In this document: in pieces, positions 1-64,000 of the stretch | Position numbering within the stretch: the stretch's first letter is position 1 | How the letters are laid out: each line of letters starts with the position of its first letter | DNA from: Acidobacteriota bacterium | GTDB lineage: Bacteria; Acidobacteriota; UBA4820; DSQY01 | Direction of reading: 5' to 3' | DNA length: 64,000 nt | NCBI GenBank assembly: GCA_049967655.1 | Contig: JBMFSH010000006.1 | Location: forward strand, 1-64,000 | Made by a program: the position numbers and the translations under genes | Notes under the pieces: generated by a model | The model's database searches: none | Told to the model about the DNA's origin: nothing | The model's input: the letters and a program-made list of their open reading frames with translations, nothing else

Positions 1-7
1 TGGGGGG

Positions 8-105
8 GGCAAGGCCATGGCCCTCCCCGTCCAGGAGACAACGCCTTTCCCCGGTGAACCCGAGCGGCAGCCGAAGGCACCCGTGTTTCCATCGCGGAAT
101 TTGGG
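8..105 (-). repeat. Dispersed intergenic repeat, copy A (~98 bp)
   Basis: Reverse complement matches 49809-49906 with 4 mismatches; its first 64 nt also match 18570-18633. Confidence 0.9.
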
Positions 106-142
106 GCACTGCTGCCTGGGGTGCGAGGGCGGCCGATGGGGG

Positions 143-763
143 CTATTTGATGACCTTCGCCTTGAGGGTGACCTTGCCCTCTTTGGTCTGGACCGAGAAG
201 GCTACGTCCGAGCCTTTGTACTTCTGGAGGATGGCCGCCTTCTGCTGGGCGAGATGCTGCTCGAAGGAGGCGAGATCCCACTTGGGCACTTCGCCCTCCC
301 TGAGCTTGGCGTTGACGAACTCCTCGAAGAGTGCCCGGTTGGGGTGTCCGCCTCCCGCGGGCGCCCGTTTCTCGGGGGCAGGCACCGGAGGCGGCGGCTC
401 GGGGCCGGAGGCCGGAGGGAGGGCATGGCCCCTTTCCAGCTCCTGCAACTCCCGCTTGGCTCGTCGGACAGACGCCAGCAAACGCGGGTCCTGGACCAGC
501 CCGTCCTCCCTGGCCCTCATCCACTTGTTCCACTGCTCGCACCGCATGACATAGCTGCTGTTGAAGGTGGAGAAGCGGAACTGCTGGGCGAGCCTGGGAA
601 GGCTGGCGTTTCCGTAGGTCCTCACCAGCGCGTCCAGCTCCTTCTGCTCCTTGCGGGGAGGGTCACGCCGCGCTCCGGCGAAGTAGAGGTCGTATTCGTG
701 CTTCAGGATGTTCAGCAGGGTCTCCATCCGCTGGATGTCCCGTTCGAAATCCATCTCGGGCAT
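143..763 (-). CDS. MXAN_5187 C-terminal domain-like protein
   Basis: N-terminal YDLYFAG..RDPP and QFRFSTF motifs; C-terminal VAFSVQTKEGKVTLKAK resembles this family. Confidence 0.7.
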   Translation of the reverse strand: MPEMDFERDIQRMETLLNILKHEYDLYFAGARRDPPRKEQKELDALVRTYGNASLPRLAQQFRFSTFNSSYVMRCEQWNKWMRAREDGLVQDPRLLASVRRAKRELQELERGHALPPASGPEPPPPVPAPEKRAPAGGGHPNRALFEEFVNAKLREGEVPKWDLASFEQHLAQQKAAILQKYKGSDVAFSVQTKEGKVTLKAKVIK

Positions 764-862
764 GTTCCGTCCCTCTCCCTGTAGGCACTTTAAGCCAGAG
801 GGCCCTCCTCTTCAAGGTTACCGATTATTTCCCCCACGTCATCGGCCTTTTCGGTGCCCGGC

Positions 863-892
863 TTGACACCCCAGCCGGCCAATTGCTAGATT
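863..892 (+). promoter_or_regulatory. Putative sigma70-type promoter of gdhA
   Basis: TTGACA, 18-nt spacer, TAGATT preceded by TGn. Confidence 0.5.
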
Positions 893-1107
893 CACCTTTC
901 TGGAGGGGGGGAATACCGAAGCCCTTATGTCGAGGAGGCTCGTTGGGGTCGGTGGGGGTGGACGAGGAGCGGGGCCACCTTTCGGATTCTGCTTCTGCGA
1001 CAGATCGGTCCCCTTGGCCTCGGCTGCTCGTGCGTGAAGAACACGTTCTGCTAGAACCGCTACGCCTGGTGCCCGGATCGTGGTGATCCGGACCGCAAAG
1101 GAGAACA

Positions 1108-2397
1108 GTGATGACGACCAAGCCCTTCAACCCGTTTGAGATGGCCCAGCAGCAATTCGACGCCGTGGCGGAGAAGCTGGGGCTGGACCAGGCCACTCGC
1201 GACCTGCTGCGCACACCGCTTCGTGAATACCACTTCAACATCCCGGTCCGCATGGACGACGGATCGTACAAGGTCTTTCACGGCTTCCGCATCCAGCACA
1301 ACGACGCCCGAGGCCCGTGCAAGGGCGGCATCCGCTTCCACCCCCACGAGACCGTGGACACGGTGCGCGCCCTGGCCACGTGGATGACCTGGAAGTGCGC
1401 CGTGGTGGACATCCCCCTGGGCGGCGGCAAGGGCGGCGTCATCTGCGACCCGCACAACCTCTCTGACCGCGAGCAAGAGGGCATCTGCCGCGGCTGGGTG
1501 CGCCAGGTGGCCCGCAACGTGGGCCCCACGCAGGACGTCCCCGCGCCAGATGTGATGACCAATGGGCAGCACATGCTGTGGATGATGGACGAACTCGAGA
1601 AGATCCGCGGCGAGAAGCTGCCCGGCTTCATCACGGGCAAGCCCGTTGGCATGGGCGGCTCCCTCGGACGCACCGAGGCCACCGGCCACGCCGTCATCTA
1701 CACCGTCCGCGAGGCCATGAAGGAGCTGGGTATCGACATCACTAAAGCCACGGCCTCCATCCAGGGCTCGGGCAACGTGGCCCAGTACGCTGTGGACCTC
1801 TTCACGCAGTACGGCGGCAAGGTCGTCGCCATCGCCTGCTGGGACAACAACGACAAGAAGGCCTACACCTATCGTTCCGAGGCGGGCATCCAATTTGACC
1901 AGCTCATGGCCGCCGTGGACAAATTCGGCACCATCAGCCCCGCCAAGGCCAAGGAGTACGGCTGGCAGCAACTGCCCGGCGATGCCTGGATCGAGCAGGA
2001 GGTGACCCTCCTCATCCCGGCCGCCCAGGAAGGCATGATCACCGGCGACAACGTGGGCAAGATCAAACCGTCCGTGAAGATCATCGCGGAGGGCGCCAAC
2101 GGCCCCACCACGGTGGATGCCGACAAGGTCCTCTTCGAGCGCGGCATCTTCGTGATTCCCGACTTCCTCTGCAACGCCGGCGGCGTGACCTGCTCCTACT
2201 TCGAGCAGGTGCAGTGCAACATGAATTACTACTGGGAAAAGGAGGAGGTCTTGCAGAAGCTCGACCAGAAGATGACGAGCGCCTTCAAGGCCGTCTCCAA
2301 GCTCCACAGGGACAAAAAGATCTACATGCGCGACGCGGCCTACATGATCGCCGTCTCGCGCGTGGCCGAGGCCTGCAAGGTGCGCGGCTGGGTGTAG
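1108..2397 (+). CDS. gdhA: Glutamate dehydrogenase (Glu/Leu/Phe/Val dehydrogenase family), catalytically intact
   Basis: GPCKGGIRF, MTWK, GGGKGG, PAPD, QGSGNVA, EGANGP, PDFLCNAGGV; strongly biased codons; start GTG 1108 or ATG 1111. Confidence 0.93.
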   Translation: MMTTKPFNPFEMAQQQFDAVAEKLGLDQATRDLLRTPLREYHFNIPVRMDDGSYKVFHGFRIQHNDARGPCKGGIRFHPHETVDTVRALATWMTWKCAVVDIPLGGGKGGVICDPHNLSDREQEGICRGWVRQVARNVGPTQDVPAPDVMTNGQHMLWMMDELEKIRGEKLPGFITGKPVGMGGSLGRTEATGHAVIYTVREAMKELGIDITKATASIQGSGNVAQYAVDLFTQYGGKVVAIACWDNNDKKAYTYRSEAGIQFDQLMAAVDKFGTISPAKAKEYGWQQLPGDAWIEQEVTLLIPAAQEGMITGDNVGKIKPSVKIIAEGANGPTTVDADKVLFERGIFVIPDFLCNAGGVTCSYFEQVQCNMNYYWEKEEVLQKLDQKMTSAFKAVSKLHRDKKIYMRDAAYMIAVSRVAEACKVRGWV

Positions 2398-2421
2398 ATT
2401 TCTGCGTCTTTTGCTCCTCTG

Positions 2422-2454
2422 AGGGGCCCGCCTTTGTCGGCGGGCCCCTTTTTT
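2422..2454 (+). terminator. Rho-independent terminator after gdhA
   Basis: aggggcccgcc-tttgtc-ggcgggcccct hairpin followed by a T run. Confidence 0.85.
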
Positions 2455-2536
2455 GCGCCCAGGCGCCCCGCCAGTTGCTGGCCCGGAGCACCGAGCTCCT
2501 GTATACTTCGGCCCATGGCAGAGGGGGAGGCGGTCC

Positions 2537-5293
2537 ATGACGGCAAAGAGCCGGGGCCAGGAGAGGCAGCTCCAGTGCCTGTTCCAGATAGCCGCCATCC
2601 TGGTGAACCCCGAATTCTCGATCCAGCAAGTCTTAGACCGGGTCATCAAGGCCCTGCCGCTGGGGCTTCGCCACCCGGAGGCCGGCCGGGTGAGGATCAC
2701 CCTGGGCGAACGGGTTTTCGAATCAGAAGGGTTTGAAGAGACCCCGTGGAAGCTGCGGGCGCACCTCGTGGTCCACGGGAAGCTTGCGGGCAAGCTGGAC
2801 GTCGTCTACCTGGAAAACCGCTCCCAATACGGGGAGAACCCCTTTCTTCTGGACGAGCGGAAGCTCGTGGAGATCACGGCGCAGAAGCTCGGCCCTGCCA
2901 TTGAAACGCGGGAGAAGGAGGGAGAACCCACCGGCTCTCCGGAAACGGCCTCCTCCACCGCCCCGGCCGACCACAAACCCGAGTGGCGAACGATTCTGGA
3001 CCTCATCCAGGAGACCGACAAGGCCCTCTACAAGCGCCTCGTCAGGAGGCTGATGAACCACTTGACCAAGCTGAACCTCCCCGCCATCCAGAAGATCATC
3101 ACCCGACTGGATCCGGCCGTCTACGCTGAAAGGGAACGCGATTCCTGGGGCTCCAACCAGCCGCTGCCCAAGCGGGACATAGCAGTCCTCGATACGGCCT
3201 TCGAGGAGGTCATCAGGGTCGCCTCCATCACCATCCAGGAGCCGGAGCTGGCCCGGCTGATCAAGCAGTGGATGAAGCAGGACAAACTCGGCTTCTTCGC
3301 CATGGCCATCGAAAGGCGGGATATTTCGCTCGTCGAGATCTCCGATATCGTGAACCGCTTCTGCAGGGACACCAAGGAGGAGGAGCACGCCCTGTCTCAC
3401 TCCGACGACATGAACGTGCGCGTGGCGCTGACCCGGCGCTTTCTCACCGACAGCCTCCCCTTCATCCGCGTCGCCAAGGAATACCTGACGGTGTACGATT
3501 TCGGCCGGATCCTGTCCAGGGTGGCAGGGCCCGGCCAGGGCAACGGGCGGCTGGGAGGCAAGGCGGCGGGGCTGATCCTAGCCGCGCACATCCTCGGCCG
3601 CGTCGGCAAGGACAATCCCCTGCTGTCCCGCTTCAAGGTGCCTCACACCTGGTACATCGCCTCGGACGGCATGTTCGACTTCGTCCACTACAACTCGCTC
3701 GAGGACCTTCAGAGCTTCAAGTTCTCCAGCATCAGCGAGGTCCGGCACAACTATCCGTACATTGAACAGGTGTTCAAGCACTCCTCCTTTTCCCTCGAGA
3801 TGCTCAACCAACTCAAGGTGGCCCTGGACGACCTGGGGGAGGGCCCTCTCATCGTCCGCTCCTCCAGCCTGCTGGAGGACAGCCTGGGCACGGCCTTTTC
3901 GGGAAAGTACCGCAGCCTCTTTCTGGCCAACACGGGCTCCAAGCAGGAGCGCCTGGAGGCCCTCACCGACGCCGTGGCCGAGGTGTACGCCTCGATCTTC
4001 GGGCCCGACCCCATTCAGTACCGCGCCGAGCGTGGCCTGCTGGACTTCATGGAGGAGATGGGGGTCATCATCCAGCGCGTCGTCGGGCGCAGGATAGGCA
4101 AGTACTTCTTCCCGGCCTTCGCCGGCGTGGCCTTCTCCACCAATGAATTCCGTTGGTCGCCAAGGATCAAGCGGGAGGACGGCATCCTCCGCATGGTCGC
4201 CGGGCTGGGCACCAGGGCCGTGGATCGGATTGGGGACGACTTCCCCGTCCTCGTGTCGCCGGGCCATCCCGATCTGAGGGTCAACGTGACGCCCGAGCAG
4301 GTCTTTCACTACGCGCAGCGGTACATCGACGTCATCAACCTGGAGACGGGGAGGTTCGAAACCGCGAGTATCGAGCGGATCTTCCAGGAGGTCGGGGAGG
4401 AGTTCCCTCTCCTTGAGCGCATCGTCTCCATCTACGACGGGAGCTCCCTGCGCAGACCCATGCCTGGCTTGTTGGATCCCCGCGGGAGCGATCTGGTGGT
4501 GACCTTCGCGGGACTCATCGAGAGCACCGATTTCGTCCCTCAGATGCGCGAGATCATGCGTACCCTCCAGGCCACCATCGGCATGCCCGTGGACCTGGAA
4601 TTCGCCCACGACGGGGAGTCGCTTCACCTCCTCCAGTGCCGGCCCCAGAGCAGGCTCGGCGACGAGGGCCCCGTCACGATCCCCCACTGGATTCCGGAAA
4701 AGCGCAAGCTCTTCTCGGCCAAGAAGTACGTGACCAACGGCCAGGTCGTCGGCGTCCGCTACATCGTTTACGTCGATCCCGAGGCCTATTCGAAGCTGCC
4801 GAGCCGGGACGACATGGTGCAGGTGGCCGACGCCATCAGCCGCCTCAACGGCATCCTCCCCCGTCGCTCCTTCATCCTCATGGGCCCCGGGCGCTGGGGA
4901 AGCCGGGGCGATATTACGCTGGGAGTGGGCGTCACCTACTCGGGCATCAACAACACGCAGATGCTGATCGAGATCGCCCGCCGCAAGGGAAGCTACGTTC
5001 CCGACCTCTCCTTCGGAACCCATTTTTTCCAGGACCTCGTCGAGGCTAAGATACGCTACTTGGCCCTCTTTCCAGACGAGGATGGGATCATCTTTAACGA
5101 GGGCTTCTTTCGCGAGGTCTCCAACATGCTTCCCGTCTTGCTGCCCGAATACGGCCACCTTCAGCACGTGATCAGGGTGATCGACGTCGAGCAGGCTTCC
5201 GGCGGGCTCGAACTCCAGGTGATGATGGACGGGATCAAGGAGCAGGCCCTGGGATTCCTGTCGGAGAAGAGCGCCCCGAATGTCTTTGCGTAG
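2537..5293 (+). CDS. PEP/pyruvate-binding domain (PPDK_N-like ATP-grasp) protein with N-terminal GAF-like domain
   Basis: LGGKAAGL, IVRSSSLLED, FSGKY, GLGTRAV, DLEFA, LLQCRP; C-terminal GPGRWGS and SFGTHFF; ATG 2537 follows GGAGG. Confidence 0.85.
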   Translation: MTAKSRGQERQLQCLFQIAAILVNPEFSIQQVLDRVIKALPLGLRHPEAGRVRITLGERVFESEGFEETPWKLRAHLVVHGKLAGKLDVVYLENRSQYGENPFLLDERKLVEITAQKLGPAIETREKEGEPTGSPETASSTAPADHKPEWRTILDLIQETDKALYKRLVRRLMNHLTKLNLPAIQKIITRLDPAVYAERERDSWGSNQPLPKRDIAVLDTAFEEVIRVASITIQEPELARLIKQWMKQDKLGFFAMAIERRDISLVEISDIVNRFCRDTKEEEHALSHSDDMNVRVALTRRFLTDSLPFIRVAKEYLTVYDFGRILSRVAGPGQGNGRLGGKAAGLILAAHILGRVGKDNPLLSRFKVPHTWYIASDGMFDFVHYNSLEDLQSFKFSSISEVRHNYPYIEQVFKHSSFSLEMLNQLKVALDDLGEGPLIVRSSSLLEDSLGTAFSGKYRSLFLANTGSKQERLEALTDAVAEVYASIFGPDPIQYRAERGLLDFMEEMGVIIQRVVGRRIGKYFFPAFAGVAFSTNEFRWSPRIKREDGILRMVAGLGTRAVDRIGDDFPVLVSPGHPDLRVNVTPEQVFHYAQRYIDVINLETGRFETASIERIFQEVGEEFPLLERIVSIYDGSSLRRPMPGLLDPRGSDLVVTFAGLIESTDFVPQMREIMRTLQATIGMPVDLEFAHDGESLHLLQCRPQSRLGDEGPVTIPHWIPEKRKLFSAKKYVTNGQVVGVRYIVYVDPEAYSKLPSRDDMVQVADAISRLNGILPRRSFILMGPGRWGSRGDITLGVGVTYSGINNTQMLIEIARRKGSYVPDLSFGTHFFQDLVEAKIRYLALFPDEDGIIFNEGFFREVSNMLPVLLPEYGHLQHVIRVIDVEQASGGLELQVMMDGIKEQALGFLSEKSAPNVFA

Positions 5294-5472
5294 GCAAAAT
5301 TCCCCACAGAGCTTGCACGGAGGAGCGGGGCTGACCATACTGAGCCCGTTTCGTCCGATTCTTCGGAGCACCGTCACCGTGATCGCGCAGGGTTGTGAGA
5401 GGCTGATCCACCCAGTGCGGCATTCTTGAGCCGCCGAATCGTTGGCCATTCCGGGTCGAGGCCGCGGATGAC

Positions 5473-6732
5473 TTGAACAGCGGAGGTTTGGCAGTGGACG
5501 TTCGAGACTGCTTCGAAAGGGCCGCCGATCTCGCGGGATTGTCCCCCGGCGTCCGGCGCCTGCTTGCCCTGCCCTGCGACGAGCTGACCCTCAACTTTCC
5601 CGTTAAGATGGACGACGAGTCGGTGGAGACCTTCCGTGGGTTTCGCGTGCACCACAACGACGCCCTCGGCCCCTACCTGGGAGGGCTCCGTTACCACCCC
5701 TCGGTGAGCCTCAAGGCCATGCGAACCCAGGCCGCCCAGCGCACCTGGCAGGCCGCCCTGGCGGGCCTGCCCTTTGGCGGCTCCATGGGGGGCATCCAAC
5801 TGGATCCCTCCCGTCACAGCCTATCGGAGCTGGAGCGGATCACGCGCCGCTTCGTGTTCGCCCTGGGCAACAACATCGGGCCGGACTACGACGTCCTCAC
5901 GACGGAGGTCAACACGAACAGCCAGATCATGAGCTGGGTCCTGGACACCTACTTTTCCACCGTGCCGCCCCAGGAGAGAAACCGCGCCTTCCCGGTGGTC
6001 ACCGGCAAGCCGCTGGAGGCGGGGGGGCTCCCGGGGCGAAACCGGGCGGTGGGGCTGGGCATGGCCATGCTCATCGAGCGCTGGGCGAGCGATCACGCCG
6101 TAGACCTTGCCGCCTCGACCTACACGCTCCAGGGATTCGGAACGGTAGGCTCCTCGGTGGCGCGGGTCCTCCAATCCAAGGGCGCCAGGTTGCTGGCCGT
6201 GGAGGACGTGACCGGAGCCGTATTCCATCCGGGCGGCATCGATGCGGAGGACCTGTTCACCTATTCCAGACGGCGCTTCGGTCTGCGGGGCTACCCGAGG
6301 GCGACCCCCCTCAGCCACGAGGCCTTCCTGCGCACTCCGGCCACGATCTTCATTCCGGCCGCCCTGGCCACGGGCTTCACGAGCGAGCTGCTAGGGCTCC
6401 TGGAGGTGCGCCTCGTGGCCGAGGGGGCTTGCATCCTGACCGAACCGGGAATGGACGACGTGCTCCGGCGGAAGGGGACGGACCTTCTGCCCGACGTGCT
6501 CTGCACCGCGGGAGGAGCTACCGCCAGCTACTTCGAGTGGCTCCAGAACAAGCGCGGCGAACGGTGGGAGCTCGAAGAGGTGGAAAGGCGCCTTCAGGAC
6601 ACGCTCTACCGCGCCTACGACCGGGTGGCGAGGGCCTCCCAGGAGTTCGGCGCCGATTGGAGAACCACCAGCGTGGCCCTCGCTCTGGGGGATCTGGAGG
6701 GGGTCTACAGGGATCGGGGATTCTTCCCCTGA
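5473..6732 (+). CDS. GDH-family paralog lacking catalytic lysines (probable pseudoenzyme)
   Basis: Full-length GDH similarity, but GPYLGG, TWQ and GGSMGG replace the Lys motifs; true start may be 5488 or 5494 after GGAGG. Confidence 0.85.
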   Translation: MNSGGLAVDVRDCFERAADLAGLSPGVRRLLALPCDELTLNFPVKMDDESVETFRGFRVHHNDALGPYLGGLRYHPSVSLKAMRTQAAQRTWQAALAGLPFGGSMGGIQLDPSRHSLSELERITRRFVFALGNNIGPDYDVLTTEVNTNSQIMSWVLDTYFSTVPPQERNRAFPVVTGKPLEAGGLPGRNRAVGLGMAMLIERWASDHAVDLAASTYTLQGFGTVGSSVARVLQSKGARLLAVEDVTGAVFHPGGIDAEDLFTYSRRRFGLRGYPRATPLSHEAFLRTPATIFIPAALATGFTSELLGLLEVRLVAEGACILTEPGMDDVLRRKGTDLLPDVLCTAGGATASYFEWLQNKRGERWELEEVERRLQDTLYRAYDRVARASQEFGADWRTTSVALALGDLEGVYRDRGFFP

Positions 6733-6745
6733 CGGGAGCCGTGCC

Positions 6746-7996
6746 ATGACGAGCTACGACGAAGCGCTCCGCCAGCTCAACCAAGCCGCCGAACGCATGG
6801 GCCTGGACCCGGACGTGCGCAAGATCCTTTCCCAGACCGCCAGCGAGATCACCGTGAACTTTCCCGTCAAGATGGACGACGGAGAGGTCCGCATGTTCAC
6901 CGGCCACCTGGCGCAGCACAACAACGTCCTCGGGCCCTTCGCAGGGGGGCTGCGCTACCAGGAGGCGGTGGACACGGACGACGTCAGGGCCCTGGCGATC
7001 CGGATGACCTGGAAACACGCCGTTCTCGGACTGCCCTTCGGCGGCGCCATGGGCGGTGTGGACGTGGACCCGCTGCGATGCTCTCCGGCCGAACTGGAGC
7101 GCGCCACCCGGCGCTTCACCTTCGGCCTGGGCGGCAATATCGGCCCCGAGTACGGCGTGCTCTGCCCCGAACTGGGCACCGACGGACAGATCATGGCCTG
7201 GATCCTGGATACCTACGCCTCCACCATGCCGCCCCACGAACGAAACCTCTGCCGCCACGTGGTCATGGGCAAGCCTGCGACCCTGGGAGGAAGCGCGGGG
7301 CGGGAGCAGGCGGCCGGCCAAGCCGTCGCGATCATGCTGGATGAGTGGGCGCGGAACGAACAGGTGGACCTGAGGCAGGCGACCTTTTTCGTCCAGGGCT
7401 TTGGAGCCACCAGCTCCTGGGCGGCCCGCCTCCTGGCCGAGCGCGGGGCGCGCCTCCTGGCCGTGGAGGATGCCAGCGGCGCCATCACCAACCCCGCCGG
7501 CATCGATCCCGGCGATCTGGACTCCTTTGCTCGCCAGCACGGGGGCGTCGGGGGCTATCCCCAAGCCTCCCCCACGGACCACGCCGGCTTCCTCTCCACA
7601 CGGGCGGACATCTTCATTCCCGCCTCACCGCAGAAGCCGGTCTCGATGGACTGCGCCTCCATGCTGAGGGTCCGGGTCGTGGCGGAGGGCGCCGACTCCC
7701 TCATCGACCGCGAGGCAGAGGCCCTGCTCCAGGAGAGGGGCATCCAGATCCTGCCGGACCTTCTCTGCCATTCGGGCGACACCATCGTCTACTATTACGA
7801 ATGGCTTCAAAACCGCAGAAGCGAAAGATGGGAGGCGGAGGAGGTCGGCTCAAAGATGCGCCGCCTCCTCCTATCGGTCTACGAAGAGGCCCGCGGCATC
7901 GCTTCCGAACTCCAGACCGACCTGCGCTCGGCCGCGCTCATAGCGGGTCTCCGCAGGATCGAAACGGCCTATCTCAAGCGGGGCATCTTCCCCTGA
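6746..7996 (+). CDS. Second GDH-family paralog lacking the catalytic lysine (probable pseudoenzyme)
   Basis: GPFAGG, GGAMGG, LCPE in place of PAPD, QGFGATS; C-terminal RGIFP. Confidence 0.85.
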   Translation: MTSYDEALRQLNQAAERMGLDPDVRKILSQTASEITVNFPVKMDDGEVRMFTGHLAQHNNVLGPFAGGLRYQEAVDTDDVRALAIRMTWKHAVLGLPFGGAMGGVDVDPLRCSPAELERATRRFTFGLGGNIGPEYGVLCPELGTDGQIMAWILDTYASTMPPHERNLCRHVVMGKPATLGGSAGREQAAGQAVAIMLDEWARNEQVDLRQATFFVQGFGATSSWAARLLAERGARLLAVEDASGAITNPAGIDPGDLDSFARQHGGVGGYPQASPTDHAGFLSTRADIFIPASPQKPVSMDCASMLRVRVVAEGADSLIDREAEALLQERGIQILPDLLCHSGDTIVYYYEWLQNRRSERWEAEEVGSKMRRLLLSVYEEARGIASELQTDLRSAALIAGLRRIETAYLKRGIFP

Positions 7997-8130
7997 GGCT
8001 GGCCCGTCGGCGGCAGGCGCCTTCCTCCGCTCCGCTCCGGAAGGCAGCCCCCTCAAGGGCGGGGCGGGGCCCCAGAGGGCCTTGCCCGTAGGAAGGAACC
8101 CTTAGCGCTCCACCCTCCACCCTCCCCACC

Positions 8131-8159
8131 GTTCCCATCCGGACCTTCCGGATGGGAAC
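8131..8159. other. Perfect 13-bp hairpin
   Basis: gttcccatccgga-cct-tccggatgggaac between the GDH paralogs and nrdJ. Confidence 0.6.
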
Positions 8160-8205
8160 TTGCTAGCGGGGCCTCCGAGCCTTTCTTCGAGGCTCTCCAG
8201 ACCCC

Positions 8206-8259
8206 TTGACACCCACTATATGTTGCGCTATATTAACCATGCTTAGCTAAATATGGTGG
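8206..8259 (+). promoter_or_regulatory. nrdJ promoter with tandem NrdR boxes
   Basis: TTGACA-17-TATATT; ccaCTATATGTTGcgc (8213-8228) and tagCTAAATATGGtgg (8244-8259) fit the NrdR consensus and are 31 bp apart. Confidence 0.85.
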
Positions 8260-8334
8260 TTCCATGGGCATAAGCCCTTTGGACACATGAACTTGGGATG
8301 CAGTGTCTCCACGAGAACAAGGGAGGTCAGTCGG

Positions 8335-11300
8335 ATGGACACGTACAAGGGTGGCGGACAGCCAGGTAGCACCGGCAACCGCAAGACCGCAGCCACGCCC
8401 CAGATCAGCACCTCGAAGGATCCTTCACCTCCGGACCATTCGCAGCCGCCTGAAGTCGATCTATCCCCGGAGGCTCTGGTTCCGTTTCGGCTGGATCGGC
8501 GGTTCACCTCTCCTGGCTGCGATCCGCTGGACGGCGCCGCCTACCAGCGACGCTCCTCCAAGATCATGAATACGGATGGGTCCACGGTGTTCGCCATGGA
8601 GAACGCCGAGGTCCCCGCGGACTGGAGCCAGCTGGCCACGGACATCCTGATCAGCAAGTACTTCCGAAAAGCCGGGGTGCCGGGCACGGGTCACGAAACC
8701 TCCATCCGCCAGGTGATCCGCCGTATCGCCCACACGATCAGGGTCGAGGGTGAGAAGTTCGGCGGCTACTTCATGGACAAGGAGGAGGCCGATGCCTTCG
8801 AGGCCGAGCTCTCTTACCTGCTCCTGACCCAGAGGGGGGCATTCAATTCTCCCGTCTGGTTCAATCTAGGGCTCTGGCACGAATACGGGATCGAGGGCTC
8901 GGGCGGCGCCTACTACTGGAATGCCGAGACCGGGCAGATCGAGGAGACCTCCAACGCCTATCAGCACCCCCAGTGCTCGGCGTGCTTCATCCAGAGCGTG
9001 GACGACGACCTGATGAGCATCTTCCAGCTGGCCAAGAACGAGGCCCGGCTGTTCAAGTACGGCTCCGGCACCGGCAGCAACTTTTCACGCATCCGCTCCC
9101 GGGAAGAGAGGCTCTCCGGCGGGGGCACCTCATCGGGCCTGATGAGCTTTCTGGAGGTCCTGGATCGCGCCGCCGGCGCCACCAAGTCCGGCGGAACCAC
9201 CCGTCGCGCCGCCAAGATGGTCTGCCTGGACATGGACCATCCCGAGGTGGAGGACTTCATCAACTGGAAGCGCCGGGAGGAGAGCAAGGCGAGGGTGCTG
9301 GCCGAGGCGGGAATCGACCTGGACGATGCGGTGCACACCGTCTCGGGCCAGAACGCCAACAACTCGTTGCGCGTCACCGACGCCTTCATGGAGGCCTACG
9401 AAAAGGACGGGGAGTGGACCACCACCTACCGGACCAGCGGAGAGCCCGCGCATACCCACCGGGCCCGGGATCTCATGCGCCAGATCGCGGTGGCCGCGTG
9501 GGAGTGCGGCGATCCGGGGCTGCAATTCGACAGCACCATCAACCGTTGGCACACCTGCAAGGCCACCGACCGCATCCACGCCTCCAACCCCTGCTCCGAG
9601 TACATGTTCCTGGACGACTCGGCCTGCAACCTCGCCAGTCTGAACCTCATGAAATTCCTGAATGAAGAGGGCGAGTTCGACGTGGAGGGATACAAGCACG
9701 CCGTGGGCGTCTTCATCATCGCCCAGGAGATTCTGGTCGACCTCTCCTCCTACCCCACCGAGACCATCGCCAAGAACAGCCACGACTTCCGGCCCCTAGG
9801 CCTCGGCTACGCCAATCTTGGCACCCTCCTGATGGTCCTGGGCATCCCCTACGACAGTCCCAAGGCCTTCGCGTGGTGCGGTGCGCTCACCAGCCTCATG
9901 ACCGGCCAGGCCTACCTGGTCTCTTCCCTGCTGGCCAAGCGCAAGGGCCCCTTCTCCGGCTACGCCAAGAACCGGGAGTCCATGCTGGACGTCATCAAGA
10001 TGCACCGGGACGCCAGCCACAAGGTCGAGCTGGATTACCTCCCGCAGAGCCTCGGCCTCGCCAGCCGGCAGGTGTGGGACGACGCCCTGGTCTTCGGCCG
10101 CCAGTTCGGCTTCCGCAACGCCCAGGCCACGGTGCTGGCCCCCACGGGAACCATAGGCCTGCTCATGGATTGCGATACCACCGGCATCGAACCCGACTTC
10201 TCCCAGGTCAAGTTCAAGAAGCTGGCGGGCGGGGGCTACTTCAAGATCGTGAACCAGTCGGTGGAGCGCGCCCTGCACGCTCTTGGCTATCCCCCCGCCC
10301 AGATCCAGGAGATGCTGCGGTATCTGGTGGGCACGGGGCAGCTGGCTGGCACGCCCCACATCCACCCGGCCAGCCTGATGGCCAAGGGATTCACGGAGGA
10401 GGAGGTGGCTCGCGTGGAAAGCCAGCTCGCGCGGGTGGTGGACCTTCCCCAGGCCTTCTCCGCCTTCGTCTTGGGCGACGACTGCATCCGGAGGCTGGGC
10501 TTCACTCCGGAGGAGGCCGCCAAACCCGGCTTCAATGTGCTCGCCGCCCTCGGTTTCAGCGACGCCCAGATCGAGGAGGCCTCTGCCGTGGCCTGCGGCC
10601 ACATGACGCTGGAAGGTGCGCCCTACCTGAAGGAGGAGCACCTGCCCGTGTTCGACTGCGCCAACCGCTGCGGAAGGTACGGGAAGCGGTTCATTGCCCC
10701 CCTCGGCCACGTGAAGATGATGGCGGCGGCCCAGCCCTTTCTGTCCGGTGCCATCAGCAAGACCGTCAACCTTCCCTCCTCCATCCTGCCGGAGGAGATC
10801 GAGCGCATCTACGTGGAGGGCTGGAAGCGCGGCCTCAAGGCCCTCGCCGTCTACCGGGACGGCTCCAAGGTCACCCAGCCCCTTTCGGACGCCTCCACCC
10901 AGAAGGCCGCCAAGAGGGAGGCGGCCTCGGCCCCACCCCCCGACGAACAGCTCTGGCGCACGCCGCTTCAGCGCCGCAGGCTACCGAAAAAGCGCGGCGG
11001 CTTCACCCAGGAGGCGCGCGTAGGCGGACAGAAGGTCTACCTGCGGACGGGCGAGTACGCCGACGGTCGCCTGGGCGAGGTCTTCATCGACATGCACAAG
11101 GAGGGGGCAGCCTTCCGCTCCCTGATGAACTGCTTCGCCATCGCCATTTCGCTCGGCCTCCAGTACGGCGTTCCCCTGGAGGAGTATGTGGACTGCTTCA
11201 CCTTCACGCGCTTCGAGCCCCAGGGGCCCGTCACGGACCATCCCAACATCAAATATGCCACCTCGGTCATCGACTACATCTTCCGAGTTCTGGGCATGGA

Positions 11301-11592
11301 GTACCTGGGAAGGACCGATTTCGTGCAGGTGAAGCCGGACGAGCTGGAGAAGGCCCAGGCCGAGAAGACGCTGACCTCGCCCACGGCGAGCGCCACCGAG
11401 GTGGCCGCCGCCGAGAAGACCCTCTCCTCTCAGGTTCCGGTCTACAAGGCCGTCGGGGGAAACCCGCTTTCCAGCCACCTCTCGACCATGATGGGCGATG
11501 CCCCGTTCTGCAACATCTGCGGCCACATCACGGTGCGGAACGGCTCCTGTTACAAATGCCTGAACTGCGGCAACAGCCTCGGTTGCAGCTAG
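8335..11592 (+). CDS. nrdJ: Adenosylcobalamin-dependent (class II) ribonucleotide reductase
   Basis: [42 protein letters not shown]-terminal TSCPD-like domain and CxxC-CxxC zinc ribbon; ATG after GGGAGG. Confidence 0.96.
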
Positions 11593-11614
11593 CCATCCCG
11601 GTGGAAGGTCACGC

Positions 11615-11650
11615 GGAAGGGGGCGCGGCTCACGCGCCCCCTTTCCTTTT
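11615..11650 (+). terminator. Terminator after nrdJ
   Basis: ggaagggggcgcg / cgcgccccctttcc stem followed by tttt. Confidence 0.75.
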
Positions 11651-11705
11651 CGGGCGGCGCCCTCCCCGCACCGGCGAACGACCGGGTGCCGCACCGTGGG
11701 AACCG

Positions 11706-12611
11706 TCAGCCCGGAAGCGGCTCCTCGACCTCCGGGCGGCGCAAGGTCAACAAGGTCACGCTGATCACGACCACGGCCGCACCCAGAGCCTGAACGGGAT
11801 AGAGCCGCTCCCCGAGCAACAGCACCGCCAGCCCCGTGGCCACCACCGGAATCACGTTGGTGAAGGCAGCCACGATGGAGGCCTTCAGGTGGGCCAGCGA
11901 AATGTTCAGGAGCAGATACGCAAGAAAGGAGCAACCGATCCCGAGGTAAAGCACGGCCAGCCAGGCCCTGGGGCCGGCCTGCGGCATCCCCTGCGTCGAG
12001 AAATCCCAGAGGGCGAACGGCAGGTACATGGTGGCCGCATATAGGGCCTGCAACCGCGTGATGGCCACGGCGTTGTAGCGGGAAAGCAGGCGGCGGGCCA
12101 GAACCGTGTAGACCGAAGCGGCGAAGGCCGCAGCCAGGATGAAACCGTTGCCCACCAGGCTCCCGCCGAAGGCCTTTCTGAGCCCTCCCGCGGTGACCAG
12201 GAGGAATATGCCCCCAAGGGAGAGCAAGATGAGCAGCACCTCCGTGGCGACGATCCTGGCCTTCAGCCAGAGGACTTCAAGAAGCAGGACGTAGATGGGA
12301 ATCGTGCAGATGAGGATGGCCGCCGTCGAGGCGAGCGTGCGCTGGATGCCCATGGCCTCGAGATAGAAATAGACTCCCGGCTCGAACAGGGCGAGGACCA
12401 GGATCTTCCAATAGCCCGCCCGATCCACGGGACTTGCCTTCAGCCAGGGAGAGAAGACGAAAAAGACCGCCGCGCCGAGTAAAAAACGCAGGAATATTAG
12501 CTCTGAAGGGGTGAAGGCGGAAAGCGCGATCTTGGTGCCCACGAAGGAGGCGCCGAAGAGAAGGGACATGCCCACGAGGGCGGCCAGCGCCCCGGCCTTG
12601 GCGCCTCTCAT
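11706..12611 (-). CDS. DMT/EamA family transporter
   Basis: About 10 hydrophobic segments in two EamA-like repeats, LLGE motif; start overlaps the queC stop (ATGA). Confidence 0.88.
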   Translation of the reverse strand: MRGAKAGALAALVGMSLLFGASFVGTKIALSAFTPSELIFLRFLLGAAVFFVFSPWLKASPVDRAGYWKILVLALFEPGVYFYLEAMGIQRTLASTAAILICTIPIYVLLLEVLWLKARIVATEVLLILLSLGGIFLLVTAGGLRKAFGGSLVGNGFILAAAFAASVYTVLARRLLSRYNAVAITRLQALYAATMYLPFALWDFSTQGMPQAGPRAWLAVLYLGIGCSFLAYLLLNISLAHLKASIVAAFTNVIPVVATGLAVLLLGERLYPVQALGAAVVVISVTLLTLRRPEVEEPLPG

Positions 12612-13417
12612 GAGGCCTGCGTCAGCGCCCGAAGCAGCACGGACAGCCGTCTCACCCTCTCCCGGGCGGCTTCCCTGCCGAAGGAGGCGGGCCTTCCGTA
12701 AGTAAGGGGATCCCCGATGCCGGCCTGCTCGAACCCCCTGAGCCTCAAGGCGCACGAATCGCAGACGCCGCAGGCGAAGTCATTTCGGACGTAGCACGAC
12801 CACGTGGCCTCCAGCGGCAGACCCATCTCCGTCGCCATCTGGACGATCTGCGCCTTCGTCATGTCCACCAGCGGGGCGCGGACCTCGATCCCGCTTCCCG
12901 GCTTGGTCCCCTCGGTCACGAGGCGGTTGAAGGCCTCGATGAAGGAGGGCCGGCAGTCCGGATAGCCGGAGGAATCCTGCGAGACGGCGCCGTAGTACAC
13001 CCGCCTCGCGCCCAACACCTCGGCCCATCCGACGGCCATGGAGAGCAGGACCGCGTTCCGGAAGGGCACGTAGGTCACGGGGATCTCCTTCGAATCCAGG
13101 TTGGCGGCGGGAACGGCGACCTCGGAGCTGGTGAGCGCGGAGCCGCCCACGAGGGCGAAGAAGTTGGTGTGGACCACCAGACGGCGCTGCTCCCGCACGG
13201 CAAAGAAGTCCGCTATCCTCTGGAAGGCCCGGTACTCGGCCTCTTCCGTTCGCTGACCATAATTGAAGTGGATCAGCGCCAGCGCGTGCCCATCCCGCAG
13301 CGCCACGCCGGCCGCCGTCAGGGAGTCCATGCCCCCGCTCAGGAGGACCACGGCCAGCGGCGCTTCGGGGCCGGTCGCCGGAACCTTCGGGTAGCCCGTG
13401 AGCTGTTCGACATCCAT
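12608..13417 (-). CDS. queC: 7-cyano-7-deazaguanine synthase
   Basis: SGGMDS, YGQR, TYVPFRN, GYPDCR, TWSCY..CGVCDSC. Confidence 0.95.
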   Translation of the reverse strand: MDVEQLTGYPKVPATGPEAPLAVVLLSGGMDSLTAAGVALRDGHALALIHFNYGQRTEEAEYRAFQRIADFFAVREQRRLVVHTNFFALVGGSALTSSEVAVPAANLDSKEIPVTYVPFRNAVLLSMAVGWAEVLGARRVYYGAVSQDSSGYPDCRPSFIEAFNRLVTEGTKPGSGIEVRAPLVDMTKAQIVQMATEMGLPLEATWSCYVRNDFACGVCDSCALRLRGFEQAGIGDPLTYGRPASFGREAARERVRRLSVLLRALTQAS

Positions 13418-13529
13418 TGTGCGGCCTCAAAGGGTTCGTGACGGAGTCTTTCGGGGGCGCCGACGAAGGGCGCCTGGCGCTGCCCCGCCATTGTAGTTCC
13501 GAATCCCCTCGACCAGGAATCCCCCCTCC

Positions 13530-14234
13530 TCAGACTCCCCGCTTGTTGCCCCAGAGGACCTTGTGGAGCTGGAGCTGAAGGCGCACTTCGAGGCGGTCCC
13601 CCACGATCCACTCCGTCAGCGCCGCAGGGTCGAGAAGCCCCCAGACCGGAGAGAAGAGCACCGCGGCGGGGCCGGGGAGGTGGTGGCGGGCCAGAAAATC
13701 GACCGCCCAGAGGTAATCCTCACGGGATGACAGAACGAACTTGAGCACGTCCTTCCGATCCAGTTCATCCAGGATGGGAAGCTGGAAGGAGTCGGCCTCG
13801 CCGCTCGCCGGCGCCTTCACGTCCACCACCTTGAGCACCTCGGCGGGCAGGCAGCGTAGATCATAAGCGCCGTTGGTCTCGATGGAGACGGCCCGGCCGG
13901 CATCGAGAAGGACCCGGCAGAGCGCCGGAGTGGCCGCCTGGGCCATGGGCTCCCCCCCCGTAATCAGCACCCGTCGGATCCCGTGAGAGGCTACCCGGCG
14001 GACCACCTCTCCCAGCGCCACCCGCTGGCCCTTGAAGAAGGCGAAGGCGCTGTCGCAGTAACCGCACCGCAGGTTGCAGCCGGTCAGGCGCACCAGGACG
14101 GTGGGGTACCCCTGCTCCGGCCCCTCGCCCTGGACGGAGGCGTACAGCTCGTTGAGCAGCAGGGTGGGCTCCGTCTGCGGACGGTTGAGGTAGCGCTCGC
14201 CGCCCACGACCTGAGGTGCTTCTCGGCGGCTCAT
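13530..14234 (-). CDS. queE: 7-carboxy-7-deazaguanine synthase (radical SAM)
   Basis: SVQGEG, CNLRCGYCD, TGGEP, IETNG, QLHK; lies between queD and queC. Confidence 0.93.
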   Translation of the reverse strand: MSRREAPQVVGGERYLNRPQTEPTLLLNELYASVQGEGPEQGYPTVLVRLTGCNLRCGYCDSAFAFFKGQRVALGEVVRRVASHGIRRVLITGGEPMAQAATPALCRVLLDAGRAVSIETNGAYDLRCLPAEVLKVVDVKAPASGEADSFQLPILDELDRKDVLKFVLSSREDYLWAVDFLARHHLPGPAAVLFSPVWGLLDPAALTEWIVGDRLEVRLQLQLHKVLWGNKRGV

Positions 14235-14236
14235 GC

Positions 14237-14596
14237 CTACTCGTCCTCGAAGTAAGAGGCCACGGACGTGTCGGTCTCGTAGACGTCGACCCTTGTCACC
14301 GGGGCCGCCGCAGAGAGGATCTCGTAGAGGTGGCGGGCGATATTTTCCGCCGTTGGGTTCAGGCGGTCGAAGGGGGGGGTCTCGTTCAGGTAATTGTGAT
14401 CGAAGGGCTCCAGCGCGCGCTGCGTGAGTTCCTTCAGCTTGCGGAAATCCATGACCATCCCCAGGCCGTCCAGCTCCTTGCGCCTGGCCACCACCTCGAC
14501 CCGCCAGTTGTGCCCGTGGAGTCTCTCGCAGTTCCCCGGATAATCCTCGACCCTGTGGGCCGCGGCGAAATGCCTCACGATCTTGACCTCGAACAT
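14237..14596 (-). CDS. queD: 6-carboxytetrahydropterin synthase
   Basis: FAAAH, CERLHGHNW, DH.YLN, PTAENIA, YET. Confidence 0.95.
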   Translation of the reverse strand: MFEVKIVRHFAAAHRVEDYPGNCERLHGHNWRVEVVARRKELDGLGMVMDFRKLKELTQRALEPFDHNYLNETPPFDRLNPTAENIARHLYEILSAAAPVTRVDVYETDTSVASYFEDE

Positions 14597-14694
14597 CCAA
14601 ACCTCCGCCGGGGTCCCTGGGCTGCGGCCAGACGCGCAGCGGGGATGGCCGTCCGACCCCGGAGCAGCATACTAAACGACAGGGGGTATCCGTG

Positions 14695-15915
14695 TCATCC
14701 CTGGCGCCGACCCGATGGTTCAAGGGTCCCGATCTCCACCTCCTGGATCTGGCGTGAAGTGGCCTTCACGACGCGATACTCGTACCCGGAATCCCTCAGC
14801 ACGGCTCCCTGGGCCGGAACGCGGGCCGCCAGATTCAGCAGGTGGCCGGCCAGCGTCCGGCAATGGAGATCCTCTGGAGCGCGGGGGAACCTCTCCCGAA
14901 ATTCGGCGTAGGCGGTGGCGCCGGGCAACAACACCCCGGATCCGCCCCGGCTCTCGGCCACTCGGGTGCAAAAAAGGCTCGCGGCCAGAGAGATCCGGGT
15001 GATGAAGCCGGCGATCCCCCCGTATTCGTCCGCCAGCACCACCGCCGGCCATCCCTCTTTGTAGAGATCCCCGAGCACCAGCCTTATGGGTCGGCTCTCG
15101 GGGTAGATGGGCACCTGCCGGCACCATTGCGCGGCGGTGCCTGGCCGGTCATCCAGGGACCACCCGAGCAGCTCCTCCGGTCCCACCAGCCCCAGCAGGT
15201 CATCCGCGTCGTGGCCGTAAACGCAGACCCAGGGCTCTCCCTCGCCGGCAACGGAGGCCAGCACCGCTGCCTTGTCGGCCTTAGCTCCGACGAAGTGCAT
15301 GGAGGTGCGCGGCACCATGCGGCTGGAAGCAGGCTCGCCGGCCATGCGGATGAGGTTGCCCAGGAGGTTCTCCTCCGTCTCCTGAATGGCGCCCTCCACC
15401 CGCGCCGCCGTGAAGAGGTCGTGGAGTTCGTCCAGCGGCTCCACACCCGGTGCCCTGGAAGTCGAAGGCGTGCGGTCCAGAAGGCGAAGCAGGAACCGGC
15501 CCGCCGGCGCCACGGTCTTCACGTACGCCTCCAGCAAGGGGGCGTAGCTCCGGCTGATTCGCCGAGCCTCGTTGGCCGCCACGGCCTTCGGGATCGCCTC
15601 GCCGAGGAGAACCAGCACCGCCGTCGTGGCCAAGATTCCCAGGCTCACTCCCCACGGCTGCGGAAGGAGGCGGCTCCTGAGGCTGGACGAGAGGAAGGAG
15701 AGGAGGACGTTGACCGTTTCGTTGCCCAGCATCAGGCAGATCAGCAGAAGCGAGGGGTCTCGCAGAAGTCTCGCCACGGCGCCGCTCCCCTCCTCCCGGT
15801 GCCCAACCTGCCACGGCTTCAGGCTGAAGAAGGCCGCCTCGGAACTGGAGAAGAAGGCCGAGATCGCCAGCATGAGCAGAACCGCCAGCGCCTCCGTGGC
15901 GAGGAAGACGTTCAT
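14695..15915 (-). CDS. CNNM/HlyC-CorC family protein (DUF21, CBS, CorC domains)
   Basis: SAFFSSSEAAFFSL, GEAIPK, MVPR, DEYGG, TLAG. Confidence 0.85.
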   Translation of the reverse strand: MNVFLATEALAVLLMLAISAFFSSSEAAFFSLKPWQVGHREEGSGAVARLLRDPSLLLICLMLGNETVNVLLSFLSSSLRSRLLPQPWGVSLGILATTAVLVLLGEAIPKAVAANEARRISRSYAPLLEAYVKTVAPAGRFLLRLLDRTPSTSRAPGVEPLDELHDLFTAARVEGAIQETEENLLGNLIRMAGEPASSRMVPRTSMHFVGAKADKAAVLASVAGEGEPWVCVYGHDADDLLGLVGPEELLGWSLDDRPGTAAQWCRQVPIYPESRPIRLVLGDLYKEGWPAVVLADEYGGIAGFITRISLAASLFCTRVAESRGGSGVLLPGATAYAEFRERFPRAPEDLHCRTLAGHLLNLAARVPAQGAVLRDSGYEYRVVKATSRQIQEVEIGTLEPSGRRQG

Positions 15916-16547
15916 GGTTGCTTGGAGAGGAGGGCCCGCCATCCCGCAGCGGGATCGGAGGAGAGGAACGAGATGACCGCCAGGCTGGCGAAGCCCCGCT
16001 TCCATAGCGGCTCCGCGTTCTCGGGGCGAATCCCGCCGATGCCCACCACCGGGAAGGGCGACTCCCTCAGGACCGCCTCCTGCACCTCCACGGGCACGAC
16101 GGGATCGGGACGGTCCTTGCTGGCCGTAGGATGGAGGGGTCCGAGAGCCAAATAATCCAACGGAAGCGGGAGAGCCTCGCGAAACTGGTCCAGGTTGTGG
16201 GTAGAGAGCCCGATGATGGCACTGGGACCCAGCAAGCTCCGCGCTTCGGCGGCGGGGAGGTCCTCCTGACCCAGATGGACCCCATCGGCCCCCGCCGCGA
16301 GGCAGAGATCCACCCGGTCATCCAGGATCAGCTTTACGCCGCGGCTCCGGCAGAACCGGAGCAGGGCGGTTACATCGTCGAACCGCTCCCGGTCCGAGCC
16401 GGTCTTTCGCCGGTACTGCAGCAACCGGCAGCCTTCACCGGCGAGAGCCCCGGCCCAGGTCAGCAGGGCGTCGCGCTCGAAGCCTTCGGGGGAGATGGGG
16501 TAGATCGCCGAAAACGGCGTCTCACCGCGGGTGACCATGGGCCTCAT
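15912..16547 (-). CDS. thiE: Thiamine phosphate synthase
   Basis: QYRRK, DDRVD, GVHLGQED, GLSTH, PTASK, IGGI. Confidence 0.9.
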   Translation of the reverse strand: MRPMVTRGETPFSAIYPISPEGFERDALLTWAGALAGEGCRLLQYRRKTGSDRERFDDVTALLRFCRSRGVKLILDDRVDLCLAAGADGVHLGQEDLPAAEARSLLGPSAIIGLSTHNLDQFREALPLPLDYLALGPLHPTASKDRPDPVVPVEVQEAVLRESPFPVVGIGGIRPENAEPLWKRGFASLAVISFLSSDPAAGWRALLSKQP

Positions 16548-16578
16548 CTCCTGGACCGGCCGAACCCGGAAAGCCCGC

Positions 16579-17913
16579 TCAGGTCGCGAACCGGTCCATA
16601 AACCGCGTGGAGAGCCTCCCGGCCTGAAAGTCTTCGTCCTCCATGATCTTGAGGTGCATGGGAATATTGGTCTTGATGCCCTCGACCACGAAGGACTCCA
16701 GGGACCTCTTCATGCGGAGGATGCTGTCTTTCCGGGTGTCCCCCCTCACGATCAGCTTGGCCAGCAGGGAATCGTAGTGGGGCGAGACGAAGTAGCCTGC
16801 GTAGGCCGCCGTGTCCACCCTGACCCCGGGCCCTCCCGGAGAGTGGAAGGTAGTGATGCGCCCCGGGCTCGGCGTGAAGCGGTGGGGATCTTCGGCGTTG
16901 ATCCTGCACTCCATGGAGTGGCCGGTGAGCTTGATGTCCTTCTGCTTCCACTGCATCTTTTCGCCGGCAGCGGCCATGATCTGGGCCTTGACCAGATCCA
17001 CTCCGGTGACGTTTTCGGTCACGGGATGCTCCACCTGGATCCGGGTGTTCATCTCCATGAAGTAGAACCTGTCCTTATCGTACAGGAACTCCATCGTCCC
17101 CACGGTGGCGTAGCCGACGGCCTGGGCGCCCTTCACGGCGGTGTCTCCCATCTCGGCCCTGAGCATGGGCGTGAGAACGGGAGAGGGCGCCTCCTCGATG
17201 AGCTTCTGGTGGCGCCTCTGGATGGAGCACTCCCGCTCGAAGAGGTGGATCACGTTCCCGAACTGGTCGCCGAGGATCTGAATCTCGATGTGGCGGGGGG
17301 CCTCCAGGTACTTTTCCAGGTAGAGGTCGCCGTTGCCGAAGGCGGAGGCGGCCTCGCTCCCGGCCATCTGGAAGGCCAGCTCCATTTCGCCCTCCGTGTT
17401 AACCACGCGCATCCCCTTGCCGCCGCCGCCCGCCGAGGCCTTGAGGATCACCGGATAGCCCACCTCGGCGGCGATGGCCTTGGCCTCATCCACCGTGGTC
17501 ACGGGGCCCTCGGAACCAGGCAGGATCGGCACTCCGGCCGCCTTCATGGTCTTCTTGGCCTCCGCCTTGTTTCCCATGAGGGCTATGGTCTGAGGACTGG
17601 GACCGATGAAGGTGATGTTGCAGGCCTGGCACACCTGGGCGAATTCGGCGGATTCCGATAGGAAGCCGTAGCCGGGGTGAATGCCGTCCACGTTACTGAT
17701 CTCCGCCGCGGCGATGAGGTTGGTGATGTTCAGGTAGGAGTCGCGGCTGGGGGCGGGGCCGATGCAGATATTCTCATCGGCGAAGCGCACGTGCAGAGAG
17801 TCGATGTCCACGTCCGAATGGACGGCCACCGTCTTGATACCCAGCTCCTTGCAGGCCCATATGATCCGAAGGGCGATCTCGCCCCGGTTGGCGATGAGGA
17901 CTTTACGGAACAT
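16579..17913 (-). CDS. accC: Acetyl-CoA carboxylase biotin carboxylase
   Basis: [44 protein letters not shown]. Confidence 0.96.
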
Positions 17914-17920
17914 GCGCGCC

Positions 17921-18502
17921 TCAGCTCGCCGGATCGACGAGGAACAGCGCCTCGCCATATTCCACGGGCTGGGCATTCTCCGTGAGAATGTCCACGATGA
18001 CCCCGTCCACTTCGCTCTCGATCTCGTTCATCAACTTCATCGCTTCGATGATGCAGAGCGTCTTCCCCTTCTTCACCCGGTCCCCTATCTTCACGAAAGG
18101 CTCTGCCCCCGGGGCCGGAGACCGGTAGAAGGTGCCCACCATGGGGCTCTTCACCTGGATGTACTGGTCGCTCTTGGGTGGGTGGGCGGGTGGAACCGCC
18201 TCGCCGGAAGGCGGACCAGCCTCGGCCGGTGAGACGGGGGACGGAGATGCGGACGGTGCCGGGCTTCCCGCCGGGAAGACGGCCTCCTGGCGGCCGGTGC
18301 CGGAGACCATCGGAGAAGGCACCATGATGAACTGCGGAGAGTGCGAAGGCTGGGCCACGGGGGCCGCTTTGCACAGGCGAAGCTTCATACCTTCGCTCTC
18401 GATCTCCAGCTCGTTGACCCCGCTCTTGTCCAGCATGTCGATGAGCTTCTGAATGTCGGACAGCTTCATGGATACCCCTTCACGCTTGGAGTCTTCTGCC
18501 AT
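17921..18502 (-). CDS. accB: Biotin carboxyl carrier protein
   Basis: [16 protein letters not shown], Pro/Ala linker; start 18502 or 18469. Confidence 0.94.
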
Positions 18503-18569
18503 GTTCTCCCTTTTTCTCATCGAATCAGTATACACCATCGCGCCCCACACGGGCCTCGCCGCTCTGGAA

Positions 18570-18633
18570 CCCAAATTCCGCGATGGAAACGCGGGTGCCT
18601 CCGACTACCGCTCGGGTTCACCGGGGAAAGGCG
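18570..18633 (+). repeat. Dispersed intergenic repeat, copy B (64 bp, shorter)
   Basis: Identical to 49809-49872. Confidence 0.9.
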
Positions 18634-18642
18634 CGGAACTCC

Positions 18643-21992
<3,350 letters not shown>

Positions 21993-21993
21993 G

Positions 21994-23142
21994 TCAGAAC
22001 CTTTCGACCTGCAGCCTGTACTGCCCCAGATTAAGGAGGACTTCCGCGAGGCTGTCCCCCCCGACCTTCTCCAGGAGGGCTTCGGCCAGGCAGAGGGCCA
22101 GGACCGCCTCGCCGATCACGGCGGCCGCGGGAACGGCGCACACGTCGGACCGCTCCTTCTGGGCCTTGGCCGCCTGCTTCGTTCGGATGTCCACCGAGTC
22201 CAGCGGCCTCATCAAAGTGGACAGGGGCTTTAGATAGGCCGTCACGGCGATGACCTCGCCGTTGCTGATGCCCCCCTCCACGCCCCCGGCCCGATTGGTT
22301 TTCCGGTAGAAGCCCCGCTGACTGTCGTAATAGACCGCGTCCTGCGTCTCCGCTCCGCTTCGCCCGCTCACTTGAACCCCGTCCCCCAGCTCCACGGCCT
22401 TCACCGAGGGGATGGAGAAAAAGTGGGCGCCCAGCTTCGCGTCGAGCCTCCGGTCCCAGTGCACGTGCGAGCCCAGCCCAGGAGGGACCCCCTCCGCCAG
22501 GACGCACACGGAGCCGCCCAGCGTATCCCCGTGGGCAGCGGCGGCCTGGATGGCCTCGCGCACCCGCCTGGCCGCCTCGGGATCCGTCATGGGCATCTCC
22601 GGATCCAGGCCCCGGCAGACGCTCACCCTCTCTGCCGGCGGCGACTGAATGCCCCCCACGCCCGTCACGCTGGAGCCGATGTGAATGCCGGCCTCCTCCA
22701 GGAGCCGTCTGCTCACGCTGCCGGCCGCCACCCGCGCGGCGGTCTCTCTGGCGCTGGCCCGTTCGAGGATGTCGCGGCAGTCCCGTCGGTCGTACTTGAG
22801 GGCCCCAGCCAGATCGGCGTGTCCCGGTCTCGGGATCGTGAAGAGCCGATCGGCGGCCTCCTGCGTCTCGCCCGCGGCCATGGTTTTCTCCCAGTTCGCG
22901 TGGTCGCGGTTGGTCACCAGCATGGCGATGGGGCTTCCCAGGGTCTCTCCTCGGCGGACGCCGGAGAGGATCTGCACCCGGTCCTGCTCGATCCGCTGTC
23001 TGGCCCCCCTTCCCGCTCCAAGCTGCCGCCGGGCCAGCTGCTCGTTGATGAACCCTTCGGTGAGGGACAACCCAGCCGGGCAGCCCTCCACGATGACGCT
23101 GAGGGAGGGTCCGTGGGATTCGCCGGCAGTGAGAAATCGCAT
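21994..23142 (-). CDS. aroC: Chorismate synthase
   Basis: TAGESHG, RPGHAD, ERASARETA, GGISNG, RSD. Confidence 0.96.
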   Translation of the reverse strand: MRFLTAGESHGPSLSVIVEGCPAGLSLTEGFINEQLARRQLGAGRGARQRIEQDRVQILSGVRRGETLGSPIAMLVTNRDHANWEKTMAAGETQEAADRLFTIPRPGHADLAGALKYDRRDCRDILERASARETAARVAAGSVSRRLLEEAGIHIGSSVTGVGGIQSPPAERVSVCRGLDPEMPMTDPEAARRVREAIQAAAAHGDTLGGSVCVLAEGVPPGLGSHVHWDRRLDAKLGAHFFSIPSVKAVELGDGVQVSGRSGAETQDAVYYDSQRGFYRKTNRAGGVEGGISNGEVIAVTAYLKPLSTLMRPLDSVDIRTKQAAKAQKERSDVCAVPAAAVIGEAVLALCLAEALLEKVGGDSLAEVLLNLGQYRLQVERF

Positions 23143-23240
23143 GTCACCCCTCCGGGAGGGCAAATCCGGGCCAGGTGCGAGGTGCGCCCACACCGATGAG
23201 CATACACGGTGGGGGCCGGCATGAAAAGTGGACCGCTCCC

Positions 23241-24146
23241 TCAGCTCCAGACGAAGGGGATCGGCAAAAAGCAGAGGACGAACATCAGGATGGCGGCGAG
23301 CCCGAGTAGGACCTGAGCCGCCGAAAGCGGCTGGCTGTCGTCGATGCAGGGGGGGTGACGCAGCCCGAGGACGAAGAAGATGAGGCCCACCCAGATGATC
23401 CACTGGGGATGGAACAGGGCAAAAGCCAAGCAGACCAAGCCCAGGGCCAGGCTGACGACCCGATGGCGGCTCCTCAGGAAGCCGTAGAGGACGTGCCCGC
23501 CGTCCAGCTGGCCGATGGGGATGAGATTCAGGCCCTGCACGAAGAAGCCGATCCAAGCCGCCAGCAGCACCGGGTTTTCGAAGAAGGTGAGCTGGTGGGA
23601 CCAGTGGTGGGTCATCACTCCGCGCAGGGCCCAGAAGGCCAGGGGAAGGTTCACGTTCATGCCCAGGTCCGCCGGCGAGTGGTAACCGGCCAGGCCCAGC
23701 CAGAAGCCCAGCAGAGCCACCAGGACGCTGGCGCCGAACCCCCACAAGGGTCCCATGGCGCCGACCTCCATGAGGATGCCGCGCGTGGCGATGGGGCTCT
23801 TCAGGCGGATGAAGGCGCCGAAGGTGCCCAAGGACAGGTAGGGCGGGCCGGGAATGAAGTAGGGCCACGTGACCCGGATTCCGTAACGCCGGGCCGTCAG
23901 GAAGTGGCCCATTTCGTGAACGCCCAGAATGAACAGGAGAGGTACCGCGAAGGGCGCTCCCAGGAAGATGGCCAGGGGATGATGGAGCATGTACCGCAGG
24001 TGCTCCAAGATTCCCATGTCGTAGAATTCCGGCAACAGGAGCACGCCGGCGTAGAGGGTGGTCCAAAGAGTCGCCGCCAGCAAAACACCATGGCGAAACC
24101 TGAAGGGTTCGGGCTGGGGCAGCTGGACTACGTAGAACTGGTCCAA
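23241..24146 (-). CDS. Site-2 protease (peptidase M50)
   Basis: HEMGH and NLIPIGQLDGGH in a hydrophobic protein. Confidence 0.92.
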   Translation of the reverse strand: MDQFYVVQLPQPEPFRFRHGVLLAATLWTTLYAGVLLLPEFYDMGILEHLRYMLHHPLAIFLGAPFAVPLLFILGVHEMGHFLTARRYGIRVTWPYFIPGPPYLSLGTFGAFIRLKSPIATRGILMEVGAMGPLWGFGASVLVALLGFWLGLAGYHSPADLGMNVNLPLAFWALRGVMTHHWSHQLTFFENPVLLAAWIGFFVQGLNLIPIGQLDGGHVLYGFLRSRHRVVSLALGLVCLAFALFHPQWIIWVGLIFFVLGLRHPPCIDDSQPLSAAQVLLGLAAILMFVLCFLPIPFVWS

Positions 24147-24149
24147 GTC

Positions 24150-24413
24150 TCAGTCAAAAAAATGGCTAGAGGGCTTGAACTTGATCGTTTTACCCGGGGG
24201 GATTTGGACGGCCTCGCCCGTCTTCAGGTTCCTGCCGACCCCGCGCTTCCGTTCCTTGACCCGGAAAACCCCGAAACCACGGAATTCCACGCGCTGCCCT
24301 TCGGACAAGGCGTCTCTGATGGCATCGAAAACCGTATCCACCGCTTCCTGAGCCTTGAGCTTGGGGAGATTGGCGGTCTTCGCTACTTCCACAACGATGT
24401 CGGCCTTGATCAT
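24150..24413 (-). CDS. HU/IHF family DNA-binding protein
   Basis: MIKADIV, FRGFGVF, GRNLKTG, FKPS. Confidence 0.93.
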   Translation of the reverse strand: MIKADIVVEVAKTANLPKLKAQEAVDTVFDAIRDALSEGQRVEFRGFGVFRVKERKRGVGRNLKTGEAVQIPPGKTIKFKPSSHFFD

Positions 24414-24597
24414 TACCGTTCCTCCAGACCAAGTGAAATCGGCACTATAGAGAGCTTTGGGAGGGCTGTCAAGGCTGGCCGGGCCGCCCGGCAAGCCCGG
24501 CGCCTTCGCGACTCCAGACCCACGCGGCCATGAGACCGGAGCGATCCGGATGGCGCCGGGCGGGACCGACCCTCCTGAAGCCGTTCCCTGCCAGGGC

Positions 24598-24936
24598 TCA
24601 CCGGAAGGATCCGACGGCCTCCGCCAATGAATCATAGGATTCGAACACGGCGGCAAGCTGCGTGATCGACAGGAGGTCCTTGGTCTTCTTGGTCAGGTTG
24701 GCCAGCTTCAGGGTCGCCCCCTGGTGACGCGCAGTGGTGTAAGCCGCCACCAGTTCTCCGAGCCCCGTGGAATCCATGAAGGACACCTCGCCCAGATCCA
24801 CCACGATGCTCTTCTTTCCCTTGGCCAGGAGGTCCTTGATCACATCGCGCATGGTCACGTCACCGGCGCCCAGCGTGATGGCCCCCTTCAGTTCGAGCAC
24901 GCTAACCCCGTCTTTCTCATAGGTTCGATGATTCAT
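24598..24936 (-). CDS. STAS-domain anti-sigma antagonist (RsbV/SpoIIAA-like)
   Basis: VDLGEVSFMDSTGLGEL containing the phosphorylatable Ser. Confidence 0.92.
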   Translation of the reverse strand: MNHRTYEKDGVSVLELKGAITLGAGDVTMRDVIKDLLAKGKKSIVVDLGEVSFMDSTGLGELVAAYTTARHQGATLKLANLTKKTKDLLSITQLAAVFESYDSLAEAVGSFR

Positions 24937-25436
24937 TCAGATTCCTCCTTAGATCCGCGTTTATCCAGATTGACCGTCATCACGAGGCCGAACCTCCCGC
25001 CGGCATCTCGAATGAATTGCGCTTGATCGGTGAACTGCCGGATGAGAAAGATCCCCCGGCCGTTGGGTTTGAGAAGGTTTTCGGGCTCCCTCGGATCGGA
25101 CAGCTTGCTCGTGTTGAATCCCGGACCCTCGTCCCACACCGTCATCGTGAAGGCCTCCGGAGTACCGACCATCTCCACCTCGATCCACTTGGCGGGCTCT
25201 TTCTTGTTCCCGTGGAGGACGGCGTTGTTGACCGCCTCCCTGAGGGCCAGCGCCACCCAGTCCATCCGGTCGGCGGGAATGGGGATCTCACGGGCCACCT
25301 GGGCCAGGACCGTGTGGAAGAGATCGGTGTACTTCAGGTGGGAGTGGACGCGGATGGAAATCCGAAGCGATTCCGGTCGGGATTGCGTCAGGCTCTTTCC
25401 CTTGCCGGCATTTAGTGTTGAATCGGCCAGCTTCAT
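24933..25436 (-). CDS. RsbW/SpoIIAB-like serine kinase
   Basis: EAVNNAVLHGN, DEGPGF, GRGIFLI. Confidence 0.92.
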   Translation of the reverse strand: MKLADSTLNAGKGKSLTQSRPESLRISIRVHSHLKYTDLFHTVLAQVAREIPIPADRMDWVALALREAVNNAVLHGNKKEPAKWIEVEMVGTPEAFTMTVWDEGPGFNTSKLSDPREPENLLKPNGRGIFLIRQFTDQAQFIRDAGGRFGLVMTVNLDKRGSKEESE

Positions 25437-25559
25437 GAGCGCTCTCCCTTCCCTCTGGAATGCAAATTATAGAGATCGGCGCTCCGGGGGTCAACCGGCC
25501 GTCGGGGCAAATGCCGCCGGGGCAAACTGGCCGCCCGGCGCCGGACGCCTCGGGCGGGC

Positions 25560-27314
25560 TCACTGGACCACGATGATCCTGTTCTTGCCCGCCTGCTTGG
25601 CCCCGTAAAGGGCCTCGTCCAGCTTTCGGAGGAGGGTCGGCAGGTCCTGCTCTCCCTTGAGGTGGTCGGAGTGGAGCAGGCTGATCGAGCATCCCATGAC
25701 CAGTCCGCCCGCCTCCTCCTTGGGAAGCGCCTGGGTGGCGAAGCTCGACCGGATCCGCTCGGCCTTCTCGTGAGCCGCCTTCTCCTTGCAGCCCAGGAGG
25801 AGCACGATGAACTCGTCCCCGCCGTATCGCGCCGGCACGTCCTCCCGCCGCAGCGTCCGCCGCAGGAGGTCTCCGATCCGGTGGAGGACCTTGTCTCCCA
25901 TGGCGTGCCCCAGATGGTCGTTCACCGCTTTGAAGTCGTCCAGGTCGATCATGAGCAAGGCGAAGGGAGCTCTGTGGCGGCTTGAAAAGGAGAGCTCCTC
26001 CTCCAGGCGGTAGAGGAAGTAGGACCGGTTGTACAGTCCCGTGAGCGGATCCTGGATGGCCTGGAGATGAAGGAAGCAGTTTTCGAGCGCTACCTCCAGG
26101 GACTGGGCGCAGAGTTCGAGCAGCTCCCGCTTTTTCTCCAGGGGAACCTCGGATTGGTAGGAGTAGACGACGATGCCGCCAAAGGGCTCCCCCCCATGGA
26201 GAAGGGGGAGACCGAAGACCGAAGGCGGGATCATGAAGGGGGCCGTCTCGAGCGGCTGGAGGAACTCGAAGAGCCTTTCGCCGAGGCGCCTGCTGGGCTC
26301 GCTCAGCGGGAGCTGGTCGTACTGGAATCGGCGCTCCTCGGGAAGGTAGGTGGATCGACTCTTCTCGCCTTCGACCTGAACCAGGTAGATGGTCGTCGCG
26401 TACCGCTGGTAGAAGACCACTCCTATCCCGTCGGCCGGAAGCCACTGGGCGAGCGAACGCGTGAAGGACTCCACCATGGGCATGACGTCCAGGTCGGAGC
26501 TGGCGGCAGCCGACACGCGGCTCAGAATGGTCAAATCCTCGACCCGGTTCCTCAGCTCATCCTGCGTTTTCGTCAGTTTGCTCAGCAGCCAGGAGCCCGC
26601 CAGAACGAAGAGCCCCAGAACGAGAAAGGAGAGAGTTCCGATCTTGATAGCCACGATGGTCAGCAGGTAGCCCAGCGTGCAGATGACGAAGCTGTAGGCC
26701 AAGTCCACGGTCACCGCTTCGCACCAGAACTGCTTCAGGTTCGAGCGCCGGAGGTATTCGCTGGGCGTGAAGAAGACGTTGTTGACCACCACGTAGACGA
26801 CGAAGGCCACCAGAGCCGCCCAAAGCTCGGTTGGGGTCCCCTGGGGGGGAATGCTTCCGCCGGCCGCGCTGTAAGCGATCCAGGCGAACCCCAGCCTGAG
26901 CAGGCGGTTCCCGGAGGTCCCCAGGGTGAGGTACCGGATGACCCTCCTGGGAGCCTCGTCCCGCCTGAGGCGATTGAAATAACTGTAGCCCGCCGAGAGG
27001 AGGGCCAGGCCCGCGCCCGCCGCTGGCGAGACCAGGAAGAGGGCCACCAGGGCGAAGGAGATGTCGAAGGAGACGTAGTAGTTGTTTGACCCCATCCCGA
27101 ACTTGAAGTGCATGGCCAGGAATGACGCGGCCAGGAGAAGCACCAGCAGGGCCCAGGGGCTTCCTTCCCCCAACCCCCAGACCTGGATTTTGGGATCGTG
27201 AATGATGGCGAAGCTTCCGGATGGGCCATAACAGCCGATGGCAATCCAGAGCGCCAGGCCCATGGCAAACTGCGCGCATTCGTAGAGGCCTTGGAGTCGC
27301 TCTTTTCCCGCCAT
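25560..27314 (-). CDS. Membrane-anchored diguanylate cyclase (multi-TM, GAF-like, GGDEF)
   Basis: DPLTGLYNR, DLDDFKAVND, RRED inhibitory site, RYGGDEF. Confidence 0.93.
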   Translation of the reverse strand: MAGKERLQGLYECAQFAMGLALWIAIGCYGPSGSFAIIHDPKIQVWGLGEGSPWALLVLLLAASFLAMHFKFGMGSNNYYVSFDISFALVALFLVSPAAGAGLALLSAGYSYFNRLRRDEAPRRVIRYLTLGTSGNRLLRLGFAWIAYSAAGGSIPPQGTPTELWAALVAFVVYVVVNNVFFTPSEYLRRSNLKQFWCEAVTVDLAYSFVICTLGYLLTIVAIKIGTLSFLVLGLFVLAGSWLLSKLTKTQDELRNRVEDLTILSRVSAAASSDLDVMPMVESFTRSLAQWLPADGIGVVFYQRYATTIYLVQVEGEKSRSTYLPEERRFQYDQLPLSEPSRRLGERLFEFLQPLETAPFMIPPSVFGLPLLHGGEPFGGIVVYSYQSEVPLEKKRELLELCAQSLEVALENCFLHLQAIQDPLTGLYNRSYFLYRLEEELSFSSRHRAPFALLMIDLDDFKAVNDHLGHAMGDKVLHRIGDLLRRTLRREDVPARYGGDEFIVLLLGCKEKAAHEKAERIRSSFATQALPKEEAGGLVMGCSISLLHSDHLKGEQDLPTLLRKLDEALYGAKQAGKNRIIVVQ

Positions 27315-27384
27315 TTGTTGAGCCTACGCCAAAACGGCTCGAATGAGAAGGGTGCATGCACCCCGCGGGCCTTGCCCCGCCAGC

Positions 27385-28602
27385 TCACTCCAAGCGGCGG
27401 ATGTACACGGCGGTGCGATCATCCGTGTATTTGCTGCCCACGCTGTAGGCGGCCACCAGATCCAGGAGGCCGCAGACCATCTGCCGGGCGTCAAAACGAT
27501 CGTAGTTTTCCCGCACGAAGGCCTGCACGCCGCCCTCTCCGAATTCTTTTCCGCTCGCATCGGTGGCTTCGCTGATACCATCCGTGAACATGATGATACT
27601 GTCCCCGGGATCCAGCTTGAAGAAGCCCCGCCGGTAGGTGCTGTCAGAGGTCGGGCCAAGGACCCGACCTCCCTCCGTCATGGGGTAGAAGCGGTCCTTC
27701 TTGAGCCTGTAATAGAAGGGAGGATTGTGGCCCGCGTTGCAGTAGATGAAGTGCCCCCCTCCCTGCTCCAGCTCGCCGTAAAACAGGGAAACGTACCGGG
27801 AGGTGAGGCGGGACCCATTGATGACGCGGTTCAGCTTCTCGAAGACCTTGACCATCTTCTGGTCCTCCGAAAGCCCCATCCTCAGGCCCATCACCACGTC
27901 CCTGGCCTGGAGGGCTGCCGGGAGGCCGTGACCCGTGGCGTCGCCTATGGCCACGCCTAGGATGTTGGGATTGATGCGGATGAAGTCGTAGACGTCTCCC
28001 CCCACCAGCTCGGCGGGCACGGAGCGCCCGAAGATGTCGAACCCCGGGAACTTCGGAGCCTCATCAGGCAGGAGGGAGAGCTGGATCTCCCGGCTCTGCA
28101 GGATGAGGCCTTCGAGCTGCTCCTTGGCCAGCTTCAGGTTGATCGCATGCCGGACCGTCGAAAGGGCAAAGAGCACGTCGTCGCGATTCTCAAGCCATTC
28201 GCGCTGGACGGTGAAGGCGATGAGGTAGGCATGGTTTGGGCCCACCGTGAGGGCCGCGAAGTGCTGTACCCCGAGCCTCTCCTCGAGGGCGGGGTCCACC
28301 CCTTCGGAATCCAGGCCCATATAGATGAATCCCTTGCGGCGAACCACCTGGATGGGCGGATAGCTTTGGGGAATGAGGTATCCGATGGGGACCGACGTGC
28401 CCGAGCCGAATTTGGCTTCAAGACGATAGCCCTGCTCATCGAGATCGTATCCGTAGAGCCTGGCCCCGGAAAAGCCGAAATCCTCCGAAAAGTCCTTCAG
28501 GATCCTCTCGATGATAAGGCCCAGGGTCTCGCGCAGGCTCTCCTGGTTTTCTATTTCGCTCAGCTGGTTTTCGACCTTGCGGAACAGCTCGTGGTAGTTC
28601 AT
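27385..28602 (-). CDS. PP2C/SpoIIE (RsbU-like) phosphatase with GAF-like N-terminus
   Basis: IQLSLLP, VGGDVYD, GDATGHG, NAGHNPP, FTDGISE, DDRT. Confidence 0.93.
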   Translation of the reverse strand: MNYHELFRKVENQLSEIENQESLRETLGLIIERILKDFSEDFGFSGARLYGYDLDEQGYRLEAKFGSGTSVPIGYLIPQSYPPIQVVRRKGFIYMGLDSEGVDPALEERLGVQHFAALTVGPNHAYLIAFTVQREWLENRDDVLFALSTVRHAINLKLAKEQLEGLILQSREIQLSLLPDEAPKFPGFDIFGRSVPAELVGGDVYDFIRINPNILGVAIGDATGHGLPAALQARDVVMGLRMGLSEDQKMVKVFEKLNRVINGSRLTSRYVSLFYGELEQGGGHFIYCNAGHNPPFYYRLKKDRFYPMTEGGRVLGPTSDSTYRRGFFKLDPGDSIIMFTDGISEATDASGKEFGEGGVQAFVRENYDRFDARQMVCGLLDLVAAYSVGSKYTDDRTAVYIRRLE

Positions 28603-29082
28603 GAGCCTTGGTCCTCCACCCTCTTTACGGTCATGAAGGCCCCTCTCCGGAGGGGCCTTTCCCTTGAGTTATCTACTCCCAGCATGAATGTGCAAGTATA
28701 GCATCACGACGACCCTTGATGGTGGAGATTGGGGCCCAATGCCGTGATCAAATTTCGCGCGTAGGAGCGGCGCCCCCGGCCAGACCGGCCGTTCCGGCCA
28801 ATCTCCCCACGGTCTCGCGTTCACCCGCGGTCACGCGAGAATGGCCATTTCCAGATGGACACTAGATAAGCTTTATGCCTCCATCGCAGAATCTGGGCTT
28901 TCACCACCGGTGGCGTGGCCTGGGCCGTGGGGCCGTGGCCCGTCCAGGAGGTAAGTGCTTGGCAGGATGCCGGCGCCACGAGAGTGGGTCTAGGCGGTTA
29001 CACTCTGTGGCCTTAGGGTAACACCCCCGTGGCCCGCTCCGCCGGAACCGCTGGATGGGAAAGCTTTTCAGAAGCGACCTAC

Positions 29083-29099
29083 TTGGCATAGTCCTTGCT
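29083..29099 (+). promoter_or_regulatory. Sigma54 (-24/-12) promoter candidate of the pilus-like operon
   Basis: TTGGCATAGTCCTTGCT has GG-N10-GC spacing and is close to TGGCACG-N4-TTGC. Confidence 0.7.
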
Positions 29100-29206
29100 T
29101 TCCAAACCCCTCTCCTCGTTGAGGGGTAGGGCCGTGATAGGGTATACTTCCGTGAACCGGAGAGGGCCTGCATGGGTTCTCCCACCAGATAGGGCAAAAT
29201 CGAACC

Positions 29207-31915
29207 GTGGGCGAGGTGCGGGTTATCGGGAAACGGGCGTTGTGGCTGGTGGCCATTTTGCTTCCCCTGGCACTCGCGGGGACCGTTGCCGCACAGGAGT
29301 CCACCGTGCCTAAACTCTCTCTGCCCGCCGATTCCGTCTCCTCCATGGTCACCATCACCTCCATCCAACCCACGGGGGAGGGCCTGCTTCTTTCGGCCAC
29401 CGGTCCCTTGCACGGCTCCATCACCCAGGAGCAGAACGTCAGCGCTCCCGGTTACGAGGGCTTTTTGACCCTCACCGTGACCCTCCCCGACGCCCGCCTC
29501 CAGGGGGTTCCGCCCCACCTCACCTGGAACAGCGGCCCCTTCTCCGAGCTGCGGGCCATTCCCTACCTCGAAGGCGGCACGCGCGGCGTCAAATTGAAGT
29601 TGGTGCCTCGCACGGCGCAGGTCTGGCTGGTGACCACCCAGGGAAACACCCTGCTCGTGGCTCCCAAGCCCGTCCCCGCCCCCCGCCGACAGGGAGAGGG
29701 AGGATTGGAGAGCCAGAGCCGCAAGAGCCTCTATTCGGGCAGCGTGGCCTTCACGGGCAGCGGCTCCTCGTCGAGCACCACGGGCAGCCCGACCCTCCAC
29801 ACGGGCCAGGGGCAGCTCGGCTTCGCTCAGAACCTCGGGGCGGCGGGAACGCTCAGGGGCTTCGTCTCCACCCTGAGCCCCCACCAGGGGCTGAGCACCC
29901 CCTACGGCGCGCTGGCCCTCTCGGGGCTGCACCTCGGGCCGGTCTGGAGCGAGTGGGCGGCGGGCGACGTGCAGACCGGCCTGGGCCAGGTCACCGGGTC
30001 GTCGAGCCTGCCCGAGACGCTCCTCCTGCGCGGCGGCGGCGTCACCCTCTTCTTCCCGGGCCGCTTCGGCCTCCAGCTCTTCGGCGGCCGGGCCGCCCAG
30101 AGCCAGTACCAGCGCCTGCCGGGTCAGCTCTCCCTCGTCAACGACCTTTCGCCCGACCACCTCTACGGCGCCCAGCTCACCTGGATCAGCGCCAAGGATT
30201 GGCTGGAACTGGGGGCGGGCTTCGTGCGCAGCCTCCCCCACGAGGCGGCGGCGGCCCGGCAGAATAACCTCTTCGAGAGTGCGGCGCTGAACTTCACCAA
30301 GAGCTACCGCCTCCGCGTGACGGCGGAGGAGTCCAGGCTCGGCGCGGGGCAGCCCCTGGCGGGCGGCGGCCGGAGCAGCGGCTACGCCCTCACCCTCGAG
30401 CCCACGGCCAGCTCGCCGAGCTTCGACGCCGGCGGCTACTACCGCCTGCTGAGCAGCGGCTTCCGTCCCCCCTTCGGCTCCAACGTTTTCGCCGACTACC
30501 GCCACAGCTACAACCTCTACGCCAACTACCACCCGAGCTGGGGCCTCATCGCCTCGGCGAGCGGCGGCCAGAGCCGGAGCTATAACTACTTCGACCCCAC
30601 CCAGGCGGGCACCCTGAGCACCTTCACGAGCGGGAGCCTGGGCTACGCCTTCTCCTCGCACTTCTCCCTCTCGGCCACGGCGAGCCGCTCCGAGTCCAAG
30701 TCGGACGTGGGGGTCCTCAACCCCACCGACAGCACCACCCACGACGCCGGGCTCACGGCCGCCTTCAGCCTCGACCGTCTCTACGGCGACCTCGCCCTCA
30801 CCCGCGAGACCACCGACGACGCCTTCACCCCCTCGCTGGGGCTCCGCTCCACCCGCCTCGACTCGGACACCACCTACCTTCTGACCGACAGCCAGAGCCT
30901 AGAGGCCCGCCTGCGCTACTACGACGCCAAGCGCCCCGACGGCCAGCGGGTGAACCGCTACTACGACGGCCAGTTCCAGTGGCAGGGCCGGACCGCCGAG
31001 CTTGGGCAGTGGAGCGTGCAGGCGGGCTACACCGTCACCCCCGCCGGCGTGGCCCAGTACGAGAGCAAGCAGCTCTCGGCGGGCCTGGGCTACCAGTCGG
31101 GGCGCTGGCTCCGTTACGGCCAGCTCGGCCTCTCCCTCGCCTACTACCGCCTCGACATCACGGGCCAGCCGAGCCGTCGCGGCGTCATCGCGCAGGTGAG
31201 CCTGGGCGGCCTCTTCGGCTGGGGCCAGGCGCCGCAGCCCGTCTCCTCCCTCGCCAGCCGCTCCCTCGTTCTGGGCCAGAGCTTCGCCCAACAGCTCCCC
31301 GTGGGGCTTCTGGAGGTGACGGCCTTCCAGGACGACAACGGCGACGGGAAGCGGGAGAAGGGCGAAGCGGGGGTCCCGGACCTCTGGGTCACCGTGGACG
31401 GCTCGCCCATGCAGACCGGCCCAAAGGGCGAGCTGCGCCTGCGCCTCGCGCCGGGCCGCCACGAGGTGGCCCTCCTGCCCAAGGGGGCGGTCTTCCAGTA
31501 CGTGGTGGAGCGGGCCGAGGCCTCGGTGGTGCTCCCGCCCCAGGGGGTCAGCCGGGTGCTGTTGCCCCTGCGGCCCGCCGGCCAGCTCTCCGGCCGGCTC
31601 CTCTTCGAGGGCGAGGGGCTCGGGCGCGGCGAGCTGGAGGGCATCCGCCTCGTGGTCCGCGGCGCGGGCTACGAGCGCGCCACCACCACGGGCCCCGGCG
31701 GCCTCTGCGCCTTCGGCACGCTCCCCGCGGGCGAGGCCGAAGTGAGCCTCGATCTGTCTACGGTTCCGGCCGCTCTCCACGTGGAGGGGCCGGCTCATCA
31801 AACCATCCGCATCACTCAAGGAGGCGAAACGACGGTACACTTCACCCTGCGACGCGCCACGGCCAAGGAACGGATTCTCGAAGGACCCACCCCGAAACCT
31901 GACAAGGAGGACTGA
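29207..31915 (+). CDS. Outer-membrane beta-barrel, usher-like protein with C-terminal SdrD-B/carboxypeptidase-regulatory-like domains
   Basis: Signal peptide, AMIN-like N-terminal region, long run of amphipathic Tyr/Gly/Ser-rich beta-strands, then FQDDNGDGKREKGEAG and a second beta-sandwich; first gene of the operon. Confidence 0.65.
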   Translation: MGEVRVIGKRALWLVAILLPLALAGTVAAQESTVPKLSLPADSVSSMVTITSIQPTGEGLLLSATGPLHGSITQEQNVSAPGYEGFLTLTVTLPDARLQGVPPHLTWNSGPFSELRAIPYLEGGTRGVKLKLVPRTAQVWLVTTQGNTLLVAPKPVPAPRRQGEGGLESQSRKSLYSGSVAFTGSGSSSSTTGSPTLHTGQGQLGFAQNLGAAGTLRGFVSTLSPHQGLSTPYGALALSGLHLGPVWSEWAAGDVQTGLGQVTGSSSLPETLLLRGGGVTLFFPGRFGLQLFGGRAAQSQYQRLPGQLSLVNDLSPDHLYGAQLTWISAKDWLELGAGFVRSLPHEAAAARQNNLFESAALNFTKSYRLRVTAEESRLGAGQPLAGGGRSSGYALTLEPTASSPSFDAGGYYRLLSSGFRPPFGSNVFADYRHSYNLYANYHPSWGLIASASGGQSRSYNYFDPTQAGTLSTFTSGSLGYAFSSHFSLSATASRSESKSDVGVLNPTDSTTHDAGLTAAFSLDRLYGDLALTRETTDDAFTPSLGLRSTRLDSDTTYLLTDSQSLEARLRYYDAKRPDGQRVNRYYDGQFQWQGRTAELGQWSVQAGYTVTPAGVAQYESKQLSAGLGYQSGRWLRYGQLGLSLAYYRLDITGQPSRRGVIAQVSLGGLFGWGQAPQPVSSLASRSLVLGQSFAQQLPVGLLEVTAFQDDNGDGKREKGEAGVPDLWVTVDGSPMQTGPKGELRLRLAPGRHEVALLPKGAVFQYVVERAEASVVLPPQGVSRVLLPLRPAGQLSGRLLFEGEGLGRGELEGIRLVVRGAGYERATTTGPGGLCAFGTLPAGEAEVSLDLSTVPAALHVEGPAHQTIRITQGGETTVHFTLRRATAKERILEGPTPKPDKED

Positions 31916-31918
31916 CCC

Positions 31919-32605
31919 ATGAAAAAACCCACCACTCTCATCCTGGCGGCCCTCGTCGCCGCCGCCCTGCCCCTCACGGCCCTCGCCGCCGGCGGCGGGC
32001 CCAAGACCGGAGCCTCCCCCAAGACCTCCTACACGAACCTCACCGTGACCATCCCCGGCGTGGTCGGCATCGACATCGAGACCGACCTGACGTGGGACTT
32101 CGGCTCCTACCCGGCGGGTAAAATCAGCTCCCCTTCGCCGAACAACCTCTTCCCGCCCCCGCCCTTCAATACGGCCGCCGCCTACTGGACGCCGACGGCG
32201 GCCACGACGACCTCCGGTGCGCCCGCCCCCGCTCCCACCTGGACGGCCCCTGCCGGCACCACCGGCGCGGCCGCCATCTGGATGGCCGTTTTCTGCAACA
32301 TCAACACCGGCACTTTGACCTTCACCTCCACCTTGGGGAGCTGGAGTGCATCGGATCCCTTTAGCGGAACGGTGTCCGTCCAGGAGGCTGGGGATACGAG
32401 CAACAACGCCTTCGGCATCGGCGGAACGTCTTGGGCTTCGCTCTCTTCTACGGCGACTTCACTGACCAAGGGCACGGCGACAGCCACCTTCAACTGGACC
32501 CGCGCCGACCAGCTCTTCCAGCTCTATACGAACAACGTCGGGACGGCGACCTTCGTGCCCGGCACCTATACCAACACGGTGACCATCTCCATCGCCAAGG
32601 GGTAA
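31919..32605 (+). CDS. Secreted pilin-like subunit 1 (probable major subunit)
   Basis: Signal peptide, Thr/Ala-rich, N-terminal LTVTIP strand, C-terminal PGTYTNTVTISI as in Csu/spore-coat-U/WxL-type subunits. Confidence 0.65.
   Translation: MKKPTTLILAALVAAALPLTALAAGGGPKTGASPKTSYTNLTVTIPGVVGIDIETDLTWDFGSYPAGKISSPSPNNLFPPPPFNTAAAYWTPTAATTTSGAPAPAPTWTAPAGTTGAAAIWMAVFCNINTGTLTFTSTLGSWSASDPFSGTVSVQEAGDTSNNAFGIGGTSWASLSSTATSLTKGTATATFNWTRADQLFQLYTNNVGTATFVPGTYTNTVTISIAKG
32038..32245 (+). repeat. 208-bp identical intragenic block, copy 1
   Basis: Identical to 32782-32989 (offset 744). Confidence 0.93.
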
Positions 32606-32616
32606 CGTTCATCTTC

Positions 32617-32648
32617 CCCCCGCCCGCGTCTCCGGGCGCGGGCGGGGG
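32617..32648 (+). other. GC-rich 12-bp intergenic hairpin after pilin 1
   Basis: cccccgcccgcg / cgcgggcggggg with no T tail. Confidence 0.6.
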
Positions 32649-32662
32649 CCACGGGGGTTTGG

Positions 32663-33358
32663 GTGACGAGGCTTTCGGGCGTGGTAGCAGGGCTGGTTTT
32701 CACGGGGGCGGTGGGGACGGCGCTCTTCGCCGCCGGCGGCGGACTGCGGACCGGCAGCTCCCCTCAGAGCTCGAAGACGACCCTCACCGTGACCATCCCC
32801 GGCGTGGTCGGCATCGACATCGAGACCGACCTGACGTGGGACTTCGGCTCCTACCCGGCGGGTAAAATCAGCTCCCCTTCGCCGAACAACCTCTTCCCGC
32901 CCCCGCCCTTCAATACGGCCGCCGCCTACTGGACGCCGACGGCGGCCACGACGACCTCCGGTGCGCCCGCCCCCGCTCCCACCTGGACGCCCCCTTCCGG
33001 AGACGCCGGCGCGGCCGCCATCTGGATGGCCCTCTTCTGCAACATCGCCGGAGGAGCCAACGTCACGCTCACTGCCCAACTGGCGACGTGGCAGGGAGGC
33101 ACGCCCTTCGGGGGAGCCAATCCGGCTGTAGTTCAAACCCACCGGGACAGCCAAAACAACCCCAAGAAGGTGGGGAGGGGCAACTGGACCACGCTCAAGA
33201 ACGGCACAAACCTCAACCTCGGGCGCGGGAGCCTGGCCAAGAGCTTCCCCTGGACACGGGCCGACCAGCGCTTCTGGCTTTACACAACCAAGGTCTCGGC
33301 GTGCACCTTCAATCCCGGCACCTATACCAACACCGTGACGATCACCCTGAGCAAGTAG
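32663..33358 (+). CDS. Secreted pilin-like subunit 2
   Basis: Paralog of 31919-32605; WTRADQ and PGTYTNTVTITL; GTG start. Confidence 0.65.
   Translation: MTRLSGVVAGLVFTGAVGTALFAAGGGLRTGSSPQSSKTTLTVTIPGVVGIDIETDLTWDFGSYPAGKISSPSPNNLFPPPPFNTAAAYWTPTAATTTSGAPAPAPTWTPPSGDAGAAAIWMALFCNIAGGANVTLTAQLATWQGGTPFGGANPAVVQTHRDSQNNPKKVGRGNWTTLKNGTNLNLGRGSLAKSFPWTRADQRFWLYTTKVSACTFNPGTYTNTVTITLSK
32782..32989 (+). repeat. 208-bp identical intragenic block, copy 2
   Basis: Identical to 32038-32245. Confidence 0.93.
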
Positions 33359-33398
33359 GCGGAGTTTCGAATCGGGCACAAAGCCCGGCGAGGTGACC

Positions 33399-34352
33399 AT
33401 GAGAGGCGACGTGACCCTTCGAGCGGCGATCCTGGCGGCACTGGCCCTTTGTTCCGTGCCCGCCCTCGCCGTGGGCCTGCTGGCCAGCCCCGTCCAGCTC
33501 GGCCTCGTGGGCCGGCCGGGGCAGACCGTGAGCGGCGTGGTGCAGGTGAGCGCCTCCAACAACCAGGACACCCCCATCCGCGTCACCTTCGGCAACTTCA
33601 CAAAGGACGAGGAGGGACGGCTGGTGGAGCTGGCGGAGGGAGCGGAGCAGCCGCGGAGCTGCCTGGCCTGGCTGAGCGCCAGCCAGCTCACCTTCACGGC
33701 CCCGGCCCAGGGGCGGGCCTCGATCCAGGTGTCGGCCCAGATCCCCGAGGGGGTCTCGGGCAGCTACTGGGCCTTCGTGGCCTTCTCGGCCCCCCCTCCC
33801 CCCCGCAACGGGGGGGGGACGAGCCTGCTCTTCATGCCGCGCGTGATCATCCCCGTCATCGTCTCGGTGGAGGGAACCCTGGCCCCCAAGGTCCAGTTTC
33901 AAGCCACCACGGCCCGCTACGACCCCGTGCTCGGGGGCGTGGAGGCCAAGGCCATCCTCGTGAACACGGGCAACGCGGCGGTGCTCATCAACGGGGCCTT
34001 CGCGCTGGAGCAGCAGGGCCCCGGCGACACCTCGCCCAACGAGGTCGGCGAAAAGGAGGTGGGGCCGCTCACCTCCCTGCCGGGCACGCGCCTCGTGGCC
34101 AAGGGGCTGATCCCGTGGAGCGGGCCCTGGACGGGGCTACAGGTCCACTCCTACCTGCGCTACGGCCCCGAGCCCGACCAGGCGGCCGAGTCCGTGACCA
34201 GCATCGCCGACCTGCCCGCCGGAGCGGCTTCGGGCCGCCTCGCCCCTGAGGCGCCCATGCCGCCGGCCGCCAGCCAAACGCCGCCGGCCGCCGGCCAGGC
34301 CCCTCCGCCCCAGGCGCCCGCCGCGCCGTCGAAGGAGGGCGGAAAGCCATGA
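33399..34352 (+). CDS. Periplasmic pilus chaperone-like protein (PapD/DUF916-like, two Ig folds)
   Basis: Signal peptide; SP..L....PGQTVSG, SCLAWL, GSYWA, VNTGN, LPG pattern typical of these chaperone-like proteins. Confidence 0.7.
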   Translation: MRGDVTLRAAILAALALCSVPALAVGLLASPVQLGLVGRPGQTVSGVVQVSASNNQDTPIRVTFGNFTKDEEGRLVELAEGAEQPRSCLAWLSASQLTFTAPAQGRASIQVSAQIPEGVSGSYWAFVAFSAPPPPRNGGGTSLLFMPRVIIPVIVSVEGTLAPKVQFQATTARYDPVLGGVEAKAILVNTGNAAVLINGAFALEQQGPGDTSPNEVGEKEVGPLTSLPGTRLVAKGLIPWSGPWTGLQVHSYLRYGPEPDQAAESVTSIADLPAGAASGRLAPEAPMPPAASQTPPAAGQAPPPQAPAAPSKEGGKP

Positions 34353-35293
34353 AGCGCCGGGCCGCGGTCTTCGCCTTGTCGGTGCTCCTGCTCGCTCCCG
34401 CCGCGCTGAAGGCGGGAACGGGCGGCGCCACCCTCACGGTGACCACCGCCGCCGCGACTTTCGGGCCCCTCGATCCCTCCCTGCCCACCGCCGGCGCCCC
34501 CGTACTGCTGACGGCGCTCGTGAGCGCGGGCGAGGCCTGGAGCGTCTCCCTGCTCTACACGCCCGGCCTCTCGGCCCCGGCCAGCCTGGCCCGCCTGCGG
34601 CGCGCCCAGGCGGTGACCTCGGGCGGCGCCCTGCCGCTTCAGGTGAACGGACCGGGCGGTAGCTGGCAGCCCCTGCCGCCCGGCACGGCCGTGCCGGTGG
34701 CCTCCGGCGGCGCCACGGGGGGCCAAGCCCTTCCCCTCACCCTCATGCTCCAGGCCCAGCCCACCTTCGACCTGCCCGCCGGCGACTACGCGGGCACCCT
34801 CACCTTTCTGCTCAACGGCGCACCCGTCCAACCGACCGTGAGCCTCACGGCCCAGGTGCCTCCCGTGGCCCAGCTCAGCCCCGATCCGCGTCCCTTCACT
34901 CTCACGCGCCCGCCGGACCCGGCCCGCCCCTCGACCATCCCCTTCGAGCCGAGGCTCTACCGCATCCTGAGCAACGTCCCGTGGCAGCTCACGGCCACCC
35001 TCAAGGGCCCGCTCCAGCAGCCGGGCAGCCCTCTCGCGCTCGTCCCCGCCTCCTTCGCCTGGCAGCCGCCCTCGGGACCGGCCCAGCCCCTCCTTCCGAA
35101 CCAGCCCCTCACCGTCGCCTCGGGCCCCATGACCGGCCAGGCGGGGCAGACGGTGAGCCTCACCTTCACCTATACCGTCACGGGCCTCGTGGTGGCCGGC
35201 GACTACCAGGGGGAGATCGCGGTGGAGCTCAACCCCCTCGCCGCCTCGCCACCGGCCGCGTTCAAAAGGAAAAGCCATGCCCAGCATCCCTAA
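34349..35293 (+). CDS. Secreted minor pilin-like protein with two tandem pilin-like domains
   Basis: Signal peptide; AGDYAGTLTF and AGDYQGEIAV ends; SNVPWQL. Confidence 0.6.
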   Translation: MKRRAAVFALSVLLLAPAALKAGTGGATLTVTTAAATFGPLDPSLPTAGAPVLLTALVSAGEAWSVSLLYTPGLSAPASLARLRRAQAVTSGGALPLQVNGPGGSWQPLPPGTAVPVASGGATGGQALPLTLMLQAQPTFDLPAGDYAGTLTFLLNGAPVQPTVSLTAQVPPVAQLSPDPRPFTLTRPPDPARPSTIPFEPRLYRILSNVPWQLTATLKGPLQQPGSPLALVPASFAWQPPSGPAQPLLPNQPLTVASGPMTGQAGQTVSLTFTYTVTGLVVAGDYQGEIAVELNPLAASPPAAFKRKSHAQHP

Positions 35294-37814
35294 CTCCCGG
35301 GTGGGCGGCAGGAGCCGCTCCCCTCTCCTCTCCCGAACGGCGCTCGCCCTCGCCTGCGCGGCGCTCCCGCTCCTCGCCGCCCTCCCCGCGGCAGGACAGG
35401 CGTGCTACCAGTCGGTGGTGCTGGGCGGGAATTCGACCGTCAGCTACAGCGCCGGCTTCGCCGTCACTGGGTCGCCGCTCTCCAACCTCAATGCCCTCGA
35501 CGGAAACTATTACCAAGCCACGAGCCTGGTGGAGACGACCAGCACCCCCTCCTTCAAGCCCATGGTCGAGAGCTGGATCGAGACCGGCTACGATACGAGC
35601 GGCAGACTCCCCCAAGTGGGGCCCGACTACTATGGCGGCGTTTTCGTTAACCCCACCAACAGCGCCATCACCGTGAGCCAAGTGGCCATAGACGGCTCCA
35701 CCACGAACCCTGCCAGCCGGCCAGCCTTCGGAGCCATCGTCGCTACCGTGGCGCCCAGCACAGGAAGCTGGAGCGCGGTGAGCACTACCCTCCTCCAGTG
35801 GACGGGCAGCCTGGTCGTTCCTCCGCACGGCGCGCAGGAATTCATCGTCCTGGCCCGCCCGAACCGCGGAAACTACACCAGCCAAACGGACGTGACGCTC
35901 AAGTTCACCGTCACCACCACGACGGGAGGGCCCTACACGGCTAGCATCCACCAGATCCAGGTCAACATCACCACGTGGGCGGCGAGCACGGTGGTCGGGT
36001 TTGATCTCACGGGCAGCAGCACCTTCACACCGCGGGCCTTCGTCTCCGGAGCGGTGGCGGGCGTTGCCCAGACCTTTTCTATTCGCGTGGCCCAGACCGA
36101 TGACAGCAACGAACACAATGAGGATAGTGCTGCTTCTGGACTGCAAGTGACCGTCACCATCCCAGCGGGGTGGTCGAACGTCTCCGTGCCCACACTGACG
36201 AAGTCTTGGTGGAATAACCCCACCATCGTCCAACCGACGGCCACGTCGAGCGGGTCCGTCAGCGCCACGACGAAGAGGGTCCTCTCGACGGGTAGTAGCA
36301 CCCCCGCCAACTCCTTCGTGATTCAGGCCACGCCCCCGAGCGCCACCGATACGACGAACCTCACGGGGCTCTATACCTTCGCCATGACCCTCAACGGCGG
36401 TGCCCAAGGAGACAATTCGCCTATCCAAGGCACAACCCAGGGGATCGTCCAGGTGAGCAACGCGGTGGACGTCCGCTTCCTCTCGCCCGCCTTCACCCTT
36501 TCGAGCCCGTTGCGCCAGCTCGCACTTCGAACGGACTTCAACGTGCTGAGCGGGGCGGAGACGGAGGCGGTGGCCGTTCAAGTCTACAACGTCGCGACCG
36601 CATCCTGGCAACTCCTCTCCACCGTGACGCCTGGAGCCACCAACACCACGGTGACCTACTCCTTCGGAGCCAATTTCAGCTCCTATTTGAACAGCTCCAA
36701 CCAGATGTTGGTACGTTACTTAGTGACGGCCCCGTCGCCCTGGCAACGCGTACGGATCGATGACCTCCTCTGGACGGTGGTCCTGGGCTTCACCGTGGAC
36801 AACTCGGTGGGCAGCGACTCAAACAGCGGCGACGTGGCCCACCCGCTGGCCACCATCGGCGCGGCCCTGAGCCGCCTCACCTCGCCCTCCCAGGCCGTCT
36901 ACGTGCAGGTGGGCAACAGCCAGAGCGGCACCCCCTACACCGCCAACCTCGTGGTGAGCGGCGCCTCCGCCGGGGGCACGCAGACCTGCCCCACGCTCAT
37001 CCAGGGGGTGGCCAACGGCAGCGGCCAGCTCCCCCTCATCCAGGGGGCCAACCCCGCTTCCGACGTGGGCTTCGACGTGGGCGGGGGGGGAGCCAACTAC
37101 GTCACCGTGGACGGCTTCCAGATTCAGAACACGCAGGTGGCCCTCTACGCCGAGCAGGGGGCTACAGGCATCACCTTCTCCCACTGCCTCGTGAGCGTTC
37201 CCGCCTCGGGTTACGGCATTCTCTTCTACGCCAACAGCGGAGCCACGGCCAAGAACAACAAGATCGACGGAAACAACAACTCGACCTTCTACGGGATCTA
37301 CGACTACGCTGGGGTGGGGACCCTTCTGGACGGCAACGTGGTGCGGCGGATGAAGAACGCCGAAGCGCTCTTCTGCACGGGCTCCTCGGGCCTCGTCCTT
37401 AGGCGCAACATCTGCCTCCAGAGCTACATGGGCATCCACCTGGCCCAGCCTGCCGGCACCGTGACGGTCTCCAACAACGACTGCGACAGCAACGCGTACC
37501 TCGGCATCTACGCCGAGCAGGTGGGCGGCACCGTCGTTTCCACCGACAACATCCTCACCTCCAACGGCGTGGGCTGGGGCTGGGACGGAAGCGGCTCGAT
37601 CGTCTCGGACTACGACGACGTCTGGAACAACAAGTCCAACTACGCCTTCCACGGGACGGTGGCCGCCGGCTCCCACAGCATCAGCGCCAACCCCCTCTTC
37701 GTGCAGGTCACCGATTGGACCCAGCCCACCTTCTACCAGCTCGGGAGCGGGAGCCCTTGCATCGGCACGGGGAACAACGTCTGCTGCGGCACCAGCATGG
37801 GAGCGGTCCAATGA
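35277..37814 (+). CDS. Large secreted adhesin-like protein with C-terminal right-handed beta-helix
   Basis: Signal peptide, Thr/Ser-rich beta domains, GSDSNSGD..HPLATIGAA cap, Asn/Gly beta-helix repeats, ANPLF..GSPCIG end. Confidence 0.75.
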   Translation: MPSIPNSRVGGRSRSPLLSRTALALACAALPLLAALPAAGQACYQSVVLGGNSTVSYSAGFAVTGSPLSNLNALDGNYYQATSLVETTSTPSFKPMVESWIETGYDTSGRLPQVGPDYYGGVFVNPTNSAITVSQVAIDGSTTNPASRPAFGAIVATVAPSTGSWSAVSTTLLQWTGSLVVPPHGAQEFIVLARPNRGNYTSQTDVTLKFTVTTTTGGPYTASIHQIQVNITTWAASTVVGFDLTGSSTFTPRAFVSGAVAGVAQTFSIRVAQTDDSNEHNEDSAASGLQVTVTIPAGWSNVSVPTLTKSWWNNPTIVQPTATSSGSVSATTKRVLSTGSSTPANSFVIQATPPSATDTTNLTGLYTFAMTLNGGAQGDNSPIQGTTQGIVQVSNAVDVRFLSPAFTLSSPLRQLALRTDFNVLSGAETEAVAVQVYNVATASWQLLSTVTPGATNTTVTYSFGANFSSYLNSSNQMLVRYLVTAPSPWQRVRIDDLLWTVVLGFTVDNSVGSDSNSGDVAHPLATIGAALSRLTSPSQAVYVQVGNSQSGTPYTANLVVSGASAGGTQTCPTLIQGVANGSGQLPLIQGANPASDVGFDVGGGGANYVTVDGFQIQNTQVALYAEQGATGITFSHCLVSVPASGYGILFYANSGATAKNNKIDGNNNSTFYGIYDYAGVGTLLDGNVVRRMKNAEALFCTGSSGLVLRRNICLQSYMGIHLAQPAGTVTVSNNDCDSNAYLGIYAEQVGGTVVSTDNILTSNGVGWGWDGSGSIVSDYDDVWNNKSNYAFHGTVAAGSHSISANPLFVQVTDWTQPTFYQLGSGSPCIGTGNNVCCGTSMGAVQ

Positions 37815-37831
37815 GTCGCGGGAGGTGGTTC

Positions 37832-38755
37832 ATGAACAGCGGTCGTTCCGTGGGGAAGGCGGCTCTCGCCGTGATCGTTCTGGCCCTCCCCCTGCCTTTC
37901 CTCGCCCAGCAGGCCGGATTGAACGAGGGTTTCGCCAGCTGGCCCCCACAGGGTTGGACCCTGACGGCCGCTACGGCCTGCGGGGGCTGGCAGAGCTCAT
38001 CGAGCTTGGGACTCCCCAACTACACGGGGGGGAGCGGGCCGTGCGCCATGGCGTCGAGCGCCGCTTGCGATGCCGGAGCGGACCTCTCCCTCATCAGCCC
38101 CGCCATCGCCATTGCACCGGGCGCGGCGGCGCCGACGCTGACCTTCAAACAGGACCTCTTCCTGGGCACCTACGGCAGTGACAGCGCCGAGGTGGACGTG
38201 AGCGGCGACGGCGGCCAGAGCTGGACCAGCGTGGCCTACTTCACGGGCACGGGGGGCGTCCGGGGCCCCGACATCCAGAGCATCGACCTCAGCCCCTATA
38301 TGGGGAGCACCATCCAGATCCGTTTCCACTACATGGCAGGCGGACCCGATTGGTGGTGGCAGGTGGATGACGTGGTGGTGACCGGCGGCGGCAGCCCTCC
38401 TCCTCCACCCCCGCCGCCCACCACCTACAACCTCTATTTCCAAGATGATTTTGGCCGTTCCTCCTTGTGCGCCGACAGCTCCACCGGCGCCTGGAGCTAC
38501 ACGGTGCTGAAGGGCAACGGGGCCGGGAGCAGCTTCGCGGGCCAGGGAAGCATCATCCAGGGCAACGGCTTCCTTCAGATTCGTTCACTGCCCGGAGCTT
38601 CCGCCCTCACCCTCATCGACTACACCACGGCGCATCGAGCCACGGCCACCTTCGTGAACCGTTCCAACGCCATCGCCTCCAGCCTGTACGACTCGAACAC
38701 CCAGGACGACGGTCCCCCCGCTTGCGGATCGGGGGCCAATTCGGTTCACGGCTAA
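37832..38755 (+). CDS. Secreted protein: MAM/cleaved-adhesin-like domain, poly-Pro linker, C-terminal domain
   Basis: EGF..WPPQGW, LISP, DGGQSW, IDLSPY, QIRFHY, WQVDDV; start 37832 (or 37811). Confidence 0.7.
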   Translation: MNSGRSVGKAALAVIVLALPLPFLAQQAGLNEGFASWPPQGWTLTAATACGGWQSSSSLGLPNYTGGSGPCAMASSAACDAGADLSLISPAIAIAPGAAAPTLTFKQDLFLGTYGSDSAEVDVSGDGGQSWTSVAYFTGTGGVRGPDIQSIDLSPYMGSTIQIRFHYMAGGPDWWWQVDDVVVTGGGSPPPPPPPPTTYNLYFQDDFGRSSLCADSSTGAWSYTVLKGNGAGSSFAGQGSIIQGNGFLQIRSLPGASALTLIDYTTAHRATATFVNRSNAIASSLYDSNTQDDGPPACGSGANSVHG

Positions 38756-38780
38756 CCAAGAAACCAGAAGAACGATGGAG

Positions 38781-38813
38781 AAGGCGGACGCTCTCAAGGG
38801 GCGTCCGCCTTTT
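38781..38813 (+). terminator. Terminator ending the pilus-like operon
   Basis: aaggcggacgc / gcgtccgcctt stem ending in a T run. Confidence 0.8.
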
Positions 38814-39040
38814 GCTGGCCTGAACTTCCCTCTCCGGCCTTCCTCCTGTCCACTGCCTGCCCGCCCTCCCTTCCTGCCTGCTCGCCGAGTCAGCTCCTTC
38901 GCGAACTCTTCTCAATCTCAAAAGTGAGACCGCCCTCCCGCTCACTTCTCACATCCTAGACAATTGTGGGTTCACTCCAATTGGACTTTTTTCCATATTT
39001 TGCATACGAGTAACGCGATATTGTTCACTCTCCGCCGACA

Positions 39041-39056
39041 AGGCATGGGAGTTGCC
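39041..39056 (+). promoter_or_regulatory. Second sigma54-type promoter candidate
   Basis: AGGCATGGGAGTTGCC, GG-N10-GC, downstream of an AT-rich patch and ~70 bp before pilin 3. Confidence 0.5.
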
Positions 39057-39123
39057 TTAAGAGAAGCGGCGCCCTTCTTCCAAAGGCGTCGCTTGCCGGC
39101 ACTTGGTCGGCTGGAGGGAAACG

Positions 39124-39807
39124 ATGAGCGACCGAAGAAAGAGGACCTACACCGCCGGCTTGGCGTTGCTTTTTGTCAGCTGCACCTTCGGTCTCTTTGC
39201 CGCTGGCGGACTGAGCACATCTCCCGACCGGGCGCACAGCTCCACCACCCTCACCGTGACGATCCCTGGAATCGTCGCAGTGGATGTGGAGGGCGAGCTC
39301 GCCTTCGATCTGGGCTCCGCCGGTTCCAATCGGAGCGAGCGGCAAGCCCAAGGGGGAGAGGTCAGAAACGTCTTCCCCCCTCCACCGAACTATCACGGTC
39401 CCCTCGTCTTCGACGCTTCGAACACGCGCATCGAATCGGCCCTGGCCGCCGCGCCGCCCGCTTCCGGAAGCCTCGCCGTGGCGATCTTCTGCAACAAGGA
39501 GCACGGAAACCTCCAAATCCAGGCCGCCGTGGGCCCCACCTGGTCCCCGGCAAGCGGCCCGGGATTCCCCACCAGCGCCATCCGAATCCGGCAGAGCTCG
39601 GAAAACAACCCGTACGGCGTGGGCGGAGCGCAACCCGTCCACCTCTCCAGCGCGTTGACCCCCCTGAGTCTGGGCACCCTACCCAACCGCTTCGCGTGGA
39701 CCCGTATGGACCTGCACTTTGACATCGAACTGCCCGATGCCTCCAAGGTGCTGCCCCGTCCCGGTACCTACACTACGGTCATCACGCTGACGGTGACCAA
39801 GTCTTAG
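39124..39807 (+). CDS. Secreted pilin-like subunit 3 (stand-alone paralog)
   Basis: LTVTIPGIVAVDVE, NVFPPPP, AIFCN, NNPYG, WTRMD, PGTYTTVITLTV shared with pilins 1 and 2. Confidence 0.65.
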   Translation: MSDRRKRTYTAGLALLFVSCTFGLFAAGGLSTSPDRAHSSTTLTVTIPGIVAVDVEGELAFDLGSAGSNRSERQAQGGEVRNVFPPPPNYHGPLVFDASNTRIESALAAAPPASGSLAVAIFCNKEHGNLQIQAAVGPTWSPASGPGFPTSAIRIRQSSENNPYGVGGAQPVHLSSALTPLSLGTLPNRFAWTRMDLHFDIELPDASKVLPRPGTYTTVITLTVTKS

Positions 39808-39986
39808 GGCGGCCATCGAAGGAGGGATTCCCGGTTTCGAGGGGCACCCCTAGCCTCCAAGCGAGGGGCGGTGCGCATGGATAACCTTACCGCGATCCAA
39901 GATCGTAAAGGTGGGTGTCACCTGACTTCGGGATGGCGGGCGGATTGGGCGGTGAAGAGCGATAGGAGCGGACCGGTGCGCTATCG

Positions 39987-42900
39987 TCAACCCTTTCCTT
40001 CCAACATCCTGGCCAGCTCCGCCGCGGGCATGGGGCGGGCACAGTGGAAGCCCTGCACGGCGTCACAGCCGATGCCGGCCAGGAAGTGGAGCTGCTCGGC
40101 CGTCTCCACCCCTTCGGCCACGACCGAGAGGTGCAAGCCATGAGAGAGGTTGATGATGGCCTGCACGATGGCGACGTCACGGAGGTCCAGCGGTAGCTCC
40201 CTGACGAAAGCCTGCGGTATCTTCAGCAAGCGGATGGGAAGCTGCTTCAAGTACATGAGGGAGGAGTAGCCAGAGCCGAAGTCGTCGATGGCGATGGCGA
40301 CCCCCATCTCATCGAGCTGGTTGAGAATGCGCATGGTGCTCGCCAGGTCCCACATGGCCGTGGCCTCCGTGATTTCGAGTACGAGCTGTGAAGAGGGCAG
40401 TTCCGTCTCTTCGAGAATCGCATGGACCAGGGCAGCCGACCCCGGCTTCAGAAACTGGCGTGCCGAGAGGTTGACGGAGACGGGAACCTGGAGGAAGCCG
40501 GCGTCGTTCCAGGCTCGGCGTTGGGTGCACGCGGTCCTGAGCATCCACTGGTCGATGGAGAGAATGAGGTCGCTCTCCTCGGCCACCTCGATGAAGCTCC
40601 CTGGCAAGACGAGCTCCCCTTCCTCTTGCCGCCATCGCACGAGGGCCTCCACGCCGAGGACGCGCTCGCTCGTGCTCGCCTGGATGATCTGGTAGAAGGC
40701 CTCCAGCTCACCCCTCTCCAGCGCGCGGCGCAGCCTCTGCCTCAAATCCGCCCGCTCTGAGACCATCCGGCTCATGCTCTCGGTGAAAAATTCCACGGTG
40801 GCCCCGCCGTAGCGCTTGGCTCTCCCCATGGCAATGTCGGCGCAGCGCAGGAGCGCCTCGGGAGTGGGGCCATCTTCGGGGTAGAAACTGACTCCAGCGG
40901 AGAAGCCGAGGTGATAGTCCTGGGAAGCTACCCGGATAGGCGGACGGAACGTTTCGGTGAGAAGGCGTAAGTAGGCATCCACCCCCTTGCATCGCTCCTC
41001 TCCCGCCAACACGAGGACGAATTCATCGCTCCCTAAGCGGGAAGCCTCGCTGTTCGGCAGGCGGATCAGGCGGCGCGCCGTTTCCCGCAGCAGTTCGTCC
41101 CCCACCTCTTGGCCGACCGTATCGTTGATTTCTTTGAAACGGTCCAGACCCAGCAGGATGACCGCGAGTCTCTCCCGGCCACGGGCGCAGTTATCCAGAT
41201 GCTTGGAGAGGCGGTCCTGGAGGAGCAGGCGGTTGGGGAGGCCCGTAAGACCATCGTAGTGGGCGAGGTAGGCGAGCTGTTCCTCGGCCTGTTTGCGGTC
41301 CGTGATGTCGAAGGCCATCACCACGACGGCGTTCTGTCCGCCGTAGGGGATCTCGCTGGCAGTGAAATCCATCCAGCGGGGCTGGCCAGCTTTGGTGACG
41401 ATCTTGAATTCGTAGTGGGAGGGAACGCTCTCCCCCTTCTGGCGCGCCATGCCCCGCTGCCGGACCAACTCGCGATGGTCAGGGTGAACGAGCTCCCAGA
41501 AGCGAAGCCGCAGGAACTCTTCACGGCTGTAGCCGGTCATCGCCAGAGCGGCGGGATTGCCATAGAGGATCCGTTCGCCCTGGTAGATGAGGATCCCGGC
41601 GGCGCTCGCCTCGGTAAGCATGCGGAACTTGTGCTCACTATTTCGAAGGGCCTCTTCTCCACGCATGCGTTCGATGGCCATGGCAACCTGGCTCGCCACG
41701 AGCGTGAGGGACTCCTGGTGTCTCGGTTCGAATCGAACCTCGTCGCCGTAGGAATAAACGCCCATGACACCGAGCAATCGGTCTTTCAGGCGAAGGGGCA
41801 CTCCCAGCCATGCGGTACAGTTGAGGACGCCGGCAGCCACCTCGTCCGAAGCGGCCAGATCACGAAGCCTCGAAGCGTCTGCCAGCAAGGGCTTCCGGTG
41901 ATCGAAAACCCACCGTTCGGGCCCATGATCCGGTGCGGCGCAGGGTGTATCTTCGGACCGCTCATCTGCCCGGTAGGCGTAGGCAAGGCCTGCCGTTTCC
42001 TGTCGCTCCAGGACCACGAAAAAATTGCGCGCCGGGACCAAGTGCTGCAAAGCCTCGTGAACTGCGGGCAGGAATCGGTCGAGCGAATCCGCGGAGAGGG
42101 AGGCCTGGGCAATGGCGTAGAGCGCCGACTGGAGCCGTTCACTGCGCCGGCGCTCGGTGATGTCCACCAAGGTGACGACCCCGGCTGGCTTCCCGTTCAT
42201 GTGTGCCCTGGCCAGGGTGCAATCCACCCATCGGCGCTGGCCGTGCTTGGTGATGATCTGCAAATCGAAGCGTCGGGGAGCGAACTCGCCGGCGAGGCAA
42301 GCCCGGCCCAGCTCGCGGACCTGGCCGCGAAAGCGCGGATGGACTCCTTCCCAGAAAAACATGGCTTGGAGCTCCTCGAAGCTGGCTTCCGCGATCTCCA
42401 AGGCGGAGGAGTTAGCGTAGACGAAACGGTCCTCCTGAAAGACGAGGATACCGGCGGCGCTCGTCTCCGCGAGGGTCTTGAAGCGGGCCTCGCTCTCTCG
42501 CACCTCCTCCTCCGCCTGCTTCAGGGCCGTGATGTCGATCATGCTTCCCTCTAAAACCGGCTCCTCATAGCGGGGATCGTCGACGAGGGTGACGTTTTCG
42601 AGAATCCAGGCTGGCGAGCCATCCAACCGCCGACACAGCCACTGGAGATTGGTGATCTCTCCCATCTCGCGAAGCTGGGCGAGGTAAGCCTCGCGGTCTT
42701 CCGAACGGGGAAAGATCTCTTCAGCGGAATGGCGCATCATCTCCTCGACTGAAGCCGCTCCGAAGATTGAGGCCAAGCGCTCGTTGCACTCCAGGATCCT
42801 TCCGTCTTGGGCGGTTCGGAAAACCCCAGCCACGTTTCGTTCGAAGAGCAGGCGGAAGCGTTCCTCCCGTTCCCGAAAGGCCCTCTCTGCCTGCTCCCTT

Positions 42901-44228
42901 TTCTGGCGCTCGGCGAAAGCAGTGAGAGCGTATTCCAGATCGCCCGCCAGTTCTGCGAGCAAGGCCCTCTCCTCGGATTCGAAGGTGTGCCCTTGGCTGG
43001 CGTACACGGTCAAGGCGCCTCGGAGGTCGCCCCCCTGGCGCAGCGGGAGAATAGCCACGAGCCCGAGACCGCAGGCGCGTACCGGCTCCCGCCAGGGCTC
43101 GTACAGGGGATCGGATTGCGCGTTGTGAATGGTGACGATGGGTTCCTGCAGGCGGGAAAGGACGGCCTCGATCACGGGGCACTGAAAATCGCCCCCGTGG
43201 ACGAGAGCGCAGAAGCCGGATGCCGCACCGTTCTGAAAGCCCGCCACCCAGCGTCCGCTCCCTGGCTCCCGGAGCAGGGCGCATGCGAGGGGATACCCGC
43301 CCTCCGCCGTCAGGATGCGGCAAGTCTCGCTCAGCACGGCCCGGTCGCTCTCCGCCCGCACCAGCATCTGGTTGATCGCGGAGAGGGTGCGGTAGAGTCG
43401 GTTTTGCTGTGCGAGTCTGGCCTCTGCGAGCTTGCGCTCGCTGATGTCCCAGACCGAATCGATGAGGGCCGGCTTCCCCCTGAAAAGGGTTCTCCCCACG
43501 CTGAGATCGATCCAGCGCTCCTGCCCGTCCTTCCGAAGGATCTTGAACTCGTAGCGGTGGGGCGGATCGGCCCCGCGAAGGCGCGAGGCCGTGCGCGAAC
43601 CCACGAGCTCCCTGAAATCGGGATGGACCACCTGCAGGAAATGCATGGAGAGTAGTTCTTCCCTGGTGTAGCCCGTGAGCGCCTCCGCGGCCCGGTTGAC
43701 CTCCACGAAGTGCTGGTCCTGGAGAATGAAGATGGTCGCGGCCGCTCCGTCCACCAATGCATGGAAATGGGCCTCCAACTCGTGGAAGCGCTCCTCGGCC
43801 TGTTTCCGCTCCGAGATGTCCCGCGCGACGACAATCCAGGATTGCGCCCTGTTAAACGTCAGAGGGCGGACGGCCATTTCGGCCGGGAAGGGACCCCTCT
43901 GCCGGTGGAGCTGAACGGTTTCAAACACCGGAATATCGGTATTGGGGCTTGAGCGGAAGCGCTCTTCTACGAAGGCAGCCGTTCCTTTGGCCTGCAGATC
44001 GGCCAGAGAAAGGCTCCTCAGCTCCTTTTCCTTCCAGCCGTACATGCTTTCAGCGGCCCGGTTGGCCTCCAGGATGCGCCCCTTGGCGTCCGTCAGCAGG
44101 ACGGCGTCCCGGCCAACCTCCCAAAGGGACAGGAGAAAAGCCGGTCTAACCCCAGGCCCTTTGCCGGAGGCGCTTCGGTTGAGGCGGTCCCGGCCAGCCT
44201 TGGAGTGACGCGTGCGCTGCTCATCCAT
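39987..44228 (-). CDS. Multi-PAS/GAF, degenerate GGDEF, EAL protein (probable c-di-GMP phosphodiesterase)
   Basis: Five PAS-like and two GAF-like regions; RLGSDEF; EALVRW, DDFGSGYSSL, AEGVET, QGF. Confidence 0.92.
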   Translation of the reverse strand: MDEQRTRHSKAGRDRLNRSASGKGPGVRPAFLLSLWEVGRDAVLLTDAKGRILEANRAAESMYGWKEKELRSLSLADLQAKGTAAFVEERFRSSPNTDIPVFETVQLHRQRGPFPAEMAVRPLTFNRAQSWIVVARDISERKQAEERFHELEAHFHALVDGAAATIFILQDQHFVEVNRAAEALTGYTREELLSMHFLQVVHPDFRELVGSRTASRLRGADPPHRYEFKILRKDGQERWIDLSVGRTLFRGKPALIDSVWDISERKLAEARLAQQNRLYRTLSAINQMLVRAESDRAVLSETCRILTAEGGYPLACALLREPGSGRWVAGFQNGAASGFCALVHGGDFQCPVIEAVLSRLQEPIVTIHNAQSDPLYEPWREPVRACGLGLVAILPLRQGGDLRGALTVYASQGHTFESEERALLAELAGDLEYALTAFAERQKREQAERAFREREERFRLLFERNVAGVFRTAQDGRILECNERLASIFGAASVEEMMRHSAEEIFPRSEDREAYLAQLREMGEITNLQWLCRRLDGSPAWILENVTLVDDPRYEEPVLEGSMIDITALKQAEEEVRESEARFKTLAETSAAGILVFQEDRFVYANSSALEIAEASFEELQAMFFWEGVHPRFRGQVRELGRACLAGEFAPRRFDLQIITKHGQRRWVDCTLARAHMNGKPAGVVTLVDITERRRSERLQSALYAIAQASLSADSLDRFLPAVHEALQHLVPARNFFVVLERQETAGLAYAYRADERSEDTPCAAPDHGPERWVFDHRKPLLADASRLRDLAASDEVAAGVLNCTAWLGVPLRLKDRLLGVMGVYSYGDEVRFEPRHQESLTLVASQVAMAIERMRGEEALRNSEHKFRMLTEASAAGILIYQGERILYGNPAALAMTGYSREEFLRLRFWELVHPDHRELVRQRGMARQKGESVPSHYEFKIVTKAGQPRWMDFTASEIPYGGQNAVVVMAFDITDRKQAEEQLAYLAHYDGLTGLPNRLLLQDRLSKHLDNCARGRERLAVILLGLDRFKEINDTVGQEVGDELLRETARRLIRLPNSEASRLGSDEFVLVLAGEERCKGVDAYLRLLTETFRPPIRVASQDYHLGFSAGVSFYPEDGPTPEALLRCADIAMGRAKRYGGATVEFFTESMSRMVSERADLRQRLRRALERGELEAFYQIIQASTSERVLGVEALVRWRQEEGELVLPGSFIEVAEESDLILSIDQWMLRTACTQRRAWNDAGFLQVPVSVNLSARQFLKPGSAALVHAILEETELPSSQLVLEITEATAMWDLASTMRILNQLDEMGVAIAIDDFGSGYSSLMYLKQLPIRLLKIPQAFVRELPLDLRDVAIVQAIINLSHGLHLSVVAEGVETAEQLHFLAGIGCDAVQGFHCARPMPAAELARMLEGKG

Positions 44229-44875
44229 CCGCGGCCTCCATCGGGCGCCCGGAAAGCCCTGGGAATGCGTCGTTATTACCCTGCTCCGCTAGCCCCTGTG
44301 CTCTTTCCATTCTCGATCGGCCTCAAGCAAGTCTCGTGTCCGATACCGCAAAAGTCAACAGGCCCTGCACCTCTGAGTGATTCCATCCTAGCACCTTTTA
44401 GCCCATCTTCCGCCATGGCCTGGCGCAAAGGCGTACCTCCACGCCGCGCTTCGCCTGGTGGTGGGTGAAGAGGCCGAGGTAGCCCGGGGCGGTGGGGGGA
44501 AGGCTCGTGCGGTGAGGTTGCGGTGCGCGGCACAGGAATGCGCCGTTGTTGCACGAACCGGCGCTCATCACCAAACCGGCGGCCGGGGCGACGCCAGGGG
44601 GCTGGCCTGATGAGGGAATTCCTGTCGGACTCGCATGGAGGTCCAGGCAACTGGGTGGAGGCGGGAGAGAGGAAGGGTGGTGATGTCTTCAAAACCGTAA
44701 TGGGGTTGCCTACTGTCGGACACGCCTATGGCTTGACTTTACCCGAGCCCAGGGCCGCGCTGCGGCCCTGGGCGCCCGGACCTCCCGCTGAGCCCGAGAG
44801 GCTCCTTGGGCCAGCCCCTTTCTTCCAAGCCTACTGCGCCCAACCGGCCAGCGTTTCTCGGCCACCTGCGCAGGC

Positions 44876-45856
44876 TTACCAGTTGAGCACGTATCCAAAG
44901 AGCAGCGGCGCCACGATGGTCGCGTCCGATTCGATGACGAACTTTGGCGTTTCCTTTCCCAGTTTGCCCCAGGTGATCTTCTCGTTGGGCACGGCCCCGG
45001 AATAGGACCCGTACGAGGTCGTGGAATCGCTGATCTGGCAGAAGTAGGCCCAGAGCGGCACGTCCTCACGGCGGAGGTCCTGGTGGAGCATGGGAACCAC
45101 GCAGATCGGAAAATCGCCGGAGATCCCTCCCCCGATTTGAAAGAAACCGATGCCCGCCCCGGGACGTGCGTTCGCGAGGTACCATTCCGCCAAGGCAACC
45201 ATGGACTCCACGCCGGTTCTCACCGTATGAATGTTCCTCAAATCACCCGCCATGCAGTGCGCGGCGTACATGTTGCCTAAGGTCGAATCCTCCCACCCGG
45301 GAACGAATAGGGGCAGGTTTCGCTCGGAAGCGGCCATCAACCAACTATCCTTGGGATCGATCTGGTAGGAGTCCCGGAGGGTACCCTCGCGGAGAATCTT
45401 ATAAAAGAACTCATGGGGAAAGAAACGTTCCTTCCGCCGTTCAGCCTGGGTCCACTCGCGCAGAACCGCACCCTCGATCCGCCGCATGGCCTCCTCTTCG
45501 GGGATGCAGGTGTCCGTCACCCGGTTCAGGTGGTCTTCCAGGAGGCTCTGCTCGTCTTCGGGCGTGAGGTCCCGGTAGTGAGGAACCCGGACGTAGTGAT
45601 CGTGGGCCACCAGGTTGAACACGTCCTCCTCCAGGTTGGCCCCCGTGCAGCAGATGGCGTGGACCTTCTCCTGCCGGATCATTTCGGCCAAAGAGAGGCC
45701 CAGCTCGGCGGTGCTCATGGCCCCCCCGAGGGTCACCAGCATCTTGCCCCCCCTCGCCAGGTGGGCCTCGTACGCCCTCGCGGCGTCCATCAGCGCTGCA
45801 GCGTTGAAGTGCCTGAAATGGTGGAGCAGATACTCAGAAATCGGTCCTCTACCCAT
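44876..45856 (-). CDS. Deoxyhypusine synthase family protein (bacterial homospermidine synthase-like)
   Basis: HFNAA, TGANLEED, NRVTDT, IGGG, GSYSGAVPNEKITWGK, SDATI. Confidence 0.9.
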   Translation of the reverse strand: MGRGPISEYLLHHFRHFNAAALMDAARAYEAHLARGGKMLVTLGGAMSTAELGLSLAEMIRQEKVHAICCTGANLEEDVFNLVAHDHYVRVPHYRDLTPEDEQSLLEDHLNRVTDTCIPEEEAMRRIEGAVLREWTQAERRKERFFPHEFFYKILREGTLRDSYQIDPKDSWLMAASERNLPLFVPGWEDSTLGNMYAAHCMAGDLRNIHTVRTGVESMVALAEWYLANARPGAGIGFFQIGGGISGDFPICVVPMLHQDLRREDVPLWAYFCQISDSTTSYGSYSGAVPNEKITWGKLGKETPKFVIESDATIVAPLLFGYVLNW

Positions 45857-46019
45857 GCTTTCTCTCCTCGTCGCGGGCCGCGCGTCCAGGAATCGCCCTC
45901 CGGCCACGGTCGGCCAGATCAGCGCGGCACATCATTATAGCCACGGCCTCCCCCTTTCGGAGCTCCCATCTGGCCGCCTCACAACGAGCTCCTTTTGAGA
46001 AGGTGCCCAATGAGTTGTA

Positions 46020-46048
46020 TTGACACCGTCGGATAGCCGCATTATATT
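46020..46048 (+). promoter_or_regulatory. Sigma70-type promoter upstream of the cobalamin riboswitch
   Basis: TTGACA-17-TATATT. Confidence 0.75.
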
Positions 46049-46053
46049 GTGGC

Positions 46054-46228
46054 CGTCTCCGGTGCGCCCCTGGGCGCCGAAGAGGGAATCCGGTGTGAAG
46101 CCGGAACTGCCCCGCAGCGGTGAGCGGGAACGAAAGCCGCCAGGATGCACTGGCTCCCGAAGCTGGGAAGCGGCGGCCAGTAGGCGGGGGAAACCCCTGG
46201 CCCGCAAGTCCGAAGACCTGCCGGAGGC
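46054..46228 (+). ncRNA. Cobalamin (B12) riboswitch
   Basis: GGTGC..AAGAGGGAAtcCGGTGtgAAgCCGGaaCTGCCCCGCAGCGGT..CACTGG..CTGGGAAG..AAGTCcGAAGACCTGCC core. Confidence 0.95.
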
Positions 46229-46399
46229 TCGCGATACAGTCGCGAGTCAGGGCCGAAGCCTCCGCGGGGAGGCGAAAGGCGCCGGGCATGGTCCCCTCCG
46301 ATCCCGCCCGCTTCCTTTCTACCCCCTCGCAGGTTTGACCGGTTGTAGTCGTATTGGCTGACAGGAACGGGCATCCGCTTCGAGTGGAGGGAGCAGCGC

Positions 46400-46798
46400 A
46401 TGGGAGACGCGATCGAAACGAGATTCGTCGAGATGGTCTTTCCGAACCAAGTCAATCATTACGGGACGCTCTTTGGTGGCCACGCCCTTCATCTCATGGA
46501 CATGGCCGCCTTCATCGCCGCATCCCGCCACACTCGAAAAACGGTTGTGACAGTGGCTACGGAGAGGGTGGAATTCCGCGCGCCGGTCCATCAAGGCCAG
46601 CTCTTGGATGTGTCCGCCACCGTCGTCTCGGAGGGTCAAACGTCGGTCACGGTCGAGGTTCTCCTCCACTCCGAAGACCTCCTGAGCGGCGACCGCTTCC
46701 TGTGCACGCAAGGGCGCTTTGTCCTTGTGGCCGTGGATGAAAAGGGGCGGCCGGTATCCTTTGGCTCGGGCAAGCGCGGCGCGGAGGAGCGTCCATGA
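46400..46798 (+). CDS. Acyl-CoA thioesterase (hotdog fold)
   Basis: VFP...NHYGTLFGG..L..MD, F.APV, FVLVAVD..GRP. Confidence 0.9.
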   Translation: MGDAIETRFVEMVFPNQVNHYGTLFGGHALHLMDMAAFIAASRHTRKTVVTVATERVEFRAPVHQGQLLDVSATVVSEGQTSVTVEVLLHSEDLLSGDRFLCTQGRFVLVAVDEKGRPVSFGSGKRGAEERP

Positions 46799-48819
46799 GA
46801 CCAGCCCTGGACTTTGTCCTCAAGCGCGATGGAACCCGCGCGCCCTTTGATCGCGCCAAGATCTTTTCCGCCCTTCAGAAAGCGGGCGCGGCCACGGGCG
46901 AATTCGGCGCCGACGAGGCCAGCCTCCTCCTTGCCCAGGTCCTCAAGGTCCTCGCCTACCGGTTCTCCACCCAGCCGCCGCACATCGAGCAGATCCAGGA
47001 CGTGGTCGAACAGGCGCTCATCAGCGCGAACCACCTCAAGACGGCGCGCGCCTACATCGTGTATCGAGAACAGCACGCCAGGCTCCGTGAGGACCATAGA
47101 ACGGTGGTCGAAGTGGGGAGCTCGATCAACGAATACCTCGAACAGCAGGACTGGAGGGTCAACGCCAACGCCAACCAGGGATACTCGCTGGGCGGCCTCA
47201 TTCTGAACGTCTCGGGCAAGGTGGTCGCCAACTACTGGCTCTCCCACGTCTACCCCCCCGAGGTGGGCGCAGCCCACCGCGAGGGAGACCTCCACATCCA
47301 CGACCTTGACATGCTGGCCGGCTACTGCGCCGGGTGGTCCCTGAGGATGCTGCTCACGGAGGGCCTCAACGGAGTGCCCGGCAAGGTCGAGGCAGGCCCC
47401 CCCCAGCACCTGTCGAGCGCCGTGGGGCAGATCGTCAACTTCCTGGGCACCCTTCAGAACGAGTGGGCCGGAGCGCAGGCGCTCTCCTCCTTCGATACCT
47501 ATCTGGCCCCCTTCATCCGCAAGGACGGCATGGCCTACGACGAAGTCCGACAGTGCATCCAGGAGATGGTCTACAACCTGAACGTGCCGTCGCGCTGGGG
47601 GACGCAGACGCCCTTCACCAACCTGACCTTCGATTGGACCTGCCCCGAGGATCTTCGGCGGCAGATCCCGGTCATCGGCGGGCGCGAAATGCCGTTCGTC
47701 TACGGCGACCTCCAGCGCGAAATGGATATGATCAACAGGGCATACATCGACGTCATGACCGCCGGCGATGCTAAAGGGCGGGTCTTCACCTTCCCCATTC
47801 CGACCTACAACATCACGTCCGACTTCCCGTGGGACTCCGAAAACGCGGCGCTCCTCTTCGAGATGACGGCGAAGTACGGACTGCCCTACTTCCAGAACTT
47901 CCTGAACTCGGACCTCAAGCCGAACATGATCCGGTCCATGTGCTGCCGCTTGCAGCTGGATCTTCGCGAACTGCTCAAGCGGGGCAACGGCCTCTTCGGC
48001 AGCGCCGAGCAGACGGGCAGCGTGGGCGTGGTGACGGTCAATTGCGCCAGGCTGGGCTATCTCCACCGAGGGGACGAGGCGAGGCTCCTGGCACAGCTCA
48101 ACCACCTCCTCGACCTTGGAAAGACCAGTCTGGAGATAAAGAGAAAGGTGATCCAACGCCACATGGACGCAGGGCTCTTTCCGTACACCAAGCGATACCT
48201 CGGCACCCTGCGAAACCACTTTTCGACGCTGGGGGTCAACGGCATCAACGAGATGGTCCGCAACTTCTCGGGCGATGCGGAGGATATCACGACGGCTGCG
48301 GGCCGGGCTCTGGCTCTGCGCTTCCTCGACCAGGTGCGGGCCCGCATCATGGAGTATCAGAAGGAGACCGGCCACCTCTACAACCTGGAAGCCACCCCTG
48401 CCGAGGGGACGACCTATCGCTTCGCGAAGGAGGACAGGAAGAGGTTCCCCGGCATCCTGCAAGCGGGTACCCCGCAAATGCCCTACTACACCAACTCCTC
48501 CCAGTTGCCGGTGGGCTTCACCGACGATCCCTTCGAAGCCCTGGCCCTCCAGGAGGAATTTCAAAAGAGGTACACCGGCGGCACCGTGCTTCATCTTTTC
48601 ATGGGCGAGCGGCTATCCAGCGGCAAGAGCTGCAAGACTCTCGTACGGAGGGCCTTGGAGCGCTTCAGGATCCCCTATATCACCGTCACGCCCACCTTTT
48701 CCATCTGCCCTCGCCACGGCTACCTGGCCGGAGAGTTCGAGTTCTGTCCCAAGTGCGACGAATTGGCCCTCGCCTCGAGGCGGGGCATGACGACCCCATC
48801 GAAAGGAGATCCGGCATGA
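46795..48819 (+). CDS. nrdD: Anaerobic (class III) ribonucleoside-triphosphate reductase, large part without the glycyl-radical domain
   Basis: ATP cone (KRDG..FD..KI), HIHDL, GYCAG, RSMCCRL, TPAEG, YYTNS, TGGT, C-terminal CPRH..CPKC. Confidence 0.93.
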   Translation: MRPALDFVLKRDGTRAPFDRAKIFSALQKAGAATGEFGADEASLLLAQVLKVLAYRFSTQPPHIEQIQDVVEQALISANHLKTARAYIVYREQHARLREDHRTVVEVGSSINEYLEQQDWRVNANANQGYSLGGLILNVSGKVVANYWLSHVYPPEVGAAHREGDLHIHDLDMLAGYCAGWSLRMLLTEGLNGVPGKVEAGPPQHLSSAVGQIVNFLGTLQNEWAGAQALSSFDTYLAPFIRKDGMAYDEVRQCIQEMVYNLNVPSRWGTQTPFTNLTFDWTCPEDLRRQIPVIGGREMPFVYGDLQREMDMINRAYIDVMTAGDAKGRVFTFPIPTYNITSDFPWDSENAALLFEMTAKYGLPYFQNFLNSDLKPNMIRSMCCRLQLDLRELLKRGNGLFGSAEQTGSVGVVTVNCARLGYLHRGDEARLLAQLNHLLDLGKTSLEIKRKVIQRHMDAGLFPYTKRYLGTLRNHFSTLGVNGINEMVRNFSGDAEDITTAAGRALALRFLDQVRARIMEYQKETGHLYNLEATPAEGTTYRFAKEDRKRFPGILQAGTPQMPYYTNSSQLPVGFTDDPFEALALQEEFQKRYTGGTVLHLFMGERLSSGKSCKTLVRRALERFRIPYITVTPTFSICPRHGYLAGEFEFCPKCDELALASRRGMTTPSKGDPA

Positions 48820-49004
48820 CTGAGAAGACGGCAAACAGGGCGAACGACCGGGGAGAAGAACTCAGGGAAGAGGAGCGCCAGCGGTGTGAAATCTGGACGC
48901 GGGTCATGGGCTACCACCGACCGGTCTCCTCCTTCAACATCGGAAAGAAGGGTGAGTTCTACGAACGGCGGCCCTTCAAGGAGCCGACGGAAGAGCGCTC
49001 CTGA
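48816..49004 (+). CDS. Stand-alone NrdD glycyl-radical domain
   Basis: 62 aa, CEIWTRVMGYHRPVSSFNIGKKGEF; ATGA overlap with the nrdD stop; AGGAG upstream. Confidence 0.88.
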   Translation: MTEKTANRANDRGEELREEERQRCEIWTRVMGYHRPVSSFNIGKKGEFYERRPFKEPTEERS

Positions 49005-49005
49005 C

Positions 49006-49764
49006 ATGCCCGCGTGCGGGCTCCGTCTGGGCGGGATGACCCCCTTCTCCAGCATCGACTATCCGGGCGCCCTGTCGGCAGTGGTCTTCTGCCAGGGGTG
49101 CCCATGGCGCTGCCCTTACTGCCATAATCCCCACCTTCTCTCCTCCGCCACGCGCGGGGCCATAGACTGGAAGGAGGTGGAGCGGTTTCTGGCCAGCCGG
49201 CGCGGCCTGCTCGATGCGGTGGTCTTCAGCGGCGGCGAGCCGACGATGCAAGAGGAGCTCCTTCCCGCCCTCCTCGCGGCTAAGGCCATGGGCTTCTCGG
49301 TCGGGTTACACACGGGAGGTGCCTTTCCGCATCTTCTCGCGCAGGCGCTTCCTCACGTGGATTGGGTGGGCATGGACGCGAAAGCCCCCTTCGAGCGTTA
49401 CGAGGCCGTGACGGGCGTGCCAGGAAGCGGCCTCGCAGCGCGAGAAAGCCTGCGTAACATCCTGGCGAGCGGGTTGGCCTACGAGGTGCGGACGACCCTC
49501 TGCTGGCCAACCCTTTCTCCAGAAGACCTCGTGGTGCTGGGGGACGAACTGGCTGCCCTCGGTGTGCGCGTCTACTCGCTCCAGAGCTGCCGTTCAGGGA
49601 AACCGCACCCAGCGCCCCGTGGCTCCGACGATAACCTTTTCCGGTTTGCGGAGGCCGCGTCCAGAGTGGGCGGCCTCTTTCCCCTCTTTTCCTGGCCAGG
49701 CGACGATCGTGTGCGCTCTCCTGTGGTCCCACCGAGAAAGGGAGCCAGCGCGCGGGAGATTTGA
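49006..49764 (+). CDS. nrdG: Anaerobic RNR activating radical SAM enzyme
   Basis: DYPG, CPWRCPYCHN, SGGEPT, YEVRTT. Confidence 0.92.
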   Translation: MPACGLRLGGMTPFSSIDYPGALSAVVFCQGCPWRCPYCHNPHLLSSATRGAIDWKEVERFLASRRGLLDAVVFSGGEPTMQEELLPALLAAKAMGFSVGLHTGGAFPHLLAQALPHVDWVGMDAKAPFERYEAVTGVPGSGLAARESLRNILASGLAYEVRTTLCWPTLSPEDLVVLGDELAALGVRVYSLQSCRSGKPHPAPRGSDDNLFRFAEAASRVGGLFPLFSWPGDDRVRSPVVPPRKGASAREI

Positions 49765-49808
49765 CCCACGGTGTTCACGGGGACGCTGGGATGTGAGCCG
49801 CCGAGGGT

Positions 49809-49906
49809 CCCAAATTCCGCGATGGAAACGCGGGTGCCTCCGACTACCGCTCGGGTTCACCGGGGAAAGGCGTTGTCTCCTGGACGGGGAGGGCCATGGC
49901 CTTGCC
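49809..49906 (+). repeat. Dispersed intergenic repeat, copy C
   Basis: Matches 8-105 (inverted) and 18570-18633. Confidence 0.9.
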
Positions 49907-50048
49907 GCCCCGAACCGCGAGCTAAGCCCGACGGTTCGGGAGATTGCCTTGCGGGGCCCCGCTCCCCGGGCCAAACCCGTGGAGCCTCACCCCACCCTTG
50001 GTGTCTCGCCCTTATCGACCACCTGTCGGGAACTCTGGCCTCGAATGG

Positions 50049-51449
50049 CTAGAACTCACTGTGGAGGCGAAGCCCGTACACGGTCACGGGGCCGCGTGAC
50101 GAATTGGCTCCCGGGTTGGCGTACCGCTGCACCTCCAGCGAGAGGGCGAGATGGGGGCAGAACGCCCACGAGTAGTAGGTGTCTACCACCCGCTCGGGGG
50201 CATACGCCAGGCGGCCATCACCGAGCTCGAAGCCGAGTCCTCCCGCGGCGAGATAGGCCCGGTGGCCCCCGCTCAGCCCGTTCACGGCGCAACCCATTCC
50301 TACGTGGTCCGCGGGCCGCCCCCACCGGGTTCCATCAGCGGAAAGCCCCGCCGAGAGCGTTCGGTCCACCTCCGTGAAGGCCCAAGTCTCCGTCTTCCCG
50401 TTGTTCCAGCCGGCCCTCATGAAGAGGCCGGCGTGGTCGCTGATGGCCTGTTCAAAGTTGAGCCCGAGCCCCCACTTCGTGCGCCCAGCCTCCCGTGTGG
50501 CCGTGACGTCCGGAGAGGCGGGGTCGCGAAGGAGCGCTTCACGGTAGCTGCCCATGCGGGCGTGGTTATCGTAGACCAGAAAGCGGATGGCCCCATCGCG
50601 CCCGGCCAGCCGTTGCCGGTGCTCCAGTTCGATGGCGTCACCGTGGGCGTGGGAAATCCTGTGGTCCAGACTCATGCCGTTGGCTTCGGCCGGCTCCATG
50701 AAGCTCCCGAGGCGCACGGCCCACCGGTCCCAAGCCAATTCGAGCACGAGGCCCCACGTATACCCGCGGGTATCGGCCGGATAATCCCACGCGGTATTAG
50801 CCCAGAGGCTCCAGTTGTTGAACTGCGTCCTGGGATCGCCGGCGTAGCGGTTCCGGTCGAAGAAGTCGGTCACCGAAAACTTGCCGGCGGTGAGCACGAG
50901 CCGCCGCGACGGGATCCATCCGGCGATCTGGTTCTGATCGTCCTCCACGCTCTCCATCCGCCCTCCCAAGGACCAGTTCTGGCGGAGATAGGCCCGCGCC
51001 ACGTAGCCCTTGAGCGAAGAGGAGGAGACGCGGTAGGTCTCGCCGTTGGGCGGGGAGAGGAGACCGTAGACACCGCTCAGGCCGCTGCCGGCCGTAGCTT
51101 CCAGATCAAGGTACCCATCGGCTCCTTTCCAAAGGCGGTGGCCCGCGAAGAGGGTGGTTGAAAGGGAGCCGCGGGTCTCTTTGCGGCTCTGGAAGCTGTT
51201 GGCCCCTTCGTAGGGTGATGGAAACGCCCCGTGGCCAAGGAGGTTGTAGGTGAGCTGCCAGTGCAGAGAGCCTTCTGCCTGGGCATCGCAGAGACTATTC
51301 AAGACAGCCGCAGAGGGTGGGGGAACACTCTGCGCCCTCAGGGAAGCGGCCGCCAGCAGGAACCCTGCCGCGGCGAGCCACCAGCAATATCGCCGAGGAG
51401 CCTGAACTGCCCTCCTGCCGCACTGATCACGCCTATCCCTTCGAACCAT
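50049..51449 (-). CDS. OprB-family / MnoP-like outer-membrane porin
   Basis: Signal peptide, ARAYLRQ, GKFSVTDFFD.N.YA.DPRTQF.NW, WDYPADTRGY, NPG..RGPV, terminal Phe. Confidence 0.82.
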   Translation of the reverse strand: MVRRDRRDQCGRRAVQAPRRYCWWLAAAGFLLAAASLRAQSVPPPSAAVLNSLCDAQAEGSLHWQLTYNLLGHGAFPSPYEGANSFQSRKETRGSLSTTLFAGHRLWKGADGYLDLEATAGSGLSGVYGLLSPPNGETYRVSSSSLKGYVARAYLRQNWSLGGRMESVEDDQNQIAGWIPSRRLVLTAGKFSVTDFFDRNRYAGDPRTQFNNWSLWANTAWDYPADTRGYTWGLVLELAWDRWAVRLGSFMEPAEANGMSLDHRISHAHGDAIELEHRQRLAGRDGAIRFLVYDNHARMGSYREALLRDPASPDVTATREAGRTKWGLGLNFEQAISDHAGLFMRAGWNNGKTETWAFTEVDRTLSAGLSADGTRWGRPADHVGMGCAVNGLSGGHRAYLAAGGLGFELGDGRLAYAPERVVDTYYSWAFCPHLALSLEVQRYANPGANSSRGPVTVYGLRLHSEF

Positions 51450-51479
51450 GACCTCTTCTCCCCATGGTGGCCATCGCTT

Positions 51480-51758
51480 CTATCGGTTATCGGGTGCCGG
51501 CGCGCTCTTTCCGTCACGCATCAACGGCCCCACCTGAAAAACCTTCACTTCTTGGGCCAGGCCCTGACAGCCCTTCTGAAGTGGGCACCTGCTGCACGCA
51601 CTGGTGCATCCTTCGGGGGACGGTGCGAGAAGCCCGCGTCTTTCGAGGTCCGCCAGCATGGCTGCCACCAGTTCCCGGCTTACACCCATGGCCTCGGCCA
51701 AGTCTCCCTCCGTATGAAGTCCGCCTTTCTTAAGAAGATTCAGCAACTGTGTCAGCAC
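51480..51758 (-). CDS. FeoC-like winged-helix protein
   Basis: DLAEAMGVSRELVAAMLADLERRG plus CTSACSRCP..C; GTG start overlaps the feoB end. Confidence 0.8.
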   Translation of the reverse strand: MLTQLLNLLKKGGLHTEGDLAEAMGVSRELVAAMLADLERRGLLAPSPEGCTSACSRCPLQKGCQGLAQEVKVFQVGPLMRDGKSAPAPDNR

Positions 51759-53812
51759 CAGAGTGCTCCCAGGCGAAACACAACGATCCCCGCCAGAATG
51801 GAGAGAGCTAGCAGCAAGAGAATGCTCACGAACGCCCACCGCCAACCTGCCTCCTGCTTGGTGGCCGCTACGGTGGAAACGCAGGGCAGAAAGGTCATTT
51901 GGACGACCAGAAACGCAAGAGCGGCCTGAGGGGTCATGGCGGAGGCCACGAGATGACCGAGCCCGGCCCGGTCATCCCCGGCAGCAAAGAGGACTCCCAA
52001 GGTCGCCACGGAGTTCTCTTTGGCAATGAAGCTCGTGAGCAGCGACACCAGTAGCCGCCAATCCCCCAGCCCCATCCACCGTCCGAACGGCACGAGCCAG
52101 CGTCCAAAGTCCGCTAGCAGGCTGTGGTTCATACCGGGTCCGGGATAGGCGCTGAGAGCCCAGACCACGGCCGAGACCGCCACGATGACGGTACCAGCCT
52201 TTTTGAGAAACCCTTGGATGTTGTTCCACACGAAGAGGCCGATGGTGCGAAGGTTCGGGGCGTGGTAAAGAGGCATTTCCATGATGAAGGCGCCGCGATG
52301 GCCCTTGAAGGCGAACCGGTTGAGGAGGACACCCAAAAAGACGAGCAGAAGCAAGTTTCCCGCCACGAGAGCCGTCATCACCCATGCCGCCGTTCGGGGG
52401 AAGAACACGGGGGCCAGGAAGGCCACCACCGAAAGCCGGGCTGTGCAGGGCACGAGGGGCACCAGGAGCAGGGTCAAGAGCCGGGAGCGGCGGTCCTCGA
52501 TGATTCGGGTTCCCAGGACCGCGGGAATGTTGCAGCCGAAGCCGAGGAAGAGGGGCATGAAAGACTTTCCGTGGAGCCCAAGGCGATGCATGAAACGGTC
52601 CATGACGTAGGCCATGCGGGCCATGTACCCAACATCCTCCAGGAAGCCGAGAAGAGCGAAGAATACGAGTAGGATGGGCAGGAAGGTGATGACCATCCCG
52701 GCACCGCCAATGAGCCCGTCTGTGACGAACCCAGAAAGCCACCGGGGAGCGCTCAACAGGAGCCCTCCCACCCACGGTGCCAACGTCCCCAGCATCCAGT
52801 GATCCAGCAAGTTGACCATGGGAGTGGCGATGGTGTAGGTCAGCCAGAAGGTGGCGGCGAGAATGGAAAACAGGATCCCCACGCCCCACAGGGGATGGGT
52901 GGCGAAGCGGTCGATGCGGTCCGTTATGGTAATGACGCCGGCCTTCGGGCGGGTGAGAGCAGCCCTAGCCATGCGGGCAATCCACTCGTAGCGGCCACCC
53001 GCAATATCAATGTAGGCATCCTCGTGGGCCATGAGGAGGGGGTGGATGCGCTGCCAAGCCCCGGGGGCCTTTTCTTGAACCATCCGGCTCAGCTCCGCAT
53101 CGCCCTCCAAGACTTTCATGGCCACGTAAGCGGGGGAATAAGGATCGGGAAGCTGGCCCTCGAGGGCCTCCTCGATGGCTTTCAGGATGGGACGATGGGC
53201 CTCTCGAATGGAGGGCATCTGCGGCGCAAACCGGTCTGGGTGGCGCGCCAACTCCAGGGCCACGGCAAGAAGCTCCAAGAGCCCTTCGTTCTTGGATGCC
53301 ACCAAGGGAATAACGGGCAGATGCAGGGCTGCCGACAGGACATTCGGCTCCACCTTGATCCCCTGGGCTTCGGCCACATCGAGCATGTTGAGCCCCACCA
53401 CGATGGGCCTGTCCAGGAGCAGCAGCTCGGCCACAAGGTAGAGGTTTCGCTCCAGCGCTGAGGCGTTCAGAAGCGCCACGACCACATCGGGTCGCTCCTT
53501 CAGGATGTAGTCCCGGGCTATTCGCTCTTCCTCCGAGTTAGCCGTGAGGCTGTAGGTACCGGGCAGATCTACAAGGCGGATGCGTTCTCCCTGAAAAGAA
53601 CATTCGCCCGTCTTCTGTTCCACCGTCTTGCCGGGCCAGTTCCCCACGTGCTGGCTCAGCCCCGTCAAGCGGTTGAAGACGGTCGACTTGCCTACGTTGG
53701 GCTGACCCGCCAGCGCAAGGGTGACGGCCGGTTTCGCGGCCGGCCCTCTCTCGGCTCCTCGAGCCGCTTGCCGGCCGCCGCTCGGCCGCTCGCCTCCGCA
53801 ATGGCCCTGCAT
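51752..53812 (-). CDS. feoB: Ferrous iron transport protein B
   Basis: GQPNVGKST, VGNWPGKT, DLPGTYSL, NMLD, EDVGY, GFGC, AKE, PC motifs. Confidence 0.96.
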   Translation of the reverse strand: MQGHCGGERPSGGRQAARGAERGPAAKPAVTLALAGQPNVGKSTVFNRLTGLSQHVGNWPGKTVEQKTGECSFQGERIRLVDLPGTYSLTANSEEERIARDYILKERPDVVVALLNASALERNLYLVAELLLLDRPIVVGLNMLDVAEAQGIKVEPNVLSAALHLPVIPLVASKNEGLLELLAVALELARHPDRFAPQMPSIREAHRPILKAIEEALEGQLPDPYSPAYVAMKVLEGDAELSRMVQEKAPGAWQRIHPLLMAHEDAYIDIAGGRYEWIARMARAALTRPKAGVITITDRIDRFATHPLWGVGILFSILAATFWLTYTIATPMVNLLDHWMLGTLAPWVGGLLLSAPRWLSGFVTDGLIGGAGMVITFLPILLVFFALLGFLEDVGYMARMAYVMDRFMHRLGLHGKSFMPLFLGFGCNIPAVLGTRIIEDRRSRLLTLLLVPLVPCTARLSVVAFLAPVFFPRTAAWVMTALVAGNLLLLVFLGVLLNRFAFKGHRGAFIMEMPLYHAPNLRTIGLFVWNNIQGFLKKAGTVIVAVSAVVWALSAYPGPGMNHSLLADFGRWLVPFGRWMGLGDWRLLVSLLTSFIAKENSVATLGVLFAAGDDRAGLGHLVASAMTPQAALAFLVVQMTFLPCVSTVAATKQEAGWRWAFVSILLLLALSILAGIVVFRLGALWC

Positions 53813-54048
53813 CAGGCCTCCCTGGGCTCCACGAGGACCTTGACCGCCTGGCCGCGCCCCAGAGCGATGCGGGTGTCCCGCACAGAGACGATGAGCGGCC
53901 CCCGCCCGTAGTTCTGCAAGACCTCGACCATCGCTCCCACCGTGAGCCCAAGTCCTGCCAGTTTTTGGGTAAGGCCCCTCCCCCCTAAAAGGCGCTGGAC
54001 CGTACCTCTGGACCCCGGTGGGAAGGCGGTCAAAGGCCGCGTGTTCAT
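53812..54048 (-). CDS. feoA: Ferrous iron transport protein A
   Basis: KLAGLGLTVG..V.V....GP......RIALGRG.A. Confidence 0.92.
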   Translation of the reverse strand: MNTRPLTAFPPGSRGTVQRLLGGRGLTQKLAGLGLTVGAMVEVLQNYGRGPLIVSVRDTRIALGRGQAVKVLVEPREA

Positions 54049-54608
54049 GGGGCTTCCTTTCCATGGATCATGGTTCTCTTGCTGCGGGTGCTTACAACAG
54101 TTCGGCCGGCATCGGCCGCCACGGCGGGCACCGCGCACGTTTCGCACTCGGGGTACTGCCCTCGATGGGGGCAGGCGAAACCGGTTCCGGCGACCCAGAG
54201 AGGGGCGCCGCGTGGGCAGCGGCCCAGATAGTCGGCGAAGGCGCAAAAGCGCTCGATGACCGTCGCCGACAGAACGTGTTCCATTCGGCAGGCGGCCGCC
54301 TCGGCGCTCTCCTCACCCAGGAGCAGGACTGCCGTCAGGAATCGCTTGAGAACACGGTGGCGGCGCGCCACCTCTCCCGCGATCCGCTTGCCCGAGGGGG
54401 TCAGCGTCACCGTTCCGTATGGCTTGTAACAGACTAGGCGTTTCTCCTTCAGGATGCGCAGAGCCCCGGTGACCGATGGCTTGGATACCGAGAGCCGGCT
54501 GGAAATATGGCTGACGCGTGCCATTCCCGTTTCTCGCTCCAAGGCCAGGATCGCCTCCAGGTAATCTTCCAGGCTTTCTCCAAGTCCCAGCCCTGTCCTC
54601 TCGGTCAT
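54045..54608 (-). CDS. DtxR/MntR family metal-dependent regulator with Cys-rich tail
   Basis: EDYLEAI, VSKPSVT, RRH..L..FL, ACRMEH. Confidence 0.93.
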   Translation of the reverse strand: MTERTGLGLGESLEDYLEAILALERETGMARVSHISSRLSVSKPSVTGALRILKEKRLVCYKPYGTVTLTPSGKRIAGEVARRHRVLKRFLTAVLLLGEESAEAAACRMEHVLSATVIERFCAFADYLGRCPRGAPLWVAGTGFACPHRGQYPECETCAVPAVAADAGRTVVSTRSKRTMIHGKEAP

Positions 54609-54633
54609 GGCCGCCTCCTTGTTCAGGTATCCT

Positions 54634-54662
54634 AATATAGTTAGGAGATACTAACTCGTCAA
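54634..54662 (-). promoter_or_regulatory. dtxR-feo promoter with a DtxR-type palindrome in the spacer
   Basis: Minus-strand TTGACG-17-TATATT; AGTTAG-gagata-CTAACT at 54639-54656. Confidence 0.75.
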
Positions 54663-54772
54663 GTGCGATGAGCCGGAGGAACGGCACGGGGCGAGTGTAG
54701 GGAACTCCTCCGGGACCACCTGGGGCTGTGGCGCGCTGCATCAAGCAAGGAGATAAGGAGGTAATTCAGGCC

Positions 54773-54810
54773 CGCTCATTGGGTGCGCTCATTGGGTCGC
54801 TCATTGGGTG
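54773..54810 (+). repeat. Three tandem copies of CGCTCATTGGGT(G)
   Basis: Units at 54773, 54786 and 54798. Confidence 0.9.
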
Positions 54811-54813
54811 CGT

Positions 54814-54873
54814 TTGCTTTCCTTCGCGGCGGACACTATAATAATGATGATAGCGATAATGATAATTGTTACC
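54814..54873 (+). promoter_or_regulatory. fur-family promoter with Fur box
   Basis: TTGCTT-17-TATAAT; GATAATGATAATTGTTACC (54855-54873) matches 16 of 19 positions of the Fur consensus. Confidence 0.8.
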
Positions 54874-54890
54874 ATCATTGCGAGACCTTG

Positions 54891-55343
54891 ATGAGGTTCC
54901 CATCGGTGCCGAGGCCTTTTCAATACCGAGATTCCATCTTGGCCCTTTTGAAGGACAACCCGATCCACCCCACCGTGGACTGGATCCACGCTCAGCTCCG
55001 GCGGGGCCACCCGAGGGTGAGTCTGGCCACAGTGTACCGAACTCTCAAGACCCTCGTGGCGGATGGCACGCTGTGCGAGCTGCCCTTTGGGACAAGTGAG
55101 AGCCGGTTCGGGTTAACGCTAGAGCAGAAGCACTACCACTTCATCTGCGAACAATGCCACAAGATCTACGATCTTCCGACGCGCCCCAGAATGACTCTTG
55201 AACAATCCGTTCAGGCGGAGACGGGCCACCAGGTCCGCCGGCACACCATTGAATTTTACGGTATGTGCCGGGAGTGCGCCGAGGAACCAGCCTCGGTACC
55301 CTCCTCGCAAAGTACGCCGAAGCGAAAGGAGAAGACCCAATGA
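54891..55343 (+). CDS. Fur/PerR family transcriptional regulator
   Basis: HPT, SLATVYRTL, HYHFICEQC, GMCREC. Confidence 0.93.
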   Translation: MRFPSVPRPFQYRDSILALLKDNPIHPTVDWIHAQLRRGHPRVSLATVYRTLKTLVADGTLCELPFGTSESRFGLTLEQKHYHFICEQCHKIYDLPTRPRMTLEQSVQAETGHQVRRHTIEFYGMCRECAEEPASVPSSQSTPKRKEKTQ

Positions 55344-55762
55344 AACTCACCAAGAAGGCTCTGCTTAAGGAATTGAACAAGGACTTGGAATGGGAATACG
55401 CCGCCGCCATCCAGTACGTCCAGCACGCGGCCCTCATCACCGGCCCCGAGTACGAAAGCATCACGAAGGAAATCCTTGTCCACAGTCAGGAGGAGATGCA
55501 ACACGCCGTCTCCCTGTCTGATCAGATCGCGTTCCTGGGAGGAATTCCAACGGTGGATGTGGAGCGCCGGGATGTCTCCTCCGACAGCAAAAAGATGCTC
55601 GAACAGGACCTTTGGGGAGAGGATAACGCCATCACTCGCTACAAGGAGCGGATCGGGCAAGCCGAAGCCCTCAAAGAGTACGGTTTGAGGCGGGCTCTCG
55701 AGGACATTCTCCTCATGGAAGAGGAGCACAAGCGCGATCTGCTCACCGTATTGCGCAAATAA
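55340..55762 (+). CDS. Ferritin-like / bacterioferritin-like diiron protein
   Basis: E..A..QY, EEMQHA, LGG.P, E..A...Y, EEEH. Confidence 0.9.
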   Translation: MKLTKKALLKELNKDLEWEYAAAIQYVQHAALITGPEYESITKEILVHSQEEMQHAVSLSDQIAFLGGIPTVDVERRDVSSDSKKMLEQDLWGEDNAITRYKERIGQAEALKEYGLRRALEDILLMEEEHKRDLLTVLRK

Positions 55763-55939
55763 CAGCGGTTGCCACGTGCAAGAGAGCCACTCATGCGGCA
55801 GCAGAGCTGACGTGAGGAAGGTGAAACGCCCTACGGAGATTGTCCCCGCAACGTTATGTCGCGGCATGCGTTTCGTCCCTTCCCTCCACCCTCCACGCTT
55901 CGCTCTCCTCGCGAAAATGGCCATTCCGATTTCCCGATG

Positions 55940-56110
55940 GCTTGGAGACGGGCGCCAGGCGCGGTGAGATCCTGGGGCTCCGCTGGGCGGACGTGGAACC
56001 CGCCAGCAGGGTAGCCGCCCTCGACGGAACCCTGGCCAAGGCCCAGAGAACCCGCCACATCTTCCTGAACGAGAGCGTCGTCGCGGTCCTGGACACCCTC
56101 AAGTCGCGGA
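55940..56110 (+). pseudogene. Tyrosine integrase fragment
   Basis: LETGARRGEILGLRWADV..AK..RTR.I.LN covers box I and the Lys loop; no HxxR or Tyr; next to the tRNA 3' end. Confidence 0.8.
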
Positions 56111-56190
56111 AAAGTTGCAATGCGAAAGCGGCCCCTTGCGAGGCCGCCTCTGAAGCTTCTTCTAACTCTATGGAAATTAAGGGATAATTC

Positions 56191-56267
56191 TGGTCGGGAC
56201 GACTGGATTTGAACCAGCGACCCCTTGCACCCCAAGCAAGTGCGCTACCAGGCTGCGCCACGTCCCG
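56191..56267 (-). tRNA. tRNA-Pro (GGG)
   Basis: CGGGACG acceptor stem, TGGCGCAGCCTGGTAGCGC D arm, CTTGC-TTGGGGT-GCAAG anticodon arm, GGTTCAAATCC, encoded CCA. Confidence 0.97.
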
Positions 56268-56326
56268 ACCGGCCGACTCGGGGCCGAAGCTCCAAACCGG
56301 CACGGGATTTATACCACGGGGGCGCG

Positions 56327-56755
56327 TCACCTGTCAAAAGGGGAAGGGCGGCTCAACAAGGAGCTCAGCCGGGAGAGCCCCTCCCGAAGCCGGCCCAGCA
56401 CCTCTCCCGGCTCGCGCTGCTGAAGGGCCTCTCCCCTGACCTTGCGGGTCGACGAGAGAAAGTCCCGCGCTCCGCGGAGCGTGAACTTCTTCTCGTAGAG
56501 AAGCTCCTTGATCTGCAGAACGGCCTCGATGTCCCGCCTCCTGTAGAGCCGATGTCCCGATTGGGTCTTGTTGGGGCTCAACTGGGGGAACTGCTTCTCC
56601 CAGAACCTCAGGACGTGTGAGGGAACGCCGGTAATGTCGCAGACCTCGCCGATCTTGTAGTAGAGCTTCTGCGGGACCTGCTCCAAGGAGAAACGGGGCC
56701 CGGCCTCGCTTCTTTTTCTGGCCGCATTTTTCATGGATTCTTTCCGCCTGGCCAC
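56327..56755 (-). CDS. MerR family transcriptional regulator
   Basis: KLYYKIGEV..HVLRFWE..F..L.P.K..GHRLY; common ihf-merR-tRNA-Pro order. Confidence 0.92.
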   Translation of the reverse strand: MARRKESMKNAARKRSEAGPRFSLEQVPQKLYYKIGEVCDITGVPSHVLRFWEKQFPQLSPNKTQSGHRLYRRRDIEAVLQIKELLYEKKFTLRGARDFLSSTRKVRGEALQQREPGEVLGRLREGLSRLSSLLSRPSPFDR

Positions 56756-57009
56756 TTTCGCGACGGCACGAAGACGACGGTCTTGCGCGAGGGTATTCGC
56801 ACCGGGGTCCCCTTTCCCATGTCCCGCCCCATCCGCGCCTTCCTCTCGACCACCTTGAAGGTGCCGAAACCCGAAATGACCAGCCTCCCCGTTTCCGAGA
56901 GCCCGGAGGTCATCCCCTGAATGACCTCTTCGACCAGCACTTGGGCCGCCTGGTAGGTGATGCCGCCATGGGCCATGTAGACCCGCCTGGCCAGTTCCGC
57001 GCGCGTCAT
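56731..57009 (-). CDS. HU/IHF family DNA-binding protein (IHF alpha-like position)
   Basis: MTRAELA, ISGFGTF, RMGR, F.PS. Confidence 0.85.
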   Translation of the reverse strand: MTRAELARRVYMAHGGITYQAAQVLVEEVIQGMTSGLSETGRLVISGFGTFKVVERKARMGRDMGKGTPVRIPSRKTVVFVPSRKWPGGKNP

Positions 57010-57156
57010 AACGCCTCCCTTGTGCAGATTATATACCACAACCCCCTCACTTTCAATGAAAAAGGCTTCGCCGCCACGGGGCGCAAGCAAAGTGGTCGCA
57101 GTAGCCGTGAACAGAGAATCCAGCCACTGGTAACGGGCGGCTCCATCGAGGATGAA

Positions 57157-57945
57157 TCACATTGGAACGGTGTGATTGAGCGGTCCTTTTCCCTTGCCAA
57201 TCTGGAAGGGGTGCTGCATGGCCTTGGCGAGGTACTTCTTCGCGCGATCAATCGCCTCGCCCATCACGATCCCGCGCGTGAGCAGAGCACAGATCACGGC
57301 GGAGAAGGTCGTGCCCAGGCCCAGGGTGTTTCTGGACGGCAGGCGGACCGCGTCGAAGATGTGATCGTTGGTCCCGTCGTACCAGAGATCCATGGCCCTG
57401 GGTCCTTCGAAGCCACCTCCCGTGATGATCACGTGCCTTGCTCCCTTGCCGTGAAGAAGGCGGGCGGCCTCCTTGGCGGAAGGGACGTCCCTTACGGAAA
57501 TTCCGGAGAGGATTTCGGCCTCGCGGCGGTTCGGCGTCAAAACGTGCGCAAGGGGCAGGACCTTCTCGATCAACAGCGGCACCCCCGACGGTTCCAGCAG
57601 GGGCTCGCCGGTGGCTGCGTACAAGACGGGATCCACCACGATCAAGCCCTTCAGCCCGAATGCTTCCAGCAAACTCGCCACGATCTGCACGTTGGCCGCC
57701 GTGGCCAGCACGCCCACTTTCACGGCCTGCACGGAGATATCGCTCACGACCGCTTCGATCTGCTGGCCGACGATCTCCATCGGCACCGGGTGCAGAGCCT
57801 GGATACCCAGCGTGTTCTGGGCGGCTATGGCGGTGACGACGGCCGTCCCGTAGACCCGGAAGGCTTGAAAGGTCTTGAGGTCTGCCGGGACGCCCGTGGC
57901 CCCAGAGGCATCGAAAGCCGAGATGCTGAGCACGGTCTTGTTCAT
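57157..57945 (-). CDS. thiD: Hydroxymethylpyrimidine/phosphomethylpyrimidine kinase-like protein
   Basis: ADLKTF, AQNT, VKVG, VDPV, TPN..EA, GKG.GPLNH; some motifs diverged. Confidence 0.8.
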   Translation of the reverse strand: MNKTVLSISAFDASGATGVPADLKTFQAFRVYGTAVVTAIAAQNTLGIQALHPVPMEIVGQQIEAVVSDISVQAVKVGVLATAANVQIVASLLEAFGLKGLIVVDPVLYAATGEPLLEPSGVPLLIEKVLPLAHVLTPNRREAEILSGISVRDVPSAKEAARLLHGKGARHVIITGGGFEGPRAMDLWYDGTNDHIFDAVRLPSRNTLGLGTTFSAVICALLTRGIVMGEAIDRAKKYLAKAMQHPFQIGKGKGPLNHTVPM

Positions 57946-58289
57946 TGCCCCTCTTCCTCCTGCCAGGCGGGGAGATTATATACCCTGCACCGGGGGGGGT
58001 AAAATGCCCTCCCTCGTGGGGAAGGCTCGTTTAGTCTGGGGCCAGCCATGAGCCCCGCCCTTCCCCGGGTGGAGGGGTCTTGACAGGGGGGGGGCGGCGG
58101 GTGTAGAGTTCATGGCCGTGAGAATCCCCCGAACATACGGGGGGGCAGGGTGTGAGAACTTATGTTCTTGTGCGCTCCCGAGGTCGACCCAGAGAATCCA
58201 GCCCCCCGGCGCGAAATGAGCCTACAAGTTTCGGCATAAGATGGCTTATGCCGGTAGTCCGGTTTTTGCTTGGAAAGGAGAGAAGGAAA

Positions 58290-58916
58290 ATGAGAAAGCT
58301 CACCGCTAGCCTCCTGGTTCTGGCCCTTGCTGCGCTGGTTGCCTGCGCCAAGCCGCCGCAGCAGCAGATCGACGCCGCCAAGGCCGCCCTCCAGGCCGCC
58401 AAGGCCGCCCAGGCCGACGTTTACGCCCCCGACGCCCTCAAGGCCGCCGAGGACAAGGCTGCCGCCCTGGACACTGAACTCGCCGCTCAGCAGAGCAAGT
58501 TCTTCAAGAGCTACAAGGTGGCCACCCAGCTGACCACCGAGTTGCAGCAGCTGGCCGACACGGCCAAGCAGGACGCCATCGCCGGCAAGGCGAAGGCCAA
58601 GGCCGATGCTGAAGCTTCCATCACCGCCGCCGACGCTTCCGTCACCGCCGCACGCGAAGCCCTGAAGACCGCCCCCAAGGGCAAGGGCTCCAAGGCTGAT
58701 CTTGAAGCCATGACCAAGGACGTCGACGATGCCGCCGCGGCCATCGAGACCGCCAAGTCCGACGCCACCGCCGAGAAGTACATGGAAGCCAAGACCACGG
58801 CCGACAGCGCCAAGGCTAAGGCCGACAACGTCGTCCAGCAGGTCGAGCAGGCCAAGGCACTGAAAAAGAGCAGCATCCCTGCTCACAAGGCCCCGGCCCA
58901 CAAGGGAAAGAAGTAA
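58290..58916 (+). CDS. Ala/Lys-rich helical lipoprotein (DUF4398-like)
   Basis: Lipobox LVA-C, coiled-coil character, strong RBS and codon bias, ends HKGKK. Confidence 0.85.
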   Translation: MRKLTASLLVLALAALVACAKPPQQQIDAAKAALQAAKAAQADVYAPDALKAAEDKAAALDTELAAQQSKFFKSYKVATQLTTELQQLADTAKQDAIAGKAKAKADAEASITAADASVTAAREALKTAPKGKGSKADLEAMTKDVDDAAAAIETAKSDATAEKYMEAKTTADSAKAKADNVVQQVEQAKALKKSSIPAHKAPAHKGKK

Positions 58917-58931
58917 CCGTTTTCCCGCGAA

Positions 58932-58965
58932 GAAAAAGGGGGCGGCGTTGCCGCCCCCTTTTTTT
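58932..58965 (+). terminator. Terminator after the lipoprotein gene
   Basis: aaaaagggggcggc / gccgcccccttttt stem with T run. Confidence 0.85.
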
Positions 58966-58976
58966 GGGGATCTGGT

Positions 58977-60128
58977 GTGAAGAAGCGGAAAACGACCCGT
59001 AGAATCATCCTGTTGATCATCCTGTGCGCCATCATCTGGTCCGCTTCGGAGTGGCTGGTCCCTCTCCTGGACGGGAGCCAATCCCCGCCCCTGGACCCCA
59101 CGGGGAAGGGAGCCGAGACCCTCCTCTTCGCCGCCCGGCGGGAGGGCGCCGAGCAGCTCTATCCGCAGCGATTTATGGCGTGCCAGGACGCTCTTAAGGA
59201 GGCACGCTTCGAAACCAACCTCCAGCTGGCTTCCCAGTGGGGGACCAGAGATTTCGTCCGGCCCCAGCGCCTCCTGGACGAAGCCCAGGCCCAAGCCTTC
59301 GGTCTTTGGAAGGACGCCGTTGAGCACAGGCGCGAGGTGAGACCGGAGGCGGAGGCCATGATCGCCAGGGCCGACGACTCGCTTCAAAGAAGCGAGGAGG
59401 TGGCCGACCTCAGCCGCCAGGACTATTACACGCGAGGGCACCTGGCCACGGCATTCATGCTGCTTCACCAAGCCCAGTCCTACTATGGCGCTGGCCAGTA
59501 CGACAGGGCCCTCTCCGCCGCAAGCAGCTCTCTGGAGAACAGCAGCAGGGCCCTCAGCCGGTCTCGCGAATACCTGGAGCGCTTCGATGACCCCCACCAT
59601 CTTCGGCTGTGGGAGTTGTGGATCCGCGAGGCGGTCGCCTCATCGAGGAGCACCGGGATTGCCTTCGTGGTGATCAAGGAGAAACACAGGCTGGATGTCT
59701 ACAAGAACGGCCGTCTCGCCCAGTCGTTCCCCGTCGATCTCGGTGCCAATTCCGTGAGCCAGAAGGAGAGGGCCGGAGACAGAGCCACTCCCGAGGGGCT
59801 GTACCGCATCATCCGAAAGAAGGGCCGGGGGGCCACCAAGTACGGGCTCGCGCTCCTCCTCAACTACCCGAACGAAGAGGACCGCCGGCGGTTCGCCGAG
59901 ATGAAGGCCCGTGGGCAGTTGACGCGCCGCACTGGCATCGGTGGCCTCATCGAGATACACGGAACGGGGGGCAGGGGCTATGATTGGACCGACGGATGCA
60001 TAGCCCCGAATGACGAGAACATGGAAAGGCTGTATCATGAGGCGGTGATCGGGACGGTGGTGGCCATCGTGGGCAGCGACGGCAGCGGAGGCCCGATCCG
60101 ATCGGCTCTGATGGAAACGAGGCGATGA
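58977..60128 (+). CDS. L,D-transpeptidase (YkuD) with N-terminal anchor and helical domain
   Basis: K..AGDRATPEG.Y, LNYPN, IEIHG...WTDGCIA. Confidence 0.9.
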   Translation: MKKRKTTRRIILLIILCAIIWSASEWLVPLLDGSQSPPLDPTGKGAETLLFAARREGAEQLYPQRFMACQDALKEARFETNLQLASQWGTRDFVRPQRLLDEAQAQAFGLWKDAVEHRREVRPEAEAMIARADDSLQRSEEVADLSRQDYYTRGHLATAFMLLHQAQSYYGAGQYDRALSAASSSLENSSRALSRSREYLERFDDPHHLRLWELWIREAVASSRSTGIAFVVIKEKHRLDVYKNGRLAQSFPVDLGANSVSQKERAGDRATPEGLYRIIRKKGRGATKYGLALLLNYPNEEDRRRFAEMKARGQLTRRTGIGGLIEIHGTGGRGYDWTDGCIAPNDENMERLYHEAVIGTVVAIVGSDGSGGPIRSALMETRR

Positions 60129-60859
60129 GCGACAACGACACCGATCACTCTTCTCCCCTTTTGCGCGGCATCGAATCGACCAAGAAGGAGCACGCGAGGC
60201 GTGTCCGCCGCACCGTCCTGGTCCTCCTCATCGGCACCGGTCTGCTTTGCGCGGCCGTCGTCCTCTTCGTGCTGTCGACGGGATACGGCTACGCGGACCT
60301 GAATGCGGCCTACATCTCCCGGCACAGCATGGAGGTGCCTCAGACGGGGCCGGTACTGCCCGAGAAGATCCTGGATATGGCCGAAAAGAAACTGGACCAA
60401 GTGAGGCCCAAGGGCATTTTCGTGGTGGTGGACCACATTCGCAACCACCTCTACCTGCGCGACGGAGACAAGGTCATCCTCGATGCCCTCTGCTCGGCCG
60501 GAGCTGGAACTTTGCTGACCGATCCGAAATCGGACCGCCACTGGGTATTCGACACACCCGTGGGCCGTTTCTTCGTCCGGGACAAGCGCAAGGATCCCAC
60601 TTGGACGGCGCCCGATTGGGACTACATCGAATCGGGCGAACCCTTTCCCAAGAACTATGCGGACCGAGTGCAGGAGGGGATGCTGGGTGAGTACGCCCTG
60701 GATTTGGGCGGAGGACCGTCGGGCTACATGATCCATGGCACGCTCTACACCCGCCTCCTGGGACGCAATGTGAGCCACGGGTGCGTAAGGGTCGGGCGGG
60801 ACGACCTCCGCATCATCTGGCAGAAGGTGCCCGTCGGGGCCACGGTGTTCATGTACTGA
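60125..60859 (+). CDS. L,D-transpeptidase (YkuD)
   Basis: TM helix, TPVG.F, P.W..PDW, YMIHGT...VSHGCVR. Confidence 0.92.
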   Translation: MSDNDTDHSSPLLRGIESTKKEHARRVRRTVLVLLIGTGLLCAAVVLFVLSTGYGYADLNAAYISRHSMEVPQTGPVLPEKILDMAEKKLDQVRPKGIFVVVDHIRNHLYLRDGDKVILDALCSAGAGTLLTDPKSDRHWVFDTPVGRFFVRDKRKDPTWTAPDWDYIESGEPFPKNYADRVQEGMLGEYALDLGGGPSGYMIHGTLYTRLLGRNVSHGCVRVGRDDLRIIWQKVPVGATVFMY

Positions 60860-61542
60860 TGAAAAAACGACTGCTTTCTCTCGCATTCCTGGCGATCTCC
60901 GTGGTTGCCCTGGCCGGGGTCGTTCGGGTGCTGGCCCAGGCCGAGCCTTCGCAGGAGCCCCTGCCCCTCCGCGCCGCCCTGGCCGAACAGGAGGCCAGGC
61001 TGGCCACCTCGAACACCTTCTACCTCGAACTGGATCTCTCCCATCCTGCCATCAAGCTCTGCCATTCGGGAGTGGCCCTTGCTACCTATCCGATCGACTC
61101 CCTCAAGGTGGGGTATCCACGCATCTTCTTCTTCCCCCGGATGCATGAGGGGAAATGGATCGGCGAAATCTGGACCGGGGGCCACCTCATACCCCCGAAG
61201 ATCATCAACCGGATCCGCATCACGCCGGGAAGCGTGCCTTCGGCTGAAATCGCGGTTCCCGCCTTGATTCCGCCGACCATGTCCGATCTGATCCCCGTTC
61301 CACCCGTCTACACCATCGTTTTCGACGGCGGGAGAGTCATCCGCGTAACTCTGGTCGGAAAGATCACCGGAGCCGTCGGCCAGCCTGACAAGGAGCGGGG
61401 TTGGTGGGCGGACTTCTTGGCGGGTCTGGGCGTCCGGAGGGCGGACTCACTCCGCATCAGCGCCAGCATGCCGGCCAACGACGGGGCCGCCCTCTTCCGG
61501 TCCTTTCCCGACAAGCCTCCAGAACTCCTGATCCTACCGTAG
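60859..61542 (+). CDS. Exported protein, possibly a degenerate YkuD-like fold
   Basis: Signal/TM segment; YLELDLS..IKL...G..LATYPI resembles the YkuD N-terminus; no HG..GC motif. Confidence 0.55.
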   Translation: MKKRLLSLAFLAISVVALAGVVRVLAQAEPSQEPLPLRAALAEQEARLATSNTFYLELDLSHPAIKLCHSGVALATYPIDSLKVGYPRIFFFPRMHEGKWIGEIWTGGHLIPPKIINRIRITPGSVPSAEIAVPALIPPTMSDLIPVPPVYTIVFDGGRVIRVTLVGKITGAVGQPDKERGWWADFLAGLGVRRADSLRISASMPANDGAALFRSFPDKPPELLILP

Positions 61543-62328
61543 GCCCCGGAGCTCAAAGAGGCGAGTCCAAACGGCCGGCTCGACCTGGTTCGGCCTGGCC
61601 AGGCGATCGACCTCCACGCGTTCCAGGATCGCCGGCCAGCTTTCCACCGCATAACCCAGCGAGCGTCCCACCGCGCCCATGGCCTTCCGAGGCGAGGCGA
61701 AGGCCATCCGCAAGAAGGACCAGAAGCGCTCCTGCTCGTTCGGAGGAAGGCTTGCCCGCTCCTTCGGATCGAAGCGGCAGACGGCGGAGATCACCTTCGG
61801 GCAAGGCCTGAAGGCGCCTGGGGGGACCGAGAACAGCAGGCGGCGTTTCCACCAGCCGTCCGTCCAGACGGCGAGGGGGCCGTATCCCTCCCCTCCCGCG
61901 CTCGCACAGAACTTCCAGGCCACCTCCCGCTGGAGCATGACCACGGCGGAAGCCACTTCGCCCGGGCGCGAGAGGATTCTCCGCAAGATCTCCGTCCCCG
62001 CGTTGTAGGGAAGGTTGCCCACCACCAGCCACCTTGCGCCGCTCCCCGCCAGCTTCGGCAGGTCGAGCTCGCGTGCGTCCCCAAGCACTACGCGGAGGTC
62101 GGGCCGCTCTCGCGCGAGGGCCGCCGCCAGCTCCCGGTCCACCTCCACGGCCCACGTGGGAAGGTGCAGGTCGAGGAGACCCGACGTGAGCGCGCCGCCT
62201 CCCGGCCCGATCTCGAGGAGGGCGGTGGCCGAAGTGGAGGCCTCCCTCGCGGCCCCAAGGATTCGCTGAATCCAGACGGAATCCACGAGGAAATGCTGGC
62301 CCAGCGACTTCTTCGCCCGCGCGAGCAT
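61534..62328 (-). CDS. rsmA: 16S rRNA dimethyladenosine transferase
   Basis: KKSLGQHFL, EIGPGGG, GNLPYN, QREVA, F.P.PKV.S. Confidence 0.94.
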   Translation of the reverse strand: MLARAKKSLGQHFLVDSVWIQRILGAAREASTSATALLEIGPGGGALTSGLLDLHLPTWAVEVDRELAAALARERPDLRVVLGDARELDLPKLAGSGARWLVVGNLPYNAGTEILRRILSRPGEVASAVVMLQREVAWKFCASAGGEGYGPLAVWTDGWWKRRLLFSVPPGAFRPCPKVISAVCRFDPKERASLPPNEQERFWSFLRMAFASPRKAMGAVGRSLGYAVESWPAILERVEVDRLARPNQVEPAVWTRLFELRGLR

Positions 62329-62337
62329 GGGCCCGGA

Positions 62338-62940
62338 TCACGCGCCGTGGCGCAGGCGCTCCAGCGCCATGAAGATCTCACGGCCCACCCAGGCGTCCGT
62401 GGCGGCGTAGGAGATCTGGGCGGGGGCGAGTTCCGGCCTGCTCCAGTCCGACATCTTGGCCCGCTTGGAAACGCGGAATCCCAGCAGGCTCGCCGCGAGT
62501 CCCTTCAGGCCGTTGGCGGGGACCCCCGCCTCCGATGATAGTGTGGCGAGATCCACGAATCCCCTCGGTTCGAAGGTGTAGACCTCCTGGAGCTTCCGGA
62601 CATCGTAACCGGGCGCCACGCCCACCTTCAGGACGGCCGGATCGGACAGCAGGGCCAGCACCGGCCCCAGCCGATGGAGCCTCAGGAGCTGGAAGAGATA
62701 GGCTTCGGTGCCGCTGGAGAGCTGGAGGATGGCGGGAGGGTTGACCTGCCCCTTCGCAAAGGAGGGCTTGGTCTCCGTGTCGAAGCCCAGCACTCGTTCG
62801 CGGCCGAGCCGCTCGGCCGCGGAGCCCACCTGGGCGTCCGAATGGACCAGGTAGATGCTCCCCTCGAAACGCCGGATGGGGAGTGCGTTGATCGTCTCGG
62901 CCGTCCATTCCTGCCTGGGATCCGGTGCGGCGCCGTCCAA
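62338..62940 (-). CDS. 3'-5' exonuclease (DEDDy family)
   Basis: GFDTET, LQL, D..KL, SDW, QISYAATDA. Confidence 0.92.
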   Translation of the reverse strand: MDGAAPDPRQEWTAETINALPIRRFEGSIYLVHSDAQVGSAAERLGRERVLGFDTETKPSFAKGQVNPPAILQLSSGTEAYLFQLLRLHRLGPVLALLSDPAVLKVGVAPGYDVRKLQEVYTFEPRGFVDLATLSSEAGVPANGLKGLAASLLGFRVSKRAKMSDWSRPELAPAQISYAATDAWVGREIFMALERLRHGA

Positions 62941-63064
62941 CTCCGCCTCCTGCCTGCTCTCCCGGAATCACTGCGGGATTGATAGTGTAGCACGCCCGCT
63001 CTCCCCCTGGGCCACCTCTCGAACGGCTCCAGTGTTATAGTGATCACAACCAAGGAGGCACGCC

Positions 63065-63271
63065 ATGAACGAGAAGGTGTTCAAGAAGATTCGCGTCGTG
63101 GGCTGCAGCCCGGAGAGCTACCAGAAGGCCGTGGAATCGGCCGTGGTGAAGGCCGGGGCGTCGGTGCACGGTATGGCCTGGTTCGAGGTGGTGGAATTGC
63201 GCGGGGCCATCCAGGACGGCAAGACCTCCGAATGGCAAGCCACCGTGGAGATCGCATTCAAGGTGGAGTAA
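63065..63271 (+). CDS. Dodecin family flavin-binding protein
   Basis: KVFKKI.VVG.S, WFEV...RG, WQ....AF. Confidence 0.92.
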   Translation: MNEKVFKKIRVVGCSPESYQKAVESAVVKAGASVHGMAWFEVVELRGAIQDGKTSEWQATVEIAFKVE

Positions 63272-63439
63272 GGCTGGGGCTGAACCAGGACCAGGCTCCC
63301 GATCCGGAGGATCGTGGAAGAGGCACAGCGTTGTCGTGCCGGTATCTCGGTGCACTCGTCGGAAAGCCCCCACGCCACCGGCGGGACCCTCCTGATCCTT
63401 CAGAGACTTCCCGCGCCGGCCCGTAGAGTTCCTCCGCGC

Positions 63440-63590
63440 CACTCCACCAGAAACGGTCCAGGTCCACGGCGCCGTTCCGGAAGAGCACCCCTTCCGCCTG
63501 GAGCAAGGCCTGCTGGAGGTTGGTCTCTCCGTCGGCCTCCGAAAGAGGAGAGATCCGGCCTCGGACGTTGAGAACCCGGTGCCAGGGCGC
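63440..63590 (-). pseudogene. C-terminal fragment of an alkyltransferase-like (ATL/MGMT family) gene
   Basis: PWHRVLN..GRIS...Q..LL.AEGV.F....VDL..F.W; N-terminal half absent. Confidence 0.7.
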
Positions 63591-63843
63591 TGATGAGGCG
63601 GTCGTTCGTCCCGCAGCAGCCGCCCAGGAGGTTGAGCCCCCACCGTCGCCGGAGGCCCAGCGTCTGCGCGGCGAGGGACTAGGGCGAGTCGGAGGCCTCC
63701 AGAACGGGGCTTTCTCCCAGCCCTTCGGGGGCCGTGTCCGAGCCCTTGGCCTGCAGGCCAAGCCATGGCTGGACGAGCCATCCAGGCCAGAGGCCCTCGC
63801 GAAGCGGCCAGCGGGCACGAAGGGCTCGCAACGCTCGATTCAT
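63580..63843 (-). pseudogene. C-terminal fragment of a homocysteine S-methyltransferase family gene with in-frame TAG
   Basis: LGLQAKGS...EASDSP*SLAAQ...GLNLLGGCCGTNDRLISALA; stop at 63679-63681. Confidence 0.65.
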
Positions 63844-64000
63844 GATGGACCTCTCCTGGAGTTCAAGAGGCGCCCGGGGGCCGTGGCGCGGCGGAAGGAG
63901 GGCATGAGGAAGAGGACGGCGGCGATCCGGCCGAAGAGGAGGGCCCCCGCGGCGGCCGTGGCCCCCACCAGCCCGGCCGTTCGGATACCCACGAAGAGCG
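63840..64000 (-). CDS. 3' end of a probable membrane protein (runs off the window)
   Basis: Hydrophobic frame ..LFVGIRTAGLVGATAAAGALLFGRIAAVLFLM.. ending at TGA 63840-63842. Confidence 0.4.
   Translation of the reverse strand, partial: LFVGIRTAGLVGATAAAGALLFGRIAAVLFLMPSFRRATAPGRLLNSRRGPS

Follow-up and report, generated by a model that had tools for sequence, protein, structure and literature searches.

A gene cluster of two ancestries with a probable role in the control of glutamate dehydrogenase in an Acidobacteriota bacterium

Glutamate dehydrogenase (GDH) acts where carbon and nitrogen metabolism meet. The enzyme of Thermus is reportedly a hetero-oligomer, a finding attributed to Tomita and co-workers (2010, 2011, 2019), and PDB entry 3AOE is, as we take it, the structure of Thermus thermophilus GDH. 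In two sources (PMC9570180; bioRxiv 10.1101/2025.10.31.685773), the complex of T. thermophilus is described as made of an inactive regulatory subunit, GdhA, the catalytic GdhB and an inactive APRT homolog, which is one of the few known cases of post-translational GDH control in bacteria. Two further systems are relevant here: ADLP of Thermus, which resembles alanine dehydrogenase but is catalytically dead and regulates a CoA transferase as an NAD+ sensor (bioRxiv 10.1101/2025.10.31.685773), and VadK (Rv1127c) of Mycobacterium tuberculosis, a regulatory kinase derived from PPDK that phosphorylates itself and binds enzymes belonging to a single metabolic pathway (EMBO Rep 2026, PMC13400623).

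The DNA analyzed here, referred to as the window, is a stretch of 64,000 nucleotides from an Acidobacteriota bacterium (contig JBMFSH010000006.1). Close to its start, four co-oriented open reading frames are listed on the forward strand (1108-2397, 2453-5293, 5473-6732 and 6746-7996), which encode an active GDH (GDH1), a GAF/ATP-grasp (PPDK_N) protein and two dead GDH paralogs (GDH2d and GDH3d). A literature search found no published description of this arrangement. The features of the cluster, with starts corrected from the sequence and from homolog lengths, are as follows:

863-892, forward strand: promoter-like site before gdh1, TTGACA-18-TAGATT with TG ahead of the -10, matching 10 of 12 consensus positions
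1111-2397, forward strand: gdh1, intact 50-kDa-class glutamate dehydrogenase (listed from GTG 1108, start corrected to ATG 1111)
2421-2454, forward strand: intrinsic terminator after gdh1, with a 12-pair stem (2421-2432/2439-2450), a 6-nt loop and a U6 run (2449-2454)
2500-2507, forward strand: TGTATACT, extended -10-like element, 30 nt ahead of the ATG of the PPDK_N gene
2537-5293, forward strand: PPDK_N gene, 918 aa, GAF / helical linker / PPDK_N ATP-grasp / conserved C-terminal domain
5313-5341, forward strand: promoter-like TTGCAC-17-CATACT, immediately past the stop codon of the PPDK_N gene
5494-6732, forward strand: GDH2d, pseudo-GDH (listed from TTG 5473)
6746-7996, forward strand: GDH3d, pseudo-GDH, starting 13 nt past the GDH2d stop
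8131-8159, forward strand: perfect 12-pair inverted repeat GTTCCCATCCGG ... CCGGATGGGAAC, 3' of GDH3d

The start of gdh1 is preceded by GGAG 7 nt ahead of ATG 1111, and that of GDH2d was moved to GTG 5494, with the ribosome-binding site GGAGG and a homolog (P0125) of 412 aa. For the PPDK_N gene the listed TTG 2453 falls within the U-run of the terminator and the homologs are about 915-918 aa long, in agreement with ATG 2537. The terminator had been missed by a consensus scan and was picked up by folding and shuffling (-38.8 kcal/mol, z = -5.1, with 0 of 200 shuffles equally good), in such a way that the open reading frames, the Pfam matches and the folding all uphold the preliminary description of four co-oriented genes with a terminator after the intact gdhA. 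The site at 863-892 is promoter-like and a candidate promoter of gdh1, and TGTATACT, an octamer that also precedes the dead pair of a sister genus (G008, L045), is a candidate extended -10-like element. The site at 5313-5341, whose columns are invariant in 5/5 genus-level sequences within an otherwise variable spacer, is a candidate sigma-70-like promoter of the dead pair, which is not translationally linked to the PPDK_N gene upstream. The inverted repeat, read from the sequence and with no clear T-run, could possibly mark the end of the dead-pair unit. As read from these signals, the four genes are divided among three transcription units, each with a promoter-like site, and do not make up one operon.

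Catalytic competence was judged by the presence of the catalytic lysine in GG(G/A/S)KGG, the two substrate lysines and the aspartate, which we take to be K125, K89, K113 and D165 in Clostridium symbiosum numbering. Both PF02812 and PF00208 cover the full length of the three GDH-like proteins far above the cut-offs (ELFV_dehydrog_N/ELFV_dehydrog: 231/182 bits in GDH1, 149/147 in GDH2d, 156/147 in GDH3d), and all three fall under the NCBIfam equivalog cut-offs. GDH1, with residues 7-429 aligned to its best solved relative (1euz_A, E 8e-126), keeps GPCKGG, TWKCAV, GGGKGG and DVPAPD, with an intact K/K/K/D/S signature, and is the only one of the three to have the complete KKKD set. GDH2d carries GPYLGG, TWQAAL, GGSMGG and DVLTTE, that is L/Q/M/E at the equivalents of K89/K113/K125/D165, as also found on alignment with chain 3aoe_A (K to L, K to Q, K to M and D to E). 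In GDH3d (GPFAGG, TWKHAV, GGAMGG, GVLCPE; signature A/K/M/E) two of the three lysines and the aspartate are altered, and HSGDT replaces NAGGV. Judged by these residues, neither GDH2d nor GDH3d can perform the GDH reaction, and the comparison of the three proteins thus supports the earlier claim of one active and two catalytically dead GDHs. The genome, which is 99.3% complete, has no ELFV genes besides gdh1, GDH2d and GDH3d, so GDH1 is the sole catalytic candidate.

Whether the loss of these residues reflects decay was considered, and an in-frame TAA in the second gene of the G019 pair would fit this idea. However, the GDH2d and GDH3d frames are intact in 4/4 genomes of the genus and all four genes of the cluster are under purifying selection there, with dN/dS of 0.02-0.04 for gdh1, 0.07-0.09 for the PPDK_N gene, 0.07-0.08 for GDH2d and 0.14-0.16 for GDH3d; relatives of the dead pair at 50-64% identity are also conserved in other lineages. 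Decaying pseudogenes are contradicted by the dN/dS of 0.07-0.16 of the pair within the genus, at dS 0.12-0.29, and we regard this explanation as scarcely credible. A second explanation, that both proteins are enzymes of a new lysine-independent chemistry, would agree with their full-length fold, with the glycine-rich loops kept and with the Rossmann motif GFGTVGS retained in GDH2d, but all three lysines are replaced by L/Q/M in GDH2d and the cofactor motifs of GDH3d are degenerate. No enzyme of the ELFV family is known to us to dispense with the catalytic lysine, and this reading appears very unlikely.

The dead paralogs share 46% identity with each other, and GDH1 is 30-32% identical to them (30-31% in the case of GDH3d). 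Across 12 sequences of the dead GDH2d clade more than 100 columns are invariant, among them those of FGG..GG, ELE.ITRR, VTGKP.EAGG and QG.G.VG, and the oligomer core motifs are retained in the pair. As in Thermus GdhA/GdhB, an inactive GDH paralog is encoded along with the enzyme, the most similar solved chain to GDH2d is 3aoe_A (E 2.8e-86), and the dead pair also has the TRRF/Y motif and an acidic residue where the leucine site of Thermus lies (TRRF / LDTY), the mapping to R135/D166 being a count on the alignment with 3aoe_A. In contrast to Thermus, there are two tandem dead paralogs and no adjacent catalytic paralog of the same clade, and the sole catalytic GDH is a distant relative with another gene in between. 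The dead clade is a lineage separate from that of Thermus (228 bits with 3aoe_E, the chain that occurs four times in the entry, versus 293 with 3aoe_A). The analogy with Thermus GdhA drawn in the preliminary description agrees with what has been reported (PMC9570180; bioRxiv 10.1101/2025.10.31.685773), and by this analogy the dead genes most likely encode non-catalytic regulatory subunits, here with no catalytic partner from the same clade. The pair also resembles ADLP in that an amino-acid dehydrogenase paralog would act without catalysis as a regulatory subunit, although enzyme family and target differ and the NAD site is doubtful in GDH3d and partial in GDH2d. As the dinucleotide-site motifs are partly degenerate (EGAC instead of EGAN in GDH2d, GFGATSS in GDH3d), NAD(H) sensing by either protein appears doubtful.

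The product of the PPDK_N gene (Pfam PPDK_N, 163 bits, residues 366-739) was predicted with a pLDDT of 84.9 and a pTM of 0.76. The model shows, in 918-aa numbering, a GAF domain at residues 1-133, on which many GAF structures align with Z 10-13 and rmsd 2.4-3.1 (VIA-align), an ATP-grasp domain at about 297-709 and a C-terminal domain at 710-918, in which GPGRWGSRG and SxGTHFFQD, the latter with H829, are invariant in 96 sequences. Pfam gave no GAF match on the protein of the window and weak ones on the L083 homolog. Together, the PPDK_N match and the GAF fold substantiate the ATP-grasp sensor protein that had been proposed. Its GAF domain is 29-36% identical to the kinase GAFs of the G008 cluster, which suggests that both could bind one common ligand.

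The ATP-grasp domain is common to the PEP-utilising dikinases (rifampin phosphotransferase, PEP synthase, pyruvate phosphate dikinase), whereas here the N-terminal GAF and a C-terminal domain of 210 residues, which has an invariant histidine motif of its own, replace the phosphohistidine domain and the PEP/pyruvate-binding barrel, for which no Pfam match was found. This bears on the possibility that the protein is a metabolic enzyme, a dikinase or ligase for small molecules akin to rifampin phosphotransferase, PigC or phenylphosphate synthase, which would act on a substrate or product linked to the GDH reaction, with GDH-fold proteins, dead or alive, delivering the substrate. The closest solved folds are indeed small-molecule phosphotransferases (5hv1_A on residues 297-709, Z 25.3, rmsd 3.1 over 297 residues; HpeI 9goj_A, Z 18.6; rifampin phosphotransferase by Foldseek, E 1.7e-14), NCBIfam gives weak matches to the N-terminal parts of PEP synthase, PigC and Rph (N-terminal ATP-grasp part only, at most 53 bits against cut-offs of at least 500), and the family is tight and very widely conserved (43-62% identity across phyla). 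Nevertheless, Pfam recognises neither the PEP-utilizers swivel domain (PF00391, E <= 0.01) nor a PEP/pyruvate or other substrate-binding domain, an N-terminal GAF sensor and the nucleotidyltransferase tail of the long forms in other phyla are typical of signalling enzymes, and the module is kept beside GDH partners without the catalytic lysine (L065, L066, L067, L112), in such a way that we consider a small-molecule enzyme unlikely. VadK may be a model for the action of the ATP-grasp protein on GDH, though the latter differs in its GAF sensor, the lack of a recognised swivel domain and its family-specific C-terminal domain.

The neighbourhood of these genes was compared across genomes. A co-oriented GDH lies upstream of the PPDK_N gene in 49 of the 60 loci with room for it, in many phyla, and in 14 of 20 fetched loci of relatives, which confirms that such proteins often adjoin gdh, as had been noted. 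By contrast, the four genes are not conserved together. The dead pair directly follows the PPDK_N gene in this genus only (G000-G003 and metagenome contig L148), so the four-part arrangement, as described earlier, is not supported as a conserved unit. In two sister genera (G008, G019) the pair lies in a wider cluster, behind its own histidine kinase and sigma-54 regulator. This cluster also contains GDH1 together with a third GDH and two PPDK_N proteins. In G016 the dead pair is found on a separate contig, and in L150 no PPDK_N gene or other GDH was found in the 4.8 kb downstream of it. The dead pair occurs in 7 of 401 genomes sampled in the phylum, where the GDH/PPDK_N pair is common, and at least 15 of 24 other genomes of the family have the latter with no tandem dead pair at the examined locus (12 of them by fetched loci), so the GDH/PPDK_N module works without it. 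The cluster is thus made of two modules that arose separately.

Among its 120 best matches, GDH2d falls within a clade of 11 lysine-less proteins, whose branch was supported by UFBoot 93 and SH-aLRT 95 in the careful tree, whose alignment retained the catalytic columns (4/424) and in which three dead rows have very long branches. A single origin of this clade was recovered in 93% of 200 bootstrap trees, and quick trees gave supports of 98 and 95. The dead pair is thus placed by phylogeny in a lysine-less clade nested in another GDH lineage than GDH1, and the lysine-less subunit probably arose once in that parent lineage. GDH genes of the parent lineage usually follow those of a GAF histidine kinase and a sigma-54 regulator. 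Orthologs of these two (45-66% identity) precede active GDHs of the parent clade in L152, L154, L155, L162 and L165, with just the regulator present where the contigs L128 and L134 begin. They also stand ahead of tandems with one active and one dead gene (L210, L214) and of dead genes (L029, L151, L153, L185). In the tandems (L210, L213, L214) the active partner belongs to the same clade as the dead one.

This ancestral order (kinase, sigma-54 regulator, GDH) could also mean that the dead pair forms a non-catalytic hexamer of its own, with a target other than GDH1 or the ATP-grasp protein, such as a trigger-enzyme relic that binds a transcription regulator, ancestrally the adjacent sigma-54 activator, for which RocG-GltC of Bacillus is a precedent. 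Its place behind the ATP-grasp gene would then be a functionally meaningless rearrangement, in line with its own promoter-like site, the lack of a translational link, the separate contig in G016 and the adjacency in one genus only. But the pair of G008 and G019 is still within the cluster of GDH1, two PPDK_N genes and a third GDH, and a search of this genome with the G008 kinase found no kinase or regulator orthologs. The target assumed here is thus missing, yet the pair stays under selection. We therefore rate this explanation as rather unlikely.

To the gene content, catalytic-residue loss, selection, ancestry and synteny observed above, our model adds physical contacts and regulatory effects, all of which we infer. 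The cluster probably controls GDH, a central nitrogen enzyme. The first module, gdh1 and the GAF/ATP-grasp protein, is an old pairing retained in many phyla, in which the GAF domain most likely senses a small metabolite and the protein would modify or regulate GDH through an ATP-using reaction like that of the dikinases. The second module, GDH2d/GDH3d, comes from the lineage normally driven by a dedicated GAF histidine kinase and sigma-54 activator, whose lysine-less subunit is still paired with an active one in some contigs, as Thermus GdhA is with GdhB; here both members are dead, the two-component system appears to be gone and the pair, which follows the ATP-grasp gene, would have a sigma-70-like promoter to itself. 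Because the pair is non-catalytic, kept by selection and retains the oligomer and TRRF / LDTY motifs, it is read as a non-catalytic hetero-oligomer, a regulatory or sensor subunit for GDH1, directly or via the ATP-grasp protein. We give this reading of a GDH control cluster of two ancestries an even chance, and the low identity and different clade of GDH1 mean that mixed hexamers are not assured. A bolder version, which we hold to be quite improbable, is a GDH-fold signalling platform in which the GAF-gated ATP-grasp enzyme would covalently modify GDH-fold proteins (phosphoryl; nucleotidyl in the long forms of other phyla) in a cascade like that of GlnE and glutamine synthetase, the pseudo-GDH hetero-hexamer being a dedicated decoy or sensor substrate through which the only catalytic GDH would have its modification state, and with it its activity, set. 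This would explain why lysine-less GDHs arise repeatedly beside PPDK_N genes.

The cluster unites two uncharacterised layers. One is an ATP-grasp enzyme fused to a sensor, which accompanies gdh in hundreds of genomes from many phyla; the other is a pseudo-GDH pair under selection, whose history can be followed from a GDH operon driven by a two-component system and sigma-54, via a stage with one active and one dead gene, to a pair of two dead genes. Among the 150 nearest cluster representatives at 50% identity, 22 have no catalytic lysine, so pseudo-GDHs are probably a widespread, overlooked class. With one catalytic GDH and no other ELFV genes than the dead pair, this bacterium would be a simple system for the effects of pseudo-GDHs and the ATP-grasp protein on the enzyme.

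The four co-oriented genes recognized in the preliminary description were found as it stated, namely an intact GDH, a PPDK_N protein and two dead GDHs, these being GDH look-alikes without catalytic residues. Their open reading frames and Pfam domains are the following:

1108-2397, + strand: ORF 1, GDH1, with both GDH domains
2453-5293 as listed, + strand: ORF 2, the ATP-grasp protein, with PPDK_N at residues 366-739 of the listed ORF
5473-6732 as listed, + strand: ORF 3, GDH2d, with both GDH domains
6746-7996, + strand: ORF 4, GDH3d, with both GDH domains

The three GDH-like proteins score under every NCBIfam equivalog cut-off, and no other ELFV genes occur in the assembly (3.14 Mb, 99.3% complete). 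In GDH1 the motifs are intact (GPCKGG, TWKCAV, GGGKGG and DVPAPD), and the solved GDH 1euz_A aligns with it end to end (E 8e-126). The motifs read GPYLGG, TWQAAL, GGSMGG and DVLTTE in GDH2d, which versus chain 3aoe_A corresponds to K to L, K to Q, K to M and D to E, and GPFAGG, TWKHAV, GGAMGG and GVLCPE in GDH3d. The two dead proteins share 46% identity, and either of them is 30-32% identical to GDH1. Upstream of gdh1, a 255-aa ORF (17-784, + strand) had no match in Pfam or NCBIfam.

The transcriptional layout of the region was also studied. The terminator claimed earlier after gdh1 proved real on reading and folding the sequence (-38.8 kcal/mol, z -5.1, with 0 of 200 shuffles equally stable). 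It overrules a consensus terminator scan of window positions 700-8400, in which no + strand site was detected; as that scan missed a textbook site, its negatives need caution. The TTG at 2453, listed as the start of the ATP-grasp gene, falls inside the U-run of this terminator and, judging from the surrounding sequence, the true start is ATG 2537, behind GGGGGAGG, giving a protein as long as its homologs, 918 aa. For GDH2d, the start is most likely GTG 5494, behind GGAGG (TTG in relatives). The elements detected are:

863-892, + strand: promoter-like site before gdh1, consensus match
2421-2432/2439-2450, + strand: gdh1 terminator stem found by folding, 12 pairs, GC-rich, with a U6 run at 2449-2454
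2500-2507, + strand: TGTATACT element, read from the sequence
5313-5341, + strand: promoter-like TTGCAC-17-CATACT, identical in 5 of 5 genus-level sequences, in a spacer otherwise variable

Given this terminator, the separate promoter-like sites and the spacing of the dead genes (GDH3d begins 13 nt past the GDH2d stop), the four genes seem to be divided into three units: gdh1 by itself, the ATP-grasp gene by itself, and the two dead genes together, each unit with a putative promoter. Inspection by eye of 5294-5493 and of the spacer of G008, another genome of the family, showed no match to the sigma-54 promoter TGGCAC-N5-TTGC, and in an Rfam search of window positions 1-12000 no hit came close to a gathering score. 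Downstream lies a class II (B12-dependent) ribonucleotide reductase gene with a TSCPD domain (8206-11592), behind a near-consensus promoter-like TTGACA-17-TATATT (11 of 12 matches) surrounded by CTATAT repeats, which we take to resemble NrdR boxes.

The ATP-grasp protein belongs to a large family, with 2561 matches among the candidates scored and, in a species-level collection of genomes, at least 586 relatives, confirmed out of 600 listed stretches that matched the pattern, and it is 58-63% identical to proteins that their sources name Holophaga, Aminicenantes, Riflebacteria and Deltaproteobacteria. A first structure model, built on 21 aligned sequences, was too poor for use (pLDDT 55.8); the model used, from 96 sequences, reached a pLDDT of 84.9 and a pTM of 0.76. 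In this model residues 1-133 adopt a GAF fold, with VIA-align Z scores of 10-13 to many GAF structures, including PtsP and NifA, and residues 297-709 form the PPDK_N ATP-grasp, closest to rifampin phosphotransferase (5hv1_A, Z 25.3; Foldseek E 1.7e-14). The C-terminal domain (residues 710-918) carries invariant GPGRWGSRG and SxGTHFFQD motifs, the latter with the invariant His H829 of the 918-aa protein, and a wide VIA-align search with the whole 918-residue model returned no match specific to it. Long forms in other phyla carry an extra weak NTP_transf_2 match at the C-terminus (locus L083), before which the protein of the window stops. The NCBIfam models of PEP synthase, PigC and rifampin phosphotransferase matched weakly, over the ATP-grasp part only, and Pfam found neither a swivel phosphohistidine domain nor a PEP/pyruvate domain. 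We consider a metabolic rather than regulatory role of this enzyme unlikely.

A 998-aa paralog in G008 (L045:6718-9714, - strand) has a weak match to a response-regulator receiver in place of the GAF, ahead of PPDK_N, pointing to different sensor inputs wired to one enzyme core. Outside the window, its own genome holds three further full-size PPDK_N proteins among histidine kinase genes, which may make up a second dikinase-like set linked to sensors and without relation to gdh:

C22:30431-41815: two PPDK_N proteins in tandem
C59:522-7593: one PPDK_N protein

The association of the ATP-grasp gene with gdh1 (module 1) is widespread. The protein is present in 29 of 41 related genomes, including 23 of the 24 other genomes of the family. 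Around this gene, 14 of 20 fetched loci showed a co-oriented upstream gene of the GDH1 type, in two of them with another PPDK_N paralog in between; among the other six, one had the end of the gene at the contig start, four had no room, and L040 had room but no GDH. In 80 loci of the species-level collection, partly from the same contigs as the 20 and from non-independent relatives, 60 had room and 49 of these had a co-oriented GDH within 3 kb upstream; a shorter PPDK_N paralog stood between both genes in 31 of the 80. The upstream GDHs, 52 in number, comprise 46 with the full K/K/K/D/S signature of an intact enzyme, two partial ones and four that have lost a lysine directly before PPDK_N:

L065:6578-7885: GDH1-type gene, W/K/M
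L066:6663-7961: GDH1-type gene, W/K/M
L067:3134-4705: GDH1-type gene, K125 to N
L112:6835-8133: GDH1-type gene, K125 to S

L065, L066 and L112 each have a second, E. coli-like active GDH nearby; none was seen within the 9.8 kb of locus L067. In the tree L065 and L066 are sisters, and L067 and L112 group weakly, which supports at least two or three further lysine losses outside the dead-pair clade of the window.

The dead genes themselves are under selection. Within the genus, dN/dS estimates made at dS 0.08-0.29 were lowest for gdh1, at 0.02-0.04; the ATP-grasp gene (0.07-0.09) and GDH2d (0.07-0.08) came next, and GDH3d reached 0.14-0.16. The low values of the two dead genes support that they are functional. 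These ratios contradict, and led us to reject, the reading of both as decaying pseudogenes, whose probability we consider close to nil. Among the 120 best relatives of GDH2d, 109 were ordinary GDHs, at 53-57% identity, and the other 11 were lysine-less, with L/M-Q-M/V signatures. Its lysine-less clade has more than 100 invariant columns in 12 sequences, including the Rossmann QG.G.VG, ELE.ITRR and VTGKP.EAGG, and GDH3d-type proteins are more degenerate, with GFGATSS in the window and NVGT or HSGD replacing NAGG. That this pair represents neofunctionalised enzymes appears very improbable to us. In another genome of the family, G019, 73% complete, the second dead gene has one in-frame TAA (L129, G019:C27:11848-13095), which could reflect lineage decay or an assembly error.

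Regarding ancestry, a single branch within the Thermus GdhB-like clade of active GDHs separates all the lysine-less proteins of this lineage from the rest, with SH-aLRT of 98 and 95 in quick trees and UFBoot 93/SH-aLRT 95 in the careful tree, built on an alignment that kept the catalytic columns and with three very long dead rows. One origin was recovered in 93% of 200 bootstrap trees, so that a single origin is probable. GDH2d-type and GDH3d-type proteins form separate subclades, and GDH1 belongs to another clade (support 100/100). Orthologs of a GAF-GAF histidine kinase and a sigma-54 response regulator (Pfam) lie directly upstream in three settings: active GDHs of the parent clade (L152, L154, L155, L162 and L165, plus L128 and L134 with the regulator alone, at contig starts), active-plus-dead tandems (L210, L214), and dead genes (the tandems of L029, which is G019, and L151/L153, of the G008 type, and the lone dead gene that L185 has at its contig end). 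The dead pair descends from a kinase/sigma-54 regulator/GDH operon. In the G008 island gdh1 comes first, followed by the receiver-domain PPDK_N gene on the opposite strand, then by the GAF PPDK_N gene and an E. coli-like GDH; kinase, regulator and dead pair, in this order, close the island. In the genome of the window the dead pair follows the ATP-grasp gene directly, and the GAF part of the kinase matched the ATP-grasp protein alone, so the two-component system was not found in it. The GAFs of both proteins are 29-36% identical, which suggests a common ligand.

The dead pair (module 2) is rare. Matches at E <= 1e-110 were found in 17 of 401 sampled genomes of the phylum, and in seven they were tandem dead pairs, all in the family of the window (G000-G003, its own genus, and G008, G016 and G019). 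In the other ten they were K/K/K/D/S enzymes, a count that is all that the unpublished genome G170, one of the ten, supports. A set of 80 metagenome loci yielded six dead-dead tandems (L148, L149, L150, L151, L153, L172), and in L185 one dead gene where the contig ends. Active-plus-dead tandems numbered three (L210, L213, L214), and single K125 to M genes four (L201, L208, L216, L219). Only in one genus does the pair lie immediately next to the ATP-grasp gene. The regulatory reading proposed before is reasonable, but the "four-part system" is a juxtaposition of two modules at the genus level rather than a conserved unit.

In the reading that we favour, with about an even chance of being right as a whole, GDH1 would be the catalytic enzyme of the cluster, the GAF/ATP-grasp protein its conserved ATP-dependent controller, and GDH2d and GDH3d a non-catalytic hetero-oligomer acting on GDH1 or on the controller. 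In its proposed mode of action the controller would resemble VadK, a PPDK-derived regulatory kinase of mycobacteria (PMC13400623), with no family membership implied. The dead pair may be likened to the inactive GdhA of Thermus, which acts on the catalytic GdhB (PMC9570180; bioRxiv 10.1101/2025.10.31.685773). The weak points of the joint reading are the 30-32% identity of the dead pair to GDH1 and how rarely the pair occurs. That the pair forms a pseudo-hexamer of its own, directed at another target, is somewhat unlikely. Full-text searches outside subscription journals returned no account of tandem dead GDHs or of a link between gdh and a PPDK_N/GAF protein. Of the 150 closest cluster representatives at 50% identity, 114 were K/K/K/D/S proteins and 22 were without the catalytic lysine, supporting that pseudo-GDHs are probably a common and understudied class.
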